A stretch of 64,000 nt of DNA from Patescibacteria group bacterium (GTDB lineage: Bacteria > Patescibacteriota > Patescibacteriia > UBA10025 > JAHIVO01), in contig JBAZKE010000001.1 in NCBI GenBank assembly GCA_041650915.1, positions 379,284-443,283 of the forward strand, written 5' to 3'. A program made the position numbers and the translations under genes. Positions within the stretch are counted from its first letter, which is position 1; each line of letters begins with the position of its first letter. A model generated the notes under the pieces. That model did not search any database, was not told the DNA's origin, and saw only the letters and a list, made by a program, of their open reading frames with translations. Below, one piece after another: positions 1-64,000 of this stretch.

Positions 1-1434
1 GCCGGCATGTTTTTCGATCAGAAAAGCCATCGTGCGTTCAAATGCGCCGATTGAGGAGCGGTGTATGACAATCGGTTTTTGGTCATGCCCTTTTTCATCT
101 ACGTACGTTAAATCGAACCGCTGTGGCATGACAAAATCGTATTGGACCGTAAATGCCGTTTCTTCTTGGCCATTTATCTTTTTTACCTGGATGTCGATTT
201 TCGGGCCGTAAAATGCGGCTTCACCCGCAGCCTCGTAGTACGGCGCCTTAGTTTTTTTCAGTACGGTCCGCAATACGTTTTCCGCATACTCCCAAGCCCG
301 GTCGTCTTTGAAATACTTTTTTGAATCATTGCGGTCTCCCAGCGAGAGCCGGTACCGGTAATCAACGCCTTTTTTCAGCTGGAGCGTTTTATTCGTGAAA
401 TCAATCAGTGCGAGCACGTTTTTAATTTCCGATTCAGCCTGGTCGGGCCGGCACATGATGTGAGCGTCGGCTAAGCAGAACGTGCGGACGCGCATCAGAC
501 CGGACAATTCGCCGCTTTTTTCATACCGGAACTGGGATGCCAATTCGGCAATGCGGATCGGCAGTTCGCGGTAACTGTGCGGTTCTGACTTGTACAGCAT
601 GAAATGATGCGGGCAGGTCATAGGCCGGAGGATCAGCTCTTCCTCGTCAACTTTCATCACGGGATACATCGTGTCTTTGTAGTAGGGATAATGCCCGGAC
701 GTTTTATACAGTTCCGTTTTTGCGAGCGGGGGAGTCATGACATGCTGGTAACCGCGTTTCAATTCTTCCTGGATAATAAATTGTTCAAGAATCCGGCGGA
801 TGGTCGCGCCTTTTGATGTCAGCATAGGGAGGCCTTTTCCGATCAGATCGGAAAAGACAAAAAGACCAAGCTCCTTGCCGATTTTGCGGTGGTCGCGTTT
901 TTCCGCTTCCTCGAGCCGTTTCAGGTGCTCCTCAAGCTCAGGCGCGCTTTCGAACGCAACGCCGTAGATGCGCTGCAGCATTTTATTTTTTTCATCTCCG
1001 CGCCAGTACGCCCCTGCAATAGTGGTGAGCTTGAAAGAATCAGGCTTAATTTCCTTTGACGTGCGGACGTGCGGGCCGCTGCACAGGTCCGTGAACTTGC
1101 CGGATCGGTAGTACGTAATCGGTTTTTTCGCGGCAGCAAGCTCGCCGATCAGTTCGAGCTTGTACGGCTGCCCGGCGGAAAGTTTTTTTGCTTCTGCCAG
1201 ATCGACTTCCATTTTTTCGAACGGGATGTTCTGGCCGATCAGCTTCTTCATGCGCTTTTCAATTTTTTTCAGGTCTTCCGGCTTGAGTGGCTGCTGCAGG
1301 TCGAAGTCGTAGTAAAAGCCATTGTCGATTACGGGCCCGATCGCGAATCTTGCCTCCGGAAAAAGCTCGAGCACGGCGTGCGCCATCAGGTGCGACAGCG
1401 AGTGCCTCATTTTTTCTAAATCGTTTGATGCCAT
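1..1434 (-). CDS. thrS: threonyl-tRNA synthetase (C-terminal part runs off window start; lacks N-terminal TGS domain)
   Basis: Minus-strand translation from ATG at 1432-1434 gives MASNDLEKMRHSLSHLMAHAVLELF... (HxxxH editing-domain motif), then class II aaRS core motifs (..RPMTCPHH.., ..FYGPKIDIQ..). Open to the window edge. Confidence 0.9.
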   Translation of the reverse strand, partial: MASNDLEKMRHSLSHLMAHAVLELFPEARFAIGPVIDNGFYYDFDLQQPLKPEDLKKIEKRMKKLIGQNIPFEKMEVDLAEAKKLSAGQPYKLELIGELAAAKKPITYYRSGKFTDLCSGPHVRTSKEIKPDSFKLTTIAGAYWRGDEKNKMLQRIYGVAFESAPELEEHLKRLEEAEKRDHRKIGKELGLFVFSDLIGKGLPMLTSKGATIRRILEQFIIQEELKRGYQHVMTPPLAKTELYKTSGHYPYYKDTMYPVMKVDEEELILRPMTCPHHFMLYKSEPHSYRELPIRIAELASQFRYEKSGELSGLMRVRTFCLADAHIMCRPDQAESEIKNVLALIDFTNKTLQLKKGVDYRYRLSLGDRNDSKKYFKDDRAWEYAENVLRTVLKKTKAPYYEAAGEAAFYGPKIDIQVKKINGQEETAFTVQYDFVMPQRFDLTYVDEKGHDQKPIVIHRSSIGAFERTMAFLIEKHAG

Positions 1435-1436
1435 AG

Positions 1437-1665
1437 TATATAGTATTATCCTAATTAAAGATTCCCAAAGCAATTGCTGCTCTGGGACCCTTTATGAGGG
1501 CGGTTCCACCCGTATTCCTCCCGTGCAGGGAGGCGCCTCGTTTCATTGTCCTTTCAGCTTGGACCCACTGACTGTGGATTAGCTACGCGTGCGCTAAGGT
1601 GGCTGGTAAACACCTCAATCACTGAAAGCAATGATAAGTATATGCCATGCCCATTTGCCTGTCAA
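1437..1665 (-). promoter_or_regulatory. T-box riboswitch leader of thrS (Thr-specific, candidate)
   Basis: The minus-strand transcript contains CGGGUGGAACCGCCC, which matches the T-box consensus AGGGUGGNACCGCG. It is followed by a hairpin (GGGUCCCAGAGC...GCUUUGGG, plus 1464-1486), a U-tract and the thrS ATG. The antiterminator/terminator overlap can be drawn. Candidate specifier ACC sits in CCAGCCACC, and the UGGA bulge matches the discriminator U of the local tRNA-Thr genes. Confidence 0.6.
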
Positions 1666-1674
1666 GCCGTCCAG

Positions 1675-2835
1675 TTATTCGCTCAGTTTGATTTCTATGT
1701 GGTCTTTGAGTTGCGGCACGGTCGAAACCCAAAAGGGCGAGAATTCGACGTTTACTGAATCAACGCTGTCAAAATTTGAAAAGTATGCTTCTACCTCGTG
1801 CAAGTCTTTGCCCGTGACGTTTTCCCGGTCAAATATGCCGTTGGACAGGCGCGGGACAACGCCAGCTTTCAGAGTTCCCTTGATATGCGCGACGCCGGTA
1901 TCGAGATCGTACTGCTCGATGCTATACTCCAGGTCTTCGGTGCTATGCTGAAGGATGCGTTCGTCCTCACCGCACTCATCGCTCAGCTTGTCGAGCGCAA
2001 TACTCATAAGTTCGTTTTCATCGAAGAGCACGCCGACCGCGCGGATGCTCATATCCATGGTAAATGAATCTACCTCGGTTCCGGCGTCCGCTGACGTTTC
2101 TTCGCTGATGACGAGAGCCGTCACGGCGCTGGTCGATACGGTCTGGTTCCGCGCCTGCGCTTCTTCCGTGCTGCTGAATTCAGCCGCAGCGTCCGCGATA
2201 AGTCGTTCCCGGAGAGCTTGGCGCGTTTCACCGATCAGCTCGTTCGTCAGGACCGCGGCGTTCCGTAATCCGCCGGTCATCGGTGCCGAGCTCTCGGCGT
2301 AGATTGTATCCTGCAAGCCAGCCCAGAGGCCGGGGATCGTGAACGTCGTAGGTTCGATATTGCCGCTCGCACCGGGCACGTCAGCATACACCTCGACGTT
2401 TTCCGATGTTCCGCCAGCGGGCACGTCGACACGGTTGCGAATCCTAAAGAGGATGCCGTCGGGAGTCAGCAACCGCGTTGTCGCGGCAAGCGGCTGAACC
2501 TGCGACCAGTTATTGTAGATGGTTACGGTCCCGGTTGCTTGCGCTTCAACTTGTGACCCCTCGTTCGTATTGATGGCGGTTTCACTGCCGGACACCTCGG
2601 TGGCCAAAAGCGTGCCGCGAAGGACCGGGCCGCTGCTGGTCGTTTCGCAATCGGCACAAATGATCATGACCGAAAAAGTGGCCGACTGTTCCTGCGGTTT
2701 GAGGCCTATGGTGATGGTTGTTTTTGAGAGCGAGTAGTAAATGACGATAGCGAGCAGCAGAACCGTTGCGGCGGAAAATCCGACAACGAGCTTGCGGTAA
2801 AATTTTGTCGTTTGGACTTTTGAAATTTTTTTCAT
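1675..2835 (-). CDS. hypothetical membrane-anchored protein (N-terminal TM, Thr/Ser/Ala-rich ectodomain)
   Basis: 386-aa ORF with N-terminal hydrophobic segment. Lies downstream of dnaE on the same strand. Confidence 0.6.
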   Translation of the reverse strand: MKKISKVQTTKFYRKLVVGFSAATVLLLAIVIYYSLSKTTITIGLKPQEQSATFSVMIICADCETTSSGPVLRGTLLATEVSGSETAINTNEGSQVEAQATGTVTIYNNWSQVQPLAATTRLLTPDGILFRIRNRVDVPAGGTSENVEVYADVPGASGNIEPTTFTIPGLWAGLQDTIYAESSAPMTGGLRNAAVLTNELIGETRQALRERLIADAAAEFSSTEEAQARNQTVSTSAVTALVISEETSADAGTEVDSFTMDMSIRAVGVLFDENELMSIALDKLSDECGEDERILQHSTEDLEYSIEQYDLDTGVAHIKGTLKAGVVPRLSNGIFDRENVTGKDLHEVEAYFSNFDSVDSVNVEFSPFWVSTVPQLKDHIEIKLSE

Positions 2836-2846
2836 TTCGATTGGCT

Positions 2847-5800
2847 TTACGTGAGGGTGATGCTGTCGGTGCCGATGATTGACCGTATCGTATCAAAGCT
2901 TTCTTCCCGAATCAAGTAGTTGGTCGTGATAACCTTGATTTTTGATGAAGATCGCACCCTCAGGTGGACGCGGTATTCTCCCGGATGCTGCGAAAAGGTT
3001 ATTTTTAACCGGTTGAAGGTTTCCTTGTCCGTCCGGGCCGGAATGGCGATGTAAACATTGCCGGTCGCCTGCGTTGTATGCCGGGGTGCGGAGTCGCCCA
3101 TGGCGTCGAGGTTGAGCTGCTGCACTTCGCTGCAGAGGAGCTTGAGGCTGCCTTCCTTGTCTGAGACGCGCCCCTTGATCAGTACCACATGCTCTTCTTG
3201 CCACGGCGTTGGATTCGCCTGGAGGGTCGTCGGGAAGACGAGCACTTCGATGCGGCCCGACATGTCTTCGACCTTCACAAAGAGCATCGGGTCGTTGTTT
3301 CTCGTCAGTACCTTCTGGATGTTGCTGATGATGCCGCCGATCGTAATTTCTTTTCGGTGCGGTGCAGCAGCGGACAGGTCGCCAATCGGCGTGGCAAGAT
3401 TGCGCAGGCGCTCGCGGTATTCCTCAAGCGGGTGCTCAGAAATGTAGAGGCCGAGGAGCTGTTTCTCCCATGACAGCTTTTGCTGCTTGGTTGCGGGTGC
3501 GGCGCTCTTGAGCCGGAGCTGCGGCGCGTGTTGCGTCGGCAGCACGCCGAAGAGGTTTGTCTGCCCGTTGAGAGTTTCACGCTCAGCCGATTTCATGTAC
3601 GTGAGAATCGCATCAATGCTGCCAAGGAGCTCGTTGCGCTCGCCGAACTGGTCGAGTGCGCCCGCCTTCATGAGGCTCTCGAGTGTTTTCTTATTAAGGT
3701 CTTTTGTCTGGACGCGACGGAGAAGATCTTCAAGGTTTTTGAACGGCCCATTTTCCTTGCGTTCAGCGATGATGTTCCGGACGACATTGACACCGACGTT
3801 TTTTACCGCGAGCAGGCCGAACCTGATTTTTTTCATCGGATTTTTTTTCTCCGGATTGAAAACGGCGGTGAATGTCGAGAAACTTTCGTTGATGTCCGGC
3901 GGAAGCACCTGGATGTGCATTTGTTCACATTCCTCGACTTCAATAGCAATCCTGTCGATATTGCCGTAATCGGAAGTCAGCAACGACGCCATGAATTCGT
4001 CGGGGTAGTTCGCCTTGAGGTACGCCGTCTGGTATGCGATGAGCGCGTAGCACGCAGCGTGCGCCCGGTTGAATCCGTACCGCGCGAACGGTTCGATAAA
4101 TTGCCAGATTTTTTGTGCGGTTGAACGGGGTATTTTATTTTTTACCATTCCCTCGATCATTTTATCGCGCTGCTGGATGAGCAGCTTGCGGATTTTTTTT
4201 CCGACTGCTTTCCTGAGTACGTCCGCTTCGGCGAGCGAGAATCCGGCGAGGTCACGCGCGATCTGCATAACTTGCTCCTGGTATACTGCAATGCCGTACG
4301 TCCGTTCGAGGATCGGCTTGAGCCTCGGATTCAGGTACGTCGCCAGCTTGAGGCCGTGCTTTCCGGCAATGAAGTCGGGGATGAGCTCCATGGGGCCGGG
4401 GCGGTATAGAGCAACCATCGCAATGATGTCTTCGAGCTCGGTTGGCTTGAGCTGTTTGAGGTAGCGTTTCATGCCTGATGATTCGAGCTGGAATACGCCG
4501 GTTGTCTTGCCCTGTTGGAGGAGCGTGAACGTTTTTTTGTCATCGAGCGGTATGGTATCGATGTTGATCTCGATGTTTCGTGCCTTTCTGATAATATTGA
4601 TTGTATTCTCGATGATCGTCAGGTTCTTCAACCCGAGGAAATCCATTTTGAGCAAGCCTAGATCTTCGATAGCGTGGAGATCGTACTGCGTGACGATGGT
4701 TTCGTCTTCGCTCTGTGCGGCATATTGGTAGGGGAGGTAGCGGTCGAGCGGTTCTTTAGTGATTACGACGCCGCATGCGTGCGTCGACGCGTGGCGGGCG
4801 ACTCCCTCGAGCTTTACGGCGGCATTGAGCAGTTTTTTCCCGTCAGGGTCGCTGTCATAGAGCGCCTTCAGCTCCGGAACCGCCTTGAGCGCGTCGGCGA
4901 TTGAAGAGAACATCGGGATGAGCTTGGCAACTTTGTCGCAGTACGCGTAAGCGAGGTCGAGCACGCGACCGGCATCCCGGACTGCCGCACGCGCTGCCAT
5001 GGTGCCGAAGGTGATGATCTGGGCTACGTGGTCTTTACCGTACTTATGCTCGACGTAGCGTATGACTTCATCCCGCCTCGTGTCCGCAAAATCGAGGTCG
5101 ATGTCAGGCATCGAAATCCGCTCGGGGTTGAGGAACCGCTCGAAGAGGAGGTCGTACTTGAGCGGATCGACATTGGTGATATTGAGGAGGTATGAGACGA
5201 TGCTCCCGGCAGCGGATCCGCGGCCGGGTCCGACGACGATGCCGTTCTGCTTCGCCCAGTTGACGAAATCCTGGACAATCAGAAAATAGGACGCGAATCC
5301 CGTCTTTTCAATGACGCCGAGTTCGTACTCGAGCCGTTTCTCGATAACGGCATCCCGCTCTCGCCCGGGGAACCGTTTTGGAATTCCGCCCGTGCACAGT
5401 TCTCTGAGGTAGGCATCGGGTAGCTTGCCGTTCGGCACCTCGAAGTGCGGCAGCTGGATCGTGCCAAGCTCGATGGTAACCGTACACGCTTGCGCAATTT
5501 TTATCGTATTTGCAATCGCTTCGGGGTGGTCAGGGAAAGCTTTTGCCATTTCTTCGGGAGTCTTGAAAGAGAAGTCCTCTCCGAGGTATGTCATCCGATC
5601 CCGGTCCCGCTGCTTCCGCTTCGTTTGCAGGCAGATCAGGATATCGTGTATTTCGTCATCGTCGCTATTCAGGTAGTGCACGTCATTGGTTGCGACGACC
5701 GGCAGGTCGAACTTTTTTCCGAGCGCAAATATCGTTTCGTTCACCTCATTCTGGTGGGGGATGCTCGGGTGGTCCTGCACTTCAAGGTAGAAGTTTCCGG

Positions 5801-6302
5801 TCCCGAAGATGGCAGCGAGCTCCTGGATATTTTTTTCTGCCCGTGCGGTATCCTCGGCGATGATCGGCTGAGCTACCATGCCCTGGAGGCACGCGCTCAA
5901 CCCGATAAGGCCACCCGCATGTTCACGGAGGAGTTCAAGATCAATGCGTGGCTTGTAGTAGTAGCCTTCGAGGTGGGCTCTCGTCGTGAGCTTAATGAGG
6001 TTTCGGTACCCCTCGTTGTTCTTAGCGAGCAGGACGATGTGGTACGGACGGTCATCGACTCTCGCTCGCTTGTTGTGCATTCCGTTCCGGGCTACGTACG
6101 CCTCGACGCCGATGATTGGCTTGACGCCTGCCTTGAGCGCCTTTTGATAAAATTCAATAGCGCCGTACATGACGCCGTGGTCAGTCAGCGCAACAGCAGG
6201 CATATGTAAATCACGGGCTCTCTTTACGAGATCATCAATCTTTGTGAGCCCGTCGAGGAGACTATAATGACTATGGACGTGTAGGTGAACAAAGTCCGGC
6301 AT
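2847..6302 (-). CDS. dnaE: DNA polymerase III alpha subunit
   Basis: 1151 aa. N-terminal PHP motif MPDFVHLHVHSHYSLLDG, polymerase core, and C-terminal OB fold. Confidence 0.95.
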   Translation of the reverse strand: MPDFVHLHVHSHYSLLDGLTKIDDLVKRARDLHMPAVALTDHGVMYGAIEFYQKALKAGVKPIIGVEAYVARNGMHNKRARVDDRPYHIVLLAKNNEGYRNLIKLTTRAHLEGYYYKPRIDLELLREHAGGLIGLSACLQGMVAQPIIAEDTARAEKNIQELAAIFGTGNFYLEVQDHPSIPHQNEVNETIFALGKKFDLPVVATNDVHYLNSDDDEIHDILICLQTKRKQRDRDRMTYLGEDFSFKTPEEMAKAFPDHPEAIANTIKIAQACTVTIELGTIQLPHFEVPNGKLPDAYLRELCTGGIPKRFPGRERDAVIEKRLEYELGVIEKTGFASYFLIVQDFVNWAKQNGIVVGPGRGSAAGSIVSYLLNITNVDPLKYDLLFERFLNPERISMPDIDLDFADTRRDEVIRYVEHKYGKDHVAQIITFGTMAARAAVRDAGRVLDLAYAYCDKVAKLIPMFSSIADALKAVPELKALYDSDPDGKKLLNAAVKLEGVARHASTHACGVVITKEPLDRYLPYQYAAQSEDETIVTQYDLHAIEDLGLLKMDFLGLKNLTIIENTINIIRKARNIEINIDTIPLDDKKTFTLLQQGKTTGVFQLESSGMKRYLKQLKPTELEDIIAMVALYRPGPMELIPDFIAGKHGLKLATYLNPRLKPILERTYGIAVYQEQVMQIARDLAGFSLAEADVLRKAVGKKIRKLLIQQRDKMIEGMVKNKIPRSTAQKIWQFIEPFARYGFNRAHAACYALIAYQTAYLKANYPDEFMASLLTSDYGNIDRIAIEVEECEQMHIQVLPPDINESFSTFTAVFNPEKKNPMKKIRFGLLAVKNVGVNVVRNIIAERKENGPFKNLEDLLRRVQTKDLNKKTLESLMKAGALDQFGERNELLGSIDAILTYMKSAERETLNGQTNLFGVLPTQHAPQLRLKSAAPATKQQKLSWEKQLLGLYISEHPLEEYRERLRNLATPIGDLSAAAPHRKEITIGGIISNIQKVLTRNNDPMLFVKVEDMSGRIEVLVFPTTLQANPTPWQEEHVVLIKGRVSDKEGSLKLLCSEVQQLNLDAMGDSAPRHTTQATGNVYIAIPARTDKETFNRLKITFSQHPGEYRVHLRVRSSSKIKVITTNYLIREESFDTIRSIIGTDSITLT

Positions 6303-6326
6303 AGGGTAGGCTGCCTGCGGATTCAG

Positions 6327-6665
6327 TTACGAAGTTTCTTTCTCTTTTTCGCTAGCCTTTTTTCTTTTTGGTTTTTCTTCGCGCCTCCGCTTGAAATACT
6401 CGACGAGTTCAGTGATTCCCTTGAACAGCAGTGGCAAGTAAGACGCTGAGTTTTTAATTTTGTCCTCGACAGCATCGAACAGCCGTTCGAGCCGTTCGAG
6501 CTTTTGCTTTATGCTCATGACCAGTTCGCTCACCTCATTGACCACCGCATGCGCTCTCTTGAGCATCATGACAATGTAGTAGAGCGCCCAGCACATAAAA
6601 AAAGTCAGGGCAACCGCACACGTTGCGAGGGCAACGAAGAGAAGATCCTTGCTCGTCTCAAGCAT
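6327..6665 (-). CDS. hypothetical small membrane protein with coiled-coil and Lys/Glu-rich tail
   Basis: 112-aa ORF with one TM (LFVALATCAVALTFFMCWALYYIV) and a charged C-terminal tail. Confidence 0.5.
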   Translation of the reverse strand: MLETSKDLLFVALATCAVALTFFMCWALYYIVMMLKRAHAVVNEVSELVMSIKQKLERLERLFDAVEDKIKNSASYLPLLFKGITELVEYFKRRREEKPKRKKASEKEKETS

Positions 6666-6779
6666 CGTCGTACGTTAGTGGTTTAGGATAGCTGGGTACA
6701 GTATAGCACACACTCCAATATCATCAACAACGAGTTTCCAAGAGGCTTCAGATGTGGTAGGATATACTACGGTAACAGC

Positions 6780-7619
6780 ATGACCGCTATGCCAGACGTA
6801 AGTACCGTATGGTTACGGGCAAATTACTACGCTCTCTCCCACCGGAACGAGCTTAAAAAGTGGTGGGTTATCGTACTGCTTGCAGTAGCGGTATTCTGCG
6901 TTGTTTTCGTTATCACGAATATTACCGTCTACATCATCGGCATTCCCCAACAAACCAGTACGATGGTGGCGATGGCAAGCAGCCAGGTCGCATACGGCAA
7001 GATCCGCATCGAAAACCAGCCGGTTAATCCATCAGTCGGCGCCGCGACAGCCGTGCAAATGACGACAGGCGCCTACGATCTCATCGTGCCGGTCCACAAC
7101 CCGAACAGAAACTGGGCAATCAATGAGATTGCGTATAAATTTACCGTAAACGCGACGGAAACTGAGGTTGCTACCGATTTTATCATGCCGAATAGCAGGA
7201 AGATTTTGACGGTTCGGAACGTGCAAAGCCCGTTCTCCCCGAGCCAGATCGCCGTTACTGTTTCCATCGAGAGCATTTCATGGAAGCGGATCGATAATGT
7301 CGCGGCACTGCCGTCACTCGACTTCACTATTGAAAATATTAAGCAGTCCATGTCGAACGTCGGTGGCATACCGTACTACCTCGTGACTGCCGATGTAACG
7401 AACAATTCTTTTACGAGTTTTTGGAGCACCAAGTTCGTGACGCTGCTCTACAGCGGGGATGCAATCGTCGGCGTGCACTATACCTACCTCGAGCCGTTCA
7501 ATACTTCAGAGAAGAAGTCAATCTATGCCCAGTTCGACAGCGTCCAGACTTCTGTGACGAGCGTATCGATCGAACCTGATATTAACCTGCTTGACACTGA
7601 GAATATCGTGAGCAGGTAA
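6780..7619 (+). CDS. hypothetical membrane-anchored protein
   Basis: 279 aa with N-terminal TM (WWVIVLLAVAVFCVVFVI) and a beta-rich ectodomain. Immediately upstream of the SEDS gene. Confidence 0.55.
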   Translation: MTAMPDVSTVWLRANYYALSHRNELKKWWVIVLLAVAVFCVVFVITNITVYIIGIPQQTSTMVAMASSQVAYGKIRIENQPVNPSVGAATAVQMTTGAYDLIVPVHNPNRNWAINEIAYKFTVNATETEVATDFIMPNSRKILTVRNVQSPFSPSQIAVTVSIESISWKRIDNVAALPSLDFTIENIKQSMSNVGGIPYYLVTADVTNNSFTSFWSTKFVTLLYSGDAIVGVHYTYLEPFNTSEKKSIYAQFDSVQTSVTSVSIEPDINLLDTENIVSR

Positions 7620-7627
7620 GTAACCGC

Positions 7628-8740
7628 ATGGTAAAAAAGCTACTCCTCTACTTACGGAAATCTGACTGGCCGCTGAGTTCGGTAGTTCTTTTTTTGGTTG
7701 CGTTCGGTCTCATGGCCCTCTACAGCATCGAGTCGGCAGTGCAGGATCCGCAGTTCGCGAATTTGCAAAAGCAGCTCATCTTTCTCGCCGTTGGCATCGT
7801 GTTCCTCGCCGTGTTCAGCATGATTGATTATCGCCACCTGCAGACGTACAGCATCGTTTTACTCGTGTTCGGCGCTCTCCTCCTCGCCTCGGTACTCTTT
7901 TTCGGTACGACAGTGCGCGGTACCCGCGGCTGGTTTACGCTGTTTGGAGGCCAGGGTTTCCAGCCTGTTGAGCTCATCAAGCTCATCCTCATCATCGGCC
8001 TCAGTAAGTTTTTTGCAGACTGGCGCACTGAAGTGCAGACTATAAAGCAGCTCGTGATCCTGTTCGCTGTTGCGATCCCGCTCATCGCGCTCGTGCTCTT
8101 GCAGCCTGATTTCGGCTCGGCAGTTATCCTGGCTGCCATCTTTCTCGGGATGCTCGTTTTTTCGAAAGTAAAGCGTTCGTACGTCATCGGCATCGGCCTG
8201 CTGCTCATCGTGCTTGTTGGGTTCAGCTGGGCATTTCTGCTGCAGGATTACCAGAAAGATCGGATACTGACGTTCATGGACCCGGGCCGCGATCCGTACA
8301 AGAGCGGCTACAACATCAAGCAGTCGATTATCGCTGTCGGCTCAGGCAGTATCTTTGGCCGAGGCCTCGGATTGGGCCCTCAGAGCAGGTTGAATTTTCT
8401 GCCGGCGCAAGAAACTGATTTTATCTTCGCGGTTATTGCCGAGGAACTGGGATTCGTGGGGAGTTCTCTGCTTATACTGTCTTACGTCTGGCTGATTTAC
8501 CGGCTCGTACGCATTGCTCGGCTCATTCGGGATGATTTTGGCATCTTTGTCGTAACCGGGATCCTCATCTATATTACAGCTCAGGGAATTCTCAATATCG
8601 GGATGAATATCGGGTTGCTTCCGATTGCGGGTGTGCCGCTGCCGTTCGTGAGCTATGGAGGGAGCTCTATGATATCGAGCTTTATCGCAGTTGGAATCGT
8701 CCAGAGCGTATACATTCGGCACCTCACGTCACGGGCGTAG
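7628..8740 (+). CDS. ftsW: SEDS family peptidoglycan polymerase (FtsW/RodA/SpoVE)
   Basis: 370 aa polytopic protein. SEDS signature block DFIFAVIAEELGFVGS and about 10 TM segments. Confidence 0.85.
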   Translation: MVKKLLLYLRKSDWPLSSVVLFLVAFGLMALYSIESAVQDPQFANLQKQLIFLAVGIVFLAVFSMIDYRHLQTYSIVLLVFGALLLASVLFFGTTVRGTRGWFTLFGGQGFQPVELIKLILIIGLSKFFADWRTEVQTIKQLVILFAVAIPLIALVLLQPDFGSAVILAAIFLGMLVFSKVKRSYVIGIGLLLIVLVGFSWAFLLQDYQKDRILTFMDPGRDPYKSGYNIKQSIIAVGSGSIFGRGLGLGPQSRLNFLPAQETDFIFAVIAEELGFVGSSLLILSYVWLIYRLVRIARLIRDDFGIFVVTGILIYITAQGILNIGMNIGLLPIAGVPLPFVSYGGSSMISSFIAVGIVQSVYIRHLTSRA

Positions 8741-8745
8741 TGCCG

Positions 8746-8775
8746 TTTGACGCAGTTTGTTTTTTCTGCTATAAT
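8746..8775 (+). promoter_or_regulatory. sigma70-type promoter (TTGACG-17-TATAAT)
   Basis: TTGACG, then 17 nt (cagtttgttttttctgc), then TATAAT, about 45 nt upstream of the ATG at 8819. Confidence 0.5.
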
Positions 8776-8818
8776 GTATAACGCGGTGGGAACATCGCAC
8801 GATATCATTTTTTTAACT

Positions 8819-9160
8819 ATGGAAACAAAAAGGAAAAATCAAAACGAGCTGCTCGTCGATGCATCTCGGCTCGTGTCTTACTGTCCGCTCTGCGATGCCC
8901 CTTTTTATCCAGAGCAGGTTGCGGTTATCGAGGAGGACAGCAAGGTGCAGCTCCTGCATGCGACGTGTAATGCATGCGCGGCATCATTGGTGATTTTACT
9001 CCTCATGAACGACCGGGGGGTAAATTCAGTCGGTCTCGTAACCGACTTGACCGGGGCTGATGTAGCGCAGTTCAAGAACGGGGAGCCGATCACGAGCAAT
9101 ACAGTGCTCGACGTATCTTCCGCGGTTCGGGCAGAGGATGCGGCTGGGGCGCTCTTCTAG
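8819..9160 (+). CDS. hypothetical Cys-containing (zinc-ribbon-like) protein
   Basis: ORF 8747..9160. The likely start is the internal METKRKNQ at 8819. Contains CPLCD...CNAC. Confidence 0.45.
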   Translation: METKRKNQNELLVDASRLVSYCPLCDAPFYPEQVAVIEEDSKVQLLHATCNACAASLVILLLMNDRGVNSVGLVTDLTGADVAQFKNGEPITSNTVLDVSSAVRAEDAAGALF

Positions 9161-9240
9161 TGCGGTTACGGCGTACCGGCAGCAGAGGGGGAGTTTACGG
9201 TACACACGGCTTAATTAATTTTTCTTTTTTGCAGTCACGT

Positions 9241-9978
9241 ATGGAACAAGAGAACAACACAGAATCTTCGACGCTCATCAGAGCTGAAGTGCGCGATGTA
9301 ACGAGCGCTGCAAAACGCGCGCTCCGCGGGGAGGGAAAGTTACTCGGGGAGCTCTACGGCCACGGTACCGAGAGCACTCACCTGTCAGTCGGCTATAAGG
9401 AATTTGAAGCGCTTCTGAAGCAAGCGGGGAGGGGCGGTCTGATAGACCTCCAGGTCGGCATGGCGAAGCCAGTTAAAGTGCTTGTGCAGGATATTCAACG
9501 AGACCCGGTCAAAGGCCGGCTCGTGCACGTTGATTTCTACCGGATCAATATGCAAGAGAAGATTCATACCGACGTCAGTCTCACCTTCATCGGCGCATCA
9601 CCAGCAGTGAAAGAGCTCGGGGGCATCCTCATTAAAAGCATGGATGCTCTGAAGATTGAGTGCCTGCCCCAGTATTTGATCAAGGAACTCGTAGTTGATA
9701 TCAGCGCACTCAAGACGTTTGACGATGCGATACGCGTCCGAGACCTCAAGCTGCCGGAAGGGGTAACAGTACTCTCGAAAGCAGATGAAGTGATCACCAG
9801 CGTACAGCCTCCGCGGACGGAAGCTGAACTCAAGGCTCTTGAAGAGGCGCCAGCCGAGGGAGCTGCAGAAGTTGAAGTAGTCGGTAAAGAGGGGGTGAAG
9901 GCTGCAGGTGAGGAAGGTGTTGCTGAAGATGAGAAGGCTGCGGGGGCGAGCGGAGCTACTGCAGGGGATAAAAAGTAG
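9241..9978 (+). CDS. rplY: 50S ribosomal protein L25 / general stress protein Ctc with Ala/Glu-rich C-terminal extension
   Basis: MEQENN...IRAEVRDVTSAAKRALRGEGKLLGELYGHG... is a typical L25/Ctc N-domain. Start taken at the ATG at 9241 inside the longer track ORF. Confidence 0.8.
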   Translation: MEQENNTESSTLIRAEVRDVTSAAKRALRGEGKLLGELYGHGTESTHLSVGYKEFEALLKQAGRGGLIDLQVGMAKPVKVLVQDIQRDPVKGRLVHVDFYRINMQEKIHTDVSLTFIGASPAVKELGGILIKSMDALKIECLPQYLIKELVVDISALKTFDDAIRVRDLKLPEGVTVLSKADEVITSVQPPRTEAELKALEEAPAEGAAEVEVVGKEGVKAAGEEGVAEDEKAAGASGATAGDKK

Positions 9979-9996
9979 GGCACTAACGATCGTACT

Positions 9997-11070
9997 ATGG
10001 GCAACAAAAAGGACGCATCAAAGGAACTTATCTGGGGCAAGCGCAAGAACCGAACCTGGATTTATATTGTCGCTGCAGTTGTCGTCGTCATTGCGGGCAT
10101 TGGGGGATATATCCTTTTTGGCCCAACGGATACCAGTGAACCAGCCTCAACAGCGACCACGACAGGCCAGGACGCTCTCGTGCGGAGAGCGATTGATGGC
10201 GTCTACGTTCCGGCAGACCAGGCGACCTATTTTCCGGTGGCGGTCATGGTAGAAAATTTATCAATCGTGCGGCCGCAGTCTGGCCTCACCGAAGCCGGAG
10301 TTGTGTATGAGGCGCTCGCCGAGGGCGGTATTACGCGTTTTTTAGCTGTGTATGGGGGCTCAACACCAGGGGAAATCGGCCCGGTCCGTTCTGCGCGGCC
10401 ATACTTTATTGACTGGACACTCGAGTACGGAGCGCTGTACGCTCACGCCGGCGGCAGCCCGCAGGCGCTTGCCGATATCAGCACGTACGAAGTATTCGAC
10501 CTGAACCAGTTCTACAACTCGCAGTATTTCTGGAGGAAGCAGGACCTGCCGCTCGCGAGTGAACATACGCTTTTCACCTCCGGAGAGCTCATGCAGTACG
10601 CGCTCCGGGATACGGGGGCTGAAGAAGCATCATCATTCACGCGCTGGACATTCAAAGATGATGCCGATCTCGCAGACCGCCCGGTAGAGGTCAAGGCCAT
10701 CAGCATCGACTACTCGTCATTCAGCTACAAGGTTGAGTATCAGTATGATCGGGAAACGAATACCTACATCCGTTCGCAGGGCGGGGCAGTGCATGCCGAC
10801 CTCAACGGTACGACTATCCAGCCGAAGAATATAATCGTCCAGAAAGTTGCTACCCACCTCGCAGATGCCGAGCGTCTGAGTATGGAGACGGTCGGGGAGG
10901 GTGAAGCGATCATTTTTCGGGATGGCGTTGCTATCGATGCGACCTGGAAAAAAGAGGACAAGGACAGCCGTACGCTCTTCTATGATCTCGACGGCAATGA
11001 GGTGGCATTCAACGCAGGCCAGACCTGGGTAGAGGTAGTGCCAACCGACCGTACCATTGAATACAATTAG
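9997..11070 (+). CDS. DUF3048 domain lipoprotein/membrane-anchored protein (YerB-like)
   Basis: N-terminal TM, then PVAVMVENLSIVRPQSGL...VYEALAEGGITRF...GPVRSARPYF...HAGGS, which is the DUF3048 signature. Confidence 0.75.
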   Translation: MGNKKDASKELIWGKRKNRTWIYIVAAVVVVIAGIGGYILFGPTDTSEPASTATTTGQDALVRRAIDGVYVPADQATYFPVAVMVENLSIVRPQSGLTEAGVVYEALAEGGITRFLAVYGGSTPGEIGPVRSARPYFIDWTLEYGALYAHAGGSPQALADISTYEVFDLNQFYNSQYFWRKQDLPLASEHTLFTSGELMQYALRDTGAEEASSFTRWTFKDDADLADRPVEVKAISIDYSSFSYKVEYQYDRETNTYIRSQGGAVHADLNGTTIQPKNIIVQKVATHLADAERLSMETVGEGEAIIFRDGVAIDATWKKEDKDSRTLFYDLDGNEVAFNAGQTWVEVVPTDRTIEYN

Positions 11071-11076
11071 CGCCTT

Positions 11077-12228
11077 TTGCATCCGTCCGTAAAAATGCAA
11101 AAACAAAACAAAAAACCATCCGCATGGCATCCGATTCGCGAACAGCACACGGTCCCTTGGGTCGCGGGGTTGTTTGTTGTGGCGACCGCTTTTTCGTGGT
11201 GGTACTGCGTTACGTACCTCGCGTCGAGTGCAGCTGTCGTGAATTCATACTTTTCATTGGCTGGAAATTCTCTCATCATGAAAGGCGAAGCGGCGATGGT
11301 TGAAACGGCTGCCGTGACCATGGAGCGCCTCATTGACGGATCCATCGTCGATGCTGATAAAGCGGGCTATTGGCCGTATGCGGTGATGATAGAAAATCTT
11401 CTGTCAGTCAGGCCCCAGAGCGGCCTGTCGCAGGCTTCTGTCGTATACGAGTCGCTCGTCGAGGGAGGCGCTACGCGATTCATGGCAGTATTCGACCCCT
11501 CTGAAATTATTCCCGAGATCATGCCAGTCCGCTCAGCACGGCCGTACTACCTCGAGTGGTCATCTGAGTACGGAGCGCTGTACGCCCACGCCGGCGGCAG
11601 CCCGAAGGCGCTCACCGTTATCCGTGAGAACGACGACATCAATGATCTCGAGGCACTCTCGAGCGACGCCAAGTACTTTTGGAGGGATACGTCAAAGTCC
11701 GCGCCGCACAATCTGGTGACATCATCGGAAAAAATGAATTTTGCGCTTCACGACAAGGGACTCATTGAACATGCCGCGACGTTCGATCCCTGGCGCTTCA
11801 AAGATGACGCCGAGCTTGAGTCGCGCGGGGATGGCGGTAAAACCGCGAGTTTCAACTTTTCCTATGGCCTGACGTATAAGGTTGATTTTACTTACAACCG
11901 TGAGCGGAATGAGTACCTGCGGTTCAATGCTGATGAGCCCCATCTCGATAACAATACCGGCGAGCAGATTGCAGTAAAGAACGTTATTGTACAGCTTGTT
12001 GAAGAGCCACTATTGGACGGCGGCAAGGGCAGGCTTGAGATTTACGCTGGAGGAGAGGGCAGCGCGTGGATGTTCCGTGACGGGCTCGCGATTCCGTGCA
12101 CCTGGAAAAAGGGCTCCCGGACAGACCGAACGCGTTTCTACGACCAGGAGGGGAATGAGCTCGAGCTCAACCGCGGAGCGATCTGGGTGCACATCGTTCC
12201 GAAAGACCAGGCGGTAACGTACGAATAG
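11077..12228 (+). CDS. DUF3048 domain protein, tandem paralog
   Basis: Carries the same signature blocks (PYAVMIENLLSVRPQSGL, VYESLVEGGATRF, MPVRSARPYY, HAGGS). Sits directly downstream of the first copy. Confidence 0.75.
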   Translation: MHPSVKMQKQNKKPSAWHPIREQHTVPWVAGLFVVATAFSWWYCVTYLASSAAVVNSYFSLAGNSLIMKGEAAMVETAAVTMERLIDGSIVDADKAGYWPYAVMIENLLSVRPQSGLSQASVVYESLVEGGATRFMAVFDPSEIIPEIMPVRSARPYYLEWSSEYGALYAHAGGSPKALTVIRENDDINDLEALSSDAKYFWRDTSKSAPHNLVTSSEKMNFALHDKGLIEHAATFDPWRFKDDAELESRGDGGKTASFNFSYGLTYKVDFTYNRERNEYLRFNADEPHLDNNTGEQIAVKNVIVQLVEEPLLDGGKGRLEIYAGGEGSAWMFRDGLAIPCTWKKGSRTDRTRFYDQEGNELELNRGAIWVHIVPKDQAVTYE

Positions 12229-12231
12229 AAA

Positions 12232-12292
12232 AAGACCACCTCGTTCTCAATGGTGAGTGTGTAGTGCGTTGAGAAGTCATCGGTGGTCTTGT
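12232..12292. terminator. long bidirectional hairpin between convergent genes
   Basis: AAGACCACC...TTCTCAA...TTGAGAA...GGTGGTCTT imperfect palindrome between the + gene ending at 12228 and the - ORF ending at 12298. Confidence 0.5.
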
Positions 12293-12297
12293 TAGGG

Positions 12298-12759
12298 TTA
12301 CGGCTGAATCCGCGGAGCGGGCTCTACCGTGGCGGTGTGAAGGGCGCATAAAGTTCTCCCAGCAGGTACATTAAGGTTCCTCTTTTTCGGTTGACTCGGT
12401 TGCATACCGAGCAATTCAATCATTGCTTCTCGGGTCATTTGCCGGAAGCCTCGCAGTTTTTCGAGGGGATACGATTCTAAAACGCATTCAAGTTTCCGCT
12501 GCAGGGGATTCCTGGAGATTTCTATGGAGAACCGGCTGTTCTCCACGTCGACCGTCATTGAGACGATCAATCCCAGAATCGGCTGGTCGAGGCCATCGAT
12601 GCAGATGCGTGCATAGAGCGTCAGGACCGGCTGTTTAATGAACAGCGGTAAGCAGTCCAGATCCGGTGCGCGCGCACGGATCTCTTGACCCACGTGTGTA
12701 CCTTGCGGGAGCTTCTCGATCCAATCGAGAAATCGAACGACTCTTGTCAAATTCGACAT
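12298..12759 (-). CDS. hypothetical protein downstream of prmC
   Basis: 153-aa ORF on the same strand immediately after prmC. No recognisable motif, and the true start is uncertain. Confidence 0.35.
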   Translation of the reverse strand: MSNLTRVVRFLDWIEKLPQGTHVGQEIRARAPDLDCLPLFIKQPVLTLYARICIDGLDQPILGLIVSMTVDVENSRFSIEISRNPLQRKLECVLESYPLEKLRGFRQMTREAMIELLGMQPSQPKKRNLNVPAGRTLCALHTATVEPAPRIQP

Positions 12760-12900
12760 TCCGCTTCACCTCCTTTCAAAGGGCGAAGAGTTTTGTTTTT
12801 GTGGTTTTTGTACCGGAGTACAGCTTCAGTATACGCTTGCCGTATGGAGCGTCAAATGTTTCCTGTCGTATGGATAAATCTCAAACGAGTTGCCCATATT

Positions 12901-13773
12901 TTATCTGATGACCGCAACGCGGTCCCGCCCGGCTAGGTCTTTTATAAACGATACCTTTTTCAGCGGCAGGTATTGTCCTGCCATATAATCTATAGCTTTT
13001 GCCTGCGTTGGCGCAATCTCGAGCACAATCATCGTGTCAACCGGCATTGCTTCCGCTGACTGCATGAGCAGACGTTCTATGAGTTCCAATCCGAGTTTGC
13101 CGCCATAAAGCGCCTGCCGCGGTTCAAAGGGTACGCCGTGCAGTTCATCCGTCGTGAGGTAAGGGAGGTTTGCGACGATTACGCCGGGAACCGGCAGTCT
13201 TTTTACGCCTTTTTTCTTCGTACAGAGTGGTTTGAGGAGGTTGCCCTGCAAGAACGAAACGGTTTTCGCAACATGATGCAGGCGGGCATTCTTTTTTGCG
13301 ACGACCAGCGCCTTTGGAGAACTGTCTATCGCATACATGTGCACATTCGGCAGGTATTTCGCGAGCGTAACCGCTATGCAGCCGGAACCGGTCCCGATGT
13401 CAGCGACGGCCACCTTTTTTTGTTCCGGGTGCTGCCGGCGCCGTTCGCGAACTGCCTGAATCGCCTGCTCGACGAGCAGTTCAGTCTCCGGCCTCGGTAT
13501 CAGCGTATCCTTGGTCACGACAAAGTCGAGCTTGTAGAATTCTTTGCTGCCGGTGAGGTATGCGACCGGCATCCCGCGCCTCCGCTGGCCGATAAGCTTG
13601 CTGAAATGGCGGTAGTGGGCAGCGGATACCGTGCGGCCAGGGTGGGCGAGCAGGTAACCCCGCGGTTTCTTGAGGATGAACGACAAGAGGACCTCAGCAT
13701 CGAGGTGGGCTGAGGTTGAGTGTGTGCCTGATAGTTTTTTAATGGCGCCAAGGAGCGCTCCCTGTATTGTCAT
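12901..13773 (-). CDS. prmC: release factor glutamine N5-methyltransferase PrmC/HemK
   Basis: SAM-binding block DIGTGSGCIAV and catalytic NLPY (NPPY-type) motif. Overlaps the prfA stop by 4 nt. Confidence 0.85.
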   Translation of the reverse strand: MTIQGALLGAIKKLSGTHSTSAHLDAEVLLSFILKKPRGYLLAHPGRTVSAAHYRHFSKLIGQRRRGMPVAYLTGSKEFYKLDFVVTKDTLIPRPETELLVEQAIQAVRERRRQHPEQKKVAVADIGTGSGCIAVTLAKYLPNVHMYAIDSSPKALVVAKKNARLHHVAKTVSFLQGNLLKPLCTKKKGVKRLPVPGVIVANLPYLTTDELHGVPFEPRQALYGGKLGLELIERLLMQSAEAMPVDTMIVLEIAPTQAKAIDYMAGQYLPLKKVSFIKDLAGRDRVAVIR

Positions 13774-14825
13774 GCTGGTTGGTCCGCTGCCTTGAGGTCG
13801 CGGATTACGCTCGCGAGGCCACCGTCGAGAATAGCGTTGAGGCCGTGGTAGCTCTTCTTGATGCGGTGGTCGGTGACGCGGTCCTGGGGAAAGTTATACG
13901 TCCTGATTTTTTCCGACCGGTCTCCTGAGCCGATTTGGTTCTTTCGCGCGTCGGCACGCTCCCTGCTGCGTTTTTCTTCTTCGATTGCGAGGAGGCGCGA
14001 GCGGAGCACCTGGAGCGCCTTTTCTTTATTCTGCCGCTGGGAACGTTCATCCTGGCAGGTAACCATCGTATTGGTCGGTTTGTGGATGATGCGGATTGCC
14101 GAGTACGACGTATTGACTGATTGGCCGCCGGCACCGCTTGAGGTGGTAGCCTGAATGTCGAGATCCTCAGGTTTAAGCTCAATGTCAACCTCTTCCGCAG
14201 CCGGCAAGATTGCCACGGTTGCTGCCGAGGTATGGATGCGCCCGCTCTTTTCCGTATCCGGCACGCGCTGCACGCGGTGGACGCCGCTCTCGTATTTGAG
14301 ATCGCTGTATACGTTCCTGCCGTTGATCTCGAATATTACTTCTTTGAGTCCGCCGATGCCGGTCCTGCTTGAGTTCAGGAGGTTTGTTTTCCAGCTCTTG
14401 CGTTCAGCATACCTCGAGTACATGCGGAACAGGTCAGCCGCGAAGAGCGCGGCTTCATCCCCGCCAGTGCCGGCACGAATTTCTACGATGATGTCTTTTT
14501 TATCCAGCGGATTTGCAGGATTGAGCGCCTCTTTGATCAGCTCCTCGAGTTCAGTTTGTTTTTGGCGGAGTGACGAGAGTTCCTCCTCAGCGAGCTCCCT
14601 CACCTCTGAGTCCGATTCGTCCTTGAGGGTAGCCTCGACCTGCCCGATGCTTTCACGTATCGCATCGAGTTTGCCGTACTTTTCGAGCAGCTGTCCGAGT
14701 TCGTTGTACTCCTTTGAGAATTTCTGGAGCTTACTGCTGTCCCGCAGTACGTCCTGGTCCTGGAGTTCCCGCTCGAGCTGCTCATACCGTTCCTGGAGTG
14801 TTATGCGGTCCGTGCTCATAGTCAT
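13770..14825 (-). CDS. prfA: peptide chain release factor 1
   Basis: GGQ motif (SGAGGQSVNTS) and RF1-type domain organisation. Start chosen among the clustered Met codons (MTMSTDR). Confidence 0.9.
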   Translation of the reverse strand: MTMSTDRITLQERYEQLERELQDQDVLRDSSKLQKFSKEYNELGQLLEKYGKLDAIRESIGQVEATLKDESDSEVRELAEEELSSLRQKQTELEELIKEALNPANPLDKKDIIVEIRAGTGGDEAALFAADLFRMYSRYAERKSWKTNLLNSSRTGIGGLKEVIFEINGRNVYSDLKYESGVHRVQRVPDTEKSGRIHTSAATVAILPAAEEVDIELKPEDLDIQATTSSGAGGQSVNTSYSAIRIIHKPTNTMVTCQDERSQRQNKEKALQVLRSRLLAIEEEKRSRERADARKNQIGSGDRSEKIRTYNFPQDRVTDHRIKKSYHGLNAILDGGLASVIRDLKAADQPA

Positions 14826-14870
14826 AAAATCCCCGCACACGAAAATGGGTGGGGGGACGTTTATGGTTAG

Positions 14871-15152
14871 CTAACCGTTCTTTTTGTCTGCTTTCTTCCC
14901 GGTTTTTTTTGTCGCGGTGGCCTTCTGTGCCGCTGTTTTTTTAAACGAAGCTTTTTTCTCGACGAGGCGCTGGAACCGTTCGACGCGGCCGCGGTCATCG
15001 AGCAGCTTTTGTTTGCCGGTATAGAAGGGGTGGCAGAGGGAGCAAATTTCGGTGTGGATCTCAGCCACGGTAGAACCAGTCGTAAACGTGTTGCCGCACG
15101 CACAGACGACTTTCGCATCAGTATGGTATTCTGGGTGGATATCTTTTTTCAT
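14871..15152 (-). CDS. rpmE: 50S ribosomal protein L31 with Lys-rich C-terminal tail
   Basis: [10 protein letters not shown]...CxCG...C..CHPFYTG is the canonical L31 zinc-ribbon form. Confidence 0.9.
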
Positions 15153-15416
15153 ACGCTATATGTAGCAGCAGTGTAGCAGGGTTCGCAGTTTTACGCAAGG
15201 CTGCGGCCTTACACTTGATTATTTTTTATGTTGTGTTACTATAGGAGCACCACTTTTCAGGCTTTACAAAGGAGTTCAAAAAGTGTCGTAATTACTCATT
15301 AACCACCCATGCTCTCTGACTGGCGGCTCATCCTTGGCCTCGGCGCCTCACGCAGGCGTCACGAGGTTTAGAGCAGCTGGATAGACGTGAGCAGCGGATA
15401 ACAAAGGGAAATTTAT

Positions 15417-16178
15417 ATGCAGGAAATATCTCTACTCGAGATGCTGAAGTCCGGCGTGCACTTCGGGCACCAGCTCAAACGGTGGCACCCGAAGATGGAG
15501 CCGTACCTCTACACGGCGCGCGGTGGCGTCCATGTCATTGACCTGGAGCAGACGGCGCGGATGCTCCGTGAGGCGAGCGATTTTATTAGTGCGCAAGTTG
15601 CCAAGGGCGGAAAGGTGCTTCTCGTCGCAACGAAACGGCAGGCCCAGCCGATCGTCCGGCAGGCGGCTGAGCAGGTCGGTATGCCTTTCGTTACCGAACG
15701 CTGGATCGGCGGGACACTCACGAACTTCGAGAACATTTCGAAGCTGACCAGGCGGCTTAAAGATTTGCGCCAGAAGCGAGACCGGGGGGATCTGCAAAAG
15801 TACACGAAGCATGAACAGCTGCAGTTTTCCGAAGAGATCACGTACCTCGAGACGCTCGTCGGCGGCATTGAGGACCTCACGGCACTCCCGGAGCTGATTT
15901 TTATCGTCGATACGAAGAAAGAGAAGACAGCGCTCCGTGAAGCCCGCAAGAAGAAGATTCCGGTCGTCGCGATGGTCGACTCAAACTGCAATCCCAACCT
16001 CGTTGACTATCCGATCCCGTCTAATGATGATGCGACCAAGTCCATCAAACTCATTGTATCTGCAATTGTTGAGGTGATCGGAGAGGCACAGAAGCGGAAA
16101 GCTGCAGCCGCAGCAACTGAACAGGCGGCACCCGCGCAAGAGAACGCCGCTCATCCCACAGAACCGCTTCAGCAATAA
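15417..16178 (+). CDS. rpsB: 30S ribosomal protein S2
   Basis: LLEMLKSGVHFGHQLKRWHPKM... is the S2 signature. Followed by tsf. Confidence 0.95.
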   Translation: MQEISLLEMLKSGVHFGHQLKRWHPKMEPYLYTARGGVHVIDLEQTARMLREASDFISAQVAKGGKVLLVATKRQAQPIVRQAAEQVGMPFVTERWIGGTLTNFENISKLTRRLKDLRQKRDRGDLQKYTKHEQLQFSEEITYLETLVGGIEDLTALPELIFIVDTKKEKTALREARKKKIPVVAMVDSNCNPNLVDYPIPSNDDATKSIKLIVSAIVEVIGEAQKRKAAAAATEQAAPAQENAAHPTEPLQQ

Positions 16179-16198
16179 CCTAACCATCGTATACGATT

Positions 16199-16786
16199 AT
16201 GGCAATCGAGATATCATTGATTCGACAGCTTCGCGAGCGTACGGGAGTCGGCATGATGGATGCAAAGCGTGCCCTCGAAGAGACGGGCGGCGACAGCGAG
16301 AAGGCCGTCGAATACCTCAAGAAGCAGGGCCAGAAGGTCGCGGCTAAGAAGCAGAACCGCGAGACGCGCGAAGGCATTATCGGTGCGTATGTACACGCAA
16401 ACGGAAAAGTCGCGGCGGTCATCGCGATCGCCTGCGAGAGCGATTTCGTAGCGAAGACGGAAGAAATGAAGGAGCTCGCGCACGACATCGCAATGCAGAT
16501 AGCGGCAACCGACCCGGCTTACCTGACGCCGGCGGACGTGCCCGTAGAGATCCTTGACAAAGAAAAAGAAATATTCAAAGCCCAGCTCGAACGGGAAGGG
16601 AAGCCGGAGCACATTCGGGAGAAAATTATTGAGGGCAAGGTCCAGAAATTTTACTCGGCAGTCTGCCTCAGCAAGCAGCCATTCATAAAGGACGATCAGC
16701 AGACGATCGAGCAGCTCATACATGAGAAGATCATGAAGCTCGGCGAAAACATCCAGCTCCGGGAGTATAAGCGGATCGCGCTATGA
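16199..16786 (+). CDS. tsf: elongation factor Ts (short form)
   Basis: N-terminal UBA-like IRQLRERTGVGMMDAKRALEETGGD, then the dimerisation core. Confidence 0.9.
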   Translation: MAIEISLIRQLRERTGVGMMDAKRALEETGGDSEKAVEYLKKQGQKVAAKKQNRETREGIIGAYVHANGKVAAVIAIACESDFVAKTEEMKELAHDIAMQIAATDPAYLTPADVPVEILDKEKEIFKAQLEREGKPEHIREKIIEGKVQKFYSAVCLSKQPFIKDDQQTIEQLIHEKIMKLGENIQLREYKRIAL

Positions 16787-17580
16787 TCAAACGTGCCGCC
16801 GGAGTACAGTTCAATCCCTGGGATCACGTCTACCACTATGATTGCAGTGACGCTAAGGTAAAACCCGGCGACCACCTCATTGTCAGGGTTGATACGGGAC
16901 TCGAGATAGCGAAGGTGGTGAGCGTCGCCGAAGTTGATGACGAAACGCTTGATGAACCCCTGAGGCAGATCGTTCGGCGCGCGACCGCCGAGGACGTTAA
17001 GCGGGGCAACGCCCAGCAGGAGAAGCGCGATGAGCTCCTCTCGAAAGCACGGACGCTCGTCGAGCAGCGCGGACTGGCCATGAAGCTCGTCGACTGCTAC
17101 TTCTCGTTCGATGGCGGAAGGGTGACGTTCGTATTTACCGCAGATGGGCGTGTTGATTTCCGGGAACTCGTCAAAGATCTCGCTCGGGCGTTCCAGAAGT
17201 CGATCCGGTTGCAGCAGGTCGGTATTCGCGATGAGGCCCGGCGCATGGGAGGATTCGGCCCGTGCGGGCGCGAGGTATGCTGCAAGCAGTTCCTCGGTGA
17301 TCTCACGAGCGTAACGACAGAGATGGCACGAATTCAGCAGGTTCATAGCAGGGGGAGCGACAGGATATCCGGTGCGTGCGGACGGCTCATGTGTTGTCTC
17401 GCGTATGAGGCGGCTGATTATGAGGCGGCACTGAAGGACTTCCCGCCGATTGACAGTACGGTTACGACGAAGCTAGGAAAGGGAACGGTGAGTTCCTACA
17501 ATGTCATCAAGAAGACAGTCATGGTAAGAATCGATAAGGGTGTCACTGAGGTGCCCCTGGAAGAAGTACGCATCGTATGA
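16783..17580 (+). CDS. PSP1 C-terminal domain protein (YaaT/RicT-like)
   Basis: GCGREVCCKQFL ... GACGRLMCCLAYE cysteine pairs typical of the PSP1/RicT family. Confidence 0.8.
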   Translation: MIKRAAGVQFNPWDHVYHYDCSDAKVKPGDHLIVRVDTGLEIAKVVSVAEVDDETLDEPLRQIVRRATAEDVKRGNAQQEKRDELLSKARTLVEQRGLAMKLVDCYFSFDGGRVTFVFTADGRVDFRELVKDLARAFQKSIRLQQVGIRDEARRMGGFGPCGREVCCKQFLGDLTSVTTEMARIQQVHSRGSDRISGACGRLMCCLAYEAADYEAALKDFPPIDSTVTTKLGKGTVSSYNVIKKTVMVRIDKGVTEVPLEEVRIV

Positions 17581-18452
17581 TACTCGACTACATCGCAATT
17601 GCCGTTCTCGCAGCAGCAATTATCGCGATCCTCGTGATACTCTGGAGAAAATTTTCCATACTCGCTGCGATTAATACGGAAACCATCAAGGAGGAACAGC
17701 AGAGCAAGGTGAAGCGGAGCTTGATTGAGGGGAGGCTCAAGCGCAAACTCGCCTCAATGCGGGCGCGCAGCGTCCTCAAGAATGGAAATGTCGACGGTAG
17801 CAGCAGTGAAAGCAAACCGTCAGCGATACGCGGTTTCTATAACGCCCTCCGCAAACTGGAGCAGAACTACCGCAGTAAAATTCGTGAACTCGAGCCTCAG
17901 GACGAGGGAGCAAAAGAAAAGAACGTATCGATCCTCATACGCGATGCGCGGGCGCTCCGGGACAGTGAACTGTATAAGGAAGCGGAGCAGAAGTACATCG
18001 AGGCAATCAGCGTTGACAGCAGGTCGGTAGAAGCGTATGAAAATCTTGGCGGCCTGTACGTCGAACTCAGAGATTACGACCACGCAAAAGAGATATACCA
18101 GTACCTGCTTAAGCTCCGTTCGACAGACCTCTCTGAATCTCCGAACAAGCAGACTGGCAGCATCGACCGTGGCGATGTCTCGACGGTATCGCTCGCAAAG
18201 GAAGTAGCGGGGTACCACGTGGAGCTTGGAGAGGTGTACCGTGCGGAAGGTGAACCGCAGAAAGCGCTCGACTGTTTCCAAGAGGCGGTGAAGCTCGAAC
18301 CAAACAATCCGCGCAATCTCGACAGGGTAGCCGAGACCGCACTCGAGCTCAAAGATAAACCGCTCGTGCAGGCCACCGTAGATAAGCTTCGTGAGGTGAA
18401 TCCAGAGAATGAAAAGCTCGCTGAGTTCGAGGAAGCGTTGAAGCAGCTGTAG
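17577..18452 (+). CDS. membrane-anchored TPR repeat protein
   Basis: N-terminal TM, then TPR-like repeats (AYENLGGLYVELRDYDHAKEIYQYLL, EVYRAEGEPQKALDCFQEAVKLEPNN). Confidence 0.6.
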   Translation: MILDYIAIAVLAAAIIAILVILWRKFSILAAINTETIKEEQQSKVKRSLIEGRLKRKLASMRARSVLKNGNVDGSSSESKPSAIRGFYNALRKLEQNYRSKIRELEPQDEGAKEKNVSILIRDARALRDSELYKEAEQKYIEAISVDSRSVEAYENLGGLYVELRDYDHAKEIYQYLLKLRSTDLSESPNKQTGSIDRGDVSTVSLAKEVAGYHVELGEVYRAEGEPQKALDCFQEAVKLEPNNPRNLDRVAETALELKDKPLVQATVDKLREVNPENEKLAEFEEALKQL

Positions 18453-18536
18453 TCCGGAAGTAAGGTTGTTCTCCCTATCGCGTTGTAGCCCAGCTTGCCC
18501 TGTTACAGTTGTTGTAGCTCAGTTGGTCCCGTCCGA

Positions 18537-18610
18537 GCCGATGTAGCTCAGTTGGTAGAGCAACTCCATGGTAAGGAGTAGGTCGCCAGTTCAATTCTGG
18601 CCATCGGCTC
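18537..18610 (+). tRNA. tRNA-Thr (anticodon GGT)
   Basis: GCCGATGTAGCTCAGTTGGTAGAGCAACTCCATGGTAAGGAGTAGGTCGCCAGTTCAATTCTGGCCATCGGCT folds as a cloverleaf with anticodon loop AUGGUAA. Flanked by a 10-bp inverted repeat that extends the acceptor stem. No encoded CCA. Confidence 0.85.
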
Positions 18611-18667
18611 GGACGGGATAAATGCCGCCACTCCATGCCTGCCCCGTACATTGAGCGAAGCAAAATG

Positions 18668-18715
18668 ATGCGGGGGGTAAGGAGTAGGTCTGCGGTTCGA
18701 CTCCGCGCAACGGTT
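18668..18715 (+). pseudogene. tRNA 3'-half fragment (anticodon-stem 3' strand + T-arm + acceptor 3' strand)
   Basis: GGTAAGGAGTAGGTCTGCGGTTCGACTCCGCGCAACGG resembles the 3' half of the tRNA-Thr(GGT) above, with no matching 5' half. Partial 5' copies (TGTAGCYCAGYTGG x3) lie at 18481-18560. Confidence 0.5.
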
Positions 18716-18830
18716 GCAACGGGGAAAGCAATTTGACAGTCAAACATGGGTAGGTACCCCCGGCATTCGCCGGGACAGGCTCCGTGGTTTTTACCTCGGG
18801 CTTGGTGGACATGCCATACTCATATCTGGC

Positions 18831-18920
18831 GGGCGGGTAGGTACCGAAGTGGTCAAACGGGGCAGACTGTAAATCTGCTGGCTTCGGCCTTCGGGGGTTC
18901 GAATCCCTCCCTGCCCACCA
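18831..18920 (+). tRNA. tRNA-Tyr (anticodon GTA), long variable arm, CCA encoded
   Basis: GGGCGGG acceptor 5' strand, anticodon loop CUGUAAA, long variable arm, T-arm GGGGGTTCGAATCCCTC, 3' end CCTGCCCACCA. Flanked by about a 15-bp inverted repeat. Confidence 0.8.
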
Positions 18921-19290
18921 GATGTGAGTATGAGTAGCTGGCATACTGTTTGTGCCGCCGAAGGGCTGTATAAATCTGCTGGCCTCGGCCTTTAGGGGGT
19001 TCGAATCCCATGGGATTCGAACGGGCACGAACGAGGCGCAGCCGAGTGACAAACAATTCGAGCTTGCGCAGAATTGTTTGGTGCCCAGGACGAGAATCCC
19101 TCCCTGCCCACCAGATGTGAGTATGAGTAGCTGGCATACTGTTTGTGCCGCCGAAGGGCTGTATAAATCTGCTGGTTCCGGTCTTTTGGGGGTTTGCATC
19201 CCATGGGATTCGAACGGGCACGAACGAGGCGCAGCCGCAGGAGTATTTTTAAAACCTCATGACTCTTTAAAAAAGCTATCCGTTCGGACG
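18901..19290 (+). repeat. tandem ~195-bp duplication containing the tRNA-Tyr 3' end plus degenerate tRNA-Tyr-like sequence
   Basis: GAATCCCTCCCTGCCCACCAGATGTGAGTATGAGTAGCTGGCATACTGTTTGTGCCGCCGAAGGGCTGTATAAATCTGCTGG... occurs at 18901 and again at 19094. Each unit holds a degenerate anticodon arm (CTGTATAAATCTG) and a palindromic T-arm-like segment (GGGGGTTCGAATCCCATGGGATTCGAACGGG). Confidence 0.8.
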
Positions 19291-19291
19291 C

Positions 19292-19366
19292 GCCACCCTA
19301 GCTCAGTGGTAGAGCAACTGTTTTGTAAACAGTAGGTCGTCGGTTCGAATCCGACGGGTGGCTCCA
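19292..19366 (+). tRNA. tRNA-Thr (anticodon TGT), CCA encoded
   Basis: GCCACCCTAGCTCAGTGGTAGAGCAACTGTTTTGTAAACAGTAGGTCGTCGGTTCGAATCCGACGGGTGGCTCCA. Anticodon loop UUUGUAA. Confidence 0.85.
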
Positions 19367-19545
19367 GGCCCTAGCTCAGTGGGTCGAGACCACGAGCAAA
19401 CACAACTGCTTGTGTTTGCGAGGAGTCGAGACGGGCATGACGATGCGGGAACCGCCGGCATGCCCCGGAAGAGCAACTGTGGAGCCTATCCCGAGCGAAG
19501 TCGAGGGATAAACAGTAGGTCGTCGGTTCGAATCCGACGGGTAAC
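19367..19545 (+). pseudogene. tRNA-Thr-like pseudogene with a ~110-nt structured insertion between the D-arm and anticodon arm
   Basis: 5' part GGCCCTAGCTCAGTGGGTCGAG. The 3' part ATAAACAGTAGGTCGTCGGTTCGAATCCGACGGGT is identical to tRNA-Thr(TGT). The acceptor strands do not pair. The insert carries perfect hairpins (GCAAACACAA-CTGC-TTGTGTTTGC; GGGCATG...CATGCCC). Confidence 0.6.
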
Positions 19546-19685
19546 TTATCGGGTCGCCGCTCTGGCGGGTTACGTGTGGCTTGTCAAATAAGCTCCACTG
19601 CACCCCTTGTGCGCATGCCCCTCTTCCCAAAAAATGCGCACCATTTTTTGGGAGCACTGCAGAATTATTGATTAATCGCAATATT

Positions 19686-19841
19686 ATGTCACAAGACAAC
19701 ATCATCAAGCTCGAATGTACGGAGTGCAAACACATCAACTACCACTCGCACAAGAATAAAAAGCTGCACAAGGACCGGATTGAGATCAAGAAGCACTGTA
19801 AGTGGTGCAAAAAGCACACGATGCATAAAGAAACGAAGTAA
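19686..19841 (+). CDS. rpmG: 50S ribosomal protein L33
   Basis: [49 protein letters not shown] is an L33 zinc ribbon (CxxC...CxxC). Start at the internal ATG of track ORF 19581..19841. Confidence 0.85.
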
Positions 19842-19951
19842 TTTTGAAGACCTTTTTCGAAAGTAGCTTTCACTGTATTCCGAAATAAGCCGTATCGGCC
19901 ATCGCAGGTAACCCGAGACCTTTGGTTCGTAGTTGATTCGGAATTTTTTAT

Positions 19952-20026
19952 GGGGCTATAGTACAATGGCTAGTATAGCGGTCTCCAAAACCGTTGATCG
20001 AGGTTCGAATCCTCGTGGCCCCGCCA
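19952..20026 (+). tRNA. tRNA-Trp (anticodon CCA), CCA encoded
   Basis: GGGGCTATAGTACAATGGCTAGTATAGCGGTCTCCAAAACCGTTGATCGAGGTTCGAATCCTCGTGGCCCCGCCA. Anticodon loop CUCCAAA. Confidence 0.85.
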
Positions 20027-20175
20027 GAACTACCCGTCTCGGGGGCTTTTTGGTACGATGTTACAATAGCGTAACTAGCCAATGGATTCGAAAAGCAGCA
20101 GCGACCCTGAACTAAGTTCAGGGGAGCGCCGATGAATGCGAGTTTGCGCAGCATTCATCGCTGCTTATGGACCCG

Positions 20176-20240
20176 AATCCTCGTGGCCCCGCCAGAACTA
20201 CCCGTCACGGGGGCTTTTTGGTATGATGTTACAAAGGATC
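20176..20240 (+). repeat. direct repeat: second copy of the tRNA-Trp 3' end plus its downstream terminator
   Basis: GAATCCTCGTGGCCCCGCCAGAACTACCCGTC(T/A)CGGGGGCTTTTTGGTA(C/T)GATGTTACAA is present at 20006-20070 and again at 20176-20240 (att-like duplication). Confidence 0.75.
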
Positions 20241-20253
20241 TATACTCTACACC

Positions 20254-20703
20254 ATGCAGATATCCAACGCATCAAAAAAAGACAGAGAACAGGCGATGGC
20301 AGCCGCAAAAAACTTGAAGGATTGGTTTACTGATGAAGGGTTGAAGAATATGAGGATTGATTTTGACCTGAATAACGTAGCCGTCGCAAAAGAGAACGGC
20401 ATCGTTGTCGGTTTCTTGTGCTACACTGCGTATTCCGGAAAGATGCTGCTCCTGTGGATGGGGGTTCAGCTGCCAGCGCAACGAAAGGGTGTGGGGCAAA
20501 AATTGCTGCAGTGGCTGGAAAATGAGGGCAGAAAGCTCGGTTGCCATTCGATAGAAGTTGAAACCTTGCCGGATGAAGACGATTACGAACCCTACCGGAG
20601 AACTCGCTCTTTTTATTACACAAATGGATTTGAGCGGATTTTTTATAAGAAGGCGCGTGTTGATGGCTGGGATGACCACATTGTTCTCGAAAAAAAGATT
20701 TAG
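20254..20703 (+). CDS. GNAT family N-acetyltransferase
   Basis: Acetyl-CoA binding motif QRKGVGQKLL, about 150 aa. Confidence 0.75.
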   Translation: MQISNASKKDREQAMAAAKNLKDWFTDEGLKNMRIDFDLNNVAVAKENGIVVGFLCYTAYSGKMLLLWMGVQLPAQRKGVGQKLLQWLENEGRKLGCHSIEVETLPDEDDYEPYRRTRSFYYTNGFERIFYKKARVDGWDDHIVLEKKI

Positions 20704-20751
20704 GAAAAAGTGTCAACGAATGCTTGCCACAATAATTAATGATTACGCAAG

Positions 20752-21069
20752 ATGGAAACCAAAGAATTACAAAACAGCGCATCGAGGGTATTTCTCGGCA
20801 ATCTCAAGCGGGATCGCATTGAACCGAGCGAAGATTACCTGGTTTTAAAATTGGCGGAAGAGCTCGGCGAATTCGTCCAGTCGTACCTCGTACACAAGAA
20901 AAGGTGCCGTCCCGTAAAGTACCTGCCGGCGCGAAAATCCAAAAAAAAATTAGCCACGGAACTGGCTGATGTGCTCGGTTTGGTGTTCGTCATTGCCACA
21001 GCGCATCGAATCGATATTGAAGACGCTCTGGTAAAAAAATGGATCACTAGGGAATGGATTGAAAAGTAA
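20752..21069 (+). CDS. MazG-like nucleotide pyrophosphohydrolase domain protein
   Basis: LAEELGEFVQ ... ELADVLGLVFVIA, the EExxE/ELAD blocks of the all-alpha NTP-PPase family. Confidence 0.55.
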   Translation: METKELQNSASRVFLGNLKRDRIEPSEDYLVLKLAEELGEFVQSYLVHKKRCRPVKYLPARKSKKKLATELADVLGLVFVIATAHRIDIEDALVKKWITREWIEK

Positions 21070-21150
21070 TTACTTTTTGCCTTACTTATTAGAATAGTGT
21101 GCATGAGGTGTGGTATACTGTAGCCGTAATAATTATTTAACTAAAAAACG

Positions 21151-21654
21151 ATGAATATGGAAATGCCAGGCCAGAGGCCATCCGCAGATAAGCCCCCGGC
21201 AGATGCAGCGGAGCAGGAGGGCGATGCCGGAGCGTCGCCGGAAAAAGTTGAAATGGATTTTGAATCAATCGCTTCCGAAAATTTTTCACGGTGGAACGAA
21301 GCACTGCTGACCGGAGATCCCGAGCAGGTCGCTGCGCTCTATACCGAGGATGCCACTTTTTTACCGACTGTTTCCGGCGATTTCAAACTGGGGCAAGACG
21401 GCGCGGAGCAGTATTTCGAGCACTTCCTTGAAAGCAATCCGTCGGGTGAAGTCATTGATGCCAAGGTGCAGCCTCTCGGGCCCGACTCGTATCTGCATTC
21501 CGGCATGTACAATTTTGAAGTTGATTCCGCCGATCCCGAATCCGCCGGCAAAAGAATCATTGTTGAGGCTCGCTTTACTTTTGCGTGGGGAAAAAATGCT
21601 GACGGCGAGTGGCGCATCATGCACCACCATTCATCGGTGAGGCCGAAATCATAA
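21151..21654 (+). CDS. NTF2-like / SnoaL-like (DUF4440-type) protein
   Basis: FSRWNEALLTGDPEQVAALYTEDATFLPTVSG...WRIMHHHSS pattern typical of NTF2-like folds, after a low-complexity N-terminal region. Confidence 0.5.
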   Translation: MNMEMPGQRPSADKPPADAAEQEGDAGASPEKVEMDFESIASENFSRWNEALLTGDPEQVAALYTEDATFLPTVSGDFKLGQDGAEQYFEHFLESNPSGEVIDAKVQPLGPDSYLHSGMYNFEVDSADPESAGKRIIVEARFTFAWGKNADGEWRIMHHHSSVRPKS

Positions 21655-21762
21655 GGCAGGCCGCACAGGAGGCGGGTGAGGGAGATTTCCTGCGGCAGAG
21701 CATTTCGGCTGCGGGGATTTTTGTATTTTTATGCCGTGTGGATAAGTGGCCGGTTGACGGTG

Positions 21763-21800
21763 AGCGGTGAGTGGTATATATTCAATATATTGAATATGTC
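21763..21800 (+). promoter_or_regulatory. promoter (TTGACG-17-TATATT) overlapping a perfect 11-1-11 palindromic operator ATATTCAATAT-A-TTGAATAT
   Basis: The palindrome lies directly over the -10 and the start of the ArsR-family gene, the classical ArsR/SmtB autoregulatory arrangement. Confidence 0.65.
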
Positions 21801-22266
21801 TATCCTCACCTACACACTGTACGCGAAGCTGCTCAAAGCCCTTGCAAACCAAAAACGCATCGAAATAATGCGCGTTTTGGGCAACCGGTGTTCTACCGTT
21901 TCTGAGCTGATCCATATGACAGGCATGACCCAGGCGAATATCAGCCAGCACCTGCAGGTGCTCCGGCGCGAAGGTGCGGTGGTCGCCAAGAGGAACAGCA
22001 AGGAAATCATGTACTGCATCTCGCATCCGCAGTACGTACGGCTCCTGGACCACATTCACGAAATTCTCGCAGACCGGAAGAGCATCAAGCCGCTCATGCG
22101 GCATTCGCATATTCCCGCTGCGCCCATGATCGTTGACCCCGTATGCGGGATGAAGGTATCCCCCAAGCATGCCGCTTTCGCGCACGCCTATAAGCGGTCA
22201 ACGTACTATTTCTGCGCTTCCGGGTGCAAGAAAAAATTTGTTAAAAATCCGGAAAAGTATGCCTGA
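21796..22266 (+). CDS. ArsR/SmtB-family metalloregulator fused to a C-terminal YHS (TRASH-like) metal-binding domain
   Basis: wHTH block [26 protein letters not shown], then DPVCGMKV...[19 protein letters not shown] (YHS). Overlaps the copA start. Confidence 0.75.
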
Positions 22267-24463
22267 GCAAATGGATTTTTATGTTTCCGGAATGCACTGC
22301 GCGTCGTGCGCCGCGAATATCCAAAGAAAGCTGGCAAAAACCGAGGGCGTCGAAGCAGCTCGGGTGAATTACAGCAACGAACAAGCGTACGTATCGTACG
22401 ATCCGAAAAAGGTTTCCGCTGATACGATAGCAAGCGCCGTCCGCTCACTCGGATACGCGGCGCATACGTCGGAGAGCGACGCCGAAGACCTCATGGAGCG
22501 CGATCATGCGGTTCACGAAGCGCGCCTGACGCAGAAGCTGCTCGTCGGCGCAGTATGCTCGGCGCTCCTGCTTATCGGGGCGATGGTTCCGTTCGCGCCG
22601 GCGTTGCTGCAGCACCCGCTCGCTATGCTGCTGCTCGCAACTCCCGTGCAGCTGTGGCTCGGGAAGGATTTTTATAAGAGCGCCTGGTCTGCGGCAAAAA
22701 ATAGGACAACGAACATGGATACGCTCGTGGCGCTGGGGACTTCCGTTGCCTACGGCTACTCTGTTGCAGCCGTCGTTTTTTCGAAATATTTCGAATCTGC
22801 CGGCATTCCCATGCATGTTTATTTTGAGACTGCATCGGTGATTCTGACGCTCATCGTGCTCGGAAAGTACCTTGAAGTCCGCGCCAAAGGCCAGGCGTCC
22901 GCTGCCATCAAGGAGCTGCTCCAGCTGCAGCCGACGGTTGCGCACGTCCGGAAGGACGGATCGTGGCAGGATGTTGCGATTGAAGCTATCGAGGCCGGCG
23001 ACGTGCTGCTTGTTAAACCGGGCGAGAAGATCCCCGTCGACGGAGTGATCCATTCAGGCGCGAGCGCCGTCGATGAGAGCATGCTGACGGGAGAAAACAT
23101 GCCAGCCGAAAAACGGGCGGGAGATATAGTGTACGCCGCGACAGTCAATACGCTTGGATCATTCGAGATGGAAGCGCGCGCTGTCGGCGGAAGAACGAAA
23201 CTTTCTCAGATTATCCGCATGGTTCGTGAGGCGCAGGGGTCTCATCCGCCAATCCAAAAGCTCGTCGATACCATTTCTGCGTATTTCGTGCCGATCGTCA
23301 TCGGACTTTCTGCCGTAACCTTCGTACTTTGGTTCACCGTCGGGCCGGAGCCGAGGCTGCCACGGGCGCTCGTCAGCATGATTTCCGTGCTTATCATCGC
23401 GTGCCCGTGCGCACTCGGGCTCGCGACGCCGATGTCGCTTATGGTCGGGATCGGCAGGGGCGCGCGGAGCGGGATTTTAATCCGCAACGCTGAGGCGCTC
23501 GAGCGTGCGAACGAGACAACACTTGTCGTGCTCGATAAAACGGGGACGCTCACCGAAGGCAAACCGTCCGTGAGCGCCTATGCGTCAGCCGAAACGCTCC
23601 GTACCGCCGCCTCCCTCGAGCAGCATTCCGAACATCCGCTTGCCGGCGCAGTGCTTGCAAAAGCTCACGAGCTATCCATGGAATTGGATCCCGTGGATCA
23701 TTTTACCGCAATCGCAGGGAAAGGCGTGCGCGGCACGATACATGGCGCAGAGTGGTTTTTGGGGAGCCATGAGTTTATCCGCGAGAAAGGAATCCCCGTG
23801 ACCCCCGAACAAGGAGCGGAAATTACGGGCCACGAAGCGCGCGGTGAGACCGTACTGGCGCTCGCCGAAGGGAAAACGTACCGGGGATCAATCGCGATCA
23901 CGGACCGCATCAAAGCCGAGTCGCCGTCCGCGGTTTCGCAGCTCGTGCGCATGGGCATTGAACCCGTCATGATGACCGGTGACAACAGTACGGCAGCGAA
24001 TACCATTGCAATGCGCGTAGGGATACGAAACTGGCGTGCGCGGGTTCGCCCGGAAGATAAAGCGTCATTCATCAGGCAGTCCCAGTTTGAGGGAGACGTC
24101 GTCGCGATGGCAGGCGATGGGATTAACGATGCGCCGGCACTGGCGCTCGCCGATATCGGAATCGCAATGGGCGGGGGGACGGATATCGCGATGGAATCGG
24201 CAGGGGTGACGCTGCTCCGTGGAGATGTCTCGCTGATTCCGAAAGCCCTACGGCTCGCGAAAGTGACCATGCGCAACATCAAGCAGAATTTAGCATGGGC
24301 GTTCGGGTACAATGTGCTCCTCATCCCCGTCGCGATGGGAGCCCTGTATCCGCTGACGGGCATGCAGCTCAATCCCATGCTCGCGAGTTTTGCTATGGCG
24401 TTTTCCAGCGTCTCGGTGGTTATGAATGCGCTCCGATTGAAAACTATTACTATAGAAACGTAA
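22262..24463 (+). CDS. copA: copper-translocating P1B-type ATPase
   Basis: N-terminal HMA ([11 protein letters not shown]), CPC ([13 protein letters not shown]), [17 protein letters not shown]. Confidence 0.95.
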
Positions 24464-24464
24464 T

Positions 24465-25532
24465 ATGGATCTCTGGGTGATATTTTTAACAGGGCTGACC
24501 ACCGGCGGGCTCTCCTGCCTCGCCGTGCAGGGCGGCCTCCTCGCCTCGGCAATCGCCAACCAGAAGGGCAAGGAGCTCCGGGAATCCGCGGGGCAAGAGA
24601 GGCTCGCCTTCACGTCGTTCAATCTGAACGACTGGCTTCCCGTAACCCTGTTTCTGGCTGCGAAATTGGTCGCGTATACCGTTCTCGGTTTCTTCCTCGG
24701 CTGGCTCGGCTCGGTCATTACCCTCAGCCTCGGTTTGCGGATTACCTTTCAGGCACTCGCGGCGCTCTTTATGCTCGCGACCGCCCTCAACCTGCTCAAC
24801 GTCCACCCGATCTTCAGGTACGTCGTCATCCAGCCGCCGCGTTTTGTCCGCCGCTTGGTAAAGTCATCGGCGAAAGCAGATTACTTTTTTTCACCGGCAG
24901 TCTTGGGGTTCCTCACCGTCCTCATCCCGTGCGGCGTTACGCAGGCGATGGAGATTCTGGCAATCAACAGCGGGAGCCCATTTACGGGTGCGCTCATTAT
25001 GATGGTTTTCGTCCTCGGCACCTCGCCGATATTCGGGCTCGTCGGAATCGCGACGGCAAAGCTGTCTGAGGCTTGGCGGACAAAATTTCTCAGGACCGCA
25101 GCGATCCTCCTGATCGCCATGTCCGTGTACAGCCTGAATGGGGCGCTCCAGGCTGCCGATGCGCCAGTTTCCTGGGCGCGGCTGAAGCTGGCTTTCGATG
25201 CAGGCCAGCCCGCCGGGAGCCATGAGTTCGCCCCTGATGCCGGTAACGGCCCGATGAGCACCGATACGGTACAGCGGGTGAAGATCAATGTCGAGAACAG
25301 GGGCTACCGTCCGGACCGAATCAGCGTGCGAGCGGGCATTCCCGTCGAACTGACGGTCAGCACCGACGAAACCTACTCGTGCGCTGCGGCGTTTACCTTC
25401 CGCGAGTTTGGTATTTACGAAGTCCTTGACCCGACGGATTCTGAGGTGTTCCGGTTTACGCCCGAAGAGACGGGGATTTACATCTTCGCCTGCTCAATGG
25501 GGATGTATACCGGCGTTATGGAGGTATACTAA
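24465..25532 (+). CDS. polytopic membrane permease (TauE/CcdA-like, conserved Cys in TM1) with C-terminal cupredoxin-like domain
   Basis: GGLSCLAVQGG in TM1 and several TM segments. The C-terminal VENRGYRPDRISVRAGIPVELTV...FACSMGMY resembles a cupredoxin fold. Lies in the copper operon. Confidence 0.55.
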   Translation: MDLWVIFLTGLTTGGLSCLAVQGGLLASAIANQKGKELRESAGQERLAFTSFNLNDWLPVTLFLAAKLVAYTVLGFFLGWLGSVITLSLGLRITFQALAALFMLATALNLLNVHPIFRYVVIQPPRFVRRLVKSSAKADYFFSPAVLGFLTVLIPCGVTQAMEILAINSGSPFTGALIMMVFVLGTSPIFGLVGIATAKLSEAWRTKFLRTAAILLIAMSVYSLNGALQAADAPVSWARLKLAFDAGQPAGSHEFAPDAGNGPMSTDTVQRVKINVENRGYRPDRISVRAGIPVELTVSTDETYSCAAAFTFREFGIYEVLDPTDSEVFRFTPEETGIYIFACSMGMYTGVMEVY

Positions 25533-25543
25533 TTAATAGGACT

Positions 25544-25783
25544 ATGTTTTTTACGAAGAAACGGCCAACAGGCGAGACGGTTGAGCTGAAGATCAGCGGC
25601 ATGCACTGCTCGAGCTGTGCGATGAGTATCGATGGCGCACTCGAGGAAATAGAGGGGATCCACGAGAGCAGCACGAGCTACGCTAAGCAGCGGACACAAG
25701 TTTTATTTGACCCCCAGCGCGTCAGCCGTTCCCAGATTGTGAAGGCAATCAGTGAGCTCGGGTACTCGGTCAGGGACGCATAG
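25544..25783 (+). CDS. copZ: copper chaperone CopZ (HMA domain)
   Basis: GMHCSSCAMSI (MxCxxC) in a 79-aa protein. Confidence 0.85.
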   Translation: MFFTKKRPTGETVELKISGMHCSSCAMSIDGALEEIEGIHESSTSYAKQRTQVLFDPQRVSRSQIVKAISELGYSVRDA

Positions 25784-25875
25784 CCCGGTTTCCGGCCTGG
25801 TTCGCAGCCAGTGCCGCAGCGAATGCGGCGAACTTCCGGGTTGATTTTTTATTGCGGACGGAGGATGATGGACGT

Positions 25876-26409
25876 ATGCCGACCACTATGCCGTCACGTG
25901 AGGACTATCAACACATCAGGGAAAAAATCATCGACTACCTTTCGAGGCAAGGTTTTTCGGAAAAGAAATTACTACGTAAAGTCACCAACCTGAAGCGCCG
26001 TTACCCGCATACGCTCCGGTACCGATTCTATACGCTTGAGCACGTCCAGAAGGTGATTAACGAATTGAAAGCCGAGGGGCTGGTCGACGACCGGCAGTAC
26101 GCCGAGGCGGTCCTGCGGCAGCTGCGTGACCGTAAAGACGGCATGTACCGCATCAGGCAAAAAATGCAGCACCGGCTTATCCCGCGTCCCATTATTGAAA
26201 AAGTGCTCGGAGAGTGGAAGCAATCAGGTGCACAGCAGGATTACACGGCAATTGTCCAAGAAGCAAAACGAAAATACGGACGGCTCAAAGAAAAATATCC
26301 GTCATCACAAGAGCAGTATACGGTAAAACAGAAATTGTATGCGTTTCTGGCGCAGAAGGGATATACGGCGGATGAGGTGAAGGAGATCATGGGAAAAGTC
26401 GTCCGATGA
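25876..26409 (+). CDS. recX: regulatory protein RecX
   Basis: Three-helix repeat pattern (IIDYLSRQGFSEKKL...; AEGLVDDRQYAEAVLRQL...; FLAQKGYTADEVKEIM). Start uncertain; the ORF opens at 25852. Confidence 0.6.
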   Translation: MPTTMPSREDYQHIREKIIDYLSRQGFSEKKLLRKVTNLKRRYPHTLRYRFYTLEHVQKVINELKAEGLVDDRQYAEAVLRQLRDRKDGMYRIRQKMQHRLIPRPIIEKVLGEWKQSGAQQDYTAIVQEAKRKYGRLKEKYPSSQEQYTVKQKLYAFLAQKGYTADEVKEIMGKVVR

Positions 26410-26442
26410 CGCTCTGTTTTCCGTTTTTTCATTAATGCGCAC

Positions 26443-26811
26443 ATGTCCCATAAGAAACTGTCCATAACGTTCATCGTCATTCTCCTGGTTTTTGCCGCTG
26501 CCATAGCGCCCATGGCAATTGTGCGCCCGGTAAAAAAAGCTGTGGACGTTCCAGACGGCACGGCACGGGAAATTTTGCACGCTGTCCGCACCCATTTCGA
26601 CCACCCGGCGGAAAGAATGCTGGTGTGGCGCTATCAGATTACGGAAAAAGGGGAGTGGCAGGGGTCTGATTATTACATCGTGGTCGGCAGGACCTTTTTC
26701 GGTATACCGCTCAGGAAGTCTGCTGTGTATAGGGAAGGCGGCATCATTACAATTCCCAGCCTTGAACATGACCTTATCATCTGCGGGGAAGAGCAGTGTG
26801 ATAGACTGTAG
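26443..26811 (+). CDS. hypothetical exported/membrane-anchored protein
   Basis: 122 aa with N-terminal hydrophobic segment. Confidence 0.45.
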   Translation: MSHKKLSITFIVILLVFAAAIAPMAIVRPVKKAVDVPDGTAREILHAVRTHFDHPAERMLVWRYQITEKGEWQGSDYYIVVGRTFFGIPLRKSAVYREGGIITIPSLEHDLIICGEEQCDRL

Positions 26812-26859
26812 CCCCGTACGTTCGGCTCACAGCCTAGCAATAAAATTGATTTACTATAT

Positions 26860-27543
26860 ATGCATACTATTAAGGAACTATTCAGCGACCAGCGTACGCT
26901 CAGGAGCATCCTCATGCTCTGCCTGTACGTGTGTATCATGGCGGCTGCCGCTTTTATTTTTTCCCAGTACGTTGACCGCGACAGCCTCCAAGCGGCGGTA
27001 AAGGGCACTGGGCAGTTCGGGCTGGCACTGTACGTGCTGGTCGAGATCGCGTACGTGACGTTCACCCCGCTGCTCAATACGTTCATTTTGATCGTGTCCG
27101 GTTATTTGTTCGGGGGAACGGTCGGTTTTTTCGTCAACTTCGCCGCAACGGCCATCGGCCTGTTCCTCATCGTATATCTGGTAAAGCGGTACGGCAGGCC
27201 GCTCCTCCGGAAGCTCGTTTCCGAACGTTTTTACGACCGGTTCGACAGGATCGTGCAAACGGTCGGCCCAATCACGCTGCTCGTGGTGTACGTGCTGCCC
27301 TTTACGCCGGATGACGAGCTCACGTACGTCATCGCGGCCGGACCGGTAGGGTTCAAACGGTTTATCCTGCCTGTTATCCTGGGGACTATTGCAAAATCCG
27401 CATACAGCTTTATCGGGGACCAAGGAGCGCACGGCGTAACCATCGCCGCGTACTTCAGGGTTATCTTGCTAATTATCGGAGTTATCGCCGTCGCGCTGCA
27501 GGAGTACGTTATCGTAAAACGGCGTACCAAAAGTGTCGTGTAA
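26860..27543 (+). CDS. dedA: DedA / SNARE-associated (TVP38/TMEM64) family membrane protein
   Basis: Topology and the YVLPFTPDDELTYVIAAG/F-G-G-T blocks typical of DedA proteins. Confidence 0.75.
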   Translation: MHTIKELFSDQRTLRSILMLCLYVCIMAAAAFIFSQYVDRDSLQAAVKGTGQFGLALYVLVEIAYVTFTPLLNTFILIVSGYLFGGTVGFFVNFAATAIGLFLIVYLVKRYGRPLLRKLVSERFYDRFDRIVQTVGPITLLVVYVLPFTPDDELTYVIAAGPVGFKRFILPVILGTIAKSAYSFIGDQGAHGVTIAAYFRVILLIIGVIAVALQEYVIVKRRTKSVV

Positions 27544-27560
27544 CTTTTTAATAAAAAATA

Positions 27561-27597
27561 GCCCGAACTAGTGGTGTGTAGTCCGGGCCCGGTTTTA
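27561..27597 (+). terminator. rho-independent terminator after dedA
   Basis: GCCCGAACTAGTGGTGTGTAGTCCGGGC hairpin followed by CCGGTTTTA. Confidence 0.5.
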
Positions 27598-27617
27598 GTG
27601 TGTTTCGGCAGCAGTGT

Positions 27618-28055
27618 TTAGCCGTCGAATCTGCGCATTTCGACCATGATCGTTCCGCTCGGGCAGTCCTGGTAGCCGATCTTCCAGCCGGCACCGCCGA
27701 TGAGCGCGTAAACTCCGGCAGGTATCGTGCCGTTCAAGTCGGCGTGGATCTGCGCCCAGAAGAGCCCTTCCGCTGCTTTCATCCTGCTCCGCTGCAGGGA
27801 GAGTTCGAGGCACTTCTTGCCCAGTTCGTCCTGCTTGGACGGATCGTGCCGCACATCGATTGTGAGGTGCTCGATTTCACGGGAGAGCGTATCGGCTGCC
27901 TCGGCCTGTTCGGTCATGACGACGAAGAGCCGCTTGAGGTCTTCGGACATATCGCCGAGTTGGTGGTCCTTGTCGATTTCGTTTGTCGGACCCTGTGCTT
28001 TTTCCAGGTCGACCTGATCGAGCGCATCGTTGAGCCACTGCAGTGCTGAATTCAT
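27618..28055 (-). CDS. hypothetical protein
   Basis: ORF 27618..28106. Probable start at MNSALQWLNDALD (28055). Acidic/helical N-terminal part; no recognised family. Confidence 0.45.
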   Translation of the reverse strand: MNSALQWLNDALDQVDLEKAQGPTNEIDKDHQLGDMSEDLKRLFVVMTEQAEAADTLSREIEHLTIDVRHDPSKQDELGKKCLELSLQRSRMKAAEGLFWAQIHADLNGTIPAGVYALIGGAGWKIGYQDCPSGTIMVEMRRFDG

Positions 28056-28418
28056 TAAAAACCTCCAGAAAAATGAACGTTGATTGCGCACACCTCGTGT
28101 GTGCACGGTTTCTGTTTTTGAAAAAACACCGAAAGGTGCTTTTCAGTACTGTATAGCACGGTGGCTTTTCCGTGTCAAGGTGCCGTGCCTGTGTGCTGGC
28201 ACGGGTAAAGGAGAATTTTCATGTTTTCTTTTTACTTTCCTACAGCCGGAAAAATAACAAAAGGGTTCCGGGGGTATTTGATTCGCGAAAGTGCTGACAT
28301 TCGTTTTTTTAACGAATACGGCGCGAAGCATGCCCTCGAAGCCCCCTTTTCTTTAGAAATGATTGCATAGATAACTTTTATATATGCTTTATTTTTGCTA
28401 CAGTACCACTATAAAACT

Positions 28419-28919
28419 ATGAGGGTTCCCATACGAAAACCAGGGCAGTACACCCATGCAAAGCCCGACCGCAACGTGACCGCGGAAAAACTGCAGGAGT
28501 TCAAGCAGGAGCTCCGCAAACTGGTGCGCGTTGTCCGGCCTCCGGCGATCGCCGAGGTGAAGCGGCTTGCGGACCTCGGGGATTTTTCCGAAAATGCGGA
28601 GTACCAGATCGCGAAAGGCCGTTTGCGGGGCATCAACGCGCGCATCCTGGAGCTGGAAGGCGCGATCAAGTCCGCGATCGTCATCAGGCTGGGAAGTGCA
28701 ACCGGCCGCATCCGGATCGGCAGCCGCGTAACGGTACGGATGGACGGCGAGCAAAAAACGTACCGCCTCCTCGGCTCGGCGGAATCCGATCCGGGCAAAG
28801 GCGTTATCTCGCACGCGTCGCCGATCGGAATGGCCCTGGTCGGGAAAAAAGCGGGCGATATGTTCACCGTCACGCTCGCGAACAGGCAGGTGCAGTGCAC
28901 GGTGCTGAGCGTAACATAG
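28419..28919 (+). CDS. greA: transcription elongation factor GreA
   Basis: Coiled-coil N-domain (AEKLQEFKQELRKL) and C-terminal FKBP-like domain (GSAESDPGKGVISHASPIGMALVGKKAGD). Confidence 0.85.
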   Translation: MRVPIRKPGQYTHAKPDRNVTAEKLQEFKQELRKLVRVVRPPAIAEVKRLADLGDFSENAEYQIAKGRLRGINARILELEGAIKSAIVIRLGSATGRIRIGSRVTVRMDGEQKTYRLLGSAESDPGKGVISHASPIGMALVGKKAGDMFTVTLANRQVQCTVLSVT

Positions 28920-29028
28920 CGAACCGCCTTTCTTTGCATATGTTTTATTACAGAGCCGTCTGATTAAAAAAAAGAAAGGGGCAACTCGTGAGAGCTGCCC
29001 TTGTTTGTGGTTTGGTACGATTTTCGTT

Positions 29029-30234
29029 TCACCCGCACTGTGCAAGCGATTGGGTGATGTCCTCGATGAGGCGATCTACCGGTTCAAGGCCGATAGACAG
29101 CCGGACCAGGTCCGGGGTGACGCCCGCGGCGATCCGTACGTCTTCGGGAACACCGAGGTGGGTTGAACGTGCCGGCAGGATCGCCAGCGAGTGGTCACTG
29201 CCCAGGGACACGGTGTTGCCGTACACTACTTCGAGCGAGTTGACGAACATTTCCGCCGCAGCCGCGCCGCCTTTCAAGCGCAACGAGATGATTGATCCCG
29301 GTCCGGTGCACTGTGCGGCGTAGATTTCCGCCTGTACGCCGGTAAGGAGGGTCGAGTAATACACCTCCGCCACCTGACCGTGCTGGGCGAGCATGGACGC
29401 GATCTGTGCTGCCGACGCCGCCTCGTCCCGCATGCGGCCGAAGACATCCGCAATCGACTGCTCGAGATCGGCACACGCTGCCGGAGTATAAATCGGGCCG
29501 CTCGTGTACTGCAGGGAGCGGATGCACTTCATCAGCTCTCCCGAGTTCGTGAGGGCAACGCCGCCGAGCTGGCACGAATGCCCGCCCAGGAACTTGGTCG
29601 CGGAGTACACGACGATGTCCGCGCCGTGTTCAAACGGGTGCTGGAACAGGGGTCCCAGGAAGGTATTATCGACGACGATCAGCGCCGGCCCTTTCAGTCC
29701 CGGGTACTTCTTGGTGAGGTCGGCGATCTGCCGGATGGGAGAATGCCCGATTCGCGGGTTGTTCGGCGTCTCGAGGAAGACTGCACGCAGTTGGAACTGG
29801 TGTTCCAGCAGTGCCTGCTCGAATGCGGCGAGGTCGGTGGTATCGACCGCAACTGCGGTGATGCCGTACCGAGCGCACCATGTCCTGTAGAACTCATCGC
29901 TGCAACCGTACTCCGGCGTGGTGTACAGTATCGTATCGCCCTGTTGCGCGATCGCCATGATCGTGGTAAAAATCGCGGACATTCCCGAAGGAAATACCGC
30001 GGCTTCGGCTGCCCCGGGTTCCATTGCGACGAGCGCCCGGTACAGGCTGTCGTGGGTCGGAGTCTCAAACCGGGAGTAGATGAACCGCTGATCGCGCATT
30101 TCCTCGGGCATGGGCTGCAAACCCAGGAGCCATTGGAATCGAAGTTCGAGGTTAGCGACGCTGTCTGCCTGGTAGGTCGTCGCGGTGCATGTCGGCACAA
30201 CAATCCCGCCATACGGATCTCGTGTATGCTTCAT
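29029..30234 (-). CDS. Cys/Met-metabolism PLP-dependent enzyme (cystathionine gamma-synthase / beta-lyase / methionine gamma-lyase family)
   Basis: PLP-lysine block VVYSATKFLGGH and the family's typical length and organisation. Confidence 0.85.
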   Translation of the reverse strand: MKHTRDPYGGIVVPTCTATTYQADSVANLELRFQWLLGLQPMPEEMRDQRFIYSRFETPTHDSLYRALVAMEPGAAEAAVFPSGMSAIFTTIMAIAQQGDTILYTTPEYGCSDEFYRTWCARYGITAVAVDTTDLAAFEQALLEHQFQLRAVFLETPNNPRIGHSPIRQIADLTKKYPGLKGPALIVVDNTFLGPLFQHPFEHGADIVVYSATKFLGGHSCQLGGVALTNSGELMKCIRSLQYTSGPIYTPAACADLEQSIADVFGRMRDEAASAAQIASMLAQHGQVAEVYYSTLLTGVQAEIYAAQCTGPGSIISLRLKGGAAAAEMFVNSLEVVYGNTVSLGSDHSLAILPARSTHLGVPEDVRIAAGVTPDLVRLSIGLEPVDRLIEDITQSLAQCG

Positions 30235-30327
30235 GGCATACCTCCTATAATGTAGGGTTCAGTTTTTTTTGGTTTTCAGTCTATCATACGTATTTTTGCG
30301 TGCCATGTCAAGCGTAATATTACAGGC

Positions 30328-30486
30328 ATGGCAAGGTCCGATCCGGGCAAAGGCGTTATCTCGCACGCGTCGCCCTTGGGCAGTGCGCTTCTAGGCAAGC
30401 AGGCAGGAGGGCGGTTTACGGCCAGGATTGCCGATGCAGACAAGCAGTGTGAGGTGGTGAGGGGGAATAATTCGGATGAGGGAATA
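30328..30486 (+). pseudogene. greA C-terminal domain fragment (partial duplicate)
   Basis: Encodes MARSDPGKGVISHASPLGSALLGKQAGGRF.... A 38-nt stretch (TCCGATCCGGGCAAAGGCGTTATCTCGCACGCGTCGCC) is identical to greA at about 28783-28820. Confidence 0.7.
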
Positions 30487-30546
30487 TAAAACATGGCCGA
30501 CGCATCAAAGCACCAGCCATGTTTGTATTCTTCACGAATGACGGAA

Positions 30547-31176
30547 TCAAAGGTTGACGTTGAAGTACAACCTTGGGTACTCGTACCTCGTGAAGTATAC
30601 GAGCCACAGGTTGACCTTAGAAAAGGCGAGGTCAATCCGCGGTCCGATGTCGAACAGCTCCGGCGTGCCGGTTCTGTCCGTGTAGTATTCGGTTTCGAAT
30701 CCGGCGAAGAGCCCCTCGTCGGCGACGTCGCTCATCCCGCGAAGCCGTACTTCCGCGAGCGTCCAGGTAAGTAGTCCCTTATCCCGGAAGTAATAGTCGC
30801 ACTGTGAACCTTGTTTGAGCCACAGCGCGCCGACCTTGATGAGACCGTCGGTTCGGAGCGAGACGAGACCGGATAGCGTTTGTTCCTCCTGAGAACCCTT
30901 GGCACCGGCCAGGAATCCCAGTGTCGTCCAGTCGCCGCGCTTCTTGTCGAGTACCTTGTCAATAAGGCCGGCGTAGAAGAGCCAGGGGAACGCATCCGAG
31001 TTGACGTCAGCCAGTATAAGCTGGCCGTACGTTCCGAATCCGCGGATAACCGAGGAATCGGTACAGATATTCAGCTGCAGTTGCAACTGAGGTTTCGTAT
31101 CGTCAGCACCAGCGATCCCACAGCAGACGAGCACGGCCATGAGCGTAACGAATACGGAGCAATGTCTGAGTTTCAT
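30547..31176 (-). CDS. secreted beta-rich protein (signal peptide; C-terminal aromatic-rich strand)
   Basis: N-terminal signal-like MKLRHCSVFVTLMAVLVCCGIAGA; ends ...YPRLYFNVNL. Confidence 0.45.
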   Translation of the reverse strand: MKLRHCSVFVTLMAVLVCCGIAGADDTKPQLQLQLNICTDSSVIRGFGTYGQLILADVNSDAFPWLFYAGLIDKVLDKKRGDWTTLGFLAGAKGSQEEQTLSGLVSLRTDGLIKVGALWLKQGSQCDYYFRDKGLLTWTLAEVRLRGMSDVADEGLFAGFETEYYTDRTGTPELFDIGPRIDLAFSKVNLWLVYFTRYEYPRLYFNVNL

Positions 31177-31442
31177 CAGAACCTCCTACTTTGTTTGAGC
31201 GTTTTTTCAATAATGCGATTTACGATTTAACCAGACATACTATCAGTTTTATAATGATTTGTCAAGGATTAGGTGACGCGTGTTATCTTGTCAATCCCGG
31301 ATCCCTGTACTGTTGGGTTGATTTTTTAGGAGAGCGGTGGCATGAGGCACCGGGGCTCTTGACGCGGGGCTTGCCGTGTGGTACGGTCTGGTGAAACTTG
31401 TTTGAATGTTCTTTCATTTTACGAGGAGGTACCCGTGAAGAA

Positions 31443-32304
31443 AAATGTAATGAAGCGCTGGCTGGCAACAGTCGTTGTGGTATTGGCATTCTTGCTCATC
31501 TTTGTCGTTCTGGAAAGGGCGTTCGAGGATATGTACGAATTGCCCCGGCCAATCTGGTTATCCAGTAACGTGCATCCTGCAGCCATTGGGCAGTGCTACA
31601 GCTGCGATAGCGTGGCGATTTTATTCGACTCGATGGCTGTTGACCCGGTTCTGGGCCGGTACATCGTGCCGGTCCGGGAAAAGCTGGACGAGTATCGCCG
31701 TGTCATTGAGCGGTCGTATGCCAAGGCAGCGGGCAAGCGGATCACCGTAGTATTGCAAATCCACGAGGTGGGGTATGAGGAACGCGTGCCCGATGAAATC
31801 CTAAAAAGCCAGGGCAACATCAAGCGCGCCATACCGCTCGTATCGCCCGAGCTGATCGCCTGGGAGGGCGTGTGCAGCACGCCTCTGACGGAAGACAACC
31901 TGTTAAACGAGGTTATCACAGAGGGCAAGCGGCAGGGCTTGCCGAGCATCGAACGTGACAGCCTGCGCCGGGTCATGCAGAACATGGCAGACGAAGACGC
32001 GATGACCTGGTACCTTGCCAGGCCGAATCCGGTTTTTTGTCTGGGTTCCGAGATTCAGTCGCTGCACCTGCTGCACACGGCCATCTTGGATACGCCGCCA
32101 TGGCAGAGAACGTCGCAACTGGATCGTTTGGTAGTAGCCGTGCGCATCCTCCGCAGCGAGATCGCATTGGCTAAGGCCATCCACCATTTGGATTCGCGAG
32201 GCTTGCAGCACGGCCTCATCGTCATCGGCGTTGCCCATGGCCCTGAGTTGGCCTGGATTCTCGATGATCTGGGTATACAGGCAGCGGTGTACGATCTGGA
32301 GTAA
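31443..32304 (+). CDS. hypothetical membrane-anchored protein
   Basis: ORF 31378..32304; start taken at MKRWLATVVVVLAFLLIFVV. Confidence 0.45.
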
Positions 32305-32449
32305 CGAATCTTCAGCAGTATCGGTAACGAGCCCCGAAGCAATTTGGGGCTTTTCTTTTTTTTTACCGATGCAATGGGCAGCGTGAAACATAAAAAAACC
32401 GGACGGCCCGTGAAGGACGTCCGGTGGCAAAAGCTGGCTGTCGATTGCC

Positions 32450-32812
32450 TTATGCAATCAGCCGCGTGCCGTATTTTTGGAACCGCATGCCGCAGTCCAG
32501 GATTGCAGCCGCATCCGCCGGCCGGTGTGCGACCGTATACATGAAATCGCGGTCCGGCCCGGGCTGGTGCAGCACCACCCAGGTGGAAGCTCCGCGCTGC
32601 TCGAAAACGGTATAGTGCCCGTCCGGCAGCTCGTCCATGGTTACCGCTTCGAGAAAGTACGGCATGCCGGCATGCACGCTGCCGGTGCCGGCATTCGGGA
32701 TAAGGCAGGAATCAGCCCTCATGATGAGGAATATCACGAGAAAGTAAGCGAGCAGCGCCCCGAGGATAATTTTCTCCGGCCGGGTAATGGGTCCTGCATA
32801 ATCAATGTACAT
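32450..32812 (-). CDS. hypothetical small membrane protein
   Basis: ORF 32450..32875; likely start MYIDYAGPITRPEKIILGALLAYFLVIFLIM. Confidence 0.35.
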   Translation of the reverse strand: MYIDYAGPITRPEKIILGALLAYFLVIFLIMRADSCLIPNAGTGSVHAGMPYFLEAVTMDELPDGHYTVFEQRGASTWVVLHQPGPDRDFMYTVAHRPADAAAILDCGMRFQKYGTRLIA

Positions 32813-32958
32813 GCGCACCTCACTGTGTTTGGGGTTTATGTTTATTGTAAGCAATGTTAATAAAGAACCGGACATCTGTCAATGCAGACGTTCGAACCGT
32901 TCATGGGGCATTGATCAATAGGATTGATTTTTTCCGCATTGGTTTGTATGATGAAGCC

Positions 32959-34323
32959 ATGCGGATACATACGGCGGCATATCGCACGGGGGCTATAAAA
33001 AAATTATTTTTGTTTGTTTGTGGCTGCAGCTGTACCGCATTGGTTGCGGTTGCCGGCTCTATGGCTGTCGAGGCTGCTGTTGATGATTGCCCTTCAGGGT
33101 ACGAGTGGCAGCGGATGAGCGGCGTGGGGTGCGTCCAGATAGACTGCGCTGATTACGCACATGCGCACTATTCGTATACGAGTGCGTGCATTTGCGGCTC
33201 GGCCGGAAGCATCAATGAAAACCCGGCTGATCCGAACACGGGCTGCTACCATTCGAGTGATTATACGGCCTGCCCTGGATGCTTGTACGCGTGCATCCAT
33301 GCCGACGAAGAATGCCCTCAGCCCCCTGGAGAAGTGCCCGTCAGTACTGCGAATAGTGCGAATGCAAACAGGAATACAAACGCCATTGCCAATGCGAATA
33401 GTGCCGTCAACACGAATACCGCGACAAGCCAGAATATAAATGTTAGCAACGCCGGCACGAATATGCCGACGCTTACCACGGGCAACGCCGTTGCGGCAGC
33501 GTCCTGCGCTGATGAGTGCAGTAAGTACCTTCGCGGGCATGCGAATGCGGCTGTTGTGTCGGCTGAGGGTGAACCCCCGAACTGCAAGTGCCAGGTCGAT
33601 GTGCGCGGCACGGGCGGCGAGATCACCCAAACGATTTCAACCGACGGCCCGATTCAGACAACCTACGTATTCGATCCGGCAACCGGCGCCCTTGTTTCAC
33701 GGGAGCGGGTTGACCGGCGCGAACAGGCGGAGCGCATCCGACGGCGCTTGGGGTACCGGTATACTGAGGAGCAGATTGACGCGCTCCTCGCACCGGAAAA
33801 GATCGACCAGTGGTTCCAGGGCCAAATGAATCCGATTGAAACGTCTACCAGCGGATGGCATCCGCAGTTTTGGTGGCAGCATTTCGTTGCGCTCCTCGAC
33901 CACGGGACCAATGGCTCGAGCGCTGATTTCGTCGACGTGCACCATTATGGCCGGTGCGGGGATTCGATGCAGTGGCTTGAGCGGAACCTGTCGGGGGAGC
34001 TGCATTTAGGCGATGATCCGGATGAGCCCGGGCAAAAGCACGAGGCCATGCTGTCGATCACCGGCGAGAAGTGGGGAAATTTTCTGAACCATACGTCAGT
34101 GCTGATCCGGCCGGCAGGGATTACGAATGACGAGTGGGAAGATATTGTTAAAGAATTGAAAGCGAAGTCCGGCGGCCAGGAAGACAATCCCGGCATTGAG
34201 CCTGGCAATTTGCAGCAAATCGATCCGCGCCTGCTGGACGCGAAAGTGCTCGACCCGTACAAAAAGCAGATTACGACCGTACGCGAATTCATCAAGGGCT
34301 GGTCGTATATCCGCGTCAGTTAA
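32959..34323 (+). CDS. secreted Cys-rich protein with Asn/Thr-rich low-complexity linker
   Basis: Signal-like LFLFVCGCSCTALVAVAGSMA, a Cys-rich module, a NANTN-type linker, then a C-terminal globular region. Start at the ATG at 32959 downstream of a promoter-like motif. Confidence 0.5.
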   Translation: MRIHTAAYRTGAIKKLFLFVCGCSCTALVAVAGSMAVEAAVDDCPSGYEWQRMSGVGCVQIDCADYAHAHYSYTSACICGSAGSINENPADPNTGCYHSSDYTACPGCLYACIHADEECPQPPGEVPVSTANSANANRNTNAIANANSAVNTNTATSQNINVSNAGTNMPTLTTGNAVAAASCADECSKYLRGHANAAVVSAEGEPPNCKCQVDVRGTGGEITQTISTDGPIQTTYVFDPATGALVSRERVDRREQAERIRRRLGYRYTEEQIDALLAPEKIDQWFQGQMNPIETSTSGWHPQFWWQHFVALLDHGTNGSSADFVDVHHYGRCGDSMQWLERNLSGELHLGDDPDEPGQKHEAMLSITGEKWGNFLNHTSVLIRPAGITNDEWEDIVKELKAKSGGQEDNPGIEPGNLQQIDPRLLDAKVLDPYKKQITTVREFIKGWSYIRVS

Positions 34324-34337
34324 AGCTGTATGCGCCT

Positions 34338-34829
34338 ATGAAAAAAATCCGCACCATCGCCATGACAGTTATCATCCTCGCCGTTGCGCTCGGCGCGGGA
34401 TACCTTGCACTGCGGCACGTGCCGGCCGACACGTATGCGGTCCAGGAAATCGACGGTACGGCGCACTGGGGGTCGATCTCGGGATCGGTCAGCTATCCGA
34501 GCGAGATGCTTCCGTTCATGGGGATCTGCGCGGAAACGGTTGACGGCGCTGACCAGTATTGCACGTACGAGCTGGTCCCCGACGGCAGTTCTTTGAGTGG
34601 CTACGGGTATGAACTTGCCGTTCCGCCGGATGAATATTATGTGTTCGCGCACGAGGTGGCGGCTGGAAATGAATCAGTCGGGTATGTGGATGAATACCGC
34701 GCGTACTATTCCGAATTCGTGACGTGCGGACTCGAGTATACGTGCCCATCGCACAAGCCCATACCAGTTGAGGTTGCGCGCAACCAGTATCTTCAGGGCA
34801 TCGATCCTACGGATTGGTATAATCAGTAA
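34338..34829 (+). CDS. hypothetical secreted protein
   Basis: 163 aa, signal peptide MKKIRTIAMTVIILAVALGAGYLA. Confidence 0.5.
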   Translation: MKKIRTIAMTVIILAVALGAGYLALRHVPADTYAVQEIDGTAHWGSISGSVSYPSEMLPFMGICAETVDGADQYCTYELVPDGSSLSGYGYELAVPPDEYYVFAHEVAAGNESVGYVDEYRAYYSEFVTCGLEYTCPSHKPIPVEVARNQYLQGIDPTDWYNQ

Positions 34830-35090
34830 TGAGGGACGAACCGAGGGTTCTTCCCTCATCAGCTCCTTTTTCCTTCAACGTATCGCTCAGCCCGGGACCC
34901 TATAACCCGTGGCTTCGCGATGGTTTAAAAACATTCAAGGGACGAACCGAGGGTTCTTCCCTCATCAGCTCCTTTTTCCTTCAACGTATCGCTCAGCCCG
35001 GGACCCGTAGATCCTGTCATTCGACAGGACAGGCCCGTGAGCTCGCGATGGTTTAAAAACATTCAAGGGACGAACCGAGAGATTTGAAGC
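34830..35090 (+). repeat. intergenic tandem repeat (about 2.3 copies of a ~107-132 bp unit with variable insert)
   Basis: CGCGATGGTTTAAAAACATTCAAGGGACGAACCGAGGGTTCTTCCCTCATCAGCTCCTTTTTCCTTCAACGTATCGCTCAGCCCGGGACCC is repeated at 34834 and 34941. Contains the GAGGG-TTCTT-CCCTC hairpin. The second unit has an extra CCTGTC-ATTC-GACAGG hairpin. Confidence 0.8.
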
Positions 35091-35114
35091 TCGAGATGAA
35101 TTAAGATTTATTTT

Positions 35115-35327
35115 ATGGCAGATCAAGAAGGTGCACCGGCTAAAAAAAATCTCCTGAAACAATGGTGGTTTTGGGTTATCGTTGCCGCAATTCTTGGAGC
35201 AGTGTTATTCGTTCCGTACATCTGCGAAACGGCAAACTGCATGCCCTGCCCGGAAGGCGTTGTCTGCGCTCCGTGCCCTGGGCCGGAATGCCAGGGGCTC
35301 GCGGGGTATAGTATTGACAGGCTGTAG
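35115..35327 (+). CDS. small membrane Cys-rich peptide
   Basis: 70 aa: TM segment, then C-x4-C-x2-C-x5-C-x2-C-x3-C. Confidence 0.4.
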   Translation: MADQEGAPAKKNLLKQWWFWVIVAAILGAVLFVPYICETANCMPCPEGVVCAPCPGPECQGLAGYSIDRL

Positions 35328-35534
35328 GCACACGCGGTTGATTATCCGCCGCCTCGCGGTACCATGCCAGCGTTACAAGCATGGTGCCCTAAACCGGGCT
35401 ACCCCGGTAAAACCTGCACTGACTGGACTTGTTCCAGCATCTACGTTACCCGCGATAAGAAAACGGCAGCGCTTGGAATTCGCAACTGCCGTCTTTTGTT
35501 TTTCGCGGGGGGTATGCAGGGGATGCACGACCGT

Positions 35535-35916
35535 TCAGCTGGCCTTCGATGATAGTACGTAGCAGCTGGTCCTGATAAACAGATAGGCATTCAGGCACCA
35601 GCAGAGGATGCAACCAGGGCAGACCAATTCTACCTTGATTGCCTTGATGACCAGCAGTACCGTACTGACCGCGGCGATCAGTATGAGAACGTGGGTTGTG
35701 ATCTGGAGCGCTTGCCCGGGCCAGCCGCTGAGGCGCGACCAATGGGCTGCCGCCGCAATGCTAGCGTATCCGGCCATGCCGATAACCGCGAGCGGTATGC
35801 CCCAGAGCAGGGTGTCGCTGTATTGCTTCGCATGGGCTATAGAACATCCCCAGGCGGCCAGGGCGAGCCCGATACCTACGCCCGCACATACTGCAGTATG
35901 CTTGAAATGATCCATG
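35535..35916 (-). CDS. hypothetical polytopic membrane protein with CxxC (VKOR/DsbB-like thiol oxidoreductase candidate)
   Basis: Likely start MDHFKHTAVCAGVGIGLALAAWGCS... within ORF 35535..36137. About 4 TM segments, and CPGC near the C-terminus. Confidence 0.35.
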
Positions 35917-36152
35917 AGCGATTTTCCTCCGGTTTTTGTTTTTCTGATTAATATGTCATTCTTGTACAATTTCGCTGGAGTGTCAATGCTCCCTGCCAAT
36001 GGCCAGCCCCCTCGCGCGCCTAAATTCGGCTCCCGCCGTTTGTTATATAAAAAAAAGGAGTCGGACTCTACTGCAGTCGAACTCCTTTGGATTGTGCCCT
36101 GATGTGGGGCCTCCTCCCTCTGCTTGCTGCGTGCCATTCTTGATAGTGGGTA

Positions 36153-36674
36153 TCATTCATCATCATACTCGGAGCTTTCCTGGTCGCAATAGCAATTGTC
36201 GGAGCAATACTGCGCTGGAAAGGGATTTGCCGTTACGCAGTTTGCGCAATATGGCTTTTCGCAAAACTCACAAACACGCTGCTCTTTTTTGTCGATCCAT
36301 GCTCCACAGGCGGGGTTTTTGCATTGGACCTTATCGCGGCATAACAGGCAACGGCCGTTATAGTCCATGCAACGCGTACAGCACTTGTCACCGCATGAAA
36401 CGCACTCGCGTATGTCATCCACAGGCACGTTCCTGGAGCATCTTTCGCAACAAAAGGTCTCTTCTTCTGCCGCTTCTTCAGCCTCCGGCTTTTTATCCAG
36501 AACGATTTCACTGCGGATTTCATCTTCGCATGCCTCGAGCTCTTCCGGCGTGACTTTCCTGCCGCGCCGAAAACCGCCGAATGCCTTTACGATGACATAT
36601 ACACCTCTTGCAGCCAGCGCGATCAATCCTAATCCAATCAGCGCTCCGGCCAAGTCGTCGTCTTCCTGGCTCAC
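36153..36674 (-). CDS. membrane-anchored multi-zinc-ribbon Cys-rich protein
   Basis: N-terminal TM, then repeated CxxC pairs (CCERC...CVSC...CCTRC...CLLC...CKNPAC...CEFC...CANC). Confidence 0.5.
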   Translation of the reverse strand: MSQEDDDLAGALIGLGLIALAARGVYVIVKAFGGFRRGRKVTPEELEACEDEIRSEIVLDKKPEAEEAAEEETFCCERCSRNVPVDDIRECVSCGDKCCTRCMDYNGRCLLCRDKVQCKNPACGAWIDKKEQRVCEFCEKPYCANCVTANPFPAQYCSDNCYCDQESSEYDDE

Positions 36675-36774
36675 GTTTCATCACCACCTTTCGCTATTTG
36701 TCGAATGTTCTTTTTCTTTCTGCCTTTTCCATCCATCTAACCTCCTGTGCGCCCATTTGTCAATACTCACTACT

Positions 36775-36811
36775 GCTTGTTTTGCCGCTGGCAGGGGAGT
36801 AAAATGGGGGT
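36775..36811 (+). promoter_or_regulatory. conserved promoter module, copy a (TTGTTT-17-TAAAAT; leaderless-type spacing to ATG)
   Basis: CTTGTTTTGCCGCTGGCAGGGGAGTAAAATGGGGGT lies immediately before the ATG of the phosphoesterase gene. Confidence 0.6.
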
Positions 36812-37372
36812 ATGAAATTATTCGTGATAGCAGACCGACCGCCCCGCAGGCCCATTCGGGCCATTCTCTCGGAAAACCAGGTCGACGCGATCTGCACGCT
36901 TGGTGACCTGACGCTCCAGGACATCCGCCAGCTCGAGGATGTTGCCGGCATTCCAAAAGTCGGCGTGTACGGCAACCATGACAGTGGCACGTACATGAGC
37001 AGCCTCGGCATTGAGAATCTCCACCTCGCCACGGCCACGGTGAAGGGGATCGTCTTCGGCGGATTCCAGGGATCGGTGCGCTACAAGCCGGGGGAACATA
37101 TCATGTATACCCAGGAACAGGCAATGGAGCTGCTTGTCGGTTTCCCGCATGTCGATGTCATGCTTACGCACGCTCCGCCGTACGGCATCCACGATGAGCC
37201 GGACGATCCTGTCCACCAGGGATTCAGGGCGCTGAATGATTACATTGCCGTACAGCACCCCCGCTATCTCCTGCACGGGCATACCTATGCCCCTGAGCAT
37301 GACCGCACCGCCACGGTGGGCAGTACGAAGGTAATCTTTGTGTATCAAGATGCAATCGTGGATATCGTGTAA
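36812..37372 (+). CDS. metallophosphoesterase (calcineurin-like, YfcE/MJ0936-type)
   Basis: GDL, GNHD and GHTY/HAPP metal-ligand motifs. Confidence 0.75.
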   Translation: MKLFVIADRPPRRPIRAILSENQVDAICTLGDLTLQDIRQLEDVAGIPKVGVYGNHDSGTYMSSLGIENLHLATATVKGIVFGGFQGSVRYKPGEHIMYTQEQAMELLVGFPHVDVMLTHAPPYGIHDEPDDPVHQGFRALNDYIAVQHPRYLLHGHTYAPEHDRTATVGSTKVIFVYQDAIVDIV

Positions 37373-37430
37373 GGAAATGGTATAATTTTTAGGATTTCGC
37401 ATTTTGAGCCTGCCGCGCGAGCGGTTTGGG

Positions 37431-37467
37431 GTTGTTTTGTCGTTGGTGGGGGAGTAGAATGGGGGTA
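37431..37467 (+). promoter_or_regulatory. conserved promoter module, copy b (TTGTTT-17-TAGAAT)
   Basis: GTTGTTTTGTCGTTGGTGGGGGAGTAGAATGGGGGTA, 29 nt upstream of the ATG at 37496. Confidence 0.6.
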
Positions 37468-37495
37468 CAGTAACATAATATTTTGATTTAAAAAC

Positions 37496-38980
37496 ATGTC
37501 TATAAAAGCTGAAAAACAATCCAACGGCACAAACGCCGGCTTTGAAGCGACTCTCTGGGCCGCGGCTGATAAGATGCGCGGCAGTGTTGCATGGTTTTTA
37601 TTACTAGCGGTTTTTTGCTCTGGAATCCTGTTATCTTGGCCTGATCAGGCGCGTGCTGAATCGGGTTCGGAAACGAAAGACCGCTGGGTATTTAGAAAAA
37701 CGACTGAAAGAAAGGATTTGTGCGAGGCCGGACCGTCTTGCCTTAATCCTCAAGTAAATCTTGATCAATCGGGCGCCATTATTACCTGGGGAGCGGATTT
37801 AGGCGACTGTGACGGGGCTTATCAGGCCGTCGGCACATGGACCACGCCACCGGAAACGCTTATACCCGGGCAATCCGTCTCGACCTCCCTCGAAGCGTCA
37901 CTCAAACAGACAACCGCCTGCGCGGCGGCCCTTGATGCGGATAACTTTGTGTCTTTAATGGTTGGGAAAATGGTTCCTCCGGATATTTATGATGTCGGTA
38001 AATGGGAACAAATGGGGTTTGCCACGGTCCACCAACTTTTACAACAAGGCAAAGAATTTAGTGACAGCAAAACAGTTGATTGGGCCGTACCGCAGGGGAA
38101 TACCGGTGAGGAATTGCGTTTGCGGCTCGGAGCCGGAACCGGTTCATTACCTGGCGGGTATATCGTCTTTATCTATGACTACCAGACTGACGCAATCACC
38201 GCCACAGACGCACCCGCCGCGGCCGAAACAGAAACCGCAGACGATGTTTGCGCTATTAATACTACCCGCACGAGCTGGCGGTTTCCCAGCTTGATTTCAT
38301 CGGCCTATGCCCGCGATTCTGGCGCCCGGTTTGCGGATTTCAGCGGTGAGGTCACCGTGGCTCCAGGGAACGACCCTGCTGATTTGCGCCCGGCTGAAAT
38401 GGACATGGTTTTGGAAACCGGCAGCATCATCAAAACCGAGAGCGACAGCACTGCCATTATCAGTTTCGCGGATATGACCACTTTTTGCATGAAGCCGTTT
38501 ACCACCGTGATTCTAGACACGCCGCCGGAACAAGACAGCAAACTTTCTCTACTGGCCGGCAAGGTATGGATGAACGTGAAAAAAATGGTGAAGGACGGCA
38601 CGATGAATGTCACAATGAATCAGGCCGTGGCCGGCATCAAAGGCACGGTCTTTATATTGGAAGATGACGGTGACACTTCGGCCATAAAAGTAGTGGAAGG
38701 CAACGTGGAATACACCAGCCTGGCAAATGACGTGATGCTCCCGGTTGCCGGCGGAGAAACGGTAGTGGCGAGCGCGGATGGCCTGACGCCGAAGGCCGAT
38801 TTTGATATTGCCACCGAGCGCGCTCAATGGCAGGAATTTGCCAGCCCTCAGCCCGGAAATACAGTATCGGAAGATACAGATTCAAATTTTTCATACGCCT
38901 ATTGGAGCGCCATTCTCGTTGTAGTCATTGGCGGAGGGTGGGTAGTTATGAAAAAATTAAAACATAAACAAGCGCAGTAA
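37496..38980 (+). CDS. secreted/membrane-anchored protein whose first ~30 codons resemble an HsdM N-terminus (chimeric 5' end)
   Basis: Begins MSIKAEKQSNGTNAGFEATLWAAADKMRGS (the HsdM N-terminal LWxAADKLRG motif). It then runs directly into a TM/signal segment (VAWFLLLAVFCSGILLS) and a 460-aa extracellular region with a C-terminal TM. Confidence 0.6.
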   Translation: MSIKAEKQSNGTNAGFEATLWAAADKMRGSVAWFLLLAVFCSGILLSWPDQARAESGSETKDRWVFRKTTERKDLCEAGPSCLNPQVNLDQSGAIITWGADLGDCDGAYQAVGTWTTPPETLIPGQSVSTSLEASLKQTTACAAALDADNFVSLMVGKMVPPDIYDVGKWEQMGFATVHQLLQQGKEFSDSKTVDWAVPQGNTGEELRLRLGAGTGSLPGGYIVFIYDYQTDAITATDAPAAAETETADDVCAINTTRTSWRFPSLISSAYARDSGARFADFSGEVTVAPGNDPADLRPAEMDMVLETGSIIKTESDSTAIISFADMTTFCMKPFTTVILDTPPEQDSKLSLLAGKVWMNVKKMVKDGTMNVTMNQAVAGIKGTVFILEDDGDTSAIKVVEGNVEYTSLANDVMLPVAGGETVVASADGLTPKADFDIATERAQWQEFASPQPGNTVSEDTDSNFSYAYWSAILVVVIGGGWVVMKKLKHKQAQ

Positions 38981-39095
38981 CCAATCTTGGTTAGCAACAT
39001 AATTTCTAATAGGATTGATTTTTTGTACAATAAAAAAGCGGGCTGGTGGTGTACAGCTCGCTTGGGATTTTCTGATCTACATACCGAATCGATGG

Positions 39096-39205
39096 ACATT
39101 CGAGTATGCAATTAATGTAAAGAACCATATGATGGCCACGGCTCCTACCAGGATGCCAATGAACATCAGAATCATGCGTACATTTTTCACAAGGACTCCC
39201 TTGCC
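39096..39205 (-). CDS. candidate small hydrophobic peptide (single TM, about 35 aa)
   Basis: The minus-strand frame reads (V)KNVRMILMFIGILVGAVAIIWFFTLIAYSNVHRFGM-stop, preceded by AGGGAG. Not in the ORF track (<60 aa). Confidence 0.25.
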
Positions 39206-39439
39206 GAATGGTTTCCTCGGGTAGTATCCTGCGCATCGGATACCTTATGCTTTCGCGCACTGCTTCTTTCGCATTCAGATATCAAGCATCAGGAAAATGC
39301 TTGAACCGAACATTCTAGCACGGGTTGGCCGCCCTGTCAAGAAGCGCCACCAATGTAAATAATTAAGGTAGCTAAGTTTTGGGGAAAGTTTAGGATAGTT
39401 TTTTGTTTGACATTATGGGGGTGCGGGGGTAGGTTTGGG

Positions 39440-39476
39440 GTTGTTTTGTCGTTCGTGAGGGAGTAAAATGGGGATC
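39440..39476 (+). promoter_or_regulatory. conserved promoter module, copy c (orphan; points antisense into the minus-strand gene 39561..39803)
   Basis: GTTGTTTTGTCGTTCGTGAGGGAGTAAAATGGGGAT. No plus-strand gene follows. Confidence 0.45.
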
Positions 39477-39500
39477 TGTGGCTTGATAAACGAATATCAT

Positions 39501-39532
39501 TCAATAAAGAGACCGGTCATGGTTGGCCGGTC
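39501..39532 (-). terminator. rho-independent terminator of the minus-strand small gene
   Basis: GACCGG-CCAACCATGA-CCGGTC hairpin followed by TCTTTATTG on the minus strand. Confidence 0.5.
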
Positions 39533-39560
39533 TGGGTTTCGGGCAGATTGAATCCACCTG

Positions 39561-39803
39561 TTATGATTTGTTCAATTCTCGCAAAGCGTTCACACCGATC
39601 TCCTGGTGCGTTGGGTCGTTTTCCACTTCCCGGAAAAACGCCGGGGCTAAATCCCCGAGAATCTCCTGGGCAGCGCCGCCGGTGATGACGTCACCGCAGC
39701 CCGTTTCTATCTTTTCCCGGGCGGCGCTCAGTACGGCATCTCTCCGGTCGGCAAGTTCGGGGTGATCGGTAAAGTACTTTTCGAGGTTTTTAATCGCAAT
39801 CAT
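39561..39803 (-). CDS. hypothetical small protein (80 aa)
   Basis: More protein-like than the overlapping plus ORF; has its own terminator. Confidence 0.45.
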   Translation of the reverse strand: MIAIKNLEKYFTDHPELADRRDAVLSAAREKIETGCGDVITGGAAQEILGDLAPAFFREVENDPTHQEIGVNALRELNKS

Positions 39804-39932
39804 CAGACGCTCCTTGGTTCAGTGTTTGTATGTGGTTTTGTCATAGTATAGATGCAGCTCCTCATATTGTCAATCTCAGACGTTGGTGCTTTTGGGTTGA
39901 CTGTGTGTACACAAACATCGCGTATCACTGCG

Positions 39933-40011
39933 CTTGTTTTGCTGTTCGTGGGGGAGAAGGCGACTGGCGGGAAGTGGTGGAGTTGACAATCTGGGCGAAC
40001 GGGTGTACGAT
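39933..40011 (+). promoter_or_regulatory. promoter module copy d (diverged), then a consensus TTGACA-17-TACGAT promoter
   Basis: CTTGTTTTGCTGTTCGTGGGGGAG..., then TTGACAATCTGGGCGAACGGGTGTACGAT upstream of the GTG at 40049. Confidence 0.5.
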
Positions 40012-40048
40012 GCACCGAAAATTGAACCTATAAAAAACGGAGGATATC

Positions 40049-40435
40049 GTGAGTATTGAAATCAAGCATGACATCCAGACCAGGGTATCATTCACGCGTA
40101 CCGGGGTGAAGGCACGAGTGATCGCGTTCGTCATGGGGCTTCAGTGCGAGCTGACCCCGAATGACGTGCTGAAAAAGGCCGGGGTGGAAATTCTGCCGGG
40201 CGAACACTGGTACGTGGTGTATTATGACCATGACCAGAAATGGTACAGCGCGTGCAAGGTTGGCAATCCGGACGATACCGTCGCTTATGAGGAGGACATG
40301 GCGTACCTCATTACCCGTTCGGAAATACCGGAGCATGACGGCGTAGCTGTCCAAGCTGCCATCGAAAAGGGCATCTATGCCTATCGGACGCTAGTCGGCA
40401 GTTCCAAGCCCATCTGGATTGAGAGGGAGCATTAA
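40049..40435 (+). CDS. hypothetical protein (GTG start)
   Basis: 128-aa ORF with a consensus promoter and a GGAGG RBS (AAACGGAGGATATCGTG). Confidence 0.5.
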   Translation: MSIEIKHDIQTRVSFTRTGVKARVIAFVMGLQCELTPNDVLKKAGVEILPGEHWYVVYYDHDQKWYSACKVGNPDDTVAYEEDMAYLITRSEIPEHDGVAVQAAIEKGIYAYRTLVGSSKPIWIEREH

Positions 40436-40544
40436 TATCAGTACCCAACACAATGAAAGGGTGGTTTGCATGACGCAGATCACCCTTGATTTTTTTGTGC
40501 TCCCGCACCATTGAAAATGGTGTGAGAGGTTGATTTATTAGCAA

Positions 40545-40565
40545 AAAAGGAGGAGAATGGGGGTA
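40545..40565 (+). promoter_or_regulatory. conserved promoter module, truncated copy e at the edge of the AT-rich island
   Basis: AAAAAAGGAGGAGAATGGGGGTA keeps only the 3' half (the -10 and G-run) of the module. Confidence 0.4.
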
Positions 40566-40592
40566 TGTATTTGGTTTACACCATGATTATTA

Positions 40593-41468
40593 ATGACTAT
40601 GACTATGACAGATTACAGTGAGTTTCAAAAAAGATTCAAACTATTAGCGAGTAAAAATAAACATCTCGTAATTAACACCTTATCCAATATATTTACGATG
40701 AGGTTAATTGGTAATAAAACTCACGGTGATTTAGCAGAGATAGGCATGGTTGAATTTATTAACCAGTTCATGTATGACTTTAAAAGTATTCATGTTGGGA
40801 AAGATTTATTCCGGGCAAAAGAACATGAAGAGGATATAGTTGTTATTAATGAAATTACCAAAACTAAATTTCCCGTAAGTTTAAAGGCATATGGAGATGG
40901 GCCGCTACAACTTTCAACTGATTGTGACCAAAAAATGTTTCCATTTCTTGAGAAACAAGGTAAAAATATTGTAAATTCTAACAAAATAGAAGAGGTGTTT
41001 AAATCAAAAGAATTCGCAGCATTTGATGCAATAAATGTTATGCCACTTATTTATGATGAGAAAAAACAGAGATGTAATATTATGATTTTCGATCATAATA
41101 AAGCTATAAATGAAACTAGAAGGATTGTTTTCATTAATTTCAAAGAAAAATTTGATTTTGAAACCAAAAAAGTAATTCCAGGGAATTCTCGATCACACCC
41201 AATTTTTATGTTTCTTGATACTGGAGGAAATTATATATGTGAGGTTAGATATGGAGGCGCTTCAGCAAATGCACTTCAACGTGGTTTTTGGACTCATACA
41301 AAAAATGCACTTTCATTTTTTGATTCACTCACAAACGGCTGGATTGACTATTCTCATAATCAGACACTAGTAAAGTTGTTTAGCCTCGCACTTAATAGTT
41401 CTGAGCAGGGTCATAAATTAGCTAATGAAATTCTTCAGAAAGACATCGACAGATTAAAGACTTTATGA
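40593..41468 (+). CDS. putative type II restriction endonuclease (DpnII/MboI-family-like)
   Basis: 291 aa, AT-rich. Its stop overlaps the MTase start (ATGA). The block EVRYGGASANALQ resembles the DpnII-family EVNFYSGSGSKLN block; similarity judged by eye only. Confidence 0.4.
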   Translation: MTMTMTDYSEFQKRFKLLASKNKHLVINTLSNIFTMRLIGNKTHGDLAEIGMVEFINQFMYDFKSIHVGKDLFRAKEHEEDIVVINEITKTKFPVSLKAYGDGPLQLSTDCDQKMFPFLEKQGKNIVNSNKIEEVFKSKEFAAFDAINVMPLIYDEKKQRCNIMIFDHNKAINETRRIVFINFKEKFDFETKKVIPGNSRSHPIFMFLDTGGNYICEVRYGGASANALQRGFWTHTKNALSFFDSLTNGWIDYSHNQTLVKLFSLALNSSEQGHKLANEILQKDIDRLKTL

Positions 41469-42577
41469 CTGACCAGCAATTGAACATTTTTGGTAATTCC
41501 ACCATAACCACACCAAAAACTGAAGGTATTAAGTATGCTGGGTCAAAGTTAAAAATCTTGCCATATATAATTGAATTAGTAAGCGATTTAAAGGGTGTAA
41601 AAAAAATCTTAGATGGCTTTACTGGCACAACTCGTGTTGCACAAGCTATGGCACAACTTGGATATGACGTAACCGCCAGTGATATATCAATATGGTCGGA
41701 AGTATTTGCTAATTGTTATTTAAAGTCGAAGAAACCCGATAAATTTTATCAGGATATTCTAGACCATTTAAACAAGCTAAAGGGTTGTGATGGTTGGTAT
41801 ACTAGACATTATGGCGCCAAACCAAAAGAGAATAAAAAGCCATTTCAGGAAAAAAATACCCGTAAATTAGATGCGATCAGAGATGAAATTGAGAAGATTA
41901 ATTTACAATGGGTTGATAAATGTGTTATTTTGACCTCATTAATTAATGCATTAGATTCGGTTGATAGCACACTGGGTCATTATGTTTCATATCTCTCAAA
42001 TTGGTCTAAACGTTCGTATAATGATTTATATTTAAAATTACCAAAAAGAATTCAAAGTCCTGGCAAACATAAAGTGATTAAAGGAGATATTTTTGAAACA
42101 ATTAATAATAATGAATTTGATTTAGTGTATTTTGATCCACCGTATGGCTCAAACAATGAAAAAATGCCACCCAGCAGAGTCCGTTATGCCTCTTATTATC
42201 ATATTTGGACGACGGTTATCAAACATGATAAACCGGTAGTTTTTGGTAAGGTAAATCGAAGAGAAGATAGTAGGGACTTGGTAGCTGGTTCTGTATTTGA
42301 GGATTTTAGGAAAGATAATAATGGTTCATTTATTGCAATGGAAGCATTAAGAAGATTAGTCAAAGAAACAAAAGCACGATATATATTATTGTCATACAGT
42401 TCTGGCGGAAGAGCAACAAAAAAGGAACTTAATGAGATAATTGATGAATCGGGTAAACTATTAAAAGCAGTTGAAATTAATTATAAAAAGAACGTAATGG
42501 CTAATATGCGATGGACACATGAATGGATAAACAGTGATGGAAAGCATTCGGAATACCTTTTTTTAATGAAAAAATGA
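41465..42577 (+). CDS. D12-class (Dam-like) N6-adenine DNA methyltransferase
   Basis: N-terminal IKYAGSKLKILPYII (KWAGGK-type motif I) and catalytic VYFDPPYG (DPPY). Confidence 0.8.
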   Translation: MTDQQLNIFGNSTITTPKTEGIKYAGSKLKILPYIIELVSDLKGVKKILDGFTGTTRVAQAMAQLGYDVTASDISIWSEVFANCYLKSKKPDKFYQDILDHLNKLKGCDGWYTRHYGAKPKENKKPFQEKNTRKLDAIRDEIEKINLQWVDKCVILTSLINALDSVDSTLGHYVSYLSNWSKRSYNDLYLKLPKRIQSPGKHKVIKGDIFETINNNEFDLVYFDPPYGSNNEKMPPSRVRYASYYHIWTTVIKHDKPVVFGKVNRREDSRDLVAGSVFEDFRKDNNGSFIAMEALRRLVKETKARYILLSYSSGGRATKKELNEIIDESGKLLKAVEINYKKNVMANMRWTHEWINSDGKHSEYLFLMKK

Positions 42578-42589
42578 TAGGACAATGTT

Positions 42590-42745
42590 ATGGCAATAGA
42601 AAAGGTTAGTTTTATCGCGACAAAGTATAAAAACAAACCGACAATGGTACGTTTTTATACTAAAAAAGGTGATGTTGTAAGATTTTCAGCTCAAAAAAAA
42701 GCACCCGTAAAGCAGGTTGTTGAATTTAAAGCTAAGTCAAAATAA
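42590..42745 (+). CDS. small basic protein (51 aa)
   Basis: MAIEKVSFIATKYKNKPTMVRFYTKKGDVVRFSAQKKAPVKQVVEFKAKSK. Below the ORF-track length cut-off; lies between the MTase and rusA. Confidence 0.35.
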   Translation: MAIEKVSFIATKYKNKPTMVRFYTKKGDVVRFSAQKKAPVKQVVEFKAKSK

Positions 42746-42748
42746 ATT

Positions 42749-43198
42749 GTGAGCACTACATATTTTGATTACAGTTTTGGGTTGTCAGAAATTATTCCAT
42801 CAGGCAATCGTCAAAAAAGTGATAGTGCTTGTGCGTTTTATAAAGTTGTTGGTCAAGCGTTAAAAGATATTGATAAACAAGGAATCTTCCCAACAAAAAA
42901 GTTAGTTTTTATTTTTATTTTACAGTTTTTTTCGAATCAAGAAGAATATCAAAAACGAGATATTGATAATATGTGCAAAACCATGCTGGCGGCATTAAAA
43001 AATAAGATATATGAGGACGACGTACAAGTAAAAACGTTATTAATCAGTAAACAAATAAATAGTAAGATTCCGGTAAACTTCGTTTACATCGGAATAAAGT
43101 TATCCGATTACAAGGATAATACCGGAATGGTGAAAGTAAATATTAACAATGCCATATCATTGTTTCAGGGCTCTGTTAAACAAGCAGTTGAAAAGTAA
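42749..43198 (+). CDS. rusA: RusA-family Holliday junction resolvase (phage-type)
   Basis: QKRDIDNMCKTMLAALKNKIYEDDVQV matches the RusA catalytic block [28 protein letters not shown]. Confidence 0.7.
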   Translation: MSTTYFDYSFGLSEIIPSGNRQKSDSACAFYKVVGQALKDIDKQGIFPTKKLVFIFILQFFSNQEEYQKRDIDNMCKTMLAALKNKIYEDDVQVKTLLISKQINSKIPVNFVYIGIKLSDYKDNTGMVKVNINNAISLFQGSVKQAVEK

Positions 43199-43237
43199 TA
43201 TAATACGGTAGATACTATATGAGTGCTAATCCTAGCA

Positions 43238-43267
43238 CTTGTTTTGTTATTGGTGGGGGAGTAGGAT
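43238..43267 (+). promoter_or_regulatory. conserved promoter module, copy f (TTGTTT-17-TAGGAT)
   Basis: CTTGTTTTGTTATTGGTGGGGGAGTAGGATGG, 10 nt before the ATG at 43277. Confidence 0.55.
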
Positions 43268-43276
43268 GGAGAATAT

Positions 43277-44365
43277 ATGGTAAGCATTTTCGAACAAATT
43301 TCAATTTTATTACAAGGACAGCCTTGGATGGTTTTTGGTGGTTATAATTTAAAACTCCAGGGGATTGATAATAGCGCAAATGATATTGATATTGTTACGA
43401 CTGATAAGGGGATTGGGATAATAGCCAAAACGAGAAAAGAAAAAGTTAATCGAGGAAATAATTGGAAAGGATGTAAATTTGTCGTAAATGGACTGCAAAT
43501 TGACGTAATCACTGAGGAGGGTTTTACTCAACAATTTTTTCAAAAATACTTACAAGAAAACAGAATAAACATTATATATTATGATGGCGTACCAGTATTT
43601 TGTTTAAAATTATCTGAGCAACGAAAAGGATACGAAGCAATTTTAGCCGCTCATAAGGGGAGCAATGACCCAACTCTTAAGATAGAATTATTGAAAAAAT
43701 ATGAGGAAAGTAATAAATTCACCCCCGAGCAATGGTATGTTGTGTGGAAAAGAATTTTCGAAGAAAATTTATTAGCCGACTTATATAAACTAGTCAGTAA
43801 TCAACCGCAGCAAAGTGGAGGTTTGAATTTCGTTATTGTACTGATGTGCCTCGTAACTATGGATTTAGTGGGGAAGCTTATTTGCGGATCAAATAACAAA
43901 GACGCAATAAGGGCATTTATTAAATCGGAGTTTTTTCAAATACCTAAAGCTTACAATGGAGACGACTTTGCGGATATAATTAATACTGAATTAAGAAATA
44001 ACCTGGCTCATGCCTTTTTCCCTGAAAGGAACATTGCAATTGGCAGAAATACACCTTTTCAACATTTTAATATTATACCAGTAGTCGGTTCTGAAAGAAA
44101 ATTATTTTGGATTGATGCTGATGAACTGCACCGGGATCTTTTGCAATCGTTAGATCAATATAAAGCGGCTTTAATTGAAGATAAAAAACAGGACGGCGAT
44201 AGACTCAGGTCATTATTTGTTAAATATGTTAATGAAAATATGTTAACTGAGTCGATAAATCTTAAAGGGTTTATGGAAAAGAATTATAAGCTCGATGTAC
44301 ATAATTATCCAATTAGTTCAGATAAGGTTACTCATACTACAACGTTACCGCCTGAAACAAAATAA
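43277..44365 (+). CDS. fused minimal nucleotidyltransferase (MNT) - HEPN-like protein
   Basis: N-terminal WMVFGGYNLKLQGIDNSANDIDIV (hGG-x13-DhD NTase motif, Lnu-like). C-terminal ELRNNLAHAFF fits the HEPN R-x4-H motif. Confidence 0.5.
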   Translation: MVSIFEQISILLQGQPWMVFGGYNLKLQGIDNSANDIDIVTTDKGIGIIAKTRKEKVNRGNNWKGCKFVVNGLQIDVITEEGFTQQFFQKYLQENRINIIYYDGVPVFCLKLSEQRKGYEAILAAHKGSNDPTLKIELLKKYEESNKFTPEQWYVVWKRIFEENLLADLYKLVSNQPQQSGGLNFVIVLMCLVTMDLVGKLICGSNNKDAIRAFIKSEFFQIPKAYNGDDFADIINTELRNNLAHAFFPERNIAIGRNTPFQHFNIIPVVGSERKLFWIDADELHRDLLQSLDQYKAALIEDKKQDGDRLRSLFVKYVNENMLTESINLKGFMEKNYKLDVHNYPISSDKVTHTTTLPPETK

Positions 44366-44456
44366 TTTCCATTGTTTATATCGGCAGATCCGCCCCCCCG
44401 CTGGCGGTTTTTTGTTTGGGATGATCGTGATACAATAATAATACATAAAAAATTAT

Positions 44457-44696
44457 ATGAAAAAAGCACTATATATTTCCTTTGCTATCGTTGTACTGCT
44501 CGGTGCCGGGATATTCATTTACTTCCAATACTGGGGCACTGATGGCATCCCTACGAATTCAAACACCAACACGCCTGCTAATACGAATGCGGTCGCCTGC
44601 ACCATGGAAGCTAAACTTTGCCCGGACGGATCGGCAGTGGGACGCACTGGCCCGAATTGCGAATTCGCGGCCTGCCCGGAAGTGGAGCAGGAGTAG
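44457..44696 (+). CDS. small secreted/membrane-anchored protein with NTNTPANTN linker
   Basis: 79 aa with N-terminal TM and Cys pairs in the C-terminal part. Confidence 0.45.
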   Translation: MKKALYISFAIVVLLGAGIFIYFQYWGTDGIPTNSNTNTPANTNAVACTMEAKLCPDGSAVGRTGPNCEFAACPEVEQE

Positions 44697-44900
44697 GTTG
44701 GAAGGAAGGAGGGTGTAAGTTTTAGGAAGAAAGTAAGGAAGTATGAGATAGGAAGAAGGGTGGATGAAGGGAAGTAGGGCGAATGATGAAGGCATAGTAG
44801 TAGGAAGTAAGTTTTTAGGTTGTACGAAGAAAGTAAAGAAGAAGGAAATTAGAAGAAGGATACGCATTGACGCGAAAAGGAAATTCTGATAACATTGAAG
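44697..44900 (+). repeat. strand-asymmetric purine-rich (GA) low-complexity tract with internal imperfect repeat
   Basis: GGAAGGAAGGAGGG...AGGAAGAAAGTAAGGAAG... The units (GTAAGTTTT(T)AGG...GAAGAAAGTAARGAAG) occur twice. Confidence 0.6.
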
Positions 44901-44996
44901 CACATAAAACTTCCCCAAATTTGCGGGAAGTTATATTTATTATGGATAAGTATTGTGGATAAATGAATGTTGACAATATAACATATATGATATATT

Positions 44997-45350
44997 ATGA
45001 TTAAAGCGTATTATTTCGTGCGACAAAACGGAAGGGCGCCGGTTGAGGAGTATGTTCGTTCAATCAACTCAAAACGGGAAATTGCCTATATCCAGGCAGC
45101 GATTGATAAGTTAATCAAGTATGAAGGAAGGTTACCGCTGCCATACGCAAAGAAAATCCGCGATAAAGTATGGGAGTTACGTTCACCATTAGGCAATCGG
45201 GTTTTTTATTTCATTGATACAGGCCAGGAGATTATTCTCCTCGATGGGCACACAAAAAAGCGTGACCGAATAGAACCTCGAATCCTGAATCGCGTTTTGA
45301 ACCACTATAGGGAGTACCAAGCTACCCGTAACCGTAAACCGTACCAATAA
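44997..45350 (+). CDS. type II toxin, RelE/ParE superfamily (Gp49/HigB-like)
   Basis: 117 aa. KVWELRSPLGNRVFYFIDTGQEIILLDGHTKK is the Gp49-like (DUF891) signature. Confidence 0.65.
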   Translation: MIKAYYFVRQNGRAPVEEYVRSINSKREIAYIQAAIDKLIKYEGRLPLPYAKKIRDKVWELRSPLGNRVFYFIDTGQEIILLDGHTKKRDRIEPRILNRVLNHYREYQATRNRKPYQ

Positions 45351-45360
45351 CAAATCATAT

Positions 45361-45627
45361 ATGAATAAGAATAATATTTTTTATAAATTTCAAAAGGACA
45401 AAGAATACCAACGCTACTACAAAGAAGCAAGCGATATGCTTGAAATTGCCATTCAGATCGCTGAAGCGAGGAAGAAACAAAAGATGACCCAGGTCCAGTT
45501 AGCAAAACATATCGGTATGCCCCAGAGCCAGATTGCCAGGATTGAGAGCGGTAATAGCAATACAACTGTCAGTACACTGTATAAAGTCTTAAACGCGCTT
45601 AATTTGCGTTTGAAATTGGCGAACTAA
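45361..45627 (+). CDS. XRE-family HTH antitoxin (HigA-like)
   Basis: MTQVQLAKHIGMPQSQIARIESGNSN is an XRE HTH. Immediately downstream of the toxin. Confidence 0.65.
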   Translation: MNKNNIFYKFQKDKEYQRYYKEASDMLEIAIQIAEARKKQKMTQVQLAKHIGMPQSQIARIESGNSNTTVSTLYKVLNALNLRLKLAN

Positions 45628-45734
45628 TTATTTTTTCTTTTACATTTCGCCTTAACGGGCGGTTTTTTATTTGAGATGAATATGGAAGGACGGGGCGTTT
45701 GTTTATTATGGAGAAATAATATACAATACCAAAC

Positions 45735-46034
45735 ATGACCAAGAACCCATTTCTCAATGCACTCGCAGCAGGTGCGTACATCGTACTGGTAGTTGGTATC
45801 ATGACGTACATGGGCAAACTCAATGGCGGCCAGGACCAGGAGTTTATCACGCCGCTCGCGGTACTATCGCTGTTCACGTTGTCAGCCGCGGTGATGGGGT
45901 ATCTGTTCCTATACCAGCCGTTTAAGCTGTACTTCAATAACGAAAAAGAGGCTGCAGTGAAGCTCTTCCTTAAGACAGTTGCGATTTTTGGTGTTATGAC
46001 CGCATGCATACTGGTAGTCGTGGCCGTAGCATAG
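45735..46034 (+). CDS. small membrane protein (3 TM)
   Basis: 99-aa hydrophobic ORF. Confidence 0.45.
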   Translation: MTKNPFLNALAAGAYIVLVVGIMTYMGKLNGGQDQEFITPLAVLSLFTLSAAVMGYLFLYQPFKLYFNNEKEAAVKLFLKTVAIFGVMTACILVVVAVA

Positions 46035-46134
46035 AGTACCCTTGAGATTTTGCCGAGGTTGTTTTTTTATTGGAGAAGATTCGGTTAGAAGCGGTTTTTT
46101 ATTTAAAGTAATCGTGATACAATTGTGTTACTAT

Positions 46135-46299
46135 GAATAAAATAACTCGAATAGCACTGTCCATTCTCGCGATACTGTTTGGGGCGTTTATGTTTGTGTA
46201 TGGCGGATATGACGACAGCCCGGGAGGGCAATTATTGGGATTGGTGCTGGTTATTGGCGGCATTGTGCTGATAATAAAAAGCAGGAAGAAAAAGGAAAA
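46135..46299 (+). CDS. small membrane protein (54 aa, 2 TM, Lys-rich tail)
   Basis: MNKITRIALSILAILFGAFMFVYGGYDDSPGGQLLGLVLVIGGIVLIIKSRKKKEK. Below the track cut-off. Preceded by a terminator/promoter junction motif. Confidence 0.35.
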
Positions 46300-46637
46300 A
46301 TAAGAAGCATCCAACTACCGCGATGGGATGCTGCGCATTGCCGGAGAACTGGGCGCACGTTGTTTTTTTGCCGACTGGCTTTTGTACCAGGGTACGGCGA
46401 CCAGGTGAAAGCCGAAGCCATCAACCGCTTGCCACGGGAGGTTTTCAATTTTTTCGAGCAGTTGTCTTCGCTGATTGCCAGAATCGTCGGGTAGAATTTT
46501 TAGAAACAAAAACAGGCTTCACGCATTGACAGCGCGGGGATTATTTGGTTAACTGCTTAAATCAGTTTTGTGAAACAGGCCTTTGATACTGCCAGTAAAC
46601 TGGCAAAAACCCCAAAACAAAAGAAAGGAGTGTGCCC

Positions 46638-47888
46638 ATGGCACTCAATGAACTCGATCGTTTCCTGGCGTATGCCAAAGTTGACACGCAGTCAAGAAAA
46701 GCGGCGCCGGGCGAGGAGGAACAGCACCCGAGTTCGGCCGGCCAGGCAGAACTGGCCAGCATCGTTTTCCAGGAACTCTGCGGAATCGGTGTCCCTGAAC
46801 AGCAGATCACGAGGCTCGGTGACGGTTCGCTGCTCGTGTACTTGCCGCCAACGGAAGGCTGTGAGAACAAGCCGACGGCGGCGTTCGCTGCCCATTTCGA
46901 TACCTATCCCGCGAGTTCCGGCAAGGTCAACCCCATCATACACGATTACGCCGGCGGCGATATCGTGCTGCCCAATGACGGCACCGTGATCCCGGCCGCG
47001 GATCTCGCAGGCTTCGAGGGCAGCCAGATCGTGACAGGTGACGGCACCTCGCTGCTCGGCGGGGACGACAAGGCAGGCGTTGCCGGGCTGATGGAGGCCA
47101 TCAGCCGGATCATCGGCGAGGAACTTCCGCACGGGCCGCTCTATATCTGGTTGTGTGTGGACGAGGAAATCGGGAAGGTCGGCACCGACTTCCTGCCGGA
47201 AGGAGTGCCGGACCAGTGGGATATTTTCCTGACCGTGGACGGCAAGGGAGTCGATACGGTGGATATCGGCTGTTTCAACGGCGCGGAGGCTGTCTTCACC
47301 TTTATCGGCAACGATGCCCATCCCGGCATCGACGGTGACAAGCTGAAGCCGGCGCACTTCGTGGCCGCCCGCTTCGTTTCCACAATCGCCACCTTGCAGT
47401 GCCCGTGGGATCCCGCGGACGCCGAAGACTCGTTCTACTATGCGTTCTTTTTGGGAGAACCGACTCCGGGCAGAGCCGTGGTGCAGTGCGTCCCGCGGTC
47501 GTTCGACCTCAGGGATCTGGATGGCATGGCGAAAGATCTCCGCGGTTTAGCCCAGGAAGCGGCTGATGTGTTCGAGGTCACCCTGGAGGGCGGCGAGCTG
47601 AAGGTGCTCTATGTCAGCACCGAGGAGGCTATCGCAGCCAATCCTGGCCTGATGGAGGTCGTATTTGCCGCGGTCGGGGCGAACGGCTACCCGCTGGTCA
47701 AAGAACGGGTGCGCGCCGGCACGGATGGCGCCATGCTCAACATGAAGTACCCGGACATCCCGGCGCCGAACCTCGGCACCGGCGCTCGCAATCTTCACGG
47801 CGTGCGCGAGTTCCTGGCGGTCAGGGAGTTCGAGACGGTCGTCCCGACGCTCCTGCGGATCATCGCAGGTTTCGCTGAAATGGGGTAA
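46638..47888 (+). CDS. M20 family metallopeptidase (PepT/tripeptidase-like)
   Basis: GGDDKAG metal-binding motif and M20 domain organisation. Start at the ATG at 46638 after the AAAGGAG RBS. Confidence 0.75.
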   Translation: MALNELDRFLAYAKVDTQSRKAAPGEEEQHPSSAGQAELASIVFQELCGIGVPEQQITRLGDGSLLVYLPPTEGCENKPTAAFAAHFDTYPASSGKVNPIIHDYAGGDIVLPNDGTVIPAADLAGFEGSQIVTGDGTSLLGGDDKAGVAGLMEAISRIIGEELPHGPLYIWLCVDEEIGKVGTDFLPEGVPDQWDIFLTVDGKGVDTVDIGCFNGAEAVFTFIGNDAHPGIDGDKLKPAHFVAARFVSTIATLQCPWDPADAEDSFYYAFFLGEPTPGRAVVQCVPRSFDLRDLDGMAKDLRGLAQEAADVFEVTLEGGELKVLYVSTEEAIAANPGLMEVVFAAVGANGYPLVKERVRAGTDGAMLNMKYPDIPAPNLGTGARNLHGVREFLAVREFETVVPTLLRIIAGFAEMG

Positions 47889-48083
47889 CCGCAAGCACCT
47901 TATCTCATTGGCATTCGACGGCGGATCGCGCACCAGCGCTTTCCGCCTTTTTTATCATTGACAAAAGCACGGTAATGGATTATACTCCCAAGCACTTTAA
48001 ACAAATCCTTACGCAGGATTTTTATTTTATACATTATTGTATGCACGCAGGACGCAATACCAATTCTGAAAACCAAGCGAACA

Positions 48084-49363
48084 TGCATTCCCGATCCCGG
48101 GGATTCCACGGCTTGGGGATTGCGCCGCGGATTCTTGAAGCGATTGACCGGCTGAAATTCACCGAGCCGACGCCTATTCAGGAGCGTTCCATCCCTCCGG
48201 CAATTGAGGGCAAAGATTTGATCGGCATTGCGCAGACCGGCACCGGCAAGACGCTCGCGTTCGGCATCCCCATGCTCCAGCGTTTGGCGCAGGTGAAAGG
48301 GTGCGGGCTTGTTTTGCTCCCGACCCGCGAGCTTGCGATCCAGGTCGATGAGGCGTTAACGCAGCTCGGGCGTTCGTTCGGGCTCCGCACCGCCGTTATC
48401 ATCGGCGGCGCTTCCATGCTCGTGCAGCGGCAGCACATACAGAAAAAGCCGCACGTCATCATCGCTACGCCCGGCCGGCTCCTTGACCACCTGGAACAGC
48501 GGACAGTCCGCCTGGACGGGGTGCGCGTACTGGTGCTCGACGAGGCGGATCGGATGCTCGACATGGGGTTTGCGCCCCAGATCAATAAGATCCTGGCCGC
48601 GGTCCCGCAGGATAACCGCCAAACCATGCTTTTTTCCGCGACCATGCCGCAGGCAATCGTGGCGATCGCACGGCGGCACATGAAGCTGCCGATCAGCGTT
48701 GAGATCGCCCGGTCAGGCACCACAGTCGACCAGGTGACGCAGGAAGTTTTTTTTATTGCGAAAGAGGACAAATCCCGGCTGCTGGAGGCGCTGCTGCAGC
48801 AGACGCTCGGGCCGGTGCTGGTATTCACCAGGACGAAGTACGGCGCCAAGCGCCTGGCGAGCCAGGTCCGGGCAATGGGCCATGAAGCGGCGGAAATCCA
48901 TTCGAACCGCAGCCTGGCGCAGCGCCGTGACGCGATGGACGGATTCAAGTCCGGCAAGTACCGGGTGCTCGTCGCTACGGATATTGCAGCCCGGGGCATT
49001 GACGTGACCGGCATTGAGCTCGTCGTGAATTTCGATTTGCCGATGCAGGCGGAAGACTACGTCCACCGCATCGGACGGACCGCACGTGCCGGCAAGGCCG
49101 GGCGGGCCGTGTCATTCGCCATGTTTACGGAACGGCAGGACGTCCGGGGCATTGAGCGCCTCATCCGCACCGCGCTGCCGGTCCGGCAGCTTCCGGCGCT
49201 CCCGCCGGCGCGGCACGTCCCAAAGCTGTCACGCGGCAGCAGGCCGTTTAGCGCAGGGCGGCGCCGAACTGCACCTGCAGCACGGCAGCGGCGGCCGAGC
49301 CCGCAGAACCGGGCTTACGCACGCCGCCCGCGTTCCGGTTTTTCCCGGCACCGATACCGTTAA
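48084..49363 (+). CDS. DEAD-box ATP-dependent RNA helicase with Arg-rich C-terminal tail
   Basis: Q-motif region, AQTGTGKT, VLDEADRMLDMGF, SAT, HRIGRTARAG. Confidence 0.9.
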
Positions 49364-49421
49364 GTTTCCGCCGTAGCAGGCAGTGTTGCTGCTGGATTTT
49401 TAGCTATATCGCTTTTGCGCT

Positions 49422-51206
49422 ATGGAAATAAGAAACATCGCCATCATAGCCCACGTGGATCATGGGAAAACGCTTTTGACGGATGCCATTATGCGGCAGA
49501 CCGGCATGGTTACCGATGACAGCGTGAGTATGGATTCAAACGCCCTTGAGCAGGAGCGCGGCATTACGATTTATTCGAAAAATACGTCCGTGTTTTATAA
49601 GGGCACGAAAATCAATATCGTGGACACGCCCGGGCACGCGGACTTCGGCTCGGAAGTGGAGCGGGTGCTCCGGTCGATCGACAGTGTGCTTTTGGTCGTG
49701 GATGCGCAGGAAGGCCCGATGCCGCAAACCAAGTTCGTGCTGAAAAAATCATTGGAACTCGGGCACCATCCGATTGTCGTCATCAACAAGATCGACAAAA
49801 AAGCGGCGCGGCCCGAATGGGCGCACGAAAAGGTGCTGGAATTGTTCATGGATCTCAATGCCACCGACGAGCAGCTTAATTTTACGACCGTGTACGCGGT
49901 TGCCAAGCACGGAATCGCGAAGCTCCAGCTCGAAGACCAATCGGATAACCTGACGCCGCTCTTGGACACGATACTCGCGAAAGTGCACCCGGCCGACGGG
50001 GATGCGGCGCGGCCGTTCCAGTTCCAGCCGTTCAATCTGGCATATGACAACTATTTGGGGCGCTTGGGCATCGGCAGGGTGTACGAGGGCACGGTGAAAA
50101 CCGGCGATGCCGTTTTCGTGAAAAAATCCAGCGGTGAAACGGCAAGCCATACCGTGAGCCGTTTGTTCACGTTCAAGGGCGTGGTGCGGGAGGAGGTGCA
50201 GGAAGCGAGTGCTGGTGACATAGCCATGATCGCGGGGCTGCCTGACGTGTACATCGGCGATACGGTATGCGCGGATAAGAACCAGCCGCTCCTGCCGGCT
50301 ATCAAGATCGACGAGCCGACGATTTCATTGAATTTTTTGGTGAACAATTCCCCGTTTGCAGGCAAAGACGGCAAGTACGTCACGAGCCGCCAGATCAAGG
50401 AACGCTTGCACAAGGAGCTCGAGGTCAATGTCGGGCTGAAAGTGGATTTTTCATCGAGCAAGTTTTACAAAGTGTATGGACGGGGCGAACTGCATATCGC
50501 TATCTTGCTTGAGAACATGCGGCGCGACGGTTTTGAACTGCAGGTATCCCAGCCGCACGCGATTATAAAAGAGATCAATGGGGTGAAGCACGAGCCGTTC
50601 GAAGAGGTGACGATCGACATTAAAGAGGCGTATACCGGCACGACTATCGAGAAGATGGCGCGGCGCAAAGGCCGCCTCATGGAGATGCGGCCGGAGCAGG
50701 CGCACTCCCGGCTCGTGTACGAGATTCCGACGCGCGGGCTATTGGGGTACCGCAGCGAATTCATCGTGGACACGCGCGGCGAGGGGATCCTGTGTTCACG
50801 CTTCATAGGATTCCGGCCGTATGCCGGGGACATCGACCAGCGCACCGAGGGATCCATGGTATCGGGTGAAACCGGCAAGGTATTGTCGTATTCGCTCGCG
50901 AACCTGCAGACGCGGGGGACGCTGTACGTCGAGCCGAACGTGGAAGTGTACGAGGGGCAGGTTATCGGCAGTACCGCAAAAGGCAAGGACATGACGGTCA
51001 ACCCGATCAAGGGAAAGCATTTGACGAACATGCGCGCCTCGAATGCGGACCTGGCTATCCAGCTCACGCCGGCGATGCCGGTCACCCTTGAGCGCGGGCT
51101 GGAGCTTGTTGCCGAGGACGAGTATTTGGAAATTACGCCCCGGAGCGTCCGGTTGCGCAAGCAGTTTTTGACGCAGATCGACCGCGTGCGCGCGCGGCGG
51201 GAGTAG
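49422..51206 (+). CDS. typA: translational GTPase TypA/BipA
   Basis: AHVDHGKT G1, DTPGHADF G3, NKIDK G4, 594 aa with the BipA-type C-terminal domain. Confidence 0.9.
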   Translation: MEIRNIAIIAHVDHGKTLLTDAIMRQTGMVTDDSVSMDSNALEQERGITIYSKNTSVFYKGTKINIVDTPGHADFGSEVERVLRSIDSVLLVVDAQEGPMPQTKFVLKKSLELGHHPIVVINKIDKKAARPEWAHEKVLELFMDLNATDEQLNFTTVYAVAKHGIAKLQLEDQSDNLTPLLDTILAKVHPADGDAARPFQFQPFNLAYDNYLGRLGIGRVYEGTVKTGDAVFVKKSSGETASHTVSRLFTFKGVVREEVQEASAGDIAMIAGLPDVYIGDTVCADKNQPLLPAIKIDEPTISLNFLVNNSPFAGKDGKYVTSRQIKERLHKELEVNVGLKVDFSSSKFYKVYGRGELHIAILLENMRRDGFELQVSQPHAIIKEINGVKHEPFEEVTIDIKEAYTGTTIEKMARRKGRLMEMRPEQAHSRLVYEIPTRGLLGYRSEFIVDTRGEGILCSRFIGFRPYAGDIDQRTEGSMVSGETGKVLSYSLANLQTRGTLYVEPNVEVYEGQVIGSTAKGKDMTVNPIKGKHLTNMRASNADLAIQLTPAMPVTLERGLELVAEDEYLEITPRSVRLRKQFLTQIDRVRARRE

Positions 51207-51577
51207 CACATTGTAAGGCAGCGGTTTGGCCGCAGCTGTGCGCATAGGAACTCGTTGACTCTGGCATACGCATGTATTATATTGTACGTGTACCACACTG
51301 GTGGTATGCGTAGTTTAATCATGAGATGATTCTGAAAGGAGACTCTTCATGAAAAAACTCCCGATTCTGGCCTGCCAGTATCCTGGCGAGGGTGGCTAGC
51401 AATGGAGAAAAAGTTGCTTGAGCCAACCGGCGGCGGTTAATGTCGGCAGGTCCCTGATGAACGGCGTGCAGCGCTCCAACAGTACGGTTTTCCCGGAGCA
51501 GCCCACGCCGTTTTTTTATGGTACATAGCACAGACGTTCTATTTTTGCTATACTATTTTTATTAAATAGCAATACAC

Positions 51578-52075
51578 ATGGCTTTCAGAACAGGACTGCG
51601 GATCGCCCTGAAATCCGCCGCCAGCTTTCCGAGCATGGCGGTACGGTGCCTGCGCCTCCGCAGGGGCAGGATCGGCAGGATGTACGATATCAAAAATGCG
51701 AGTGCGTACTCGGTGTTCCGCGAAACGGCCAATAAAAATCCGCTCGACGGGCAGCCGACAGTGCTCGTCGTCGGCTTCAGGCTGAAGCTTGCCGGGCAGA
51801 TGAGCCTTCTCCACTGGCTGTTCCAGCGGGTGTGCATTGTTACGACTCCCTTCTGGAGCGGGCTGCCCGGATTCGGCGTCAAGCTGTGGATGGTGGATCC
51901 GGCGGGCAAGAAGTACCTCGGCGTCTACGAGTGGCACGGCACTGAACGTGCGCAGGCGTACGTGCGCTTCCTGCTGCCGGTTCTGAATTTTTTTTCTGTC
52001 CACGGCTCAGTGTGGCACCGCATGCACGAGAATACCCGGCTCGAGGCATACCTGCAGCAGGGCAGCCGCCAGTAA
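51578..52075 (+). CDS. hypothetical protein
   Basis: 165-aa ORF with no recognised motif; the start may be the internal MYDIKN. Confidence 0.4.
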   Translation: MAFRTGLRIALKSAASFPSMAVRCLRLRRGRIGRMYDIKNASAYSVFRETANKNPLDGQPTVLVVGFRLKLAGQMSLLHWLFQRVCIVTTPFWSGLPGFGVKLWMVDPAGKKYLGVYEWHGTERAQAYVRFLLPVLNFFSVHGSVWHRMHENTRLEAYLQQGSRQ

Positions 52076-52179
52076 CCGGCAAGGCCGCCGTACGGGACGC
52101 GGAGCCTGGCTCCATTGCACGCCGTCCGCAACGGGCGTACAATGATCGTGTACGAATAACTGAGTAATTATATAAAATT

Positions 52180-54762
52180 ATGGAAGCTGTACGAAGGAAC
52201 CATCCGCGATCCGTACGGGGTGGCGGTATTTTATTTGCAGTAGGGCTCGTGGCACTCGGCTTTTGTGCCGCCGGGATTGTCGCACCGGGCGAAGCGGACG
52301 CACAGAGCATCAGCTGGACGCCAAATAGTGCCGCTGGATTTGATGATGCGGCGAACGTTTACACCTATTCGCTCGTCGAGTATGGGGGCAGCCTGTACAC
52401 CGGTGCGAGCAACTTCGTGACCGGTGCTGAAATTTGGCGCTACGACGGCACGGACTGGGCACAGGTGAACGACGACGGATTCGGAAATGCAGAAAATGTT
52501 GAGGCAACAAGCCTTGCGGTGTTCGGCGGGATGCTTTATGCCGGAACGTCAAACCTCACGACCGGTATTGAAATTTGGCGCTACGACGGCACGGACTGGG
52601 CACAGGTGAACGACGACGGATTCGGGGATGCCAACAACAACATGGCATACGATCTCTTCGAGTTCGATGGCAAACTGTACACCGGAGCCACCAACTACGC
52701 GACCGGCGTTGAAATGTGGGCGTATGACGGCACGGACTGGGCACAGGTGAACGACGACGGATTCGGGGACGCAGGCAATCTTTACGGGCTGGCCATGCTC
52801 GAATACGCAGGGAGCTTGTACATCGGTACGCTCAGGGAAATTGATAACGCGGGTGCCGAGCTCTGGGCGTACGATGGCACCATCTGGGCGCAGGTCGGTA
52901 CGGGGGGCTTCGGCAATGTGAATAATATCGGCTTCATGGATCTCGCGTCGTTCGACGGTGCGCTCTTTATCAGCGCCCAGAATCCAATCGAGGGAGGAGA
53001 GGTGTGGCAGTACGACGGCACGGATTTTGAGCAGGTGAGCTCCGGTGGCTTCGATGACGCGAATAATGCCAGCGTATTTTCCTTGGAAGTATACAACCAT
53101 ACCCTGTATGGAGGCACGACAAATTACGCAACCGGAACAGAACTATGGTCGTATGACGGATCCCAGTGGGAGCAGGTGAACGAGGACGGTTTTGGCCAAG
53201 CAGACAATTTTAGCGCTCCGCTGCTGACCGCCATCGGCGGCGTACTGTACGCGGGCACGGCAACGGGTGACATCGGCACCGAGATCTGGCAGGGCGAGCT
53301 GCCCGATGGCAATGGGCCCTCGGTCAGCGAACAAGTGCCGGCCAGCGGTGACAGCGGCGTCGCCGTTGATTCTACGATATCTTTTTTCCTTGATGATGCG
53401 GTATACGACGTCGATAGCACGACGCTTGACGTATCCGTTGCAGGGCAGGGTGGGATCGTTGGCGGTGAGTTTGCGGATGGCTTTTCCGGCTCGATTGCTG
53501 AGAGCGGCGTCGGCAGCTTCGACGTAACGATCGATTCCGATCATGAGTTCGCATACGGCAGCACGGTCGAGGTGGCAGTGACGGTGAGTGACGCACGGGG
53601 AAATGAGAGTACAGCCGCGTGGTCGTTCCGTGCCACGGCTGACCGCCCGTCCCTCGGGATCGTCATGTCTCCTGCGTCATCAGGCGGCCCGAACATCCGG
53701 GTCGTCGACGAGCAGGGCGCCCAGATTTCATCATTTTTCGCGTATGACCAGTCTCTCCGCATGGGGCTCGAAGTGGCGCAGGCGGATATCGACGGCGACG
53801 GCACGAATGAGATTATCGTCACTCCCGGCAGCGGAGTCGAGTCGCGGATCAAGGCGTTCGAACTTGACGGCACGGAGATCGCCTCCGCGCTCGCTTTTAA
53901 TGAGGGATTCACGGGCGGCGTGACCGTAGCGGTCGGCGATTTCGACGGTGACCTCCGCGAGGAAATCGCGGTCGCGCCGATATCCGGCGGAGGCCCGAAC
54001 ATCCGGATCTACTCGCTCAATGACGAAGGGGACGGGCTCGAGCTCGTTGACTGGTTTTTCGCGTACGATACCGCGTTCCGTGGGGGCGTCAACCTCGTAG
54101 CCGGTGACACCGATGGTGATACGGTCGATGAGATTATTACCGCACCGCGGAGCCAGGGCGGCCCCGACGTGCGCGTGTTCTCGTACAACGCGGCGTCAGG
54201 TGCATTTGAGCTCACGGCGAACGTCATGGCATACCAGTCGGCATACCACGGCGGCGTGCAGCTCGCGGCAGGCGATATCGACGGCGACGGGGCGGATGAC
54301 GTCGTTGTCTCGCCGTACCTCAACGGCGGCCCGAACATCCGCGTGTACACGATAAACGTGAGTGGTGACCTCGAGCTTCTCACCTGGGCTATGGCATACG
54401 ATGCAACGTACCGCGGCACGCTCTCCATGTCGGTCGGCGATATCGACGGCGACGGCACAGGCGAGGTCGTACTCGCGCCGAAAACACTCGGCGGCCCGAA
54501 CATACGCATCTTCCAGTATGAAAATTCGTCGCTGGCCCTCATGGACTGGTTCATGGCGTACCAGGACAACTTCCGCGGCGGCGTGAATCTGTTCGTCGCT
54601 GACGTAGACGGGGACGGCTTCGATGAGGTGATAGCCTCGCCGGCTTCGCAGGGCGGCCCAAACGTGCGCGTGTACAGCATGGATTCCAGCACGAGGGTTT
54701 TGGATTCCTGGTTTTGGGCGTTTCCTGAGGGTTTCCGCGGCGGCGTTAATTTTGGCAAGTAA
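52180..54762 (+). CDS. large secreted surface protein: N-terminal ~10x (YDGTDWxQVNDDGFG) propeller-like repeats, Ig-like middle region, C-terminal FG-GAP/VCBS-like Ca-binding repeats
   Basis: Signal/TM at the N-terminus. Repeats EIWRYDGTDWAQVNDDGFG are encoded by near-identical DNA (52431-52490, 52572-52630, 52724-52770). C-terminal D-x-D-G-D-G-x-x-E repeats alternate with GGPNIRV. Confidence 0.7.
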   Translation: MEAVRRNHPRSVRGGGILFAVGLVALGFCAAGIVAPGEADAQSISWTPNSAAGFDDAANVYTYSLVEYGGSLYTGASNFVTGAEIWRYDGTDWAQVNDDGFGNAENVEATSLAVFGGMLYAGTSNLTTGIEIWRYDGTDWAQVNDDGFGDANNNMAYDLFEFDGKLYTGATNYATGVEMWAYDGTDWAQVNDDGFGDAGNLYGLAMLEYAGSLYIGTLREIDNAGAELWAYDGTIWAQVGTGGFGNVNNIGFMDLASFDGALFISAQNPIEGGEVWQYDGTDFEQVSSGGFDDANNASVFSLEVYNHTLYGGTTNYATGTELWSYDGSQWEQVNEDGFGQADNFSAPLLTAIGGVLYAGTATGDIGTEIWQGELPDGNGPSVSEQVPASGDSGVAVDSTISFFLDDAVYDVDSTTLDVSVAGQGGIVGGEFADGFSGSIAESGVGSFDVTIDSDHEFAYGSTVEVAVTVSDARGNESTAAWSFRATADRPSLGIVMSPASSGGPNIRVVDEQGAQISSFFAYDQSLRMGLEVAQADIDGDGTNEIIVTPGSGVESRIKAFELDGTEIASALAFNEGFTGGVTVAVGDFDGDLREEIAVAPISGGGPNIRIYSLNDEGDGLELVDWFFAYDTAFRGGVNLVAGDTDGDTVDEIITAPRSQGGPDVRVFSYNAASGAFELTANVMAYQSAYHGGVQLAAGDIDGDGADDVVVSPYLNGGPNIRVYTINVSGDLELLTWAMAYDATYRGTLSMSVGDIDGDGTGEVVLAPKTLGGPNIRIFQYENSSLALMDWFMAYQDNFRGGVNLFVADVDGDGFDEVIASPASQGGPNVRVYSMDSSTRVLDSWFWAFPEGFRGGVNFGK

Positions 54763-54955
54763 GTGCAGCGCCTGCCGGCTCCTGTTACGATAAAAATAAT
54801 TTACGGCGCGCAGCCGCTCCCAGCCGGGCGGCTGCTGCTTGTAGGTTGATTTTTTGTTTCTGCGGGGGTAGGATGAAAATGCTGCAGCACGTTTATTGGT
54901 GGCCGCATGGTAACCGAGAAACGAGAATCCCGCAATATTTTTTCATATTTACTTC

Positions 54956-56194
54956 ATGAAGTACGACCTGATCGTTATCGGCGGAGGCCCTTCCGGAATG
55001 ATGGCTGCGGGACGCGCGGCAGAGAATGGCGCGAGCGTTTTATTGCTGGAGAAGCGGGAAAAGCTGGGCATCAAGCTCTCGATCACCGGCAAAGGCAGGT
55101 GCAACATTACCAATGCAGAGTTCGATCGAAGGAAGCTCGTCGGCGCCTACGGGAAAAAGGGCAGGTTTTTATTTTCCGCTCTCGCCGCCTTCGGGCCGCG
55201 GGAGGCAATTGATTTTTTTGAGGCGAGGGGGATCAAGACCAAGACAGAGAGGGGCAACAGGGTTTTTCCGGCAAGCGATGAATCCGCAGACGTTATCAGC
55301 GCGCTGCTGCGGTATCTGCATGAGCACCGGGTCGAGATCAGAACCAATGCGGCGGTGAAGTCTATCGGTTTCAAGGGCAACGGGATCGAGAAGGTAACGC
55401 TTACCGGCGGGGAGGAGTATCGCGCCGGACACTATGCCCTGTGCTCCGGTGGTCTTGCGTATCCGCAGACCGGCTCGACCGGCGATGCGTACGCGTGGCT
55501 GCGGGAGATGGGCCACACGGTTGTTGCGCCGCAACCCGCGCTCGTGCCGGTCATTACCCAGGAGCGGTTCGTGAAGGAGCTCGAGGGTTTGAGCCTCAAA
55601 AACGTCAGCGTGGGCGTTTTTCAGAACGGCAAGAAGGCGGCGTCGGAGTTCGGAGAGGCGCTCTTCACCTCCCACGGCTTGAGCGGGCCGATCGTCATTG
55701 ACATGAGTAAAGCAATCGGTGAATGCCTAAAAAAGGGGGGCACGGAGCTGCGCATTGATTTCAAGCCAGCGCTCGGGTTTCCCGAACTCGATAAGCGGAT
55801 ACGGAAAGATTTTACGGAATTCCACAACAAGCAGTACAAGAACAGCCTGCACCGTTTGCTTCCAAAGAAGTTGATTCCCGTCATCATACGGCTCTCGGGC
55901 ATTGACCCTGAAAAAAAAGTAAATGAAATTACGAAAGAGCAGAGAATGGCACTGATTCACCTGCTTAAGGAGTTTTCGCTGGCCGTTAAATCATTGGAGG
56001 GATTTGACCGGGCTATCGTGACGGCAGGCGGTGTTGACCTGCAAGAGATTGATCCGAAGACTATGCGCTCGAAAATTATCGAAAATTTATTTATCGCCGG
56101 GGAGCTCCTCGATATCGACGGCCCGACGGGCGGGTACAATCTGCAGATGGCCTGGAGCACCGGGTATTGCATTGGGCAGCATTGTGGGAAATAG
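54956..56194 (+). CDS. FAD-dependent oxidoreductase (HI0933/BaiN-like flavoprotein)
   Basis: YDLIVIGGGPSGMMAAGRAA Rossmann motif and HI0933-type length. Confidence 0.8.
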   Translation: MKYDLIVIGGGPSGMMAAGRAAENGASVLLLEKREKLGIKLSITGKGRCNITNAEFDRRKLVGAYGKKGRFLFSALAAFGPREAIDFFEARGIKTKTERGNRVFPASDESADVISALLRYLHEHRVEIRTNAAVKSIGFKGNGIEKVTLTGGEEYRAGHYALCSGGLAYPQTGSTGDAYAWLREMGHTVVAPQPALVPVITQERFVKELEGLSLKNVSVGVFQNGKKAASEFGEALFTSHGLSGPIVIDMSKAIGECLKKGGTELRIDFKPALGFPELDKRIRKDFTEFHNKQYKNSLHRLLPKKLIPVIIRLSGIDPEKKVNEITKEQRMALIHLLKEFSLAVKSLEGFDRAIVTAGGVDLQEIDPKTMRSKIIENLFIAGELLDIDGPTGGYNLQMAWSTGYCIGQHCGK

Positions 56195-56494
56195 AAAGAA
56201 TGTACCGGGTGCATAGAGGCAACAGCGCCGGCGCAACCCAAAAAAATGGCGCGTATTTTTACGCTTGTGATGATGGCGCTCCTTGCCGTGCCTGTTAAGC
56301 CCGTCGCCCTGGCTGAAAACTTGCCCTTGGCATTCATCAACTTCTTCTCGTTACCTCGGGCATGTATACGTTGTTTGTTGGTCGGTACTTTTTTATTCGC
56401 TTTATCCGGCAACCGCAGCACAAAAAACTTTTCTGCCAACGAGTGGCAGGTTGCTGTTGTTGTTAGTTCCTATCTGAAATTGCTGCGGTTAGTA

Positions 56495-57397
56495 TCAGTC
56501 GGGATTTTTGGGCATCTGATTTTTTATGCCGTGCTGCGTGCTATTGGCATGCAGGTCTGTTTTCGGTGCGTGGATCTCGCGGATCGCGTTGAAGAGATCG
56601 GCAAAAAGTTCCTGTTCTTTTCCTTTTGGATTCTGGATGGTGTATTCCCAGTTGCCATGCTTAATTTGGTACAGGGCGTGGCTGAGCATTTTGTACGGGG
56701 CGCTGATTTTACGGGCAACCAAGTATGTAGCGATCAGCAGGATAAGGATAGCGGCACCGACGAATTGGGCAATCGTCGTGAGCATTTCACGCTCTTCCGA
56801 ATTGATAGTTGCTGCTGCGAAATCAACGCCAACTACCGCGACCGTTTTTCCGCTGCTGTCTTTGAGCGGTGCATAGCCCGAAAGCCAGCTGCCCCATTTA
56901 TCGTACGTTATCTGCGGGTCGACTGAGGGCTTTGTGAGCCCCTCTTCCAGTTCTGGGACATCGGTGGTATCATATTCCTCGCCGAGCATTGCTTTTTGTT
57001 CCGTTTCGTCGATATAGCCGTCATTGTCTGCGTCCTTGGTTTCTTTTCCGCTTATCACAAATGTCATCAGGTGGGCGGTATCAGTCGGCCGTAATGTGTA
57101 GATGTCGTCAATTTTTGCATTACCCGCCATGACCGACTGGAGGTATAGTTCGAGAATCCGGTATGAATCGCTATCCTGGTCAGCGGGCTCGAGTAGTTTT
57201 TCGTGGGTTTCCGCTGGTATCAGAGCTGCTGTTTTCGTCGCGATCGCGGCCAATTCATCCTGCGCTTCGCGCATGACTTGGCGAGTAAAAATGATGTATA
57301 CGACGATTCCGATCATGAGCACGGATGCGATAGTGGTAAACGCCAGCAAAAGGAACACCCGCCTTCGGAATGGGTTTAATTCGGCAAGATGGTGCAT
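56495..57397 (-). CDS. Cache-type extracellular sensor domain membrane protein (no output domain; possible truncated sensor kinase/chemoreceptor)
   Basis: TM1, a periplasmic domain with YDKWGSWLSGYAPLKDSSGKTVAVVGVDF (Cache signature), and TM2. The protein ends about 60 aa after TM2. Confidence 0.55.
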   Translation of the reverse strand: MHHLAELNPFRRRVFLLLAFTTIASVLMIGIVVYIIFTRQVMREAQDELAAIATKTAALIPAETHEKLLEPADQDSDSYRILELYLQSVMAGNAKIDDIYTLRPTDTAHLMTFVISGKETKDADNDGYIDETEQKAMLGEEYDTTDVPELEEGLTKPSVDPQITYDKWGSWLSGYAPLKDSSGKTVAVVGVDFAAATINSEEREMLTTIAQFVGAAILILLIATYLVARKISAPYKMLSHALYQIKHGNWEYTIQNPKGKEQELFADLFNAIREIHAPKTDLHANSTQHGIKNQMPKNPD

Positions 57398-57732
57398 GGT
57401 TTTTTCGCTAGTATTAACGGTAATTGTACTACTGCGCAGTTTGTGCAGGATAATTATCTGTTTTCAGTATATCATAAATCAGAATTTATACATTTTATGT
57501 TGCAAAAAATTTTTTATTTTTGAATTTGAATGTCCGTTAGGTGACTGTGAATGACATAATAATCATTCCTCTGATGAAGACGAGTGACCATTGTTAGCAT
57601 AGAGTACGCCATCGAGATACTCGGGTTGCTGCAGGCCAAACTGCTTGTATGCACGGAAGTGGATGAGGCATCTTTTTTATTCTGCTTTTTCTTGGTATAC
57701 TGACAGGGTATACCTCTTTTAACATATCCACT

Positions 57733-57852
57733 ATGAGTGACATCTATTCAGTGCTCGGATGGGGATCGCCGATCGGTACCGGCATATTTCTCCTCATGCT
57801 CGGCGGTTTTATCTACCTCCTCTCGAAGGCGAGCAAGGAAAAGAAAAAGGAG
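57733..57852 (+). CDS. candidate small membrane peptide (39 aa)
   Basis: MSDIYSVLGWGSPIGTGIFLLMLGGFIYLLSKASKEKKKE. Not in the track. Confidence 0.25.
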
Positions 57853-57953
57853 TAGCCGGCCGTTTCCGGCATGGCGACACCTGGTGCCGTGGCATGCATT
57901 TTTTGGCAATAGGATTATACGGGGAGATTAACTAGCAGGTAATTTTAGAACGT

Positions 57954-58643
57954 ATGAAAAAGAATCTCATTCTGCTCGGTTTGGCGGCCATACTGCTCGT
58001 GCCGTCAGCGGTTTATGGGCAGGCTGATCCGACCGAGGTGAAAGTTTTCGATTCGACCGATAACTACCTCGGGGGATGCAGTTTGACAGATACGTCCACC
58101 TGGACGCTTACCAAAGCTCTCGAGGTGACGACCATCCAACTGTGGTACCACTGGCAGGCCGGTGAAACCGAGCTGCCGGTCACGATCACCAAGGATGGCG
58201 AGGCATTCGCATCCTTCACCGCTATCCGCGCCGCGTGCGACCCGTACCAGGCGAGCTGGTGCAATGCTGATTACGCGACCAGCATGACCTTTCCGGCAGG
58301 CACCTATACCACCACTATCCCATCTGCATCTCAGTGCTTAAAACCGGGCGGCACCGGAACGGTACGCCTCTATGGCGCCGAAACGGCAGCCGCGGTGAAT
58401 GCAAATACGGAGCCCAACCTGATCGCAACGGCGAATACGAATGCAAATACAAATACAGCCGTCCTCAATACGAATACAACGAACGCTGCCGTCAACTCTA
58501 TAGCAACAACCGGCAGCAGTGAAGGGGATGACGAGGAGGAGAGCAACGTGCTGGTTTACGTCCTAGTTGGCATCATCGCCGTACTCGCTGGCGTTGTCAT
58601 CGTGATGTTTCTGAAGTGCCCGAAAAAACCGGAAGTACAATAG
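57954..58643 (+). CDS. cell-surface protein: signal peptide, globular domain, Asn/Thr-rich linker, acidic stretch, C-terminal TM anchor
   Basis: MKKNLILLGLAAILLVPSAVYGQA ... NANTEPNLIATANTNANTNTAVLNTNTTN ... DDEEE ... VLVYVLVGIIAVLAGVVIVMF. Confidence 0.6.
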   Translation: MKKNLILLGLAAILLVPSAVYGQADPTEVKVFDSTDNYLGGCSLTDTSTWTLTKALEVTTIQLWYHWQAGETELPVTITKDGEAFASFTAIRAACDPYQASWCNADYATSMTFPAGTYTTTIPSASQCLKPGGTGTVRLYGAETAAAVNANTEPNLIATANTNANTNTAVLNTNTTNAAVNSIATTGSSEGDDEEESNVLVYVLVGIIAVLAGVVIVMFLKCPKKPEVQ

Positions 58644-58662
58644 CCTTTCCCGCACGAACTGA

Positions 58663-58695
58663 ACCGCCCTCCAGCACGGAGGGCGGTTTTATCGG
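58663..58695 (+). terminator. rho-independent terminator
   Basis: CCGCCCTCC-AGCAC-GGAGGGCGG followed by TTTTAT. Confidence 0.6.
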
Positions 58696-58907
58696 TTGGC
58701 GCAAGCCGGGCGTGCGGCAGGATGTGGCTAGCGCGCCGTATCGGCGGAGCTGATCCTTTCATTGACTGCGCATTTTTGCTATACTAAAAACGCTTTATTT
58801 ACTGAGAAGGAATTACGATATGGCATTCGGTCCGGGCTGTCCAGGCTGCTAAGCTATAAAAACAATGCTTACCGATGGCAATGAATTAACCATTAATACT
58901 TTTTACT

Positions 58908-59483
58908 ATGGCACAGCTCGCGGGATCAAAGACAGAACAGAATCTGCTCAAGGCGTTTTCCGGGGAGTCGCAGGCAAGGATGCGGTATGATTACTTTTCG
59001 AGCGCTGCGAAAAAGGACGGGCTCGTCCAGATTTCGAACCTCTTCGCGGAGACGGCGCTCAATGAAAAGGAGCACGCGAAACGCTTCTTCAAGTTTCTCG
59101 AAGGGAGGCCGGTCGAAATTACGGCGACGTATCCGGCAGGCAAGATCGGTACGACGCTTGAAAACCTGAAAGCGGCGGCAGACGGAGAGAAGGAAGAATG
59201 GGGCGAGCTCTACCCGCAGTTCGCGAAAGTAGCTGAGGCAGAGGGTTTCCATGAGATCGCTGCGGCATTCACCATGATCGGAACGGTCGAGAAGGCGCAC
59301 GAAACGCGCTACCGGAAGCTGTACGATAACCTCGAGCAGGGCAGGGTGTTCAAGCGCGGAGACACGCTCGTGTGGAAGTGCAACAACTGCGGTTACCTGC
59401 ACGAGGGCAAGGAAGCGCCGGAACTCTGCCCGGCATGCAAGCATCCCCAGGCGCACTTCGAGATTTTTGTCGAAAGCTACTAG
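58908..59483 (+). CDS. rbr: rubrerythrin
   Basis: Diiron ferritin-like domain (ExxH pairs) and a C-terminal rubredoxin-like CNNCGY...CPAC. Confidence 0.9.
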   Translation: MAQLAGSKTEQNLLKAFSGESQARMRYDYFSSAAKKDGLVQISNLFAETALNEKEHAKRFFKFLEGRPVEITATYPAGKIGTTLENLKAAADGEKEEWGELYPQFAKVAEAEGFHEIAAAFTMIGTVEKAHETRYRKLYDNLEQGRVFKRGDTLVWKCNNCGYLHEGKEAPELCPACKHPQAHFEIFVESY

Positions 59484-59493
59484 TAAAAACCAA

Positions 59494-60228
59494 ATGGAGA
59501 AACACAACGTTAAGGCAATCGTAAAGAACCGGTACGCTTCCATCGCGCGGACGTCGGGCAGCGGATGCGGCTGCTCGCGCACGGGCAGCACCTCCCGCAA
59601 GCTTGGGTATACCGAAGACCAGCTCGCGCAGGTCGGCGATGCGGATCTCGGGCTCGGGTGCGGCAACCCCGTTGCGTTCAGCAGCATCGAGGAAGGGGAT
59701 ACAGTGCTCGACCTCGGAAGCGGGGCAGGCATTGACTGCTTTCTCGCCTCCAAGAAGGCCGGATTGAGCGGGAAGGTGATCGGAATCGATTTTACGGAAG
59801 AGATGGTCGTGAAGGCGAAAACGAACGCGCTCAAGGGAGGCTTCGATAATGTGGAGTTCAGGCTTGGGGACATTGAGAAGCTGCCGATTGACAGCGGCAC
59901 TGTCGATATCATTATTTCAAACTGCGTTATCAACCTGGCACCCGATAAAGATGCGGTTTTTGCCGAAGCGTTCCGCGTGCTGAAGCCCGGCGGGAGGCTG
60001 TTCGTTTCCGATATCGTCCTGCTCGCTGAGCTTACCGAGAAGCAGCGCAACGACGAAAATTTGCTCTCGGGCTGCGTCGCCGGGGCGCTGCGTCGGGACA
60101 AGTACATTGCCCGCCTCGAGCGTGCAGGATTTGACGTTGAAATCCTGTCCGAAAACAAACACATCAGCAAGGAGCAGTATGAGGGCATTCCGCTCGAGAG
60201 CCTGCTCGTCGAGGCGAGGAAACCGTAG
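59494..60228 (+). CDS. arsM: ArsM-like SAM-dependent methyltransferase (arsenite methyltransferase family)
   Basis: YASIA, conserved Cys (GLGCGNP), SAM motif VLDLGSGAGID. Start at the ATG at 59494. Confidence 0.7.
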   Translation: MEKHNVKAIVKNRYASIARTSGSGCGCSRTGSTSRKLGYTEDQLAQVGDADLGLGCGNPVAFSSIEEGDTVLDLGSGAGIDCFLASKKAGLSGKVIGIDFTEEMVVKAKTNALKGGFDNVEFRLGDIEKLPIDSGTVDIIISNCVINLAPDKDAVFAEAFRVLKPGGRLFVSDIVLLAELTEKQRNDENLLSGCVAGALRRDKYIARLERAGFDVEILSENKHISKEQYEGIPLESLLVEARKP

Positions 60229-60368
60229 CATATTTATTTTTACATAAGCAGAATGGCCGAAATCTCCATACTACGTGTGCTTATTAGTTTCGTACTGTTA
60301 TCTGAACCCTGGCGGGAATGAACTTTGTGCGGCTGCACAGCTGCTGAGAAAAACGTAGCGTAACGTGT

Positions 60369-60995
60369 ATGGCGTACCAACTGATGCGGTACATTTTTGA
60401 TCCGCTGCTGAAAAAACGCGTCACTGCCTCAGGCACGGAGCACGTGCCGCAGAGCGGTCCCGTACTCTTCGTGGCGAACCATGTTGGGTGGCACGATCCA
60501 GCCTTGCTCTTCCGGACGCTCATCGTCGCGTCGGGGTACCGGCGGATACACTCAGTGACTGACTGGAACATTTTCCGGTATGAGCCGATCCGCTCGTGGG
60601 TCGGTGCAATCCCGCTGCACGCAGACCGTTCGCGTACTTTCAATAAGGCACGGCAGTGTTTGATCGAGGGCAAGCCTTTCGTAATCTATCCGGAGGGCGG
60701 CATCAATGAGTCGGATACGATCCATTCCGTCAAGAGCGGCGCTGCCCGGCTCGCGCTTGAAACGCACTCGCCGGTTATCCCGGCCGGCATACGGAACAGG
60801 TCTGCCGTACCGCGGACACGCTGCAGGCGCCTGCTTGGCATTCTGACGGGCAGGGTGGAGGTACGGATCGGAGAGCCGATTCCCCTCGGCCAATGGTATG
60901 GCAGTGCGATGACCGGGCAGAACATCCGCAACGTTACCGATGCCATCATGGAGCGGGTAGCCGAGCTTGCGGGCAAGCAGTATAAGCCTTTATAA
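60369..60995 (+). CDS. plsC: 1-acyl-sn-glycerol-3-phosphate acyltransferase
   Basis: NHVGWHD (HxxxxD) and YPEGG acyltransferase motifs. Confidence 0.8.
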   Translation: MAYQLMRYIFDPLLKKRVTASGTEHVPQSGPVLFVANHVGWHDPALLFRTLIVASGYRRIHSVTDWNIFRYEPIRSWVGAIPLHADRSRTFNKARQCLIEGKPFVIYPEGGINESDTIHSVKSGAARLALETHSPVIPAGIRNRSAVPRTRCRRLLGILTGRVEVRIGEPIPLGQWYGSAMTGQNIRNVTDAIMERVAELAGKQYKPL

Positions 60996-61007
60996 AAAAT
61001 AACCGGT

Positions 61008-61715
61008 ATGAGCTCAGCACGAGACGTACGGTCAGCGCTTAAAAAATACAGCAATACGGAGAAGGCTCGCATTTTGCAGCGTTTTTTCAAAACAGGAAAA
61101 GGCGAGTACGGCGAGGGAGACGTGTTTCTCGGCGTCACGGTGCCGGTACAGCGCCAGGTCGCGCGCCGGTTCCAGGATTTGCCGCTGGCCGAAGCGGCGC
61201 GCTTGCTGAAGAGCAGCGTGCATGAAGAACGCCTGACGGCGCTTTTTATCCTCGTAGCTGCGTTCAAGAATGCCGGTGCTGCTGTGCGAAAAAAGATATT
61301 CGGGCTCTACCTGAAAAACGCACGCCGGATCAACAACTGGGATCTCGTCGACAGCTCTGCGCCGAATGTCGTCGGAGCCTACCTCATCGATAAGCCGCGT
61401 GCGGTCCTGTATCGGTTAGCGCAGTCGCCCAATCTGTGGGAGCGACGCATAGCCATGCTGGCAACGTACGCATTCATCAGGCGGAACGATTTTCAAGCCA
61501 CGCTCACGATTGCGAAGATGCAGCTCCAGGACAAGCACGACCTCATGCACAAGGCGGTCGGGTGGATGCTCCGGGAGGTAGGCAACCGGGACCGGGCTGC
61601 CGAGGAAGCGTTTCTGCAGCGGCACTACCGTACAATGCCGTGCACCATGCTCCGGTACGCGGTAGAGAAGTTCGACGAGCGGACGAGGAAGGCATACCTC
61701 GCCGGGACGAGGTAG
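61008..61715 (+). CDS. DNA alkylation repair protein (AlkD/AlkC-like HEAT-repeat glycosylase family)
   Basis: N-terminal KYSNTEKARILQRFFKTGKGEYGEGDVFLGV and WMLREVG are characteristic of the DNA_alkylation family. Confidence 0.7.
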   Translation: MSSARDVRSALKKYSNTEKARILQRFFKTGKGEYGEGDVFLGVTVPVQRQVARRFQDLPLAEAARLLKSSVHEERLTALFILVAAFKNAGAAVRKKIFGLYLKNARRINNWDLVDSSAPNVVGAYLIDKPRAVLYRLAQSPNLWERRIAMLATYAFIRRNDFQATLTIAKMQLQDKHDLMHKAVGWMLREVGNRDRAAEEAFLQRHYRTMPCTMLRYAVEKFDERTRKAYLAGTR

Positions 61716-61826
61716 CGTAAGGAAACTATGCCCGTACAGTTGACGTTGTGCTGTTTTTTTAGTACGGTAGAGTATAAAAGTGTAAAAACCAAAAACAAAA
61801 AGAAAAAACGACTGGAGGTTGAAAAC

Positions 61827-62444
61827 ATGTGTAAACAAACGACGAAGCCGGTTCCGCTGAAACCGGTCCTTCTTGATACGGTGAGCTTCGTGCTCTTGTC
61901 CATTATTATGATTTGCCCGCTCTTTATCGGCATACATATGAAGCAGATTCCGCCGATACCGGGGGGCATCGCCATTCTGTGCTTCGGGGCAACGCTCCAC
62001 GGGATCGGGCTCAAGGTGGCGTGGAAACAGAACAAAACGTTCGCAGCCGGCATCATCGGGCTGTTCTACGCCTTCTGGCTGTACTGCGGTTTCGGGCTGC
62101 TTGCGCTTGGATTCGGAACCATTGAAAAAGAGCAGTTCGATTCTGTTTTCGTGTGGTGTGAGCTGCCGCTGGCACTCTCGATCCTCATACTCGCTTTTGC
62201 GTACTGTGGGGTCAAGAGGCTGTTCCGGATTTTGCTCGGCCTGATGGGCACGGTCGTCTACCTGTGGCTGTCGAAAGTGCTGTTTCACGGGCTCCAGAGC
62301 GGCGTTCCGGTTGTCGTGGGCGCGCTGATGCTCGGCAGCACCATTGTGTTCATTTTGCAGTTGCGGGAGCACGCGCGGAAGCTCAGGGAGTATGAGGAGT
62401 ACGAACGGACGCACATTAGCCAGTGCACCTGCCGTCAGGAATAA
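61827..62444 (+). CDS. hypothetical polytopic membrane protein
   Basis: Start taken at MCKQTTKP; about 6 TM segments. Confidence 0.45.
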   Translation: MCKQTTKPVPLKPVLLDTVSFVLLSIIMICPLFIGIHMKQIPPIPGGIAILCFGATLHGIGLKVAWKQNKTFAAGIIGLFYAFWLYCGFGLLALGFGTIEKEQFDSVFVWCELPLALSILILAFAYCGVKRLFRILLGLMGTVVYLWLSKVLFHGLQSGVPVVVGALMLGSTIVFILQLREHARKLREYEEYERTHISQCTCRQE

Positions 62445-62598
62445 GAAGGTATAGATCGGCTTGACGGGTAACGTCCGCTGCATTCGCGTAGCGGACGTTT
62501 TTATTTAACCGCAACTGTCCCCATCCGGAGAAAGTCCGGCGCCGCGTGGATCGTGCAGATTACGCATGCTGAAGTTGATTGTTTTATTGGTATAGGAG

Positions 62599-63294
62599 AT
62601 GTATAGTAACGATATGAAATTAACATTACTACTGTTCAGTATACTGTTTCTGTTTTCAGTGCCGTTTGTTTCAGAAGCGCAGGTAAATGCTGATTTTTTG
62701 GGGACGACGTTTGCTTTGGGCACTGCGGAAATAGGCGGTGAAATTATCCGTACCATACAATGGGTGCTCGGCGGGATTGGTTTATTGCTCGTACTCGGCA
62801 TGCTCGTTGCTGCGGCGAATGTCATTGCACGGTCCTACAACCTCAGGCACTTCGCTGAGGAGCACCAGTTGCCGGTGCAGGCAGAGCCTGCCGGCATGGC
62901 ACAGCGCCGGGCGATCAAAAAACGCTTGAACGATTACAACTGGATGTGGATTGCGGGTGTTTGTTTAATTCTGTTTGGGGGAGTCCTGTCGATTTTTTAT
63001 TTGCTCGCATTGCCTGTCGGTCTAACGCTCATCATCATCGGCCTGGTGCACGACAGCAAGCTCCGCCGGGAGCTGCGCGCTTTTGACGCAGCGAATCCGA
63101 ACGTTTTTGCACAGTGGAACCAATTTCGGTCCGGCATTCAGCCTGTGTTCCTGCCAGAGTACGAAGCGCAGCTGAAGCACCGGCGCATATGGGTTGCGAT
63201 CGGCGTCGGATGCTTGGTCGGCCTCTTTGGAATCCTCATGGCATGGGCGATCGTGATTTTTGTTCCAGGTCCAGTGCCGGAGGTTACCGTATAA
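62599..63294 (+). CDS. hypothetical membrane protein
   Basis: 231 aa with several TM segments. Confidence 0.45.
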   Translation: MYSNDMKLTLLLFSILFLFSVPFVSEAQVNADFLGTTFALGTAEIGGEIIRTIQWVLGGIGLLLVLGMLVAAANVIARSYNLRHFAEEHQLPVQAEPAGMAQRRAIKKRLNDYNWMWIAGVCLILFGGVLSIFYLLALPVGLTLIIIGLVHDSKLRRELRAFDAANPNVFAQWNQFRSGIQPVFLPEYEAQLKHRRIWVAIGVGCLVGLFGILMAWAIVIFVPGPVPEVTV

Positions 63295-63560
63295 TGTAAA
63301 TGTACGTGCGCCTGCTGCGGAAGGGGGAATGGTACTGATAAAATAATTTGTCCGTAGTGAGCCTATTGCTCATTGCGATTGCAACGGTTTTTGTTGTTTG
63401 CGTTTTGACTATTGGCGGCGATGTGGATGTGTTAGTCTGTGGAAATATCTTTTTTAAAGGCGGACCGGCCTTGATATTGCTCTTGTGTCATGGTACAGTG
63501 CACCAGCCATACGAGAAAATAACGGCATAGAAGCCACAACTTCCAGTAACCAAACGCCAT

Positions 63561-64000
63561 ATGTCAGATCAGGCACTCACCGTACTCAACCTACTCTCAT
63601 TTATTGCGGTTATCGGCAACGCCGCGATTGTAGCGCTTGCGATAGTTTTAATCGCCAATCAGGGCGCGAAGAAAAGATTTAGTAAGCTCTCCGGGTACCT
63701 CGGGGAGCGGGGGCTGCTCTTCGCACTGTTTATCGCGGTCCTGGGGACGATCGGCAGCCTATACTTTTCGGAAATAGCGCACCTCCCGCCGTGCAAGCTC
63801 TGCTGGTTCCAGCGGATAGCCATGTACCCGCAGGTGATCCTGCTCGGTATTGCAATCTGGAAAAAGCACACGTTCATCGCCCTGTACGGCATCGTGCTAT
63901 CGGCTGTTGGAGCTGCGATTGCGGTATACCACTACTACATACAGATGGTCCCGACTGGGCTTGTCCCGTGCTCAATCTACGATCCCGTTTCTTGTACCGA
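63561..64000 (+). CDS. disulfide bond formation protein B (DsbB/BdbC-like), partial at window end
   Basis: MSDQALTVLNLLSFIAVIGNAAIVA...PPCKLCWFQRIAMYP...VPCSIYDP. Cys pairs placed as in BdbC. Not in the track because the frame stays open to the window edge. Confidence 0.7.
   Translation, partial: MSDQALTVLNLLSFIAVIGNAAIVALAIVLIANQGAKKRFSKLSGYLGERGLLFALFIAVLGTIGSLYFSEIAHLPPCKLCWFQRIAMYPQVILLGIAIWKKHTFIALYGIVLSAVGAAIAVYHYYIQMVPTGLVPCSIYDPVSCT

What the first reader, a model, noticed from the sequence alone, without database searches (positions are those of the whole stretch)
37496..37600. hsdM 5' end fused in-frame to a secreted protein
The first 30 codons (…TNAGFEATLWAAADKMRGS) are the near-universal N-terminal motif of type I R-M methyltransferase HsdM. 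The frame then continues into a signal/TM segment and a 460-aa extracellular protein. Together with promoter copy b, this suggests the promoter cassette travelled with, or derives from, an hsdM upstream region and displaced the native 5' end of this gene. It may also mark a decayed type I R-M locus.
Basis: partly seen in the sequence, partly recalled or inferred. Interest (0 to 1): 0.55.

Follow-up and report, generated by a model that had tools for sequence, protein, structure and literature searches.

The report
hsdM start fused to surface-protein gene
The promoter-proximal start and first ~30 codons of a lost type I restriction-modification methylase gene (hsdM) are joined in frame to the signal peptide of a FecR-domain surface protein in a Patescibacteria genome; this is a real but ordinary scar of gene loss that now supplies the surface-protein gene with its 5' end.

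Summary
Residues 2-29 of the 494-aa ORF at 37496..38980 (+) are homologous to the extreme N-terminus of HsdM. The match is 21/28 identical to a Methanoregula HsdM (E=3e-10 within the window). A 31-aa query scores E=3e-5 against 1.84 billion proteins. Similarity stops abruptly at residue 30-31.

The rest is a FecR-domain (PF04773) surface protein: signal-peptide core, AxA cleavage site (ARA|ES), an all-beta domain, the FecR domain and a C-terminal membrane anchor. Its closest homologues (40-65% identity across the alignment) lack the 26-residue extension and begin with short ordinary signal peptides. So the native 5' end was replaced.

No catalytic HsdM domain, hsdS or hsdR remnant exists anywhere in the 64-kb window. 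The type I locus was therefore deleted, not decayed in place.

The upstream promoter-like element is not hsdM-specific. Similar copies precede unrelated neighbouring genes, and a 93%-identical copy lies 2 kb downstream with no hsdM.

All hsdM-derived residues fall within the predicted cleaved signal peptide, whichever ATG is used (Met1 or Met27). The mature protein is therefore unchanged.

Verdict: a genuine chimeric 5' end made by deletion or illegitimate recombination. Modest interest.

The parts
37373..37480 (+). Intergenic repeat element, copy b. It fills the gap after the stop of the upstream metallophosphoesterase gene and is paralogous to 39383-39488 (copy c).
   Evidence: Core 37423-37464 vs 39432-39473 is 39/42 identical (score 69 vs 18+/-2.3 in shuffles). 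A soft local alignment extends to 37373-37480 vs 39383-39488.
37432..37460 (+). Sigma-70-like promoter: -35 TTGTTT (37432-37437), 17-nt G-rich spacer, -10 TAGAAT (37455-37460). Predicted transcription start is A37467, giving a 29-nt AU-rich leader without a Shine-Dalgarno sequence.
   Evidence: Direct reading. The same architecture in copy a places the predicted start on the A of the ATG at 36812. Function is inferred, not shown.
37496..37585 (+). hsdM-derived coding fragment: hsdM's own ATG plus codons 2-30 (MSIKAEKQSNGTNAGFEATLWAAADKMRGS).
   Evidence: Agreement with the HsdM consensus falls to 0-3% from residue 30-32 on, so the junction lies at about nt 37583-37590.
37574..37576 (+). Internal ATG (Met27). 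It is an alternative start that would give a textbook signal peptide, MRGS + hydrophobic core + ARA|E.
   Evidence: Met is a natural variant at this HsdM position (36/119). No Shine-Dalgarno sequence lies upstream.
37586..37657 (+). Native part of the signal peptide of the FecR-domain protein: hydrophobic core (res 31-46) and c-region ending A52-R53-A54, with predicted cleavage before E55.
   Evidence: Hydropathy >2 for windows starting at residues 29-39. The 'A-x-A-E-S' site aligns with the closest homologues P0002 and P0003.
37658..38980 (+). Mature FecR-domain surface protein: all-beta N-terminal domain (res ~61-232), linker, FecR domain (res 312-405 = nt 38429-38710), C-terminal TM anchor (res ~467-485 = nt 38894-38950), stop at 38978-38980.
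   Evidence: Pfam PF04773 at 52 bits vs cut-off 24. NCBIfam partial matches to LipL45/Lsa33. AlphaFold model. Foldseek best matches are FecR-type anti-sigma periplasmic domains 4m0n and 6ovk.
39383..39488 (+). Copy c of the promoter element. It is an orphan: it points at the 3' end of a convergent 80-aa gene (39561-39803, -), and no hsdM sequence follows it.
   Evidence: Downstream alignment to the hsdM fragment is not above shuffles (score 20 vs 19+/-3.3).
36768..36809 (+). Copy a of the promoter motif, directly in front of the metallophosphoesterase gene (ATG 36812, apparently leaderless).

Best explanation
This is a chimeric 5' end left by loss of a type I restriction-modification operon.

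Origin (inferred): a deletion or illegitimate recombination joined two pieces. One is the promoter, the 29-nt leader, the ATG and the first 29-31 codons of a resident hsdM gene. The other is the hydrophobic core of the signal peptide of a FecR-domain surface-protein gene. The join is in frame and removed that gene's own promoter-proximal end.

Expression (inferred): the gene is now transcribed from the former hsdM promoter (-10 TAGAAT at 37455-37460). Translation most likely starts at hsdM's own ATG (37496), because that initiation region is intact. The in-frame Met27 (37574), also hsdM-derived, is a possible second start.

Why it is tolerated: with either start, the hsdM-derived residues form only the n-region of a Sec signal peptide, with K26 and R28 next to the hydrophobic core. 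That peptide is predicted to be cut after Ala54. The mature, C-terminally anchored FecR-domain protein is therefore identical to what a native gene would give.

Shown: homology of residues 2-29 to HsdM; the sharp junction; absence of the rest of hsdM, hsdS and hsdR; absence of the extension in homologues.

Inferred: the deletion mechanism, promoter use, start codon and cleavage.
For: HsdM homology and its location at the very start of hsdM genes.

In 120 genomes the motif always lies 6-20 codons after the nearest in-frame ATG, where one is present. 115 of the 120 continue as HsdM, and 68 of the 71 ORFs of at least 400 aa carry NPP[FYW]. The window's Met1 is 14 codons upstream of GFE, the normal distance.

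Sharp loss of similarity after residue 29-31.

The rest of the ORF is a FecR-domain protein with 135 homologues at E<=1. The closest lack the extension.

Signal-peptide features and C-terminal anchor.

No other type I R-M piece in the window.

Truncated hsdM 5' remnants are common elsewhere. 20 of 90 evaluable genes with this motif are under 400 aa. All 14 best library hits are 41-151-aa stubs, and at least two of them (P0121, P0125) are joined to an HsdS-like C-terminal tail.

An independent Logan assembly (SRR8542065) is 100% identical over 13.9 kb, including the junction.

GC and GC3 of the fragment match the rest of the gene.

The locus borders a low-GC defence island with a complete type II R-M system and a toxin-antitoxin pair.
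Against: No relative close enough to show the ancestral arrangement. The nearest FecR homologue is 67% identical and the nearest neighbour-gene homologue 60%, both with no synteny.

The rest of the 680-kb genome could not be searched for an intact hsdM.

Neither ATG has a Shine-Dalgarno sequence, although several neighbouring genes do. The start codon is therefore unresolved.

No read-level data were available to exclude a misassembly shared by both assemblies.

Promoter activity rests only on a consensus match.
Confidence: 0.75

Rival explanations
1. Same fusion at the DNA level, but translation starts only at Met27 (37574). The hsdM ATG and codons 1-26 would then be an untranslated, or only incidentally translated, leader of about 107 nt. 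The protein would have a standard 28-residue signal peptide.
For: MRGS + hydrophobic core + ARA|E is a textbook Sec signal peptide. The closest homologues have short n-regions of 3-16 residues. In the MFE fold, ATG27 sits in the loop of a GCCGCG/CGCGGC hairpin.
Against: The intact hsdM initiation region (AU-rich leader + ATG1) lies upstream and in frame, and ribosomes starting there would read through. ATG27 has no Shine-Dalgarno sequence and sits in GC-rich sequence. The fold is not better than shuffles (z=+0.84). Some more distant homologues are called with n-regions of 28-40 residues.
Confidence: 0.35
2. The 5' end was not created by a deletion of an adjacent operon. Instead, recombination primed by the homologous promoter elements b and c copied 'promoter + hsdM codons 1-30' from an hsdM that once followed copy c. 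The copy landed in front of the FecR-domain gene, and the hsdM operon behind c was later lost. Copy c would be the orphaned original promoter.
For: b and c are direct repeats (39/42 core, ~105 nt overall) flanking the gene. Copy c drives no recognisable gene. The exact motif GGGAGTARAATGGGG occurs three times within 2.7 kb and nowhere else in 64 kb.
Against: Nothing downstream of c resembles hsdM. The model needs two events where one deletion suffices. No comparative data are available.
Confidence: 0.12
3. Assembly chimera. Reads from an hsdM gene and from the FecR-domain gene were joined wrongly, so the fusion does not exist in the cell.
For: The source is a metagenome-assembled genome, and read data were not available here.
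Against: Two assemblies made with different software are identical over 13.9 kb around the junction. The junction is in frame and gives a functional-looking signal peptide. GC3 is the same on both sides. There is no repeat at the junction that could mislead an assembler.
Confidence: 0.04
4. Chance or convergent resemblance. The N-terminus only looks like HsdM.
For: Pfam HsdM_N, NCBIfam and a PDB phmmer search give no hit for the short fragment.
Against: E=3e-5 against 1.84e9 proteins and E=3e-10 within the window. The match spans 28 residues, including positions not used in any search pattern, and lies at the same distance from the ATG as in real HsdMs.
Confidence: 0.01

Closest known systems
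Truncated hsdM 5' remnants, annotated e.g. as 'type I restriction-modification system subunit M N-terminal domain-containing protein' (MDO8872317.1 = P0121, Methanoregula MAG)
   Same: They keep hsdM's start and the KxxSNGxNLGFExxLWAAADK[LM]RG N-terminus and lose the catalytic body. They arise by deletion inside or around type I R-M loci.
   Different: Those remnants are short stubs of 41-151 aa, in at least two cases joined to the C-terminal tail of HsdS. Here the stub is joined in frame to a long unrelated gene and supplies its expression signals. None of 120 motif-bearing loci examined showed a comparable fusion to an unrelated long ORF.
FecR-domain (PF04773) surface proteins such as Leptospira LipL45 and Lsa33, and the periplasmic domains of FecR/PupR anti-sigma regulators
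   Same: The body of the protein has a FecR domain by sequence (52 bits) and by fold (4m0n, 6ovk).
   Different: It has no N-terminal cytoplasmic anti-sigma domain and no adjacent ECF sigma factor or TonB-dependent transducer. The topology is signal peptide + ectodomain + C-terminal anchor. It scores far below the LipL45 and Lsa33 cut-offs.
Signal peptides with long N-terminal extensions, e.g. the extended signal peptide region of autotransporters (from general knowledge, not tested here)
   Same: If Met1 is used, the signal peptide would be 54 residues with a 30-residue n-region before a normal hydrophobic core and AxA site.
   Different: The extension here is an accidental hsdM relic unique to one gene, not a conserved export-modulating module.

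Membership tests
HsdM (type I R-M methyltransferase subunit) | N-terminal motif ...GFExxLWxAADKxRG... a few codons after the start | tested here: met
   residues 2-29 match, 21/28 identical to a Methanoregula HsdM.
HsdM (type I R-M methyltransferase subunit) | Complete HsdM_N helical domain (PF12161) continuing with ...EYKHVVLGLIFLKY... | tested here: not met
   Consensus agreement drops to 0-3% from residue 30-32. No PF12161 hit even at E<=10.
HsdM (type I R-M methyltransferase subunit) | N6_Mtase catalytic domain (PF02384) with the NPP[FYW] motif | tested here: not met
   Pfam finds only FecR. No NPP[FYW] in the translation, whereas 68 of 71 long motif-bearing ORFs have it.
HsdM (type I R-M methyltransferase subunit) | Neighbouring hsdS and hsdR genes | tested here: not met
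   tblastn of 3089 ORFs from 120 hsdM loci against the window found only housekeeping matches besides the 37.5-kb site. Neighbours are a metallophosphoesterase and small unknown ORFs.
FecR-domain protein family (PF04773) | FecR domain above Pfam's gathering score | tested here: met
   52.2 bits vs cut-off 24, residues 312-405. Foldseek top hits are 4m0n and 6ovk_R.
FecR-type anti-sigma factor (cell-surface signalling) | Cytoplasmic N-terminal anti-sigma domain, one central TM helix, and a partner ECF sigma factor gene nearby | tested here: not met
   The N-terminus is a signal peptide and the TM helix is C-terminal. No sigma-factor gene lies among the neighbours.
Sec-type cleavable signal peptide | Positively charged n-region, 10-20-residue hydrophobic core, small-x-small cleavage site | tested here: inconclusive
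   K26/R28, core residues 31-46 and A52-R-A54 are seen by direct reading, by hydropathy and by alignment with homologues. No dedicated predictor or experiment was available.

The most novel reading that the evidence does not exclude
The ~105-nt element (copies b and c, with looser copies before neighbouring genes of the defence island) could be a recombination-prone promoter module. It might shuffle 5' ends between genes at the edge of a defence island. The hsdM'-FecR chimera would then be one product of a recurrent mechanism that rewires expression of surface proteins in Patescibacteria. Alternatively, the retained HsdM peptide could have been kept because it modulates export of the protein.
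Probability: 0.07. Interest if true: 0.5.

Novelty: new member of a known kind. Interest (0 to 1): 0.24.

Why it matters
It is a clean, datable example of how loss of a defence system can leave its promoter and start codon behind. Those signals can then be captured by a neighbouring gene, and a cleaved signal peptide makes such an accident harmless.

In practice it is an annotation caveat. The 494-aa model (MFA5134519.1, 'FecR family protein') carries an N-terminus that could mislead motif- or k-mer-based searches for type I R-M systems. The mature protein begins at about residue 55.

It shows that a type I R-M gene once existed in this lineage. It does not reveal a new mechanism.

Tried and rejected
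Searches on the short fragment that gave nothing:
- phmmer of the first 43 aa against PDB: 0 hits.
- Pfam and NCBIfam on the 45-aa N-terminus: no HsdM family, because the fragment is too short.

Collection scans that gave nothing:
- Metagenome scan for NAGFEATLWAAADKMRG (wobble-degenerate): 0 hits.
- Metagenome and viral scans for the promoter core: 0 hits. No intact hsdM with this promoter or leader could be found.
The best DNA identity to any hsdM 5' end was only 55/72.

Synteny:
- Contigs of the three closest FecR homologues and of two neighbour-gene homologues show no conserved context and no adjacent type I system.

RNA and structure checks:
- Rfam on 36.5-40.7 kb and on the whole window: only tRNAs.
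- RNA fold of the leader plus fragment: unremarkable, z=+0.84.

Ideas rejected:
- A decayed hsdM start after promoter copy c: alignment not above shuffles.
- An apparent 65-aa extension of one HsdM alignment past the junction (L057): spurious, with an 8-residue gap and almost no identities beyond RG.
- The promoter motif is absent from the upstream regions of the homologues.

Full report
**What is there.** The ORF at 37496..38980 (+) encodes 494 aa. It begins MSIKAEKQSNGTNAGFEATLWAAADKMRGS and continues VAWFLLLAVFCSGILLSWPDQARA|ESGSE. The identical protein is in public collections as MFA5134519.1, 'MAG: FecR family protein [Patescibacteria group bacterium]', on a 679,916-bp contig. An independent Logan assembly of run SRR8542065 (L003) is 100% identical to the window over 13,931 bases, including this region.

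**Is the N-terminus really HsdM-like?** Yes.
- tblastn of the 30 residues against 72,556 plasmids returned 29 places. 21 lie under genes annotated 'class I SAM-dependent DNA methyltransferase'; the rest have no listed feature.
- The two places I opened lie at codons ~6-24 of hsdM genes. Both are followed by hsdS, and one by hsdR as well.
- The reverse test used the first 45 residues of those two HsdMs against the six-frame window. It hit only 37532-37588 (E about 1e-6; next best E>=2).
- In those hits the motif lies 6-20 codons after the nearest in-frame ATG, where one is present. 115 of 120 continue as HsdM, and 68 of the 71 ORFs of at least 400 aa carry NPP[FYW].
- ORFs from those loci produced 117 tblastn alignments, all at 37499-37684. 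The best is a Methanoregula HsdM: 21/28 identical over window residues 2-29, E=3e-10.
- A full HMMER scan of 1.84 billion representative proteins with the 31-residue query gave 14 hits at E<=1e-3 (best 3e-5). All carry the motif at residues 4-33 of HsdM-type N-termini.
- Residues that my pattern did not enforce also follow the consensus: N10 56%, G11 71%, N13 62%.
- Met27 is not a new mutation. 30% of these HsdMs have Met there and 70% have Leu.

**Where does the homology stop?** Agreement with the HsdM consensus is complete through G29. It falls to 0-3% at S30, V31, A32 and beyond, where HsdMs read H/N-M-D-A-A-E-Y-K-H. The junction is therefore at about nt 37583-37590. One BLAST alignment that ran further (L057) is spurious: it has an 8-residue gap and almost no identities beyond RG.

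**What is the rest of the ORF?**
- Pfam finds a FecR domain (PF04773, 52 bits against a cut-off of 24, residues 312-405) and nothing of HsdM.
- NCBIfam gives partial FecR-domain matches to the Leptospira surface proteins LipL45 and Lsa33, far below their cut-offs.
- An AlphaFold model (mean pLDDT 62; the domain at 61-232 is around 80) shows a helix over residues 15-45, an all-beta N-terminal domain, a beta-rich FecR region and a C-terminal helix at 467-493.
- The best Foldseek matches in the PDB are periplasmic domains of FecR-type anti-sigma regulators, 4m0n and 6ovk.
- 135 homologues were found at E<=1. The closest are 62-67% identical by BLASTP and come from uncultured organisms.
- In the alignment, all close homologues start with a short n-region followed by the hydrophobic core. 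The A-x-A|E-S site and the following KDRWV are shared with the nearest ones. None has the 26-residue extension.
- Hydropathy shows one N-terminal hydrophobic core (residues ~31-46) and one C-terminal anchor (residues ~467-485) followed by KKLKHK.
- The protein is therefore an exported, C-terminally anchored ectoprotein. It is not an anti-sigma factor: it has no cytoplasmic N-domain and no sigma-factor gene nearby.

**Is this a decayed type I locus?** I used 3089 ORFs of at least 100 aa from the 120 hsdM loci, which include their hsdS and hsdR genes, as tblastn queries against the whole window. Apart from the 37.5-kb site, the only matches identified were housekeeping genes (DnaE, ThrRS, a RecQ-like helicase). 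So no body of hsdM, hsdS or hsdR survives within 37 kb upstream or 26 kb downstream. The upstream neighbour is a metallophosphoesterase. Downstream lie two small unknown genes and then a low-GC (31-42%) island. The island carries a complete type II R-M system (REase_II 40593-41468, D12-class MTase 41465-42577) and a Gp49/HTH toxin-antitoxin-like pair. The site is thus at the edge of a defence island, which fits turnover of defence genes, but this is circumstantial.

**The promoter element.** The repeat family found has the form TTGTTT - 17 nt - TA(G/A)AAT - GGGGG.
- The exact 15-mer GGGAGTARAATGGGG occurs at 36795, 37450 and 39459 and nowhere else in the window. Two-mismatch copies lie at 40548 and 43257.
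- Copy b (37423-37464) and copy c (39432-39473) are 39/42 identical (score 69 against 18+/-2.3 for shuffles). A softer alignment extends the relationship to 37373-37480 versus 39383-39488.
- Downstream of c there is nothing resembling the hsdM leader or coding fragment (score 20 against 19+/-3.3). Copy c faces the 3' end of a convergent gene.
- In copy a the A of the ATG at 36812 lies exactly 7 nt after the -10 hexamer, which suggests a leaderless mRNA. In copy b the same position is A37467, which gives a 29-nt AU-rich leader before ATG 37496.
- The motif is absent from the 128 other loci fetched by that point, including the upstream regions of the FecR homologues, and from the metagenome and viral collections.
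- The element is therefore a promoter type of this genome or island that several unrelated genes share, not a module specific to hsdM.
- The fragment's GC (52%) and GC3 (53%) equal those of the rest of the gene, so hsdM was a resident gene rather than a very recent import.

**Which start codon?** Neither ATG 37496 nor ATG 37574 is preceded by a Shine-Dalgarno sequence. Several neighbouring genes (starts at 36674-, 39803-, 40049+, 46638+) have clear ones. The RNA fold of the leader and fragment is no more stable than shuffles (z=+0.84). ATG27 lies in the loop of a small GC hairpin. ATG1 is hsdM's own start, at the normal distance from the motif, and its leader is intact. I therefore consider initiation there somewhat more likely (about 0.55-0.6). 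Met27 would give the more canonical signal peptide.

The point that matters is that the choice does not change the product. All hsdM-derived residues lie upstream of the predicted cleavage site after Ala54. This is inference; no signal-peptide predictor or experiment was available.

**Mechanism.** The simplest account is one deletion or illegitimate recombination event. It joined hsdM codon ~30 to the signal-peptide core of the FecR-domain gene and removed the rest of the type I operon and the native 5' end of the surface-protein gene.

A two-step alternative is recombination primed by the homologous promoter copies b and c, followed by loss of an hsdM operon behind c. This would explain the orphan copy c but has no direct support.

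Hsd loci are known to suffer truncation and pseudogenisation; for example, hsdR is truncated by a premature stop codon in some Mycoplasma agalactiae strains, including PG2 (PMC9465063). In my own sample, 20 of 90 evaluable motif-bearing hsdM genes are shorter than 400 aa. All 14 best library hits are 41-151-aa stubs, and at least two (P0121, P0125) are fused to an HsdS-like C-terminal tail. What is unusual here is the in-frame fusion to a long unrelated gene, which I did not see in any of the 120 loci.

**What could not be done.** No close relative of this genome exists in the searchable collections. The nearest FecR homologue is 67% identical and the nearest metallophosphoesterase 60%, both without synteny. 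Read-level verification of the junction was not possible.

**Verdict.** The fusion and the displacement of the native 5' end are supported. The ideas that the promoter 'travelled with' hsdM and that a type I locus is decaying in place are not supported. It is a tidy example of a known kind of event (a gene remnant giving a chimeric 5' end and captured expression signals), made harmless by signal-peptide cleavage. Interest is modest.

Noticed in passing
window 39383-39560 (+): Orphan copy (c) of the promoter element. It points at a hairpin (39510-39535) and at the 3' end of a convergent 80-aa gene (39561-39803, -). It could drive a ~60-nt small RNA or an antisense transcript, or it could be the relic of a lost gene's promoter.
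   Followed up: partly
window 36795-36814 and 40548-40567: In two copies of the promoter motif, an ATG begins exactly 7 nt after the -10 hexamer (TAAAAT-GGGGGT-ATG). This suggests leaderless mRNAs in this Patescibacteria genome. At 40565 the ATG is out of frame with the called restriction-enzyme start (40593/40599).
   Followed up: partly
window 34832-35080: A 106-nt non-coding unit is repeated about 2.4 times in tandem between two small genes, with 69 nt 100% identical between copies. There is no Rfam match.
   Followed up: no
window 40500-46300: A low-GC island (31-42% against ~55% for the surroundings) with a complete type II R-M system (REase_II E=1e-116; D12-class MTase E=3.5e-135), a Gp49/HigB-like plus HTH antitoxin pair (44997-45627), and several unknown ORFs.
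   Followed up: partly
P0121, P0125 (library proteins); L047 (Verrucomicrobiae MAG): In other genomes, hsdM N-termini are fused directly to a C-terminal tail that looks like that of HsdS (...LRDALLPKL[ML]SGEVR[VI]). This suggests recurrent internal deletions in type I operons that join hsdM 5' to hsdS 3'.
   Followed up: partly
window 18537-20234: A cluster of at least four tRNA genes with duplicated segments: 144-nt repeats at 18901/19094 (95% identical), identical 34-nt tRNA 3' halves at 19326/19509, and 61-nt repeats at 20006/20174.
   Followed up: no
window 52372-54750: Two sets of in-gene tandem repeats, of 141 nt and of ~162-168 nt (D-x-D-G-D-type, FG-GAP-like), in a large ORF. This is probably a repeat-rich surface protein.
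   Followed up: no
JGI contig of P0137: In one relative, the metallophosphoesterase homologue lies next to an Mrr-type restriction enzyme and about 6 kb from a 734-aa HsdM_N/N6_Mtase/Eco57I protein. This hints that the gene often borders defence genes in Patescibacteria.
   Followed up: no

Follow-up and report, generated by a model that had tools for sequence, protein, structure and literature searches.

The AT-rich island described here lies at about positions 40,500–44,440 of a 64,000-nucleotide stretch of Patescibacteria DNA (the window). It is best explained as an imported mosaic of a Type IIP restriction-modification (R-M) pair, an S51-RusA resolvase operon and a self-restrained protein with nucleotidyltransferase (NTase) and HEPN domains, an explanation in which we have somewhat more belief than doubt. 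Judged from its sequence and from the distribution of related genes, the island appears to be a defence islet of three independent modules and not one system, because the three modules occur independently elsewhere: relatives of ORF5 are found without R-M or RusA genes, and RusA loci without ORF5 modules. All five genes listed in a preliminary description of this DNA are present as open reading frames on the forward strand, and the features of the island are as follows.

40457–40497, +: terminator-like hairpin with a T-run (13-bp stem), after a host gene of 128 aa
40546–40586, +: incomplete copy of the host's leader cassette (GGAGGAGAATGGGGGTATG), strong Shine-Dalgarno sequence and upstream ORF, putative leader (sequence reading, cassette alignment)
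40593–41468, +: ORF1, predicted Type II restriction endonuclease (REase), 291 aa (PADLOC REase_II PDLC03568)
41465–42577, +: ORF2, predicted D12-class (alpha-type) N6-adenine DNA methyltransferase, 370 aa (Pfam PF02086, PADLOC MTase_II)
42590–42745, +: S51, strongly basic protein of 51 aa (12 K, 2 R, 3 D/E) with homologs upstream of RusA-like genes
42749–43198, +: ORF4, predicted RusA-family Holliday-junction endonuclease, 149 aa (Pfam PF05866)
43177–43283, +: intergenic control region upstream of ORF5 (hairpin scan, cassette search, sequence reading)
43277–44365, +: ORF5, NTase-HEPN fusion, 362 aa (open reading frame, predicted structure)
43277–43720, +: ORF5 N-domain (aa 1–148), TM1012-like minimal nucleotidyltransferase, GG(21-22)-x13-D36-x-D38
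43739–44296, +: ORF5 C-domain (aa 155–340), HEPN fold, R240-NNLA-H245 at 43994–44011
44327–44362, +: disordered C-terminal tail of ORF5 with HTTTLPPE (pLDDT below 50 at residues 354–362)
44390–44436, +: intrinsic-terminator-like hairpin with a T-run and a 33-nt terminator/-10 junction repeat, at the right edge

Composition and borders of the island

The island has a GC content of 0.31–0.33. Windows of 1 kb between 41 and 44 kb give 0.33, 0.31 and 0.33, against about 0.52–0.61 in the rest of the window, and in 200-nt windows the edges of the 3.9-kb block fall near 40,500 and 44,440. Codon composition, compared with that of the flanking genes, follows the same pattern, with a GC3 of 0.23–0.29 in the five island genes and of 0.54–0.77 in the host genes on either side. 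The sharp compositional shift that had been claimed for this region is thus borne out by both measures. Lateral acquisition of this AT-rich DNA is supported, and the block appears foreign and unameliorated, having probably come from a low-GC relative into the 55%-GC chromosome of its Patescibacterium host.

The left edge is marked by the hairpin at 40457–40497, where GC drops from 0.50 to 0.33. On the right, where GC climbs past about 44,450, a terminator (44390–44407) is joined to the 33-nt junction repeat at 44404, of which an 82% copy lies at 46091, so the terminator/promoter junction motif reported at this border is real. Copies of a repeated leader cassette had also been held to bound the island. 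The repeat itself stands, with five copies compared with 0.01 expected by chance, but its copies are not strict borders: one full copy precedes the island by 600 nt (39934), another lies within it, immediately before ORF5 (43239), and the left edge carries only a partial copy (40546–40564). There, a 9-codon upstream ORF, MGVCIWFTP and a stop (40557–40586), ends 6 nt before the start of the REase gene. The region upstream of ORF5 holds a promoter-like TAAACA-16-TATAAT element (43177–43204), a terminator-like hairpin (43219–43242) and then the full cassette (43239–43261), and a mini-ORF, MENIW and a stop (43266–43283), overlaps the ORF5 start. No cassette was found at the locus of the ORF5 homolog (L001).

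The restriction-modification pair and the S51-RusA operon

From their model matches, ORF1 and ORF2 appear to be an ordinary Type II R-M pair. ORF1 matches the REBASE-derived Type II model REase_II (PDLC03568) over its full length (residues 3–289, E 1.3e-116), and ORF2 matches MTase_II (PDLC03342, E 3.5e-135) and PF02086 (E 3.9e-25), contains an FDPPYG motif in its translation and is labelled 'DNA adenine methylase' by NCBI. The stop of ORF1 and the start of ORF2 share an ATGA, giving a 4-nt overlap. The earlier reading of these genes as an overlapping endonuclease and D12-class DPPY methylase therefore holds. Its narrower proposal of a DpnII/MboI-family endonuclease does not, as the Pfam search gives ORF1 no such family, and indeed no match at E≤0.1 besides a spurious ParE-like one, and no PDB match was found; nor did ORF1 have plasmid or phage relatives in our searches. 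In common with Dam/D12-class Type II systems such as DpnII, MboI and EcoRV, an alpha-type m6A methylase with DPPY adjoins the endonuclease and is translationally coupled to it. Unlike in DpnII, the endonuclease belongs to a family without a Pfam model, and ORF2 shares only 31% identity with plasmid genes annotated as Dam-family. The searches gave no named relative that would suggest a recognition sequence, and palindrome counts in the host DNA, with no site avoidance (GATC observed/expected 0.91), are uninformative about it. The pair would act as a classical Type IIP system, in which the REase, encoded first and ATGA-coupled to the alpha-class N6-adenine methylase, cleaves incoming DNA that lacks methylation.

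The genes for S51 and ORF4 follow closely, the gaps along ORF1-ORF2-S51-ORF4 being −4, 12 and 3 nt. ORF4 scores 31.4 bits against PF05866 (cut-off 22.8), a family that is also found in 8/8 close homologs, and the residues invariant in its subfamily (R70, D71, D73, N74, K77, D90 and D91) align to residues 67–95 of E. coli RusA (1Q8R). A RusA resolvase had been recognised here by an RDIDN...AAL...DD block, and that block is intact in the ORF4 translation. For S51, no Pfam or PDB relative was found. Its homologs lie immediately 5' of a RusA-like gene in 87 metagenomic loci, comprising 63 distinct RusA clusters, at spacings between −32 and +17 nt, and F8, A10, F22, T24, G27 and V30 are conserved. 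On these data S51 is an obligate upstream partner of RusA-like genes and appears to represent a family without earlier description.

ORF4 shares PF05866 and the catalytic block of D70, D72, K76 and D90-D91 with phage RusA and with E. coli RusA of the DLP12 prophage (PDB 1Q8R). It differs from the E. coli enzyme in size (145–170 aa in ORF4 and its relatives versus 120 aa) and in its diverged N-terminal half. Unlike its E. coli and phage counterparts, the ORF4 subfamily is always encoded behind a conserved basic partner of 51–60 aa, and it resides on cellular contigs, not in phage collections. Its 124 metagenomic relatives form a cellular subfamily that is frequent in groundwater metagenomes. 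Matches on viral contigs are limited to core fragments of 33–66 aa, none with an S51 gene, the S51-RusA operon is absent from every viral contig searched, and ORF4 has no match in phage genomes (50,697 records).

With its Asp triad (D70, D72 and D91 in E. coli) intact, the RusA-family endonuclease would form, together with S51, a two-gene resolvase operon that is here joined to the R-M operon. The enzyme would cleave Holliday junctions, S51 could serve as its DNA-binding or specificity partner, and the enzyme may also aid repair of self-restriction breaks. S51-RusA follows three unrelated R-M types in the same operon: the pair in this window, Dcm with REase_II and Vsr (L002), and an Eco57I-like Type IIG enzyme (L012). 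Of the 63 distinct S51-RusA loci, 8 have a co-directional methylase-like gene upstream. Most S51-RusA loci, however, lie beside genes other than R-M, some of them housekeeping, and 119 Pfam families are represented in 149 neighbouring genes, so that RusA is only tentatively tied in function to R-M.

ORF5, a fused nucleotidyltransferase-HEPN protein

The predicted structure of ORF5 (mean pLDDT 89.4) contains both folds of the 362-aa NTase-HEPN-like fusion proposed earlier, each with its catalytic residues. The N-domain matches TM1012 and MenT structurally and carries the Pol-beta-fold signature G[GS]-x(n)-DxD; D36, D38 and Y119 are invariant in its family, and no MntA-type Pfam model matches it. 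The C-domain has the R-x4-6-H motif of HEPN proteins. Its Rx4H is invariant in 19/19 C-module proteins, even in stand-alone ones that lack an NTase, which points to the HEPN domain itself being catalytic. ORF5 has no Pfam or NCBIfam match and lies outside the DUF86/HepT sequence family, and the 19 C-module members have no Pfam HEPN match, the best and insignificant one being to pEK499_p136 (E 0.053, in 2/19). By these comparisons the ORF5 HEPN domain would be a family without earlier description. In the tail, the one further full-length homolog of ORF5 has exactly the same HTTTLPPE, and TT[TYI] occurs in 11/19 family members.

The two modules also exist as separate proteins, stand-alone N-modules of about 140–155 aa being common. 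In two contexts examined, separate NTase and HEPN modules are not adjacent gene pairs. The HEPN module seems in general not to need an NTase antidote, because stand-alone HEPN-C proteins (at L010 and L011) have no NTase neighbour. Neighbours of a defence type accompany members of the ORF5 family at two loci, L001 with an LmuB/mad3-like ATPase, a nuclease resembling Cas4 and a protein resembling PDC-S11, and L010 with a DNA methylase and further small proteins that carry Rx4-5H.

The closest relatives in kind are FhepTA of Shewanella (SO_1440) and the two-gene type VII HepT/MntA. Intact fused MNT-HEPN FhepTA is non-toxic and its isolated HEPN domain toxic, control being exerted by self-AMPylation, for which the acceptor Tyr of RxxxxHxY has been defined in FhepTA/HepT, and by an MNT block of HEPN dimerisation (PMC13000451). 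ORF5 is longer than FhepTA (362 versus 276 aa), with an additional helical and beta-strand elaboration of about 150 residues and the conserved TTT tail. Its NTase is TM1012-like (GG-x13-DxD), in contrast to the MntA-like GS-x10-DxD of FhepTA/HepT-MntA, and its HEPN domain, unlike that of HepT, matches neither DUF86 nor another Pfam HEPN model. The acceptor Tyr at H+2 is replaced by Phe in ORF5 (RNNLAHAF), as in 11/19 family members, with Tyr in 3/19; any covalent regulation of ORF5 must therefore use another site. TM1012 itself, a putative nucleotidyltransferase of Thermotoga maritima (PDB 2EWR/2FCL/4HX0), occurs as a free-standing protein of some 160 aa, whereas its counterpart in ORF5 is fused to HEPN. 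HEPN families are frequent in R-M operons (PMC3710099). As with ApeA, EC042_2821 and pEK499_p136 (Anantharaman et al. 2013), a HEPN protein adjoins R-M genes here, presumably as a second defence layer, but ORF5 has no significant sequence membership in these families and is NTase-fused.

As a separately controlled, single-chain NTase-HEPN protein, ORF5 would use its HEPN domain, with the invariant Rx4H, as RNase effector. The TM1012-like NTase would restrain this domain through covalent nucleotidylylation, through preventing HEPN dimers from forming, or both, and infection or NTP stress could free it, resulting in abortive infection or growth arrest. ORF5 may be a rare fused nucleotidyltransferase-RNase, and a candidate anti-phage suicide switch.

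If the NTase were instead the catalytic part, ORF5 could modify a small molecule such as an antibiotic, with the HEPN-like domain only binding substrate. This agrees with the matches of 10/14 N-module relatives to PF10706 (Aminoglyc_resit) at E≤1, one of them above the Pfam cut-off, and with the finding that MNT-fused HEPN domains, those of the KNTase type included, mostly lack RNase residues and have a substrate-binding role (PMC3710099). However, kanamycin nucleotidyltransferase (ANT(4')) and its kin have a HEPN-like domain without RNase residues, whereas ORF5 keeps the Rx4H that is invariant across the C-modules, and the contexts are R-M or defence-like with no resistance cassettes; we consider this function unlikely. 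A toxic NTase, acting on tRNA as MenT/AbiEii-like enzymes do and accompanied by an RNA-binding or regulatory HEPN module, would explain the invariant DxD. It is equally improbable given how common stand-alone N-modules are, the conservation of the HEPN catalytic residues and the lack of an AbiEi-type antitoxin-like gene adjoining ORF5; to our knowledge, TM1012 is not known as a toxin.

Origin and unity of the five genes

RusA and Dam-like methylases are frequent in lambdoid phages, and the preliminary description took the island to be phage-derived, a prophage remnant in which RusA and the methylase would be the usual replication or 'nin'-region genes. Weak PHROGs RusA matches (phrog_140, E 2.7e-7), a terminase large-subunit homolog 2.5 kb from the only other full-length ORF5 homolog and the carriage of FhepTA by a prophage (PMC13000451) are consistent with this origin. 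It is not borne out by the searches: the island DNA has no match in 50,697 phage records, nor have the ORF1, ORF4 and ORF5 proteins, and ORF1 and ORF5 are without relatives in IMG/VR. The cellular distribution of the S51-RusA subfamily also argues against it. The block has no structural, integrase or repressor gene, no tRNA gene lies near it and no repeats flank its junctions, and across the 64-kb window we found no integrase, att repeats, structural or lysis genes, or phage-genome similarity. A prophage remnant is thus highly improbable. We think it only slightly less so that all five genes make up one integrated novel defence system, coupling restriction, junction resolution and RNA cleavage. 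The uniform composition, the tight spacing of ORF1 to ORF4 and the recurrence of S51-RusA behind R-M genes of different types speak for such a system, but it is at odds with the independence of the modules, with the unrelated neighbours at most S51-RusA loci and with the promoter-like site, hairpin and leader that ORF5 has of its own.

Within the imported mosaic that we prefer, a bolder proposal joins two linked novelties, that ORF5 founds a new self-regulating RNase defence family and that S51-RusA is a two-component resolvase; taken jointly, this is unlikely. If it were true, the ORF5 NTase would gate a new HEPN family through nucleotidylylation at some site different from the Tyr used in HepT, perhaps in the conserved HTTTLPPE tail. 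Ultra-small bacteria would have in S51-RusA a Holliday-junction resolvase of two components that had so far escaped notice, and R-M cassettes would draw it into their operons to assist repair or mobility, in the way that Dcm methylases are accompanied by Vsr.

The suggestion that this is a defence island fared unevenly in PADLOC, where ORF1 and ORF2 match R-M models, while S51, RusA and ORF5 have no match to a defence component of PADLOC-DB v2 at E≤0.1. The label is nevertheless a fair one, for the island combines R-M genes with a HEPN protein, and a RelE/ParE-HTH toxin-antitoxin pair lies directly downstream.

A low-GC block of five genes

Between 40,500 and 44,440, GC is 0.29-0.37 in all 200-nt windows against a background of about 0.54, and the five genes of this block have a GC3 of 0.23-0.29, as compared with 0.54-0.77 in the host genes on either side. 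The AT-rich shift reported in the preliminary description is therefore real and far beyond chance, and the five ORFs lie exactly where it had placed them:

40593-41468, + strand, ORF1, restriction endonuclease (REase)
41465-42577, + strand, ORF2, D12 methylase
42590-42745, + strand, ORF3, the 51-aa basic protein S51
42749-43198, + strand, ORF4, RusA-like protein
43277-44365, + strand, ORF5, 362-aa nucleotidyltransferase (NTase)-HEPN fusion

The gaps between ORF1 and ORF4 (-4, 12 and 3 nt) are those of a single operon-like unit, while ORF5 follows after a 78-nt spacer carrying a promoter-like site, a terminator-like hairpin and a leader cassette. Because GC3 is uniformly low in all five genes, the block was probably imported recently and in one event from a donor of low GC; contigs that carry close relatives of the RusA-like gene have 0.33-0.37 GC. 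The flanks hold chromosomal genes (TypA/BipA GTPase, DEAD-box helicase, M20 peptidase, FecR-domain protein), the tRNA cluster of the window is at 18.5-20 kb, and the proteins of the window are on record under locus tags WC505_019xx. An Rfam scan of 36-47 kb gave no match.

As to the donor, the block had been read as phage-derived, possibly a prophage remnant. We found no phage signature in or next to it: its DNA has no match among plasmids and phages, there are no att-like junction repeats of 9 nt or longer, and BFVD returned generic single-domain NTase matches only. On the other side stands the only other full-length ORF5-type fusion, 62% identical, at locus L001 (JGI 3300037067 Ga0378408_0033951, 1-7426). 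It lies in an AT-rich cluster, after an ABC-ATPase-like protein (mad3/LmuB/PDC-S06 matches) and a Cas4-like PD-(D/E)XK nuclease; the other strand carries a PDC-S11-like gene. At the contig end, 2.5 kb from the fusion, is a homolog of the terminase large subunit, which tblastn against phages confirmed. Given this terminase homolog, the ORF5 gene family may travel on phage-associated elements.

The modules of the island are not one system. HMMs of the NTase and HEPN modules have no match in roughly 90 RusA loci, those of RusA and S51 have none near the ORF5 relatives, and no NTase gene adjoins the stand-alone genes for the HEPN module (HEPN-C) at loci L010 and L011. Judged from sequence, the locus is a small mosaic islet of predicted defence function that was imported recently, its functions all being predicted ones; for the locus as a whole, the original observation is confirmed and its interpretation partly supported. 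Little has been charted of how Patescibacteria, epibionts with tiny genomes, defend themselves or repair their DNA. The locus shows that one such genome has recently taken up a compact set of predicted defence genes.

The restriction-modification (R-M) pair is the conventional part of this import. A Type II REase model derived from REBASE aligns with ORF1 (291 aa) along its full length (E 1.3e-116). ORF2 (370 aa) is recognised by a model for Type II methylases (E 3.5e-135) and by the Pfam D12 N6-adenine methylase family (E 3.9e-25), and has the alpha-class motif order of AdoMet motif, then FDPPYG; the methylase start overlaps the REase stop in an ATGA. The earlier label "DpnII/MboI-like" is unsupported, as ORF1 matches no Pfam family, DpnII included, and no PDB chain. 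Searches for specificity in the PDB, by tblastn against plasmids and phages, and through host palindrome avoidance yielded no named relative or site. The pair is predicted to be an ordinary Type IIP system.

ORF5 as a two-module fusion

ORF5 is recognised by none of the family libraries, and a word-indexed search gave a single homolog of 62% identity. In an exhaustive HMMER search, the relatives of residues 4-148 were stand-alone proteins of ~140-155 aa, and those of residues 155-340 were stand-alone proteins of ~200-240 aa; the existence of separate stand-alone relatives for both halves shows that ORF5 is a fusion. The N-module profile matches the putative nucleotidyltransferase TM1012 over its full length (E 1e-22) and has D36, D38 and Y119 as invariant residues. 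In the C-module, for which neither Pfam nor PDB sequences gave a significant match, R240 and H245 are invariant and spaced as R-x4-H; a profile built from a 6-sequence HEPN-C alignment led to one genome locus. The AlphaFold model from an alignment of 31 sequences, used in place of a two-sequence model with pLDDT 38, is confident (pLDDT 89.4, pTM 0.73). Together, the HMMER matches, the TM1012 profile match, the R-x4-H motif and the model bear out the previous naming of ORF5 as an NTase-HEPN fusion: it is a rare fusion, in which the NTase is TM1012-like and the HEPN domain belongs to an undescribed family, and it is the first described pairing of a TM1012-type nucleotidyltransferase with a HEPN RNase domain. 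To our knowledge, TM1012-type nucleotidyltransferases are structural-genomics orphans whose function is not known, and the fusion gives a starting point for testing what TM1012-like proteins do.

A characterisation of fused MNT-HEPN proteins appeared in 2026: intact FhepTA is non-toxic, its isolated HEPN domain is toxic, and control is twofold, the Tyr in RxxxxHxY being tri-AMPylated and the MNT domain blocking HEPN dimerisation (PMC13000451). ORF5 is like FhepTA in architecture and in both catalytic signatures, but neither DUF86/HepT nor MntA family models recognise it, its NTase differs in motif spacing and family, and the acceptor Tyr is replaced by Phe, the position being Tyr in 3/19 family members. 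Membership of HepT/MntA is ruled out by the missing Tyr and the absent family matches, and we do not file ORF5 as a type VII toxin-antitoxin member. Fusion of a HEPN domain to an MNT usually goes with loss of its RNase residues, as in KNTase, and several HEPN families are located in R-M operons (Anantharaman et al., PMC3710099). Unlike KNTase-type fusions, ORF5 has kept the RNase residues, and an R-M system lies alongside it. On the basis of these two comparisons we favour ORF5 being a self-restrained RNase effector that would work like FhepTA, with restraint probably achieved via a different acceptor or by purely steric control. The concept of the fused MNT-HEPN toxin-antitoxin would then extend to unrelated families without the canonical Tyr acceptor.

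A candidate regulatory site is the Thr-rich tail: TT[TYI] occurs in the disordered C-terminal tail of 11/19 HEPN-C family members, with or without an NTase domain, and the tail HTTTLPPE is identical in both known fusions, ORF5 and its L001 homolog. The motif takes the form TTT, TTY or TTI, often followed by L/D-P-P; the ORF5 tail corresponds to window 44327-44362, and the motif is also present at the C-termini of proteins P0011, P0023, P0024, P0030, P0036, P0042, P0045, P0046 and P0047.

At L010 (2285-5715; Candidatus Paceibacter MAG DYGE01000007.1), the stand-alone HEPN-C protein (3983-4606) is one of a series of small proteins on the + strand. Two or more of these have Rx4-5H motifs of their own (RDQIVAH, RDSINH), and a LexA-like/DNA-methyltransferase fusion adjoins the series on the opposite strand. 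This arrangement may be a multi-HEPN defence cluster.

S51 and the RusA-like resolvase

ORF4 scores above the RusA Pfam cut-off. R70, D71, D73, N74, K77, D90 and D91 are invariant among nine RusA-like homologs, and the catalytic block aligns to E. coli RusA (1Q8R) across D70, D72, K76 and D90-D91. All of the first neighbourhoods inspected had a homologous gene of ~51 aa a few nt 5' of the RusA-like gene. Among 124 RusA-like relatives from a metagenome scan, the small gene is directly upstream in 87 loci (63 distinct RusA clusters), with gaps of -32 to +17 nt. The 12 matches on viral contigs cover the RusA catalytic core only and all come without the small gene, and tblastn of ORF4 against 50,697 phage genomes gave no match. 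S51 has the conserved pattern V.FIATK...P..V.FYTK.G..V.F, and its profile has no significant relative in Pfam or the PDB; an L24/KOW match (E 0.022) was rejected as noise, because it was shown by 1/27 members only. We found no paper describing the pairing. S51 is a newly noticed obligate small partner of the RusA resolvase. A conserved, undescribed basic partner of 51-60 aa for RusA offers a lead on junction resolution in environmental small-genome bacteria, a taxonomic name being available for the window and L010 only.

In the same tight operon, S51-RusA follows three unrelated R-M types: the system of the window, Dcm with an REase and Vsr at L002, and an Eco57I-like Type IIG enzyme at L012. 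A same-strand upstream methylase-like gene is present in 8/63 distinct loci, and in 7/36 when loci shorter than 4 kb are set aside. An obligate R-M accessory role is ruled out by the range of neighbours, the flanking proteins representing 119 Pfam families among 149, housekeeping genes included. Common descent probably links several of the IIG cases, and we therefore treat the link to R-M as suggestive only. The pair is as a rule slightly AT-richer than its flanks (median difference -0.035, maximum -0.17), which is compatible with frequent transfer.

The L002 genes form an operon-like + strand run (3352-7438) of a MazE-like small protein, RadC, Dcm methylase, Type II REase, Vsr, S51 and RusA, that is, an R-M system with three DNA-repair-type accessory genes. 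In one lineage (L006 6837-7456, L007 3841-4460), S51-RusA breaks into the normally conserved secE-nusG-rplK cluster: encoded on the opposite strand, the pair has nusG on one side and, on the other, a 182-aa ORF that precedes rplK.

Leader cassettes and the right flank

A leader cassette, TTGTTTTG..GTT.GTGGGGGAG, then TA(R)(R)ATGGGGGT, is repeated in five copies against 0.01 expected:

36777-36799, + strand, leader cassette
37432-37454, + strand, leader cassette
39441-39463, + strand, leader cassette
39934-39956, + strand, leader cassette
43239-43261, + strand, leader cassette
40546-40564, partial copy

In each, a strong Shine-Dalgarno sequence is accompanied by a tiny ORF ending on or near the start codon of the next gene: MGV* overlaps the ATG at 36812, MENIW* overlaps the ORF5 ATG at 43277, and MGVCIWFTP* ends 6 nt before the REase ATG. 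The cassette, which has no match in Rfam, resembles a termination-reinitiation leader of host type; two genes within otherwise foreign AT-rich DNA are preceded by it.

A 33-nt terminator-tail/-10-like junction, GCGGTTTTTTGTTTGGGATGATCGTGATACAAT, occurs downstream of successive small genes at 44404-44436 and 46091-46123 (82% identity), with weaker copies at 45659 and 45695, and looks like a recurrent host terminator-promoter joint. The interval 44457-44696 encodes a 79-aa protein of host-like GC with a hydrophobic N-terminal segment and a Cys-rich C-terminus (four Cys), for which there was no family match. The purine-rich, non-coding-looking stretch at 44700-44900 has a GC skew of up to 0.77 and contains a 44-nt direct repeat of GGAAG/GAAGG-type units at 44716 and 44816 (80% identical). 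Just right of the island, 44997-45627 holds a type II toxin-antitoxin pair of intermediate GC (0.38-0.44), consisting of a Gp49/RelE-ParE-family toxin (44997-45350; PF05973, E 1e-10) and an HTH_3 antitoxin-like protein (45361-45627; E 1e-15).
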